From assembly GCF_001194135.2 (NCBI RefSeq), contig NC_068991.1, forward strand, positions 30,984,968-31,028,704: 43,737 bases of DNA, given 5' to 3'. Made by a program: the position numbers and the translations under genes. Below are positions 1-43,737 of this stretch, one piece after another. Positions within the stretch are counted from its first letter, which is position 1; each line of letters starts with the position of its first letter. Under the pieces are notes generated by a model that was not told where the DNA came from, ran no database searches, and saw only the letters and a program-made list of their open reading frames with translations. The stretch comes from Octopus bimaculoides (taxonomy: Eukaryota).

Positions 1-252
1 TATATATATATATATATATTTCCAGTCGTCTTTCTCTGCGACCATGTTATTTTTCTTGCCTGTCACATATAATCAGGATTCCTACTCGGAGAATTTATAA
101 TTGCATGCTTGCACCAATATACATTCTTTTATACATTCATTTCTACACACACACACACACATAAATACTTACACATACACATACACATACACGTACACAC
201 ATATAATACTAGCTTTCTGTCCCGTCGTTGCCGGCATAGTAAGCTGTATATA

Positions 253-292
<40 letters not shown>

Positions 293-619
293 AAATCTAT
301 TTGGCAATAGAATGCCTCTATATCCATGTCAGACCGTGCCTTCTCCGACGGTTTGGCCTCTTGATCAGAACAGACTTCTGCATTATATGGGCCAATGTAT
401 CGATAAACTAACTTTTTGTTTTTCCAGTTGCTACAGTTTTGTGAGATGTTTCGACTCTGTCGCTTTAATAAAAAATTTTACAAACGCGCGCGCGCACGCA
501 CACACACACACACACACACACATACACACACACACACACACAGCAAGGGCATTTTAAATGTGCCGAGAGTGAGAGAGTGATGCGGAAATTTGACAATGAG
601 AAAAGCGGAAGTGAAATAA

Positions 620-688
620 CAAATAGAGAAAGAAAGAAAGAGTGTGACAGAGAGAGAGAAAGATAGAGAGAGAGAGACAGAGAGAGAC

Positions 689-743
<55 letters not shown>

Positions 744-835
744 GTGGGACAGCCAGAGAGAGAGAGACAGACAGACAGACAGGGAGACAGACATGGAGAC
801 ACACAGACAGAGACAGACACAGAGATAGACAGAGA
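620..835. repeat. Compound (GA)n/(GACA)n microsatellite
   Basis: Directly visible GAGA/GACA tandem arrays; they account for the low-complexity ORFs at 465-949. Confidence 0.95.
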
Positions 836-1198
836 GAATCTGTTGATGTCACAGATTTTGAAATTTTAAAATTAAGTAAAATTTTTCAAATTTGCTATAT
901 TGATGTACTTTTTCACGCTGAATCCGAGTTTGTGATTCATTTATTCTAGAAAAATTTTATAGAGCTCTCTGAAAAATGTTATAGAAATTTAATGTTCGAA
1001 AATAGGATTTGGACGCTAGCACTTTCTGCGCGATAGCCGTCTATCATAAAATGAAATTAAACATTACAACGACAAAGTTTTAAACAAAATGAGAGTAATT
1101 ACGTGTTATAGCAAGAGAGATAGTGGAGTGAACATGCGATAGAGATATACATATACAGACAGAGAGTAATGAAGAGTGTGGTAAAAATATATAGGGAG

Positions 1199-2156
1199 NN
1201 NNNNNNNNNNNNNNNNNNNNNNNNNNNNNNNNNNNNNNNNNNNNNNNNNNNNNNNNNNNNNNNNNNNNNNNNNNNNNNNNNNNNNNNNNNNNNNNNNNNN
1301 NNNNNNNNNNNNNNNNNNNNNNNNNNNNNNNNNNNNNNNNNNNNNNNNNNNNNNNNNNNNNNNNNNNNNNNNNNNNNNNNNNNNNNNNNNNNNNNNNNNN
1401 NNNNNNNNNNNNNNNNNNNNNNNNNNNNNNNNNNNNNNNNNNNNNNNNNNNNNNNNNNNNNNNNNNNNNNNNNNNNNNNNNNNNNNNNNNNNNNNNNNNN
1501 NNNNNNNNNNNNNNNNNNNNNNNNNNNNNNNNNNNNNNNNNNNNNNNNNNNNNNNNNNNNNNNNNNNNNNNNNNNNNNNNNNNNNNNNNNNNNNNNNNNN
1601 NNNNNNNNNNNNNNNNNNNNNNNNNNNNNNNNNNNNNNNNNNNNNNNNNNNNNNNNNNNNNNNNNNNNNNNNNNNNNNNNNNNNNNNNNNNNNNNNNNNN
1701 NNNNNNNNNNNNNNNNNNNNNNNNNNNNNNNNNNNNNNNNNNNNNNNNNNNNNNNNNNNNNNNNNNNNNNNNNNNNNNNNNNNNNNNNNNNNNNNNNNNN
1801 NNNNNNNNNNNNNNNNNNNNNNNNNNNNNNNNNNNNNNNNNNNNNNNNNNNNNNNNNNNNNNNNNNNNNNNNNNNNNNNNNNNNNNNNNNNNNNNNNNNN
1901 NNNNNNNNNNNNNNNNNNNNNNNNNNNNNNNNNNNNNNNNNNNNNNNNNNNNNNNNNNNNNNNNNNNNNNNNNNNNNNNNNNNNNNNNNNNNNNNNNNNN
2001 NNNNNNNNNNNNNNNNNNNNNNNNNNNNNNNNNNNNNNNNNNNNNNNNNNNNNNNNNNNNNNNNNNNNNNNNNNNNNNNNNNNNNNNNNNNNNNNNNNNN
2101 NNNNNNNNNNNNNNNNNNNNNNNNNNNNNNNNNNNNNNNNNNNNNNNNNNNNNNNN
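1199..2156. other. Assembly gap (N-run). Other gaps: 7423-7600, 14465-14557, 22564-22622, 24791-25191, 27864-28192, 31444-31453, 32302-32599, 33564-33573, 35765-36745, 40079-40351, 41565-41574
   Basis: N characters in the sequence; most gaps abut microsatellites. Confidence 1.
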
Positions 2157-2514
2157 TGTGTACCTCTGTCTCCTTGTGTGTGCATGTCTATGTCTGTGTG
2201 TGTACGTGTATATGGGTTGTTGTGACTACGTACATAGACAGTATGTATGGATGTGTCCTTGTGTGAAGTGAATTGTGTGTGTATATGGTTATGTGTTTCA
2301 GTTTTCATTTGTGTATGTGTGTGTATGTGTGCTTGTCTATTGATATTACCTATGTACTTATCCGTCTGTATGTCTATCTGCTTACTTTCATATCCATTTG
2401 GCTACATACATGTGCATATACATATACATATACACACCCACACACCCACATACAAACATCTGCATAACAGCCCACTAACTATTCTACCTGTATATAAATA
2501 TACACTGTGGTTAC

Positions 2515-3000
2515 GTATATTTCATATTTAGTACTCGGGATGTTTCATTTATGAGGACGTTCTCCTGTATTTGTCTGAGGGTTGGGTCCATTGGATGCTT
2601 GGATAAAATACGGATGTCAAGTTGAACCAGGTTGCCTCCATGTTGGTCCTTGGTATGTAGTTAGAGTATGGAGGACTGTTTTTGTCGTCATATTGTCTCA
2701 AATGTCCATTTAGTCTTTCCGTAATTTTCCTAGATGTCTCCCCTACGTCATGTTCATGTCTTTACAAGCACCTTTTATGCAGCTTATGCTGTAGACTACA
2801 TTTCTAGTTCTACAGTTAATGTCAGGACTAATCCTACATACCATACAGTTATCATTGATACATACGGTATTCTCAAACGGGTACGTCCTACATAGTTATG
2901 ATATGATGGACTTGCCTGGCTTTTCAATAATCTTGATGTTGAAACATATATCAAGGCAGGCTGTGTATTATTTTATTGAGTCATAATTGCATACTTGTGT
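2515..3000 (-). mobile_element. Penelope-like element fragment (Cys-rich linker + GIY-YIG endonuclease), frameshifted
   Basis: Minus-strand manual translation gives KIIEKPGKS...VCINDNCMVCRISPDINCRTRNVVYSISC...(frameshift)VGETSRKITERLNGH...LDIRILSKHPMDPTLRQIQENVLIN. This fits the VY-x-I-x-C / YVGET-x-R motifs of PLE GIY-YIG nucleases. Confidence 0.85.
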
Positions 3001-3059
3001 ATTTGTCGTGTGGTAGTTTTTGGTATTAATCCCGTAGAATATTTTGGGTTACGTTATAC

Positions 3060-4900
3060 TACTGGATGCTGGTTGTGTACTGTGTCAATTCGTTTAGTTG
3101 TTATTCTATTAAGTTTGTGCGTTATGTGAATCTTACTATTTTACTGGGCGCTTGTTGTAAAGGGTCTGTGTTTGTAGTATTTAGAGAATGACCTGTTTCG
3201 GTTGTGTTTATTGAATCTGAAATGACGAGCGCAGTAATTAGTAGGAATATTTTGGGACTGTGCATATATTATGATCAGGTATGCTTTCCTGTTTTTGTTC
3301 ATAATTTTATCACACCTGGTGTTTCAGTTATTACTCGTATCATGCGCAATGGTGATGTGTAGAACATTTGCACACTCGTGCTGTAACAACGTTGTATATA
3401 AAATCTATAATGTATATAAACGTAGAGCGGCCCGAGCTTCATTATTTCTAATATTTTAATTTTCTTGCACAGCATCAATTTTAAAATTCCTGTACTCTGA
3501 CATTTTTCTCACCTCCTTCTGGACAATATTTTGGTTAGATCGGATCCAGCCACCTATTTAACAACGGGTATTTTTGTTCCAGTCCTTGACAATTATTTCT
3601 GAAGTTTTACCTTAATCACTGTATCATTTTAGACAAGTATGACCTACGGCAGTAGTCATATTTCGAACATGCCTACGTATTTGTTATTTTTTATTCGTTG
3701 AAGTGCCCAGAGAACAAAACTACCGATTCATTCGATGAATATAATCAAACTTAAGCAAAGACTGGACAGGCCTGCAGTTGTTTATTATACTGGTTACATG
3801 GCTTACGTTTGTGACCAGCGTCTTCTTTCTTTAGATTTGTAATGATTTCTAACCAGTCATCGATTTTATATAGCTCATATCAGATTGTGGACACTTGCTT
3901 TTAGCGTCACTATTCGATTTCTACATGACTTACTTTTACTTGGTCGAATCTTGAAGTATATTGGCTACGGTATACATTTTTGTCTCCATCTTCTTTTTTC
4001 TTTCTAAATTCTGTGTTTCTCTTCTTAATTCTTTGTTTTGTTCTAATCTAAATAATTTTCTTCTATGCAATTAGTTTCCAGTTCGTATTTTATTGTTTCC
4101 TTCATATTTCCTTATTCTAACCAGTTTCCCTTTGCTTGCTTCCTAAGAATTTTTTTAGTGCTGCAATTGTTACTTCGTACTAGTTTGTGTTTTATTTATA
4201 TTAGACTCAATCCTCCATGTTTTCAGGGTAGGTACAATATATATTCTATATATCAGCCTTGGGGTGACTTACAAGCTCTGCTAGTAGTTACAGTTTACAT
4301 TTTCATCTAAACTTTACAATTTATTGCGTTAAAGCTGTACTTTATAACTGCGATGGCTCGTGTATTTATACCAATCTATTTTTTAGAAATATTCTCAGTT
4401 TTCACTGTTAATCTCAGTCTTCTGTAGTCTTCTTTTCTAGATTTATCCTTTCTTTCTCTCATCAGTTTCATTTTATCTTCAATATTTATTTAGGTAATTT
4501 TGGTTTAATTCTCTAATTTCAGTGCCAGTATTATCTAATTCGATGTCCTCAGTTTTATATAATGTGCCTCTTAGGCTAGCAGCTTCACAAACATTGCCTA
4601 ATCCCTGTCTCGGTTTTATGTCCTGTGTGAATTCATGAACAATTTTTCTATATGTTTGACAAATCTCTATCCCGCGTCTCCGTTGTCACGTTTATTGACC
4701 TACATATTTTCCAGTGACGGCACATCATTGCCATTATATTCAGTCTTTGCTTCTTCCAGGTATCTAGAAGCAATGTAGTCGATATTATCTTCATATTTTC
4801 AATAAATTCTGCAGTGTGGGTCTGTCCATCCTAAATGAAGCGAGACAGATCTTGTGCAGTGGTTACTAGACAAAAACTGCCGTTAGAGGTGTTCTAATCT
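3060..4900 (-). mobile_element. Heavily decayed R4/Dong-clade non-LTR retrotransposon (RT C-terminal part, CCHC remnant, RLE C-terminus); boundaries approximate
   Basis: Minus-strand remnants: VHEFTQDI...TEIRELNQN; DYRRLRLTVKTENISKK*IGINTRAIAVIKYSFN; YILYLP*KHGG; AGCPVFA..DYIHR; NIVQKEVRKMSEYRNFK; PKIFLLITALVI. These are collinear with the less decayed ORF at 35525-36826 (YRRVRAIRKTELNARNRIEAINALAIPVVTYSFN...LYLPRKEGG...QKIVLMGTAHIL). Confidence 0.75.
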
Positions 4901-5154
4901 AAAAAGAGCAAGAAAGAGATATTTTCTACATTTCCAACTAATTTTGTATCTTATTTGATCAGAAGGTAATACTGATTGATGGAAGGAAGAATTTGTATAT
5001 AATTTTTATTTCTTTTGGTCAGTGATGATCTTCCTCAGACACAAGCAAATACTCATAGTACATCAATAATATATAAATATATCAATAAATGAGTATATTT
5101 ATACACATACGTATCCATCTATTTACTTATTATATATATACATATATATATATT

Positions 5155-5377
5155 ATTTTATTGTTTTACTTGTTTCAGTCATTTGACCATGCTGGAGCAC
5201 CGCCTTCAAGGGTTTTAGTCGGTTAAATCGATCCCGGGACTTATTTCGTACTTATTCTATCGGTCTCTTTTGTCCAACCGCAAAGTTACGGTGATGTAAA
5301 CAAGTAAATGCCGGTTGTCAAGCTGTGATGGGGGTGACAAACACAGATACAAAAACACACACATAGATATATATATA
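5155..5377 (-). mobile_element. SINE family A, 3' half
   Basis: ttttacttgtttcagtcatttgaccatgctggagcaccgcc...ccggttgtcaagc matches the reverse complement of the family A tail seen in more than 10 copies here. Confidence 0.9.
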
Positions 5378-6412
5378 CTAATTGTTTCATGCCACGGAAA
5401 CAAAATTCGGAAGATTTATATAACGTAACTTCTGTCTCCAAGCAACCCTTCACCAGACGAAGTACTTTTCCTGTTGGTCCAACTTATAACAGAAATGTAA
5501 AACTATATATAGAAGTGATAACTGCATTACTCCTCCTTTTACATATGAAAAAATGAGTTATGCAGATATGAGTTTTATTTTGCACCTACAAGATGGAGTG
5601 AATAGCAATTGAATACGCAATATATATTTTTTAATTACATTTTGTACAGTACAACCATGTCAGTTATAATTAGTAAATAACACTCAGTAATTAAATTACT
5701 GGGGGTAAGATTGTTACATATTTAATTAATGAATGTAACACTAAAGATCATTATATCGCAATGTAGCTGGTTATTACTCATTTCAAGTATGTAGTATGCT
5801 TATATATTTCCACACGTAAACATAGAATGCGCTCAATCTTGCTTCCACAAAATGAGTTGAAAGCACGGAATTACGTTCAACTCCGTTTTGAATTCTGTTT
5901 CGTCCAGCAATATTCATTCTTATGACTATACTGAAAGCTTGGATTTATGAGAGTGTGATGCAAAGAAAATGAAATGCGAAGAAGATTTCATTAATAACTG
6001 TTGAAGTTAGCCATCTATCTGTGGCAAGGAGTAGAAACATCCGACGACAGCTTCTACTCATTCTACGAGTAATTCAGGCTAAACAATTAATGATAACATT
6101 AACACTGTGGGTAGAATTTACAACCAAAGTAAACGGTGACGGTGTGAGGCTAACAAACGTATGATATAACTTCCTTTCTCAGACAGGGCGCTAAATTTTA
6201 TTTTAAGCAAGTTACTTCCTTTCACGTTTCCCCCAATTTTAATGAGTGCCAGCAAAAGCCAGCGAGAACTCTTTCAGTGAACTGGCGTCCCATCCAGTTG
6301 GAGTATTTTTGTACATTCATTTGCTTTTACTCCTCAGACGCAAAATAAGTTCCGGCCTAATGAACCTATAACCCTGAGACAGACATTTAACTTTACTTAT
6401 ATGTATAAATAT

Positions 6413-6767
6413 ATCTTTGATCTTTTACTTGTTTCGGTCTTTAAACTGCGGCCATGCTGGGGCGCCGCTTTGAAGAACTTTTAGTTGAATGAATCGATCC
6501 TAGTACTTATATTTTCTTAAGTTGGTACTTATTCAATCGGTTATTTGGCCGAACCGCCAGGTTACGGAGACGTAAACACACCAACACCAGTTGTCAAGCG
6601 GCGGTAGGGGTCACACACAGACACATATGTAAAATCAAGGGCTTCTTTCAGTTTCCGTCTACCAAATCTACTCTCAGGATTTCGTTGGTCCGAGACTATA
6701 GCAGAAGATACTTCATCAAAGTGCCACGCAGTAGAATTGAACACGAAACCAGTAGATACGTGTGGTT
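6413..6767 (-). mobile_element. SINE family A, near full length
   Basis: Tail (ttttacttgtttc..ctgcggccatgctgg), central tttcagtttccgtctaccaaatc, and a partial tRNA-like head. Confidence 0.9.
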
Positions 6768-7180
6768 AAAATAAGAGATGAGAGTTACTAGTGACCACAT
6801 ATCTACAGACTATGAGCTAAAAAACCGTTTTCTTCATCTATTGATTATGTCCCTGTATTTATTTTTTGATTATCATGTTTATAATTTGTTCATTGGAAGC
6901 TATTTTCAAGCTCTGTGTTCCTGGAAGGTAAGAGGAACTGGAGTGTTCTGTTTGTTGGAATACGTTTATGCCTGTGTGAGGGCGGAAAATGGAGAATGAT
7001 GAGACTATCACTTGTATGTAGGGTGAGAAATGGCAACTAGCATGTCGTCGTTAAGGAAAAAAAAAGGAAAAGATGTTGGAGACAAAAGAGAACCTTGAAG
7101 TACAACATAGTTAAGCCTTCCTATATTGTGCACATACACTTATACACACACACACACACACACACACACCCACACACACA

Positions 7181-7838
7181 CAGTTTCCGTCTACCAAATC
7201 TACTCTCAAGGTGCTGGGGCACCGCCTTATAGAATTTTAGTCGAATGACTCGACTCCGGTACTTTTTATATATAGATTTTTTTGTAAGCCTGGTACTTAT
7301 TCTATCAATAACTTTTGCAGAACTGTTAAGTTACGGATATGTAAAAACACCAACACCGGTTGTCGAGGGGTAGTGGCAGACAAACACACAAATACACACA
7401 CACACATACACACACACACACANNNNNNNNNNNNNNNNNNNNNNNNNNNNNNNNNNNNNNNNNNNNNNNNNNNNNNNNNNNNNNNNNNNNNNNNNNNNNN
7501 NNNNNNNNNNNNNNNNNNNNNNNNNNNNNNNNNNNNNNNNNNNNNNNNNNNNNNNNNNNNNNNNNNNNNNNNNNNNNNNNNNNNNNNNNNNNNNNNNNNN
7601 ATATATATATATATATATATATACTTACGACTCTTTTGCATAATAGCAACGATATATATACGTATATACATATGTATATGACGGACTTTCAGTTTCCGTC
7701 TACCAAATCCACTCACAAGGCTTTGGTCGCCCCACGGCTATAGTAGTAGACACTTATCCAAGGTGATACGTAGTGGGACTGAACCCAGAACCATGAGGTT
7801 GGGAAGCAAGTTCCTTGCCATACAGTCACACCTACCCC
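7181..7838 (-). mobile_element. SINE family A with a gap in its internal microsatellite, preceded by a 30-bp central fragment of another copy
   Basis: Tail-side segment from 7212, gap 7423-7600 inside the (CA)/(TA) array, then the central domain and head (gtgggactgaacccagaaccatg). Confidence 0.88.
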
Positions 7839-8564
7839 TATATGTGTGTGTGTGTGTGTGTTGTATGTATGTGTGTGTGAATGCGAATTTGTGCGTGCAC
7901 ACATGTATGCATGTATGTGTGTGTGTGTATAGAGATAGAGGTGGGTGTAGTTAGATTTGTATGTATGTATGAACGTAAGTATGTATATGTAATTAAAAAT
8001 ATTTTCTCATTCGAGTCTGATATGAATGAAATATATCCTAAGTACTATACAGCTGGAATAAAATATATTAAACAGAATAATATAGAAATATAATTAGGGT
8101 TTCTGCGTAGGAACATAACAAACCCTATGTACAGTTCAATCCCATTTGTGTACACACAGAAACACACACACACATATATGTGCACACACATTGATATATA
8201 CTCCACATTGGGTGTGGATATGTACGATGAGGTGTAATTAAGTAAGAATTTACATGTGCTATGAGTTCATAAAAGCGTCTTAGGTGTTAAATTCTTGATA
8301 GCCGTCTAATTACCAGTTTGATTGATATTCAAAGTTCTTTATTTAAAGCCAAATATAAAGACATTGATAGCAATTTAACACAGCTATAATTGCCGTTTCA
8401 TTTCTGTGTCAATTAGCATCAGATACAGTCAGTTTCATGATATTAATCTACTGACTGGAGCTGTGTTGGAACTGAAATTGGAGGAGTTCAAAGTGTATCG
8501 TATGCCCGTAAGGTTGGTATAGTCTGATGTTTCCTGTCAGTAAAGAATATACATCCCGTTGTAT

Positions 8565-8635
8565 TGTGTTCAATTCCTGCGCGGAACGACTTTGCCTTTC
8601 TTTCCTCTGAGGTCGACAAATTTAGTATTGAATTC
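8565..8635 (+). mobile_element. SINE family C fragment (B-box remnant + conserved central motif)
   Basis: gactttgcctttctttcctctgaggtcgacaaatttagta resembles the reverse complement of 37085-37130. Confidence 0.55.
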
Positions 8636-8777
8636 GATGTAATAGACAAAAATGTTCCCCTTCTTTTCTCTCTGTTTCTCTTTCCCTCTCTCCATATATA
8701 TATTTATACAAACACACATGTGCATATATATGTATAAAAGTATATATATTATTATATGTGTGTGTGTGTATATATAT

Positions 8778-8831
<54 letters not shown>

Positions 8832-9330
8832 TTCATACACAACCGGTAGCAACATTATCACTAGCAATATAACATTACTACAAATATTGCCATCAACACT
8901 ACTATTACTATTGTTACTACTACACCTACTATCACCACATCAAATCCATCCCCATCTCCCTGACATCCGATCCCTCCGGGTGTGAAATAAAAAGTAAATA
9001 TGAGAATTCACACTTAAAAATTGGATAGCTACCCTTTCACATTTTAGGGAAGAAATTTCCTCTTTAGAATTTCTTCAGCACTACTTTAAAATAGATACTT
9101 TCTTCAGAAAGTCAGAACAAGAGTTCCAATCAAACCTTTACAAAATTCAGAACATTCCCCAAAACTCTGGGAATCGCATTACATCAATTATTTGGCAATC
9201 ACTTAATAAAGAAGTAAATAAATTTCACTGCCTCTTACATCGTTTTTACCGAATAAACCAAGATTCTTCCAGCGTCCACGTAATATTATACCATGGAATT
9301 TGCCTGGGTTCTTCTCTTCCTCTTCTACCT

Positions 9331-9390
9331 CTTCTTCTTCTTCTTCTTCTTCTTCTTCTTCTTCTTCTTCTTCTTCTTCTTCTTCTTCTT
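9331..9390. repeat. (CTT)20 microsatellite within a CT-rich tract (9310-9470)
   Basis: Direct observation. Confidence 0.95.
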
Positions 9391-9703
9391 CTACTTCTTC
9401 TTCTTTTCCTTCTTCTTTTTTTTAGTCCACCTCCTCCTCCTCCTCTGCTTGTCCTCCTTCTTTCACTTCTTCCTTTTAAACACTACCTAACAATTCTATA
9501 CATTACAATTATTTGTATCCAGATGTCTTCGCCTTACCTAAATATTCGTTATATGTCGGTGATCCACTACTCACTTATTATGGACTTTCCTTCCACAACA
9601 CGGTTATACGTATATGTGCGTGTTTGAGAGAGTGAGTGTATATGCATGTATGTATATATGCATATATACATACATACATGCATACATACACAGGCATACA
9701 CAA

Positions 9704-9742
<39 letters not shown>

Positions 9743-10172
9743 CACGCACACAATATGTAGTCTATAGAGTGTACAACAATACATAGTATTTATTAAGCAT
9801 AGCAATATATAATATATATGTATAATATATATCATACATTGCTAATATTGTCCCCTGGTTTGACCCAATGTAATGTTCTCCACATCCAGAACATGTAATT
9901 GTATGCATTAGATTTTCAGATGCTCAGATGAAATTATATGATATTCCCGAATTGTTGTCCTTGTCTAAAACGGGCTTATAGTCTTCCTGTCTTATTAAAA
10001 CATATACCACTGTTGGGTCATCCACATTTTTTTTTTACGGTTGGTCTTATTATTGTGCGGTGTTTGAGCATTCTTAGTATTTTTTTTTTTTTCGTTGATT
10101 TTGGTTGTCTTTTGCTCTTTATGATGGTAGGAATTGGGAGGATTTCGTTTAACCTTTTTAGATATACTACTA

Positions 10173-10326
10173 AGCGCAGGTGTAGTATGGAGCTTTCTTC
10201 CCAACCACATGTTTCTGTGTTTAGTCTCATTGCGTGATACCTTGGGCAAATGTCTTCTATTACATCTTCAGGTCAACCAAAGCCTTGTGAGTAGATTTGG
10301 TAGACCAAAACTGAAAGAAGCCCGTC

Positions 10327-10369
<43 letters not shown>

Positions 10370-10587
10370 TGTGTATCTTTGTATTTGTTTGTTTCCCACC
10401 ACTACTTGGTTACCGGTGTTGTGTTTACGTTTCCGTAGCTTGTCGGTCTGGCAAAAGAGACCGATAGGATAAATACCAAGCTTAAAAACAGAAATTAAGT
10501 GCTGCAGCTGATTCACTCAACTAGAAGTTCTTGAAAGTGGTGCCCCAGTATGGCTGCAGTCTAATAACTGAAACATGTAAAAGATAA
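10173..10587 (+). mobile_element. SINE family A, full length
   Basis: Head gcgcaggtgtag..cccaaccacatg, central aaagccttgtgagtagatttggtag, internal (TA)n, tail tatggctgcagtctaataactgaaacatgtaaaaga. Confidence 0.9.
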
Positions 10588-11143
10588 ACGATCAATCTCT
10601 TCTTTGACCACTTCAAAAGTTTCAAAAGAGATGACTTAGATGTGTTATACTGGCGTCCTAAAATAGTCAACGGAAAAATTCTAATAGTATAATGTGTGTA
10701 TGTATATGTGTGCGCGCATGCGTGTAGGTGTGTGTTTCTGCATATATGAATATAATGGCCAAAATGTCTGTCAGGTGGGTTATTTTTGTTTTCATACTTA
10801 TAAATATTGCTAGAAACTATCAAAATGAAATCACGACCTGTATCATACACATGTATAGAGAATATGCACACATTTATCCATACATTCATATATATATATA
10901 TACACACACATATAGGCATGTATGTATGTATGTATGTATGTATATATATGTATAACACCTATCACACCTTCATATATGTATATAGGTATGTATGTATGTA
11001 TACCAATATACCTTTCATACACGCACTCGCTCAAGATAAGGGATACTGCAGCTTACGACAACCACAGTTTTGCCCTGGACGCGATATACAATCAACAGCA
11101 TTTAGCTTAGTGACGACAGTATATTTACACACGCACATACACA

Positions 11144-11203
<60 letters not shown>

Positions 11204-11438
11204 AACGTTACTCAATCCTACATAGATCTATATATAAATACAGTTTGCGTGTGTGTGCATAAAAATATACATATACACATGCAGACGTATTCAAACACGA
11301 GTACAGACACATACGTGTGCCAGGTGCAAGTCTTGTGTGCGCTAAGGATAAGTATGAGTTTGAGATAAGGTCCTGCCAACATTACAGAAAACATCGTTAG
11401 AGAAAACAAACCTATACACAACTGCACACGAACATATG

Positions 11439-11522
<84 letters not shown>

Positions 11523-11978
11523 AGTATATATAAAATATCTCATGTTAAAATCTATTTAACGCAGCAATATAGACGCCTAGTCATATGTATAATGAAATAT
11601 ATATACACAAACATTAAGTACCAAAACCCGACATGCGTTAACGTTTCTGATAACTGTGTGGAGAGAGCTATTCGTCGTATCAGACCGTCATCAGAAGCAA
11701 CTCTCAATCTGATTGCGGATAAAATAAAATGTAAAAACAGAAAAAAGAAATTTTGATGCCAAATTTTAAAACTGGAATTCTTTCTTTAATGCTATTATAC
11801 ATTCCTATCTGATTGTAATTAAAGCAGACTTTTCGGTTCATTTTTTCCGGATAATATGAAACTTTTTTTATATACAGAGTGAGTCAGAGAGTAGCCCTAG
11901 TGAATTAATCATGGTCGATGGCGTCCCTCCTTCTACCTTGATAAAACATGCACCCATTAAGAGCCTTAATACTTTATA

Positions 11979-13130
11979 CAGGGGTTATACAAAATAATGG
12001 AAACACCTTACAATTTCAAACAAATCTATTCTTGTAGTGAAGATGGTGGGGGATATTAACTCCTTACTTGTCTTCTAAAATGCACCATAAATGTTCAATA
12101 ATATTGAGATCTGGGGACTGTGGTGGCCAGAAAAGATGTTCAACTTCACTAGAATGTTCTTTGTGCCATTCAGTAACAACTTTAGCTGTGTGAATTGGTG
12201 CTTTATCATCCTGAAAGATTGCGTTTCCCTCCGGAAGCAGTTCCGCAAGCATAGGCTGAATTTGATCAAATAAAATGCTTAAATAGTCTTGACTATTAAT
12301 TATGCCATGAGGGGAAAACAATGGGCCAGCGGATTTCCAAGATATAGCCCACCAGATCATCACAGATCCTCCTCCATGTTTAACAGCTGGAAGAAAGCAG
12401 TCTGGGTCAAATGCTTCTTTTGGCTGTCTCCACACGTATACTTGGTTGGTGGTTGGAAATAAAGTAAAGGATGACTCGTCCAAGAAAATAACATTCTTCC
12501 ACTGCTCTAGGGACTACTTCTGTAGGTTTTTACTCCACTCTAAACGCTTTGCAATGTTTGTTTTTGAAAGTAGTGGTTTTCTGATTGCAGCCCTCCCGTG
12601 AAATTCCAGCTTTTTGCAGCTCCCAGCTCCCGGCGAACAGTTTTTGTGGAAACTGGGTTCTCGGAGTGGTCATTAAGCTCTGCAATAATTTTGGGAGCTG
12701 TACTTTTGTGATCCCTTCTAACAATTCGCGTAAGATTCCGACGGTCTCTGTCTGAAAGTTTTGGTTTTCTTCTGGAGTTTTGTTTCGACACGGAGATATT
12801 TCCCTCTTTCTTAATAGCTGACATTACTTTCGAGACAGTACTTCTTGTTACACCAAACATTTCGGCTATTTTTGTTAGGCTAGCGCCTGCCATATTATTC
12901 CCGACAGTTTGACCTCTTTGAGAGTTCGACAGATCTGTCATTTCAATGAATTTTAATTGCTTTTTTCTGATGATATCTGAAAAGAAACAGCAATTTTAAC
13001 AAAACATATTAAGCAACACTAATATTAAATCAAAACAACATAAAAATAAACAAGCTTTTGATGGTTTTATAGATATCTCAGAATTATTATGCTATGATGC
13101 TAGGTATTTCCATCATTTTGTCCAACCCTG
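11979..13130 (-). mobile_element. Tc1-family DNA transposon with DD36E spacing (Incomer-like), frameshifted transposase
   Basis: TA|CAGGGGTTATACAAAATAATGGAAACACC at the left and GGTATTTCCATCATTTTGTCCAACCCTG|TA at the right form imperfect ~30-bp TIRs with a TA duplication. ORF pieces: 12941-12540 (paired-like HTH, GASLTKIAEMFGVTRSTVSKV) and 12483-12064 (DES..KHGGGSVMIW..FQDDKAPIH..WPPQSPDLNIIEHLW). I count 36 residues between the second D and the E. Confidence 0.93.
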
Positions 13131-13639
13131 TACGTATGTATTTCAGTATGACCAGCTTCTCTTTCATTGTGCTTCAGGTTGTTCCTACAGCAAGTCCCCC
13201 TCTTTATGCTCCTAATATTTTCCAAATAAGCGCAAGAACCCGTTCATGTTGGTAACGAAACTGAAAACAGCATCAGCCTGCTTCAGGAAATTCACGCGCA
13301 CGCGCGCGTACGCACACACAGACACACGAATAATATAAATAAGGTTCACTACAGCTGTTTCAGAATCTTTTTTATTGATGAACAAATCAATTACATCATT
13401 TAAAAAAATGTTTTCTTCAGGTGAATTGAATATAAAAATAAAATATAACATATAGGATTCGATTCGTATCGATTTACTCATCTTGATGTGTAAGTGTGTA
13501 TATACATAAACACAAACTTAATTAGAAAACTTTACTATATATTTTTTCTAAGTCCCTGTGATATGAATGGCAAAGTTGACTTCTATGGGATTCGAACTGT
13601 ATTGAATCATCATTCGCTCTGCCACAACACCCCTCCACT

Positions 13640-13832
13640 CCTCTTTATCATGACCATGATCATGATCCTCCTCCTCCTCCTCCTCCACCTCATCATCATC
13701 ATCATCATCATCATCATCTTTGTCAACAGCAATCTGTACATTATGTTTTCTGTTATATCATACCTCCTTTCAATTATTTTGATTGAGTGATTGATAGCTG
13801 CTACTGCTAGGGCTGCTGCTGCTCCTGCTGCT

Positions 13833-13879
<47 letters not shown>

Positions 13880-13900
13880 GGATGAGGGTGATGATGATAG
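13640..13900. repeat. Cluster of trinucleotide microsatellites: (CTC)n, (CAT)n, (GCT)n, (GAT)n
   Basis: Direct observation; explains the poly-A/poly-D ORF at 13791. Confidence 0.9.
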
Positions 13901-14283
13901 TGTTGATGGAAACCTTCAGATATTTCTAGATTTAATTATTGGTAGTTTAATTCCCAGGTTCTTAACAAAATGTGATGGATTGGATGGTGTAAATCTTTAC
14001 TTGCTGTGTCTATGTCGTATCTATGTACGCCTGTGTGTGACACAATACTGTATTCGTCTATGTCTGTATTGTCTAACAATATATTCAGTATGTTTGTCCG
14101 AATGTCCATCGATCAGATAAAAAGATGGCCACCGGAGATAATGAGAGACCAACGGGAAGACAAAATTTGACATGTTTTGTCAGAAAGAATATTCTTAGAA
14201 ACTGATTAGAGTACCATAACCGTAATGTCCTGTTTTCTCGGTCCAAAAAGGAAAAAGAAAATAACCTAGCTATCTACATTCTT

Positions 14284-14298
14284 GCGCGCGCGCGCGCA

Positions 14299-14336
<38 letters not shown>

Positions 14337-14660
14337 CTTCTCTCTCTCCTTCTCTCTCTCTCTCCCTCTCTCTCTCTGTATATATATATATATATATATA
14401 TATACAGAGAGAGAGAGGGAGAGAGAGAAGGAGAGAGAGAAGGAGAGAGAAAGAAGGAGAGAGANNNNNNNNNNNNNNNNNNNNNNNNNNNNNNNNNNNN
14501 NNNNNNNNNNNNNNNNNNNNNNNNNNNNNNNNNNNNNNNNNNNNNNNNNNNNNNNNNGGAGAGAGAGAGAGAAGGAGAGAGAGAGAGAAGGAGAGAGAGA
14601 GAAGGAGAGAGAGAGAAGGAGAGAGAGAGAAGGAGGGAGAGTGAGAGCGAGAGATAAACA
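14284..14660. repeat. (CG)n/(TA)n/(CT)n/(GA)n compound array with AAGGAGAGAG-type units
   Basis: Direct observation; spans gap 14465-14557. Confidence 0.9.
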
Positions 14661-14862
14661 GAGAGAGAGACATATCTGCCTTCCTACCAATATATCAATG
14701 TTTCTTTCTACGGATATGTCTGCCTGACTACTTGTCTACCTATGCAGCTGCGATAAAATATTTTTATAACATTTTCTGGCTGTGGGTTACGGTTTAATCA
14801 TTCACTACTGATATAGTTCTATTCTGTTACTATCTACCGTACCAGTATAGTCATTATTATTA

Positions 14863-14894
<32 letters not shown>

Positions 14895-15129
14895 AGTGGT
14901 GGTGGGGGTATTAAAATCGAAGTGTAGAAACGTCTGTTTGCTTATACAGATTGACCACGTTTCACATTCAAAATATCAGGTACATACAAAGCAAAATATT
15001 GTAGTAGCAACCAAGACGGAGGATAAAACACAAAAACATAATATGCAGAGGAAGAAAAAAATATGAATATCTTGATAAACAAATAATGCAAGAAAAATAT
15101 TTCAAATATGCTAACGAATAGATTTAACC

Positions 15130-15880
15130 ATTAATGACCCGAAAGTCATTCGGCCTTACCCGAACTGTGCCCAGTGGAGAGTGCCAAGACAAAGAACATG
15201 AGGTTAACAGTACAGAGCAAAAGACCTTGTTGCTACACATGACTTAATAAGAACCGCTTGAGGAAAAGGAAAGAGAAGGTATAAAATTGAAAAAGGAAAG
15301 CATCGGAGATCAGTAAGGCAGCAACAAGAGCAGCAAATTCCAGTTTCCGGAACACTGTTAGTTATCCCAGGAAAAGGTGGAAGTGATTACATTGTAGCAA
15401 GAAACAAGCGAGCATACGTCCTTTTTTTGTAGCAAGAGCAACGTATAGTACCAATCCATCGTCGGATGCTGAGGAAGAGGAAAAAGAAGCCTTCAGAAGA
15501 AACTATCAAATGTATCGAAAGAAATACAAAAGGAAAAATAAAGGAAGTAGCAAAAAGAAAAAGAAAAAAATCAACAGCAATGGACGAGGAGGGCCAACTT
15601 CATCAATAGTATACAATACGTCAATAGTAAACTGAAAGCTAGTAGACCAGATCAGGTATCTGCAGATATTCCGGAAATGACGGAGGCGCATTTGAAACTG
15701 GAATATAGAAGACAAGCGAACGACAGGTCGTTAGTAGAGGTAAAAGAAATGTACTGTAATGAACTGAAACAGTCCTATCTTGAAGACGTGGACATTAATC
15801 TACTCTAAATGGTGACAAAAAGTATAATAGGCGCCTTTGAGTGCACGAGGATCCAGTATCAGCCGGTAGGTATGTATTTG
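15130..15880 (+). mobile_element. Possible decayed LINE AP-endonuclease region (RTE-like)
   Basis: Purine-rich segment with the remnant ATYSTNPSSDAEEEEKEAF, resembling the YAPT..xEEEKExFY motif; otherwise highly disrupted. Confidence 0.35.
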
Positions 15881-16599
15881 GCGTGCTCTAACTCGCCCTA
15901 GCCGGTAATTTTCTACACAGTATGCACACGAGAACACGAGATTATTTTTCAGTATTCATTTTGTTTAAGTATTGTGTTCTATCGTACATTTATGCATTCT
16001 GTGTTTCATAAATTTTTAATTCATTCAATTGTATGAAAACACACACACGCACACACACACACGCACACACACACACGCACACACACACACACGCACACAC
16101 ACACACGCACACACACACACGCACATACACACACGCACACACACACACACGCATACATATATGGTGGTAGCGCGGGTTCCGATTAAGGTACCTGACAAGC
16201 AATTTTTAAGAAGAGGGCATTACTCAATATCATTGATCCATGTATTTGAATGATGCTTCATTGACTCCGAAAAGATGAAAACCAAAGGTGAATACGGCGT
16301 GAGATGAGCTGAAAACGCAAAGAACCACAATAAAATCCAATGACCTAACACAGACTTACCTTCTGGTAAATGGCCAACTCCAACCAAACAAATTGTAACT
16401 TAAATGATGGCATTTGGAGTCATAATTTCTCCTCAAAACGAATCTAATTTTCGAACAAACAGCACCAGATATTTTGATTTCACAATACTTTTGAAAATCA
16501 TGCAACTGTGATAGGAGTTTAAATAAATAAGAAATCATTCTAAAAACGCCAAGCACATTTTCAAAATGTCTTTCTTTAACACACAGATCTTTTATCCTT

Positions 16600-16852
16600 T
16601 ATTTGATATTAGCCTGTAACCATGTTGGGTACCACCTTGAGGAATTTTAGCCGAACGAATCGAATCCAGGACTTTTTTTTTAAAGGATATTACTTATTCA
16701 ATCCGCAAAGTTACGGAGACGTAAACCATCAACACCGGTTGTCAAGCAATGGAGTAGGGGAGGGGACACAGACTCAAAGACACACAAACATAGATATATA
16801 CATATATATATGCAACTGTATTCTTTCAGTTTCCGTCTACCAAAACCCTCTG
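16600..16852 (-). mobile_element. SINE family A, truncated
   Basis: ccatgttgggtaccacc..gttacggagacgtaaac..ccggttgtcaagc..tttcagtttccgtctacc. Confidence 0.85.
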
Positions 16853-17504
16853 CCACTGAATTAGACATTTTTTCTCCCTCAGATGATTGCCATTCCTTTC
16901 CTCACTATCTCAACTTCCAATAATTCTATAGCTATTATCCCTAAACTTTGACACCTACACATAAAATTAATAACACAAACTTAATAACAACTGACTACCC
17001 TTCAATTACTATCTATATTACACCTCCCATTCATTTCCCAACTCTCCACCTCTACTACCACCTCCATTAATACCTCATTATTAACCCCCCACCCTCTTCC
17101 TGAACTAGCTCTCTTATTTTCTCTCACAATTATTCTCTGTCTTAACACTCTCCATAACTCCTCTGACCCTTCGATTTCACCCTTGTAATACGGCTGGCTT
17201 CCTACATTTAATCATTCCATGTTTGAACTTTTCAGCATTAAGATCTGAAATGTAAGATCCCTTCTACTCTGGTTCGGAACCGAGTATTACCTAATGTTGA
17301 TTGCTTCCATTATGACCACATCTACCAACATTATGATGGATCTCCGAGCCCCCAGAAACAGCTGTTGGACTTACAACAGCTTCCTTCCACACCTTTAATT
17401 TTCTCTGTAAGCTGGATCAATTAATATAAATATCTGTATATTTGTATTTAAATATTCAAAATGTCTACTGCAACTGGCAACAGAAAAAAAGAACTCCCAG
17501 TGTT

Positions 17505-18680
17505 GTGAGCTGAGGCGTGGGGTGCTGTTAAGAATGGACTCCAACAAGAAGGGCCGAATTTTTAGACCCGTAAATCTGCTAAGCGTAGATTTTGAGATTT
17601 TAGCCAAGGTGTTAACTAAGAGGTTGGCGCATGTCATCAATAAACTGGTCGGTAACGCGCAGGCATGCGTATCCCAAACAGATCTATCTACAACATCTTC
17701 CAATTCATTTACACCATAGAGCAGGGTGGTAACAATCCTGTCATGGGTGGGGTCTTGATCAATTTGGATCAATCAAAAGCTTTTGTTAGGGCCGGCCACC
17801 AATAATCGGAGGCTATCCTCCTGTCGGCCAGTTTCCATGTCGGACATCTCGGAAATCGAAATGATCGACACTATCTTAAGGGAATACGAAGTGGTAAAAA
17901 GATCAAAGATTAACCAGAGGAAGCAGCTGGGTACCTAAAGAAGCAGGTCCATGCCACCTGACAGAGTCGTAGGACGTTGGACTGAAGGATCGGTTAAATT
18001 GCTTGGTCTTTGCTTCTATGCAGACCTCCATGTGAATAAGAACAGTGGGGCGGTGACATCACCAGTGTTCCCTTAACGATGAGCAAGTATGGTCACCGTT
18101 TGCCAGAGAAGATTTTCTACAGCTCGTCTCAATGACGGAACTACGGTCCATGGACCAAGCGTAGATCAAGAAGGAGTGTTAGCAAGCGCCTACGTCTCTC
18201 AGCCAGTTGGACAATGCTGTCTGAGGAAGTTCCACGTTCGAGTTCTGTACTCGAATACATTCCCGGGAAGGGAAGACAGTTTTCTTCTGTCTGGTGGCAG
18301 TGAAGAAAGGGGTAGTCGTGTGGATGAGGTTGAAAGGACTGAAAACAGACATCTTCCTCTTCGGCCAAGATAGGGAGGATGAGGAAGAAAGTGCTTCCCC
18401 CCAGTATATTTATTAAAAGGTAGGTGAATGTGGTTAGGATGGCCTGTGTGAATAGGCATACTCTGAGCATGCACCTGCAGGCCAGAGGGAATGGAGAGGG
18501 GTAACTGTCCGAGGTGCTCTTGGCGTTCGGGTAGCCAGGATTAGTAGGACTTCTTCGGTTGCCCTTAAGCAGAGCTTCCCTGATTTTTGGGAATTTTATT
18601 GTTGGAATTTTATTTTAATTTTTTACTCTTTACACGCACTATATGTAAATACCTACTTTCCTTTGTGTTGTACCATCTTT
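17505..18680 (+). mobile_element. Tx1-like (L1 group) non-LTR retrotransposon fragment, internally deleted, with 3' end
   Basis: FRPVNLLSVDFEILAKVLTKRLAHVINKLVGNAQ..GGVLINLDQSKAF (RT domains 1-3); LREYEVVKRSKIN..GRWTEGSVKLLG (later RT part); then C-terminal remnants and a T-rich 3' UTR. No YADD is seen. Confidence 0.85.
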
Positions 18681-18689
18681 TGTTTTTCT

Positions 18690-19330
18690 GCGCGGGACTT
18701 GTTGTTGTTGTTGGTCATTGCGGTCGGAAGTTCCACATTGGCATTCTGTAGGGGATTCGTGGCTGGTACGAGCGACGACGATCCTTGGAGAGGCTCCAGG
18801 CGCTGGAAGAAATCAATTTTCTGGAGTACGTTCGCGCCGAGGCCTATGGATAGCGTCTAGAAACCCGTAACCAGACAATGTTATCAGGGGACTCTGCCGA
18901 TTCGAGATAAGCTCTACATGCACGGAAGTGCAGTCAGACGTCCTGTGGAAGATGCACGCAGACCGATGAAACCGTTCTGCATACACTTATCCAATGAAAG
19001 AGCATTGCTGACTTGTGGAGATTTGTGTAACAGTTGTCGCGCGTAGGAAAGATCTGGTTGTCAGCCGAGTCCTTCATGAGGATTGCCCCGCCGCCATCTT
19101 TTGGCTGAGAAGGTCAAGCAGTTTTCCTCTTCCTTGTGGCTATAGCGAAAGAGGTAGTGTGTTGGACGAGATACAATGGACTGAAAAAAGATACTTTCCT
19201 CTTCGGTCAAACCGTCATCGACTTTTTCAAGAAAAGTGAGATTGCAGAGTGAAGTGCTGCCTCCCAGCATTTTTGTTGAAAAGTGGGTGGATGTGGCAAG
19301 GATAGCCCATGTGAATTAGCCTACTTAGAG
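18690..19330 (+). mobile_element. Second Tx1-like 3' fragment with CCHC-knuckle remnant
   Basis: LPIRDKLYMHGSAVRRP(C)GRCTQTDETVLHTLIQ..ADLWRFV..VFLFLVAIAKEVV. Segment 19100-19320 is a diverged homologue of 18265-18460. Confidence 0.8.
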
Positions 19331-19540
19331 CATACACACTGTGATCATAATACCTCACATGTCTAGTAGAATGGAATGTGTGTATACGTATGATAAGCAG
19401 GATTACAGTCTTAATCCTAATGGTTTCATACAGTCAGCATCGTCTGGTTGAATGTGATCGTCATAACCAGTACAGTCTGCCGAGAAAAAGCTGTCTGCAC
19501 GAAACATTTCGATTTGCCGTTTCTAATGCTTCTGATCCCC

Positions 19541-19634
<94 letters not shown>

Positions 19635-20297
19635 ACGTCTATTTTATATATAGTGAAGTAATCGGAAGTTTTAATGTCTGAAATATATCATGTTAGATTA
19701 AGTCGCAAAATGGTGACAGGATTTCTAAGAATTATGCGAGACACATTTTCGAGACTAAATGTTTGAAAAGGTGTTGACGTTTCCAAGTGTGTAAAACCAT
19801 ATTTTGCGTGCAGTTCTCAATCTCGAGAATGAAGTTGTTAGGGAATGCAATTCTTAGATCAGTGTCCTGTCAGCAAAGTATATGATTGAAGGAATGTAAG
19901 AAATAGTGGCAATGTGCTTGATTGGAAGCTAAAGCAAAGTTGAAAGTAATTAACAACAACAGTTCGTCAGAGTCAATAATTTGGTTTCGGTAGATTGTTT
20001 GATAGTAGCATTAGTAAAAGTAGTATGATAAATCATTTGGATATTGAAGATATCTTTAAGAAGGAATTACTCAATAGGGGAAGATAATCCATGTTCTTCA
20101 AGAAAAGTGCATGTGCATTGCAAGCAAACACACGCACACACAGAGCATGTTTTGACTTTTTAATTCAAACTCATTATTTTACTCTCTTTCTTTTTCTTTC
20201 CCCATCTATCCTTTCTGTGGAAGAGCGAAGGAACGAACCGTTAAATACTTCTTCCATTTTTCGTGAGCGTTAAACTAACACACCCCGTTTGTTGTTG

Positions 20298-20367
<70 letters not shown>

Positions 20368-20405
20368 CTTGTATGTATGTATGTATATATGCACACACAC
20401 ACATA

Positions 20406-20597
20406 CGATGGGTGCTGAAAAGTTCCCGGCTTTGGGTAAAAGAAAATACAGTAGGATCAGTTAATTATGATTTTATTCAACATATTCCCCTCTCAGATTT
20501 ACACACTTATTGTAGCGGTCCAGAACTGAGAAGTCTGGGCCTCCAACCAGAGCTTTCGCGAAACCCTTAAAGCCAAGAACTTTTCAGTACACCTACG
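20406..20597 (-). mobile_element. Mariner-derived MITE / internal-deletion derivative (192 bp)
   Basis: TA|CGATGGGTGCTGAAAAGTTCCCGGCTTT ... AAAGCCAAGAACTTTTCAGTACACCTACG|TA inverted termini. The minus strand retains the mariner C-terminus DRYNKCVNLRGEYVE*. Confidence 0.85.
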
Positions 20598-20603
20598 TAT
20601 ATA

Positions 20604-21406
20604 TAGGGTGTCCGGTCTAAATTTTAGTGTTTGCATTAAAGGAACAGAAAACACAATAACTCATTCAAAAATAAAAGAATTTTAAAAACTAAAAAATATC
20701 AACAAGATAATGGCTGAGAGTTAAGTAGCTGCTCTCAACTTCCATCACGACCTCAGGATGGCTCCGGAATCTGGCACATGCGTTCCTCCTTTTGTCCCTG
20801 GAAGATCTTTGAACATCTCCTTAACTTTGGCCATCAGCTCGGCTTTGATATTGCAGGAGTTAGAAAACCAGACACTGGGGCTGAAGAGATCGTAGAAATT
20901 CTCCAACTCATTCTCACACTTTTCGGAGGTATGACAAGGAACTGAATCCTACATTCACACATAGGGCCTTACAATGGCAACCTTCTCCAGTCAGAGTTGG
21001 ACCACAGTCCCCAGCAGTTTCACATAACCGTGCGAATTGAGCCTAAGAGAATGTATTTCGGCGTGCGGACAGTAAGAAACGCCTGGTTCGCCCTGCTTCA
21101 CCCTGCTCCTTCCTGTTGGCCACAGCTTAGTAGTTTCCGTTGCAGCCACCCATGCCACGTCTTAGAGCATTTATAGTATTCACAGAGCGTTGAGCAGCAG
21201 TCCTGGGAACGAATCATCATAATGCCAGTAACTATTTTCTAATATTCAAATGGCTTCTAGTCTTCCATATCAGCTAACTTTTAGTCAACTACAACTTCTA
21301 TATTTATGCTCTCCAACACCGTTGACTGTTCACCAATGCATCAAGCTGCTCCTGAAATTAAAGACAAAAGACAAAAAAAATCGTCAAATTTATCCCGAAC
21401 ACCCTG
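20604..21406 (-). mobile_element. Decayed Tc1/mariner element resembling the maT (DD37D) group
   Basis: Termini TAGGGTGTCCGGTCTAAATTT and AAATTTATCCCGAACACCCTG|TA. Minus-strand remnants RLNSHGYVKLL..EKVAIVRPYV*..DSVPCHTS..ENFYDL..SVW..CNIKAELMAKVKEMF..NACARFRSH. The third catalytic residue region is deleted, so the family call rests on similarity recalled from memory. Confidence 0.75.
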
Positions 21407-22482
21407 TATCTATGTAAGTATGTATGTATGCATGCATGTATGTTCGTACGTGTGTGTGTGTGTGTGTGTGTGTTTGTGTATGTGCGCACGTGTGTATGTG
21501 CATATATATATATATATATATATATACAGAGAGAGAGAGAGAGAATGTTACTTATAATTTCTGTATCGGACTGGCAAAGTAAAAGTGTTGGTCGTGATTT
21601 CTTTCCAAACGTTTTTTACCAACTTCTTTGCAAAGCTATATCAGATTTCTTGAAGCGTGATTTTCCGACGACAGACCGTCCTGTACAGATGACCAAGTCT
21701 ATTTTAATCTGGAAATTGTGGTGCTATGTAAGAATCTAATGATTGAGATGTGTCACAGTCGGAGAAAACTTTCCTTGTTCACGGTTTCAAGGAGCTGGAT
21801 CGCTAACTTGGGTTATTTGTAACTTTGTCCCTAGTTATTTCTCTTCTATTATTATCATTATTATTATTATTATCATTATTATTATCGTTCTTTTTATTTA
21901 TTTATTTCAGCTAAAGTATCAACGAATTAGGTCAAGATCTCTGCTTTAAGTTACAACAGAAAAGAGACATTAGCTCTGATATAAGTGTTTCGTGGCCAGC
22001 GCCATGCTCTAGAGGTGGACCACCAGATGAAGTGAGATCGTATTTCAGTTTCATTTCGTATTTTCAGCTATTTTTCCATCACGCACACCATCGAGAAATG
22101 AATAAACATCACACAATCTCCTTAAAGCCGAGACCTTGTACAGACAATGGTGAAAATCAATCACATTGAAATCGACCTCCGCCATAATTTCAAGGTTTCA
22201 GAGCAATTGCAATCGTAACTCGGTTTTTTTCGAACCGGATTGGAGTTATTTCCCTTAGCTCCTGCCCCAGGATGAAGTAAAAACCATCACATGCTACTAT
22301 TCTCTCCTTCCCCTTTCACCACCATTCCCCACCACCTTTGAAAAGTTTCAGATTTCAGTCTTTTGCAAGAAGCAATTATATTAATGTCATTGACGATGAT
22401 GGCCGGCCGCCGACCCAGCGCCCGGGTAAATATCTCGAACGTGATAATAGCTGTAAACATGTTCTGAAACTCCGGCTGGTTG

Positions 22483-22563
<81 letters not shown>

Positions 22564-22622
22564 NNNNNNNNNNNNNNNNNNNNNNNNNNNNNNNNNNNNN
22601 NNNNNNNNNNNNNNNNNNNNNN

Positions 22623-22673
<51 letters not shown>

Positions 22674-23201
22674 AACTATTCTATGAATGGGATCAGTATC
22701 AAATTAAATAACAAACTTAATAACTCGGCTGAGCTTTTGCTCATATATTTATTGTATCAGACATTGAAACACAACGACTTATATAGCTTTTAACCTGACA
22801 GCAAACAGGTTCGAAACCTACAGACCGTCGCTCATTTGTCAAGCTGTAAGAAATGAATAAATAAATTAGTTAATCTAGGATAAATAAATTATATTAAGTT
22901 AGTGGGAATGTTTTGGGAATACAAAATCTCAAATATATTTGAGATTTCCAATTTGACAGTACACAGGTTCGAAACCCAATATCAGTTTTACTCTCTCATC
23001 GAATGGTTGTTCGGGTTCAGTATTAGGAATAAAAAGCTTTCTTCAAAATTAATATGACACATGGACAATTCTTATGTAATTGTCAAGATCCGCGGTTCTA
23101 ATCTCAACATAAACTAGTGATGTATCTTGGGATAAAACGTTAAAGCTTATATAGGTAAAACTGTAGTTAAAGATAAGATCAATCCCAGACATACAAAATG
23201 A

Positions 23202-23476
23202 TACATTATTTACATTTGACGGATATTTGTCCTCATCTTGTTTGTTGTTAACACAACCTTTCGGCTGATATACTCTCCAGCCTTCTTCAGATGTCCTGTG
23301 GAAATTTCGAACCTGAGTTCTCATTCCTAAGGTATTTTTCGATGTTATTATTATTATTATTATTATTAATAGTATCCAGGTCACTGCCTGGAATTGAATT
23401 CGGAACCTTGGGGTTAGTAACCCGCGCTCTTAACCACTACGCCACTTGCCGTGGGCAATTATGGAGTGAATTTCAG
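23202..23476 (-). mobile_element. Inverted pseudo-LTR of a Penelope-like element (family B: tRNA-like head, (AAT)n, hammerhead-like motif)
   Basis: Reverse complement of 23687-23899, including about 30 nt upstream of the tRNA-like head (ctgaaattcactccataattgcccacgg). Confidence 0.8.
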
Positions 23477-23686
23477 AGTATAGCTGTACGGAAAAACAGA
23501 AGCCACCTCCCCCTGTGGGATGAAGTTAAAATAACAGACAGAGAACACCACTGGAAAATTCGAAAACTAAAAGAAGTAGCACATATGCTACGACATAATA
23601 ACCTCCTAAGCAGACCTAGAGCAGATATGAATAGCATAGGAGAACTGGTATTAAGGAAGGGTAGGAGAATATTAGATTTATAAGCC
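23477..23686 (+). mobile_element. Penelope-like GIY-YIG C-terminal coding fragment
   Basis: SHLPLWDEVKITDREHHWKIRKLKEVAHMLRHNNLLSRP, stop at 23681-23683; fits the PLE C-terminal pattern H..W..V.I...E..W..RK.KE. Confidence 0.75.
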
Positions 23687-23930
23687 CTAAAATTCACTCC
23701 AGAATTGCCCACGGGCATATGGCGTAGTAGTTAAGAGCGCGGGCTACTAACCCCAAAATTCCGAGTTCGAAAATACCTTAGGAATGAGAACCCAGGTTCG
23801 AAATTTCCCCTGAAGAAGGCTGGAGCGTATGTCATCTGAAACGTTGCGTTATCAACAAACAAGATGAGGACAAATATCCGTCAAATTGTAAATAATGTAC
23901 ATAATTCCTCATCTCTCAAATATATAACTG
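23687..23930 (+). mobile_element. Direct 3' pseudo-LTR of the same element (family B module with internal deletion)
   Basis: tggcgtagtagttaagagcgcgggctactaacccc..gagttcga (A/B boxes), then ctgaagaaggctg..gaaacgtt, then the tail gacaaatatccgtcaaattgtaaataatgta. Confidence 0.8.
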
Positions 23931-24130
23931 CATTATGTAAAACGATCAAAGGAAATTTAGGGGACAGCGCATGCGGGAAAGGAGGAAAAATAGAGTAATT
24001 AGGGTAAATTATACTGTGTAACGCAATTTTTGTCCTTGGGTGGCAACTGTAATTTCCTATTTGCTTACCCTTAGAAAGTATGAAAAATAGCTAACATTTC
24101 CTTCAAATTTTGCTTTTATTACATTTATTC

Positions 24131-24300
24131 AAACTCCAAAGAAACCTTTTCAACACATGGCTATGATGCTCCCCAAATGCCCATGATCAGTAATACACAT
24201 ATCGTCAACCACTAAGAGATATGCTCAAGTGGTTAAACTCAAGCAACTGACAAGCAAATCTGTGATATTGAGCAGAATATTTGCTATAGCGATATTTCTG
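24131..24300 (+). mobile_element. Interspersed repeat family D fragment
   Basis: caacacatggctatgatgctcccc..gacaagcaaatctgtgatattgagcagaatatttgct is the reverse complement of 34935-35095. Confidence 0.8.
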
Positions 24301-24743
24301 CTTGAGCAAATCAGTGCTGAATCTATATGAAATGTAATGGAAAATAAGTCAGTTTCAAAAATATATATGTCCAAACCAGAAAAGCAAAGTTTGAAGGAAA
24401 TAAGAGTCATTCCTTTTGATTTCTAAATAGAAATAAATAGGAAATAACACTTACTGACAAAAAAAAAGTTCTCGTGCAGTATTATTTAAATTGAAATAAT
24501 GAGGGAGGTAAAATCACGTTGGCAACTTATTATATATACACTACTTCTGGGCATTGGCACAGTAGGGAAGAGTTAAATTACCCAAGGTTGAAGATTAAGT
24601 TCAACTGAGTACCTCCCTTGTTCATTATCATATTCAAAATATTTAGTGTTATTTGGTTATAAATCAGACATATTCCTGATGCTTAAACCCAGGTCAGCTA
24701 TGATCGAATAGTTCTATGATTAGATTCCAATAACACCATTACG

Positions 24744-24790
<47 letters not shown>

Positions 24791-25191
24791 NNNNNNNNNN
24801 NNNNNNNNNNNNNNNNNNNNNNNNNNNNNNNNNNNNNNNNNNNNNNNNNNNNNNNNNNNNNNNNNNNNNNNNNNNNNNNNNNNNNNNNNNNNNNNNNNNN
24901 NNNNNNNNNNNNNNNNNNNNNNNNNNNNNNNNNNNNNNNNNNNNNNNNNNNNNNNNNNNNNNNNNNNNNNNNNNNNNNNNNNNNNNNNNNNNNNNNNNNN
25001 NNNNNNNNNNNNNNNNNNNNNNNNNNNNNNNNNNNNNNNNNNNNNNNNNNNNNNNNNNNNNNNNNNNNNNNNNNNNNNNNNNNNNNNNNNNNNNNNNNNN
25101 NNNNNNNNNNNNNNNNNNNNNNNNNNNNNNNNNNNNNNNNNNNNNNNNNNNNNNNNNNNNNNNNNNNNNNNNNNNNNNNNNNNNNNNNNNN

Positions 25192-25224
<33 letters not shown>

Positions 25225-25951
25225 GTATGTGTGTCTGCGTGTATTATATTGGTTTCTGAATATAATATGTTCACTGTAGTTGTTAGTATTTTATCGTCTA
25301 ATTGAACTATACCATACATTTCATATATGAATATAACCTCAACCGGAGACCAGTTAAAATGAGATCATATTTTTTGAAATTGTACCAAAATGAAAAGGAA
25401 TAAAACAACCAACAATCGAAACAAGCACAAAAAAACACAACTATAGATAAAAAATAAATAAATGAAGAACAATAGAAAAAAAACAGAAATTTTTTGTATG
25501 AACCACAAATGAGAGAAGAAATATATTTGTGAATGACAGAGATAGAGTTATAGTTTACAGAGGAAAGAGAAACAGTTTGTAATGTAAAATTATGAGATCA
25601 ACTTCTGATTGAAGAGTTGACAGTGTTTGCAATGTAGTGGTACCGGATGTGCGGCTGTCCCAGATAATTTGCTTCTAAATTCCCCAGGGAGTAACGTTAG
25701 CTAACTGTCACCTAATTCCTTAAATACAGAAGGATGCACTTTTTCACACTTATAAACTCGCACTCACTCTCGCTCTTCCAAATATGCTTTTATTCTGTAT
25801 GTAATTCACATGCACTCTAGCATTTCACACAGACAAATACACACACAAATATGTACGCACGCGCTCACACACGCACACATACACACACACATGCACACAT
25901 GCATATATGTATATGCAATATCATACAAACATAAACACACGCATAAAATGT

Positions 25952-25991
<40 letters not shown>

Positions 25992-26217
25992 TGCAAACTA
26001 CTCGGAGATGCAAGTGCCACCAGTTGAAAGCTCTGTATACCGGATACTAGCAAGCTTATGGGATCATCAGGAGAGAATGCGTGCCGTTTATGGGGCCTTC
26101 TCTTGACGGTATTACTGTGCAACGGCTCCCCTCACTGAAATGAAGCCCCGCTTGCTAGATGAAGTGGTATATAAATTTTGCTAAATATTCTTCTACCAAT
26201 TGTTTATCGTCTCTCTT

Positions 26218-26299
<82 letters not shown>

Positions 26300-27497
26300 G
26301 TACACACTCACAAACACACGCACACACACACACATATTCACATACATACACAGACACAAAGACATATATATATACATTCTAAATAGATAGATAGATAGAT
26401 AGATAGATACACATGTATACATATCTCCGTAACTCTCGCTTATTCATTCCCCGCCCCTCCCCCACTTTTCTTTCTCTAACTTTCTGAAGAAGAACTAAAG
26501 CACGAAACGTGAAATATGCATCTACTTTTTATTTAATCTCTCACTGTGCCTCAAACTAGTAACTACACTTTGTTTAACAGGGTGTGTTGTGTACCAAAAT
26601 GTGTGTGCGTGTGTATGTGCGTATATACTTGTATATGTCTATATCGGAGTTGGTGTGAATCAGTGTATGTCCCCATATTTATACGGGCCACAGGGCAATT
26701 AAGCAGCCATCAAGTCTAAAACCGGGAACCACACCCCCACCAAATTCTTGACCACGCCGTCACGCTTGACTGTCACAACTAGCCATCAAAGATCTGCACA
26801 CGCTTTAGGGCCGTTCAGTATAGTTTCATTAACACTTTCCTGCCCCTTTACATTATATTCTTTGTATTAATTATAAACCGCTTCCTGTATACAGACCACA
26901 AGCATCTTTACTTCACCAATGTGTGTGAATTACTAGCAACACACCATAATACCACCAGCGTCTAGTTTGGAATGAAATGTAAATTTTATAACCTTTGAAG
27001 CCTATGACGCCACCTGCTGAGGCTTGCACTATGGGATGCATCTCGTTATTACATCGTTCCCTACCTAATAGCGAGCAGTGCACTAAATAAAGCTTCTAGA
27101 TACACTCTGATTGTTGCGTTAAATAAAGCTTCTAGATACACTACGTATTAATTATTTAGAATATACCCAACGGGCACCAAAGAATTCCTTACGTAGTTCC
27201 AGCGACGAAATCGCAGTGACGCGGATGACGACCGGTAAGCTATAAGTGGCGAACGTGTTCTGCAGGCACACTACCTGGAACTTACCCGAAACAAGATTTC
27301 GATACAGCATTTTAACTTATATATAACTTATATATACGTGTTCTTGTCGGTCTCCTGTCCAAGCTTGATTTACGCGTTCGCCACCACAACCTCGTTTAGG
27401 CTTATATATTATATATATACATACATAAGTATGCATGCATGTATGTATGTATGTATGTATGTATGTATGTATGTATGTATGTGTGTATGTATGTATG

Positions 27498-27656
27498 TAG
27501 GCGTGGCTGTGTGGTAAGACGCTTGCTCCCCAACTACATTGTTCCGGATTCAGCCGCACTGCGTGGCACCTTGGGCATGTGTCTTCTATTATAGCCACGG
27601 GCCGACTAAAGCTTTGTGAGTGGATTTGGTAGATGGAAACTGAAAGAAGCTTGTCG

Positions 27657-27736
<80 letters not shown>

Positions 27737-27863
27737 CATTAATGTGTGTCTTTGTGTCTGTGTTTGTCCCCCCACCACCACCATCACTTGACAGCTGATG
27801 ATGGTGTGTTTATGTTCCCATAAAGTAGCGACTAAACAAAAGAGACCGATAGAATAAGTACCA
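27498..27863 (+). mobile_element. SINE family A with expanded internal (TA)n(TG)n, truncated by a gap
   Basis: Head aggcgtggctgtgtggtaag..; central domain; 3' part ending agagaccgatagaataagtacca. Confidence 0.92.
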
Positions 27864-28192
27864 NNNNNNNNNNNNNNNNNNNNNNNNNNNNNNNNNNNNN
27901 NNNNNNNNNNNNNNNNNNNNNNNNNNNNNNNNNNNNNNNNNNNNNNNNNNNNNNNNNNNNNNNNNNNNNNNNNNNNNNNNNNNNNNNNNNNNNNNNNNNN
28001 NNNNNNNNNNNNNNNNNNNNNNNNNNNNNNNNNNNNNNNNNNNNNNNNNNNNNNNNNNNNNNNNNNNNNNNNNNNNNNNNNNNNNNNNNNNNNNNNNNNN
28101 NNNNNNNNNNNNNNNNNNNNNNNNNNNNNNNNNNNNNNNNNNNNNNNNNNNNNNNNNNNNNNNNNNNNNNNNNNNNNNNNNNNNNNNNNNNN

Positions 28193-28239
<47 letters not shown>

Positions 28240-28399
28240 GAGTTAGTATTCAAAGAAAAAAGACTACACGTGGTATAAATAAGGGAAAAGTAAAAAGAAA
28301 ACAGAGAAAATGCACGTTAGATATAAAAAATAAAGGCTTTTTAAAAGAAAAGCAACGATATATACATACAATTAGATTATTTGAGGTGGAATTCTGAAG

Positions 28400-29500
28400 T
28401 ATATAAATCTTTATTATGAATCATTATAGAGATTCAAAGTCATACTGGTATCGTTAGAACTAATCACTGAATTTGAATGAACACCGATTTCCAAATGGTG
28501 TTGGGTTTAAGAGTACCTGAGTGAAAAGATTACATGCAAGGGAGGTAAGCAGTTCTGGAAGTGATGCAATTAAGGCGGATATAAATACTGGAACATGAAT
28601 GGTGTATAGGATGTATGGAGATTAGTTAGAATTATTGGTAATGGTAAGGTTAATGAAAGTTGCCTCTTTATTTAATCTTTGCTGTACTGAGGTGTTCTGT
28701 GACCATTGATAAAAAGGGAAAATTAAGAAGTTCTATGTGCTCGCTGACTTGTATCTGTCTATATTGTGGGTAGTGGATTTGTTCTTTGTGAAGAGTTGTT
28801 TTTCTTCGGAGTGACATTCCTGTTAGGCCTATATAGGGATTTCCGCACCCTAAGCAGGTAATAGCATAGATTAAGTTTTCAGAGGCACAGGTGAAATTTG
28901 ATTTTATCTTAAATATTTCACCTTGTTTGAAGTGAAACTCTGAACCCTCCAAAAGGTGGGAGTATGTGCCAATTAGGCCGCCCGCATTTTTTCACTTTTG
29001 GTTCCGTTGTTAATGGATATAGTCTTGCGCTGGTTAATATTTTTTCAATGATTTCGGTTGCATTTGATAATTTTGTGTGAGCTTAAAATTTTGTTCATTG
29101 TTTTATTTCCAGTGAGAAAGAATAGATTTTGGATGATGACGTTGAAGGCCTCATTGTTTTTAAGGTTGTGTGTAATGTATGGGAGTATTCTTAGATCTGG
29201 CGTAGTATTGCAGTTAACTTGCCTTAATATTCGTGTGTCTATTTCCTTCGCTCGTTTAATCCCATCATTTATTAATGATGTTGGGTAATGTCTCCTGATT
29301 AGTGTTGATTTAAGTTCAAGGAGTCTTCGTTCACGAGTGTTGGTATCCGAAACTATGGTACAGATTGATTTCGCTAGATTATGAGGTATATTAATTTTTA
29401 TGTGTTTGGGGTGGCAAGAGTTGAATAATAGGTATTGTTTTGAATCAGTGGCTTTATAGATGTTCGTTTCGATGTGGTTATTGACACAGGCTAGACTGGC
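28400..29500 (-). mobile_element. 5'-truncated Penelope-like element (RT C-terminus + GIY-YIG + 3' UTR)
   Basis: IETNIYKATDSKQYLLFNSCHPKHIKINIPHNLA..(PLE RT thumb); ORF 28952-28668 FTCASENLIYAITCLGCGNPYIGLTGMSLRRKTTLHKEQI..QVSEH (GIY-YIG). Confidence 0.9.
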
Positions 29501-29572
29501 TCATATGGCTACAGCAGGTGTACATGTATGAGCAAGCTCAGGGATCTAGTAACCACATTACGATAGGTTTCT

Positions 29573-29611
<39 letters not shown>

Positions 29612-30059
29612 TCCCCCTCTCTCCCTCTCTCTCTCTCTCACTATACGCGCGTGTATGTGTGTGTGTGAATGTGGCTCTCTATTCATGGATGTATGTATCT
29701 ATTATTCCTTAAGTCTGTGTTCAGTTATAAAGACACTGTAGCAAAAACTGCTGAGGCGCCAGTCTTGTAGCATTATGTAAATGAAGTTTACCTTTCATAC
29801 TGTTCTTTATATTTTAATAAATTGCTCTCAGCTACTATTTATCGATATCTTGGAAAGGAGTGATAAGAGAACTATGATGAGCTATAAATACAGCAAAATA
29901 AATAGTTCATCTTCATTCTACGCTATTAAAAGTACTGTGGTCTAACATTACAGGAACACAAAAATATTTATTTATAATATGCAGTATATTGGTGGAATTT
30001 TAAGTACTAATACTGAGGTATGCGGGTATTTAAAAAATTCCTCCTGCCCTGCATAGTTA

Positions 30060-30450
30060 CAGGCTGTCCTTTGGTATGGTATAGTACGCGTTCAGCCACC
30101 CTGCTTGGAATACGGCAAAGTCATGGGGCAGCAGCAGTATAGCGGATAGTGAAGAGGTAGCGGAAAAATTGAACTGAGCCAACGGCGCTTCTAACATTGA
30201 TGCAGAGCGGAGGAATCCTAGAAGATCAACGGTCAGGATCACTAAGCTCTGTCAAGAGAATAACTGTAACGTATCCATAGGGGTGGTGTCCATGATTATG
30301 TACTAGCTTATGAAAGATTCACTATTACACAAGATCCTGATTCAAATTCATAATATTGGAATTAGATGGCGACAGAATCATGGGAATCCACGAAAGCAAC
30401 GAAAAACAATATAAAGCATGAATCCTATCAAATAAACGATGGCGAACACA
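30060..30450 (+). mobile_element. Possible decayed RTE-like LINE 3' fragment
   Basis: Remnants VQPPCLEYG and MKDSLLHKIL..GIRWRQNHGNPRKQ resemble RTE C-terminal motifs; many disruptions. Confidence 0.3.
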
Positions 30451-30751
30451 GGAAGTTAAAATGATTTACCTGACGTTAAAACACTCCGAGATTTTTATTC
30501 ACACGCAAATATGATGACTGAAAATGACAGGGTCTGAGCTAAAGCTGGATTAAAATTTAGTTACATAAGATTACTTTCTAGAATTTGAAAACTTACTGAT
30601 GTCGACTTTACCATTTATACCCTCCCAGGGACAATCATAAGCTAAACTCGATTAACTGTTTATAACTCGCTTGTAGGATTTTTTTGTTATTAATATTTCG
30701 TTAACACAATTTTCTTCCCTATTAATACACTGAAGTAATTACAAGCTTGAG

Positions 30752-30996
30752 TACGTTCTTAGGACTGGTTATCCGGTTTCCATGCCAAAGATTACTATAG
30801 GCTCCTAAAAGGGACGCCAGTCTGTCGTATGCTTACTCATTTACAGCTGAGTGAACTGGAGACCATAAAATAAAGTGTTTTGTTCAAGAACACAACGCAC
30901 AGCCTTGTGCGGGAATCGAAACCACCGCCTTGTCTAGGAATCGAAACCACGATTTTGAGATTGCGCGAGCAACACCCTAACCTAACGCCTCACTCG
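30752..30996 (-). mobile_element. tRNA-headed SINE family E with tandemly duplicated B-box segment
   Basis: Minus strand: tRNA-like head, ggtttcgattcc twice, then gcgttgtgttcttgaacaaaacacttt..cactcagctgtaaatgagta..gactggcgtcc. Confidence 0.7.
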
Positions 30997-31170
30997 TACA
31001 CTTACAGTAACTGCTTTCATATTTTGATATCGAATCCGACCGAAAGGGATAAAATAAGAAGCTGCTTTGTATTAGATTTACGTTTCAATTAAAGATATTT
31101 CTTGTGCTACATTTTTGTGGAATTCTACCAATATGGCATATCCTTTCCACTTGGTCACACGACTTACTCG

Positions 31171-31171
<1 letters not shown>

Positions 31172-31250
<79 letters not shown>
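31172..31250. repeat. (ATT)n microsatellite
   Basis: Direct observation; lies immediately 5' of the solo family B copy. Confidence 0.95.
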
Positions 31251-31253
<3 letters not shown>

Positions 31254-31540
31254 GGGCATAAGGCGTAGTGGACTACTAATCCCAAGATTCCGAGTTGATT
31301 CCAGGCAGCGACCTGACTAATGATGATGATGATGATGTGATGATGATGATGATGATAACATCGAAAATTACCTTAGGAATGAGAACCTAGGTTCGAAATT
31401 TCCCCAAGACACCTGATGAAGGCTGGAGGGTTTATCAACCGAANNNNNNNNNNGATGAAGGCTGGAGGGTTTATCAACCGAAACGTTGTGTTAACAACAA
31501 ACAAGATGCGGACAAATATCCGTCGAATGTAAATAATGTA
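31254..31540 (+). mobile_element. Solo family B element (tRNA-like head + (GAT)n + hammerhead-like motif + tail)
   Basis: Homologous to 23202-23460 and 23710-23899 but begins at the tRNA-like head, with no PLE coding sequence attached. Confidence 0.85.
31408..31492 (+). ncRNA. Minimal type I hammerhead ribozyme-like motif (PLE type), spanning a 10-N gap with duplicated flanks
   Basis: GACAC-CUGAUGA-A-GGCUG(loop)CAACC-GAAA-C-GUU-GUGUU: conserved core, stem II with one mismatch (perfect GGCUG/CAGCC in the 23250-23295 copy), palindromic ACGU helix III, stem I GACAC/GUGUU. Confidence 0.65.
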
Positions 31541-31546
31541 TATATA

Positions 31547-31595
31547 CTAGCAGAGATAGCCGGCCTTGCTCGGGATTAAAATGGCATAGATTTTT
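31547..31595 (-). mobile_element. Orphan Helitron 3' terminus
   Basis: Minus strand cccgagcaaggccggctatctctgCTAG|T: a GC-rich hairpin just upstream of CTAG, followed by T. Confidence 0.5.
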
Positions 31596-31596
31596 A

Positions 31597-31897
31597 TTGC
31601 TTTACTTGTTTCAGTCATTTGACTGCGGCCATGCTGGAGCACTGCGGTTGGTCAAGAAATCAACCACAGGATTTATTCTTTGTAAGCCTAGTACTCATTC
31701 TGTCAGTGGCTTTTACCAAACTGCTAGGTTACAGGAATAAAAACACAGCGACATCAGTTGTCACGCAATGGTGGGAGTACAAACACAAGACACACGCACA
31801 CACGTACAGAGATATACACATATATACGACAGTCTTCTTTCAGTTTCCGGGTACGAAATCCACTCAGAAGGTCTTGGTCGGCCTGAGGCTATAATAA
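31597..31897 (-). mobile_element. SINE family A, head missing
   Basis: ttacttgtttcagtcatttgactgcggccatgctggagcac..ttctttcagtttcc..ttggtcggcc. Confidence 0.9.
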
Positions 31898-31922
31898 GCA
31901 TATGTATATATATATATATATA

Positions 31923-32268
31923 CATATATGCTTTCGGTGCGAACGGCTTTATTATAGGGTGTTGTATTTTACAATCCTGTAAATAATAATAATGGTATTT
32001 TTATATAAGCTTAAACTTATGCCGTTCACCATGCAATGAGTAACGAAAATAGTCTAATAACGGAGCATATAAGCTCTCGACAGAAAAAAAGAAGGCTTTC
32101 CCATCTGCGTGGGACGCGAACCCACATCCCCGTTATTAGACTATTTTGCTTAGTCATTGCACGGTGAACACCATAAGCTTTAAGCTTATATAAAATACCA
32201 TTATTATTATTTACAGTATTGTAAAATACGGCGTCGTATGACAAAAGCATTTGCACCGAAAGCATATA

Positions 32269-32274
<6 letters not shown>
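31923..32274. mobile_element. Fold-back element / MITE with ~140-bp arms and a 66-bp spacer, in a (TA)n run
   Basis: 31923-32063 is the imperfect reverse complement of 32130-32274 (tgctttcggtgc..tgtaaataataataatggtatttt..aaaatagtctaataacgg); both ends are flanked by TA. Confidence 0.88.
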
Positions 32275-32301
<27 letters not shown>

Positions 32302-32606
32302 NNNNNNNNNNNNNNNNNNNNNNNNNNNNNNNNNNNNNNNNNNNNNNNNNNNNNNNNNNNNNNNNNNNNNNNNNNNNNNNNNNNNNNNNNNNNNNNNNNN
32401 NNNNNNNNNNNNNNNNNNNNNNNNNNNNNNNNNNNNNNNNNNNNNNNNNNNNNNNNNNNNNNNNNNNNNNNNNNNNNNNNNNNNNNNNNNNNNNNNNNNN
32501 NNNNNNNNNNNNNNNNNNNNNNNNNNNNNNNNNNNNNNNNNNNNNNNNNNNNNNNNNNNNNNNNNNNNNNNNNNNNNNNNNNNNNNNNNNNNNNNNNNNA
32601 TATATA

Positions 32607-33502
32607 CTAGGTGACGGGCCCGGTAATTCCCGGTAAAGTGAGCTTATCCCTTGGTTCCATTCTCATAATTGTTACGCTAATCCAGTAACAACAATACAAA
32701 GTATGTAGCCCTTAATACGGTTTTTGTCTATTTATTGAGAATCTCGAACTGTCTAACAAAGGATCTTGTTTTTAGGAATTCCCAATAAGTTATGAATACC
32801 CAAATTATGAAGTCAGTTATGTAATAACATGAAAGTAATTACCCTATAGTAAAAATTCAAATAAAGTAGCCCCGAAAATGGCTTTAATATGTTCCCCGGA
32901 TATATCGAACATAGAAAGAAATACTTATAAGGTATGTATACTAAAATCGTGAAACATGTTATGTAATAACAGGCTAATCAGATATGAGATAATAACAATT
33001 CAAAGTAATTAACTGTGAAAAAAGCTTTTGTGCGTTCCCAGAGAATATTACCCTCAGCAGCGCTAGTGTTGGTATATTCGTGAATAAGTCACTAACCGAA
33101 ATAAGAGGGTCTAATGTTTGGGAGAATACTATTAACTTGTTTAAGCTTTGTACTGGATAAATTGAGAAAATAACTAAAATTATTCAAATACTAAGAAATA
33201 AGTATACTCAATTTCATTTTTAGCAAATAATTTACGAAGGAGGTAATGGGTTATTTCCCTTGGAAACTTTAAAAATAATACCGCCGGCTGTTCAACCACG
33301 CCCAAATGTTATTCCTCCTGTCGTTTACCCGAACATTTTTCGAAATCAGTTTATACTTAAAACCTCCCCAGACACATAAGCGATGTGCGTGTGAAGTTTA
33401 AGAAAAATCAGTCGAACCGTTTTGGCGCGAAATGAGAACATACCGATACACACACACACACATACACACACACACAGACATTTTCAGTTTTAATATGTAA
33501 GA
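32607..33502 (-). mobile_element. Non-autonomous Helitron (~0.9 kb) with a 5' microsatellite
   Basis: The minus strand starts A|TCttacatattaaaactgaaaatgtctgtgtgtg.. and ends ..accgggaattaccgggcccgtcacCTAG|T. It shows 5' TC, 3' CTAG, a short GC hairpin 9 nt before the end, and an A|T target. Confidence 0.75.
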
Positions 33503-33515
33503 TATATATATATAT

Positions 33516-33573
33516 AGGCGCAGGCGTGGCTGTGTAGTAAAAAGCTTGCTTCCCGACCACATGNNNNNNNNNN

Positions 33574-33635
<62 letters not shown>

Positions 33636-33642
33636 TGAGAGA

Positions 33643-33693
<51 letters not shown>

Positions 33694-33879
33694 TCACACA
33701 ACCGCTTGACAACTGGTGTTGGTGTGTTTACTTCCACGTAACCTAGAGATTCGGTAAAAGAGACTGATTGGATAAGCACCAGGCTTAACCAAAAATAAGT
33801 ACCGGGGACTATTCATTCGACTAAAAAGAATTCAGGATGGCTGCAGTCTAATGACTGAAACAAGTAAAATAAAAAAAGA
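33516..33879 (+). mobile_element. SINE family A with a gap and long internal (TG)n
   Basis: Head aggcgcaggcgtggctgtgtagtaa..; tail ggctgcagtctaatgactgaaacaagtaaaataaaaaaaga. Confidence 0.9.
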
Positions 33880-33914
33880 TATATCTGTCTGTGTATATAT
33901 ATATTTGATCTGTG

Positions 33915-34200
33915 AAGTTTATAGACTTAGTAAAGTTCTGAGTCGAGACAATGTAAAATACCTCATTTATGGTTTCATTGCTTCTAATTCGGATTATAGT
34001 AATGGTATTCTGATCAGAATTTACAAAGCTCTCAAAATCATTTAAAACACTTGTACACGTTTTGTTAAACGACCATTAACACAACTTCACTGGCTACCAA
34101 TTGCTCTCCAAATAAAACTAAAAAATCCTGTTCTATTCAGCCTGAGTATAGTTTTGGCTCTGCACCAAATCATTTCTAGGTCACATTTGAGCACCATTCA
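33915..34200 (+). mobile_element. L2-clade LINE 3' fragment
   Basis: VYRLSKVLSRDNVKYLIYGFIASNSDYSNGILI..LTQLHWLPIALQIK resembles the L2 pattern SRLDYCN..LHWLP. Confidence 0.7.
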
Positions 34201-34502
34201 TCCTTGCATCACAATTCTTTATCAGTCATTGTTCCCATCATACCTAATGGAACTTAGGTATATATCACTTTAAGAGCCTTACGTGATTATATGGTTTATC
34301 GTCATAAATTTAAAACATCTCTTTTTTTCTCTCCGATTAGCTTAATCCCTCTTAATCGTGTACACATATTACGTTGTTATGTTTTCTGTTATACATTTTT
34401 TTTTTATTAAACTTTGAATATTCCGATACATATACATCGATGGTATGGTGTAGAAAAATAGATATTTGAAATTATAATAGCAAAAATATCAATAACAACA
34501 TG

Positions 34503-34672
34503 CTTCAAATTTTGCTATCAGACAAGGAATTTTGTGGGGTGGAGGTAGGATAAATTGACCTTGTACTTATTTCATTGACCCCGAAATAATGTAAGTCAGA
34601 GGTGAACTCGACACCATTTGAACTCAGGAGGTAAAGACCCGGAAGATTGCAAAGTATTTTGTCTGCCACCGG
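34503..34672 (-). mobile_element. SINE family C, degenerate
   Basis: ttcaaattttgc..gtacttatttcattgaccccgaaa..tttgaactcag, homologous to 37003-37211. Confidence 0.75.
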
Positions 34673-34674
34673 AA

Positions 34675-34770
<96 letters not shown>

Positions 34771-34783
34771 CAACAACAATAAT

Positions 34784-34836
<53 letters not shown>
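34675..34836. repeat. (TAC)n(TAA)n compound microsatellite with CAA interruptions
   Basis: Direct observation. Confidence 0.97.
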
Positions 34837-34837
<1 letters not shown>

Positions 34838-35220
34838 TGCGCTGATGCAGTACCAGACACTGGGTCTCATGGTTTCAGATCTTAACTGCTTGGAAGTGTT
34901 ATGTACATGTTTTATCTTGATATAAAAGACAGACTACAGCAAATATTCTGCTCAATACCACAGATTTGCTTGTCAGTTGTTCGACCATAACAATTTGAGC
35001 ATGTCCCTTAGCGGCTGTCGATATCTACATCTCTCATCATGAGCAGAAGTAGTGGCGGAGCATTATAGTCATGTGTTGAGAGGAATGCTTTGGGGTTTGA
35101 ATACTTCACCTCTGGAAATGAGGGTGTTTCGTTCAACGTCCTTAAATAAACCTTATTTAGGGAACTTTGAGCGAGATAGGCTACTCAACCTGAAGAACAA
35201 TTCTAACTGGAACCCACGTG
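34838..35220 (-). mobile_element. Interspersed repeat family D (SINE-like; the (ATT)n array would be its tail)
   Basis: Inverse homology to 24131-24300; abuts the TAA array. Confidence 0.7.
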
Positions 35221-35227
35221 CAGTTAC

Positions 35228-35477
35228 ATTCCAGTAGTTGTAGGGGCAACCAAGTTCGAGAAATATGTTAGAGAAATAAGAGCAGAGTAAGCCCAAAAAA
35301 CTGCGCTGCTTGGGCAGCTAGAATTTTGAGATTGGTACCTGGATGTTGAGTGTCCCCCACGATAATTATCAACCAAGTATCAAATCTTTCACTGTACGGA
35401 AAGAGACCCTGTGAGACCTCTGACAGCGCTCTCACAGAATTTACCAGAGCAAACAAAATCGAGTGCTCTGAAAAGTA
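35228..35477 (+). mobile_element. R4/Dong-type LINE extreme 3' fragment + 3' UTR, ending in (AAT)12
   Basis: IPVVVGA..KFEKYVREIRAE*AQKTALLG/ARILRLVPGC* matches the PVVxGALG..QKxxLLGTAxILR C-terminal signature. Confidence 0.75.

Positions 35478-35513
<36 letters not shown>

Positions 35514-35514
<1 letters not shown>

Positions 35515-43737: not shown

What the first reader, a model, noticed from the sequence alone, without database searches (positions are those of the whole stretch)
23202..23930. Penelope fragment whose direct and inverted terminal repeats contain a tRNA-like Pol III head and a hammerhead motif
Seen: the order is [module, minus] - GIY-YIG C-terminal coding fragment (plus) - [module, plus]. 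The inverted copy includes about 30 nt of PLE 3' UTR upstream of the tRNA-like head (ctgaaattcactccataattgcccacgg versus ctaaaattcactccagaattgcccacgg), so these are not two independent SINE insertions. Each module has an A box (tggcgtagtggtta), a CT-ACT-AA anticodon-like loop, a B box, a second ggttcgaaa motif and CUGANGA..GAAA. Established: truncated PLEs often carry an inverted pseudo-LTR at the 5' end, and PLE pLTRs carry minimal hammerheads. Inference: this PLE lineage has a tRNA-derived promoter built into its pLTR, giving a Pol III start plus ribozyme cassette. I do not know of this combination being described.
Basis: partly seen in the sequence, partly recalled or inferred. Interest (0 to 1): 0.85.

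Follow-up and report, generated by a model that had tools for sequence, protein, structure and literature searches.

The report
Octopus Penelope element with tRNA-headed repeat
This is a dead, truncated copy of an octopus Penelope-like retrotransposon whose terminal repeat contains a tRNA-derived segment with RNA polymerase III promoter boxes followed by a minimal hammerhead ribozyme; the same layout recurs in a whole subgroup of these elements and probably explains how they give rise to short SINE-like copies.

Summary
Window 23202-23934 is one 5'-truncated Penelope-like element (PLE) insertion in the head-to-head form typical of PLEs. A minus arm (23202-23476) and a plus arm (23477-23934) both begin at the element's 3' terminus and meet in the middle. 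The 207-nt coding piece is the C-terminal end of a PLE RT/GIY-YIG ORF. The shared module runs leader, tRNA-derived head with an A box (B box decayed), microsatellite, body, PLE-type minimal hammerhead, tail.

The head is not a chance SINE hit. It lies at the same place, between the ORF stop and the hammerhead, in every related PLE 3' end I recovered (Octopus vulgaris and several marine metagenome assemblies, about 63-90% RT identity). Two more distant PLEs (53% and 46%) go from the stop straight to the hammerhead.

Across lineages the A and B boxes and the hammerhead are conserved, but the tRNA cloverleaf is not. That fits a Pol III promoter rather than an RNA structure. A solo copy at 31254-31540 starts at the head. 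Pol III activity and ribozyme cleavage are inferred, not shown, and all three window hammerheads carry disabling mutations.

Closest known are the schistosome Sm-alpha SINEs. This is a new variant of a known kind.

The parts
23191..23201 (.). Candidate left target-site duplication (ATACAAAATGA)
   Evidence: Matches ATGTAAAACGA at 23934-23944 in 8 of 11 positions (read). Tentative.
23202..23254 (-). Minus arm: post-hammerhead tail ending at the short RT-start terminus (...GTAAATAATGTA)
   Evidence: W_c3 has exactly the same terminus; L002_dir ends at a near-identical one at the same alignment position.
23255..23290 (-). Minus arm: minimal hammerhead, CUGAAGA-A-GGCUG..CAGCC-GAAAG-GUU. Decayed: C15.2->G, and position 2.1 is U.
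23300..23333 (-). Minus arm: body with the second box-B-like motif GGTTCGAAATTTCC
   Evidence: Conserved island with 0.73 between-lineage identity; coordinates.
23343..23372 (-). Minus arm: internal (AAT)n microsatellite of the module
   Evidence: Also present in W_c3, L002_dir and L002_min.
23376..23448 (-). Minus arm: tRNA-derived head. A box 23434-23444, decayed B box 23390-23403, hairpin CCAGGCAGTGACCTGG 23376-23391.
   Evidence: nhmmer head model, E 4e-15.
23449..23476 (-). Minus arm: 28-nt leader, the PLE 3'UTR between the stop codon and the head. The inner end of the arm is at 23476.
   Evidence: I5. The leader is conserved in L001, L002, L003, L006 and L007.
23477..23683 (+). Plus arm: last 68 codons plus stop of the PLE ORF (C-terminal end of the GIY-YIG endonuclease region)
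23687..23714 (+). Plus arm: 28-nt leader
23713..23774 (+). Plus arm: tRNA-derived head. A box TGGCGTAGTAG at 23720-23730. The B box is truncated by a ~55-nt deletion whose junction is at 23761-23774.
23775..23808 (+). Plus arm: body with GGTTCGAAATTTCC
23810..23845 (+). Plus arm: minimal hammerhead, decayed. Helix II 3' strand reads CATCT; the helix I 5' strand was lost in an 8-nt deletion.
23846..23899 (+). Plus arm: AC-rich post-hammerhead tail up to the short terminus
23900..23934 (+). Plus arm: optional ~35-nt PLE 'tail' extension (CATAATTCCTCATCTCTCAAATATATAAC...), which is the start of the element's 5'UTR in tandem copies
   Evidence: The same extension occurs in L002_min, L003_inv, L005, L006a and L006b, and is absent from six other copies. 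It continues into the 5'UTR in L007 and L008.
31254..31540 (+). Solo SINE-like copy of the module. It starts at the head (GGGCATAAGGCGTAGTGG) directly after (ATT)n and ends at the short terminus. There is no leader and no ORF. A 10-N assembly gap at 31444-31453 lies inside its hammerhead.

Best explanation
Window 23202-23934 is one old, dead, 5'-truncated insertion of a canonical (C-terminal GIY-YIG) Penelope-like retrotransposon of an octopus.

Structure. It has the head-to-head form usual for PLEs. Two cDNA copies of the element's 3' part start at the RT start site(s) at the outer ends (23202 and 23899/23934) and meet at 23476/23477. The left copy reached 28 nt beyond the head. The right copy reached 207 nt into the ORF.

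The repeated module is the element's pLTR/3'UTR. In order: leader; a ~75-nt tRNA-derived segment that keeps Pol III A and B boxes at tRNA spacing; (AAT)n; a body with a second B-like box; a PLE-type minimal (helix-III-less, dimer-type) hammerhead; then a ~55-nt tail holding the RT start, with an optional ~35-nt extension.

The tRNA-derived segment was acquired once, between the ORF stop and the hammerhead, in the ancestor of a PLE subclade, and has been inherited with the element since.

Inferred mechanism. The A and B boxes recruit TFIIIC/Pol III. Short transcripts start a few nt upstream of the head and run through the hammerhead and RT-start region. The PLE RT/EN copies these in trans, which yields SINE-like solo copies such as 31254-31540. 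Full-length transcripts remain the template for autonomous copies.

Shown: anatomy, homology, the phylogenetic pattern, conservation of the boxes and of the hammerhead helices, and the two alternative 3' termini.
Inferred: Pol III transcription, ribozyme activity, mobilisation in trans.
For: PLE identity.

Head position. The head lies directly after the ORF stop in every related PLE 3' end recovered: the window, L001, L002, L003, L004, L005, L006 (two), L007, L008, L010, L011 and L013. L008 is a collapsed tandem unit, which puts the head upstream of the next ATG. The more distant PLEs L009 (53% RT identity) and L012 (46%) have stop, 40-110 nt, min-HHR, with no boxes.

Conservation. Between-lineage identity peaks at the A box (0.74), B box (0.66), second B-like motif (0.73), hammerhead (0.75-0.81) and tail (0.67-0.70), against 0.2-0.45 elsewhere. 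The invariant columns of the head alignment fall in the A and B boxes. Cloverleaf pairs are not kept: 49.6% paired, against 32-54% for slid controls. The best-preserved head (L011) gets Rfam tRNA at 17.7 bits, E 0.84, with a CUUUGGA anticodon-type loop.

Hammerhead. It meets the four hallmarks of PLE min-HHRs in PMC4209133: an unpaired nt between positions 9 and 10.1, G10.1-C11.1, a palindromic ACGU at 15.1-16.1 (C15.2/G16.2) without helix III, and covariation. 85.8% of cells are paired against 17-42% when slid. The U-A/C-G swap is 5:5 at one helix II pair. Intact copies in L002, L003, L004 and L007 pass a strict descriptor that hit 0 of 300 shuffles of the window. Rfam Hammerhead_1 aligns weakly at the same place in L010 (12.3 bits).

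PLE-specific 3' signature. There are two termini ~35 nt apart, with the extension present at only one end of an insertion. This matches the 'tail' of PMC8557442 and the two adjacent RT start sites downstream of the HHR, plus cleavage and extension of both DNA strands, reported in PMC11167929.

Solo 5' ends. W_c3 starts at GGGCAT. The L002 minus copy starts at CACGGGCAT, and its inverted piece at GGCAT. All lie within -4..+1 of the head start, 7-11 nt upstream of the A box. These solo copies sit in (ATT)n, and ATT is the preferred PLE EN site in PMC11167929.

T runs. Only one T4+ run occurs in 12 copies, at a terminus, against ~7 expected (weak).
Against: There is no direct evidence of Pol III transcription.

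ARAGORN never calls the head, and the Rfam tRNA model is below threshold everywhere.

A single A-box match in 43.7 kb is not itself significant (expected 0.35).

Only three solo 5' ends from two loci were available, and flanking microsatellites blur them.

The T-run depletion is largely explained by low T content and by related copies.

If the RNA motif that binds the PLE protein lies downstream of the RT start, as in the anole element (PMC11167929), solo copies could not propagate further.

Hammerhead cleavage would separate the head from the RT-start tail. Templates for head-to-tail solo copies must therefore be uncleaved.

All three window copies are mutated.
Confidence: 0.65

Rival explanations
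1. Frozen passenger. A tRNA or tRNA-SINE cDNA was captured once between the ORF and the hammerhead, for example by template switching, and is carried along with no present function. ORF-less copies are simply 5'-truncated PLE insertions.
For: Outgroup PLEs work without the head. Octopus genomes are full of other tRNA-derived SINE heads that could be captured (PMC13282606 reports 11.6% SINEs). The cloverleaf is decayed. Individual copies lose the B box. PLE insertions are commonly 5'-truncated (PMC8557442).
Against: The head is retained at the same position across lineages whose ORFs differ by 30-40%. Conservation peaks specifically at the A and B boxes, while the rest of the head and the body have diverged beyond alignment. 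The three solo 5' ends cluster at the head start.
Confidence: 0.25
2. The head acts as an RNA structure. Either it is a tRNA-like fold cut by RNase P/Z to process PLE transcripts alongside the hammerhead, or it is a handle for the RT.
For: It sits between the ORF and the ribozyme in a transcript that needs processing. tRNA-like elements serve as processing signals in other systems (general knowledge).
Against: D, anticodon and T stems are not maintained: 49.6% of cells are paired, no better than slid controls or shuffles, with no excess covariation. There are no ARAGORN calls and no Rfam tRNA hit above threshold. No acceptor stem is evident.
Confidence: 0.07
3. Two independent SINE insertions, or one SINE insertion followed by a local inversion, flank an unrelated fragment.
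For: A solo SINE-like copy of the same module exists 7.5 kb away.
Against: The arms share the 28-nt non-SINE leader. The middle is PLE coding sequence in the orientation of the plus arm. The identical ORF-leader-head junction occurs at more than ten other loci in several genomes. The same inverted/direct layout recurs in L002, L003, L004, L006 and L007.
Confidence: 0.02

Closest known systems
Canonical EN+ Penelope-like elements (Penelope/Poseidon type) with min-HHR in the pLTR (Cervera & de la Pena 2014, PMC4209133; Craig et al. 2021, PMC8557442; Frangieh et al. 2024, PMC11167929)
   Same: Single RT plus C-terminal GIY-YIG-type ORF. Tandem/pLTR organisation. An inverted 5'-truncated copy next to the direct one. 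An optional 30-40-bp tail at one end. A helix-III-less hammerhead with a bulged nt before helix II. An RT start a short way downstream of the hammerhead. Insertion into AT-rich/ATT sequence.
   Different: A ~75-90-nt tRNA-derived segment with A and B boxes lies between the ORF stop and the hammerhead. The PLE papers read here do not mention a tRNA-derived segment or Pol III boxes in a PLE pLTR (Craig et al. mention tRNA only in connection with selenocysteine). Two related but more distant PLEs examined here lack it.
Schistosome Sm-alpha / Sj-alpha SINE-like retroposons (Ferbeyre et al. 1998; Laha et al. 2000; as summarised in PMC2770079 and PMC6765202)
   Same: A short retroposon combining a tRNA-derived Pol III head with a hammerhead ribozyme. 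tRNAscan-SE classes Sm-alpha heads as tRNA-Gln-TTG-like, and the best-preserved head here (L011) has a UUG-type anticodon loop.
   Different: Sm-alpha carries a canonical type I hammerhead that sequence searches with the Rfam hammerhead motif recover (a blastn search in PMC2770079), and it is described as a stand-alone or tandem SINE with no autonomous partner attached. Here the cassette is physically part of the autonomous PLE, and the hammerhead is the PLE minimal type. Sequence homology to Sm-alpha was not tested because no Sm-alpha sequence was on hand.
tRNA-derived SINEs that share a 3' tail with their LINE partner (SINE2/tRNA class)
   Same: A head with A and B boxes, a variable body, and a 3' end identical to that of the autonomous element. 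Solo copies start at the head.
   Different: The partner is a PLE, not a LINE. The whole SINE, head included, is contained within the partner's own 3'UTR/pLTR instead of sharing only the tail.
Animal non-LTR retrozymes (hammerhead-bearing tandem repeats, proposed as non-autonomous PLE derivatives; bioRxiv 10.64898/2026.07.22.740005)
   Same: Non-autonomous sequences related to PLE pLTRs and carrying hammerheads.
   Different: Retrozymes are tandem, circular-RNA-forming units with canonical type I hammerheads and no tRNA head. The copies here are dispersed, and a head-bearing one occurs singly.

Membership tests
Penelope-like element (EN+) | RT domain with PLE motifs in the same ORF | tested here: met
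   Not in the window itself, which is 5'-truncated. The window fragment aligns to the C-terminus of P0060. P0060 has RVT_1 (1.2e-11) and, by eye, the DKG, YVDD and GIY-YIG-type motifs.
Penelope-like element (EN+) | C-terminal GIY-YIG endonuclease | tested here: inconclusive
   The Pfam GIY-YIG model does not hit the fragment, P0001 or the P0060 C-terminus. The motif CIYSIPCSCGKVYKGETCR...EEHRK is visible. A 48%-identical relative (P0135) has PF01541 precomputed.
Penelope-like element (EN+) | pLTRs from partial tandem arrangement | tested here: met
   The ends of the L008 contig overlap, giving a ~2.67-kb tandem unit. The L007 5' copy runs from mid-hammerhead through the tail into the 5'UTR and ATG.
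Penelope-like element (EN+) | An inverted 5'-truncated copy adjoining the direct copy | tested here: met
   Seen in the window, L002, L003 and L004, L006 and L007.
Penelope-like element (EN+) | Optional 30-40-bp tail at one end (two RT start sites) | tested here: met
   A ~35-nt extension is present in 6 of 12 aligned copies, and on the plus arm only in the window.
PLE minimal hammerhead (min-HHR) | CUGANGA and GAAA cores, an unpaired nt between 9 and 10.1, G10.1-C11.1, palindromic 15.2/16.2 without helix III, and a 3-5-bp helix I | tested here: met
   Family consensus: ACAC-CUGAWGA-A-GGCYGG..(U)CRGCC-GAAAC-GUU|GUGU. The strict descriptor hits 6 related copies and 0 of 300 shuffles. The three window copies fail it through point mutations or deletions.
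PLE minimal hammerhead (min-HHR) | Helices supported by covariation | tested here: met
   85.8% of cells are paired against 17-42% when slid. There are 3 pairs with changes on both sides, including CG:5 / UA:5 at 19-34. The sample is small (12 related sequences).
PLE minimal hammerhead (min-HHR) | Self-cleavage at GUH | not testable with these tools
   Needs in vitro transcription of dimeric constructs, with and without PLE protein.
Rfam Hammerhead_1 (RF00163) | Score at or above the gathering threshold (34 bits) | tested here: not met
   No hit in the window. The best is 12.3 bits, in L010, with a zero-length helix III.
tRNA-derived SINE (SINE2/tRNA) | Internal A and B boxes at tRNA-like spacing | tested here: met
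   The A box matches 9-11 of 11 consensus positions in all lineages. The B box matches 10-11 of 11 in L008, L010 and L011. Spacing is 42-43 nt, or ~62 nt in lineages with a long extra arm. In the window, the A box is intact on the minus arm and the B boxes are decayed or deleted.
tRNA-derived SINE (SINE2/tRNA) | Recognisable descent from a tRNA | tested here: inconclusive
   Rfam tRNA reaches 17.7 bits, E 0.84, in L011 only. ARAGORN finds none, and at relaxed thresholds gives only noise. The cloverleaf is not kept.
tRNA-derived SINE (SINE2/tRNA) | Dispersed copies that begin at the head and share the partner's 3' end | tested here: inconclusive
   One clean solo copy (window 31254-31540) and one complex solo copy (L002 ~11800-12125). 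Their three 5' ends cluster at the head start, and their 3' ends are the PLE termini. The sample is too small for statistics.
tRNA-derived SINE (SINE2/tRNA) | Transcription by Pol III | not testable with these tools
   Only indirect evidence: box conservation and a weak depletion of T4+ runs.
Sm-alpha/Sj-alpha | Sequence homology to the schistosome elements | not tested
The resemblance is architectural (PMC2770079, PMC6765202).

The most novel reading that the evidence does not exclude
A subclade of Penelope-like elements carries its own SINE generator. A tRNA-derived Pol III promoter built into the pLTR, just upstream of the hammerhead and RT start site, lets every PLE copy shed short Pol III transcripts that the PLE enzyme retrotransposes. 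This would be the first concrete PLE-SINE partnership. It would also suggest that tRNA-headed, hammerhead-bearing SINEs such as schistosome Sm-alpha arose from PLE pLTRs in the same way.
Probability: 0.4. Interest if true: 0.75.

Novelty: new variant of a known kind. Interest (0 to 1): 0.62.

Why it matters
PLEs are the least understood class of eukaryotic retrotransposons. How they are transcribed, what the hammerhead does and whether they have non-autonomous dependants are all open questions.

A PLE lineage whose pLTR contains conserved Pol III boxes next to the ribozyme gives a testable promoter and defines transcript ends. It also offers a direct route from an autonomous PLE to SINE-like copies.

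It could explain part of the very large pool of unclassified SINEs in octopus genomes (893 recently active unclassified SINE families in O. vulgaris, PMC13282606). It also provides a candidate origin for the long-known but orphan Sm-alpha type of ribozyme-bearing SINE.

Tried and rejected
- Rfam at gathering threshold on the whole window, and at E<=10 on the region and on single heads, gave no tRNA or hammerhead hit in the window. L003 and L007 also gave none. This is because the hammerhead lacks helix III and the head has lost its stems, so it is not evidence of absence.
- ARAGORN found nothing at default thresholds. At 70-80% thresholds it gave only inconsistent calls on both strands, which I discarded as noise.
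- Pfam on the 68-aa fragment, P0001 and the P0060 C-terminus gave no GIY-YIG hit. Identity rests on homology to RT-containing ORFs.
- The T-run depletion test for Pol III goes in the expected direction but is too weak to count.
- A tRNA cloverleaf imposed on the head alignment was not supported. This lowered the RNA-structure rival.
- One scan of JGI metagenome contigs with the hammerhead pattern gave a single locus, L011. It was useful for the head but gave no census of solo copies.
- The first protein search with the 68-aa fragment gave one hit only. Re-querying with P0001 and with the L003 RT was needed.
- Literature searches for a PLE-SINE partnership or a tRNA-like element in PLEs found nothing relevant. 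Ferbeyre 1998 and Lunse 2016 were not available.
- I did not build a full-length consensus of the element, because it was not needed for the question.
Full report
**What is in the window**

The window is eukaryotic: 34% G+C, twelve N gaps and many microsatellites. Between 23202 and 23934 there is a long interrupted inverted repeat. Four colinear arm pairs (77 nt at 91%, 39 nt at 97%, 55 nt at 87%, 28 nt at 93% complementary) join into a minus arm at 23202-23476 and a plus arm starting at 23687.

The 210 nt between the arms is an open frame on the plus strand that ends at TAA 23681-23683. Its product is SIAVRKN..LPLWDEVKITDREHHWKIRKLKEVAHML..ILDL.
- It is 77% identical (E 1.3e-23) to the C-terminus of P0001, whose N-terminal part shows the PLE-type GIY-YIG motif.
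- It is 62% identical (E 3e-22) to residues 524-578 of the 582-aa protein P0060. P0060 has an RVT_1 domain and, by eye, DKG, YVDD and GIY-YIG-type motifs.

So 23477-23683 is the last 68 codons of a Penelope-like element ORF. The closest named relative of this ORF tail is an Octopus vulgaris protein (P0002), so the host is an octopus or a close relative.

**Anatomy of the repeated module**

Read 5' to 3' on its own strand (coordinates), the module consists of:
- a 28-nt leader that directly follows the stop codon;
- a head beginning GGGCATATGGCGTAGTGG, with an A box that is a perfect TRGCNNAGTGG on the minus arm;
- a degenerate B box and a small hairpin;
- an (AAT)n run;
- a body with a second B-like motif, GGTTCGAAATTTCC;
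- CUGAAGA-A-GGCUG...CAGCC-GAAAC-GUU;
- an AC-rich tail ending ...CCGTCAAATGTAAATAATGTA.

The plus arm has lost ~55 nt (half of the B box, the hairpin and the microsatellite) and 8 nt in front of the hammerhead. It carries an extra ~35 nt (23900-23934) beyond the terminus where the minus arm stops.

A third copy at 31254-31540 begins at the head immediately after an (ATT)n tract. It has no leader and no ORF, and it ends at the short terminus.

**Is the head part of the PLE?**

Protein searches with P0001 and with an RT ORF from L003 and contig look-ups gave twelve further loci. At every related PLE 3' end recovered, the ORF stop is followed by the leader and the head:
- L001 and L002, the same lineage as the window, with L002 from the O. 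vulgaris chromosome record OX597819.1;
- L003 to L007, from two ENA assemblies, about 65-70% identical in the EN region;
- L008 and L013, from TARA metagenomes;
- L010;
- L011, the only hit of a hammerhead pattern in JGI metagenomes.

L007 is a near full-length element. L008 is a contig whose ends overlap, i.e. a collapsed tandem unit of ~2.67 kb. Its order is ORF, stop, head, hammerhead, tail, 5'UTR, ATG, so the head lies in the pLTR upstream of the next ORF.

Two more distant PLEs go from the stop through 40-110 nt of unrelated sequence to the same kind of hammerhead, with no A or B box: L009 (53% RT identity) and L012 (46%). The simplest reading is a single acquisition of a tRNA-derived piece in the ancestor of one PLE subclade.

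**The hammerhead**

Rfam does not report it in the window. The family consensus nevertheless has each feature that Cervera and de la Pena (PMC4209133) list for PLE minimal hammerheads:
- the two core boxes;
- one unpaired nucleotide between A9 and G10.1;
- a G10.1-C11.1 pair;
- no helix III, but a palindromic ACGU at 15.1-16.1;
- a short helix I (ACAC/GUGU).

On 12 copies, 85.8% of cells pair, against 17-42% when partners are slid. Helix II shows a clean U-A to C-G swap between lineages (5:5), and helix I shows a C-G to U-A change in L005.

A strict descriptor finds intact motifs in L002, L003, L004 and L007, and none in 300 shuffles of the window. In L010 the Rfam type I model aligns weakly (12.3 bits) at exactly this place, with an empty helix III.

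All three window copies fail the strict descriptor. The minus arm has C15.2 to G. The plus arm has a decayed helix II and a deleted helix I strand. The solo copy has a C-A mismatch and an assembly gap. They are relics.

**The head: tRNA-derived, but conserved as boxes and not as a fold**

ARAGORN never calls it. The Rfam tRNA model reaches only 17.7 bits (E 0.84) on the best-preserved version, in L011, where the anticodon-type loop reads CUUUGGA.

In an alignment of nine heads, the invariant columns are those of the A box (TGG..A..GG) and B box (C..TTC.A). Between the octopus lineages, identity peaks at the A box, B box, second B-like motif, hammerhead and tail, and falls to 0.2-0.45 in between.

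The cloverleaf pairs, taken from the Rfam alignment of L011, are paired in only 49.6% of cells. That is no better than slid controls or shuffles.

Conservation of DNA boxes at tRNA spacing (42-43 nt) without conservation of stems argues for a Pol III promoter role. It argues against an RNase P/Z-type RNA structure.

**PLE insertion signatures**

Copies end at one of two termini ~35 nt apart. The extension is present at only one end of an insertion, and it equals the start of the 5'UTR in tandem copies. This is the 'tail' described for PLEs (PMC8557442). It is explained by two adjacent internal RT start sites downstream of the hammerhead (PMC11167929).

The same work showed that the PLE protein cleaves and extends both DNA strands. 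That accounts for the head-to-head arms here and in L002, L003, L004, L006 and L007.

The solo copies lie in (ATT)n, and ATT was the preferred cleavage motif in that study. A possible 11-bp target duplication flanks the window element (23191-23201 and 23934-23944, 8 of 11 positions).

**How it most likely works**

Shown:
- the anatomy and the homology;
- the phylogenetic pattern of head presence;
- conservation of the boxes and of the ribozyme helices;
- the two alternative termini.

Inferred:
- The boxes recruit Pol III.
- Transcripts start a few nucleotides upstream of the head. The three solo 5' ends available lie at -4 to +1 of the head start, 7-11 nt before the A box.
- These transcripts run through the hammerhead and RT-start region and are copied in trans by the PLE enzyme, giving SINE-like solo copies.

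A T4+ run, the Pol III terminator, occurs only once in 12 copies, but this test is weak.

Two difficulties remain. Ribozyme cleavage would detach the head from the RT-start tail, so templates of complete solo copies must be uncleaved. This is compatible with the low monomer activity of min-HHRs and with the finding that uncleaved RNA is the main substrate in vitro (PMC4209133, PMC11167929). Also, if the protein-binding RNA motif lies downstream of the RT start, solo copies would be dead ends produced only from PLE-resident heads.

**Comparison with what is known**

The element is a member of the canonical EN+ PLEs with min-HHRs. The novelty is the tRNA-derived, box-bearing segment inside the pLTR.

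A tRNA-derived Pol III head combined with a hammerhead is known from the schistosome Sm-alpha/Sj-alpha SINE-like elements, whose heads tRNAscan-SE classes as tRNA-Gln-TTG-like (PMC2770079, PMC6765202). There it is a stand-alone SINE with a canonical hammerhead and no identified autonomous partner.

The PLE papers read (PMC4209133, PMC8557442, PMC11167929, bioRxiv 10.64898/2026.07.22.740005), a recent octopus repeat annotation (PMC13282606) and four literature searches mention no tRNA or Pol III element in a PLE pLTR and no PLE-dependent SINE. Repbase and Dfam could not be consulted.

I rate it a new variant of a known kind.

**Verdict**

The Pol III function is plausible (about even odds) but untested. 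The copies in this window are decayed relics.

Noticed in passing
L008 2488-2514, L010 4799-4825, L011 821-847: In the three non-octopus lineages, a hairpin GGUCCUUCUCAGG(A/G)CCA followed by ACC/CAC sits ~5-10 nt upstream of the hammerhead. It weakly matches the Rfam histone 3' stem-loop model (11.5, 19.9 and 22.7 bits; gathering score 34). The stem shows a U-A to U-G change. It is absent from the octopus lineages, and its meaning is unknown.
   Followed up: partly
window 31444-31453: A 10-N gap inside the solo copy's hammerhead is flanked by the same 29 nt on both sides (GATGAAGGCTGGAGGGTTTATCAACCGAA). This is an unmerged assembly join rather than a real duplication.
   Followed up: yes
window 12064-12941 (-): Remnant of a Tc1/mariner-type DNA transposon: two adjacent ORFs with DDE_3 (7.9e-12) and HTH_Tnp_Tc3_2 (9e-07) Pfam hits.
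   Followed up: yes
window 35525-35764, continuing after the 981-N gap to 36826: An ORF fragment (..IEAINALAIPVVTYSF..RKIRKLLTMHRMHHPKADIERLYLPRKEGGRGL) that, from memory, resembles the C-terminal part of non-LTR retrotransposon ORF2 proteins. There was no Pfam hit. It is preceded by (AAT)n.
   Followed up: partly
window 22796-22818 and 22954-22976: Two copies, 158 nt apart, of TGACAG(C/T)A(A/C)ACAGGTTCGAAACC. Each holds a perfect B-box consensus. They lie just upstream of the PLE insertion and may be fragments of another tRNA-derived repeat.
   Followed up: no
window 30900-30990 (-): Another tRNA-SINE-like stretch with two B-box-like motifs (GTTTCGATTCC at 30912 and 30937, minus strand). It lies ~270 nt upstream of the (ATT)n that precedes the solo copy.
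   Followed up: no
L002 4792-4850, 6117-6175, 13701-13746: A different tRNA-derived SINE head (AATGGCCCAGTGGTTAGGGCAGCGGACTCGCGG...GGTTTCGATTCCC) occurs three times in 20 kb of O. vulgaris sequence. This shows that many unrelated tRNA-headed SINE families coexist in the same genome.
   Followed up: no
L007 3235-3330: The body of this lineage holds several tandem units of the form GTTCCC(G/A)AGTTCGA(A/C)AAGTAA. These are repeated B-box-like motifs (AGTTCGAA) between the head and the hammerhead.
   Followed up: no
L002 ~11800-12125 (-): The solo copy in O. vulgaris has, at its 5' end, an inverted piece of the head abutting the direct head start (caggtcactgcctggaat..cccgcgctcttaaccgctatgcc|cacgggcatatggc). 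It is a miniature of the head-to-head layout, embedded in long (ATT)n/(GTT)n tracts.
   Followed up: partly
L011 300-375 and 465-485: Further tRNA-like sequence (GGAGTGGTGGCGTAGTTTGTTAAGGCGCG...GGGTTCGATCCCCAC) and a partial repeat of its start lie upstream of the truncated PLE in the JGI metagenome contig.
   Followed up: no
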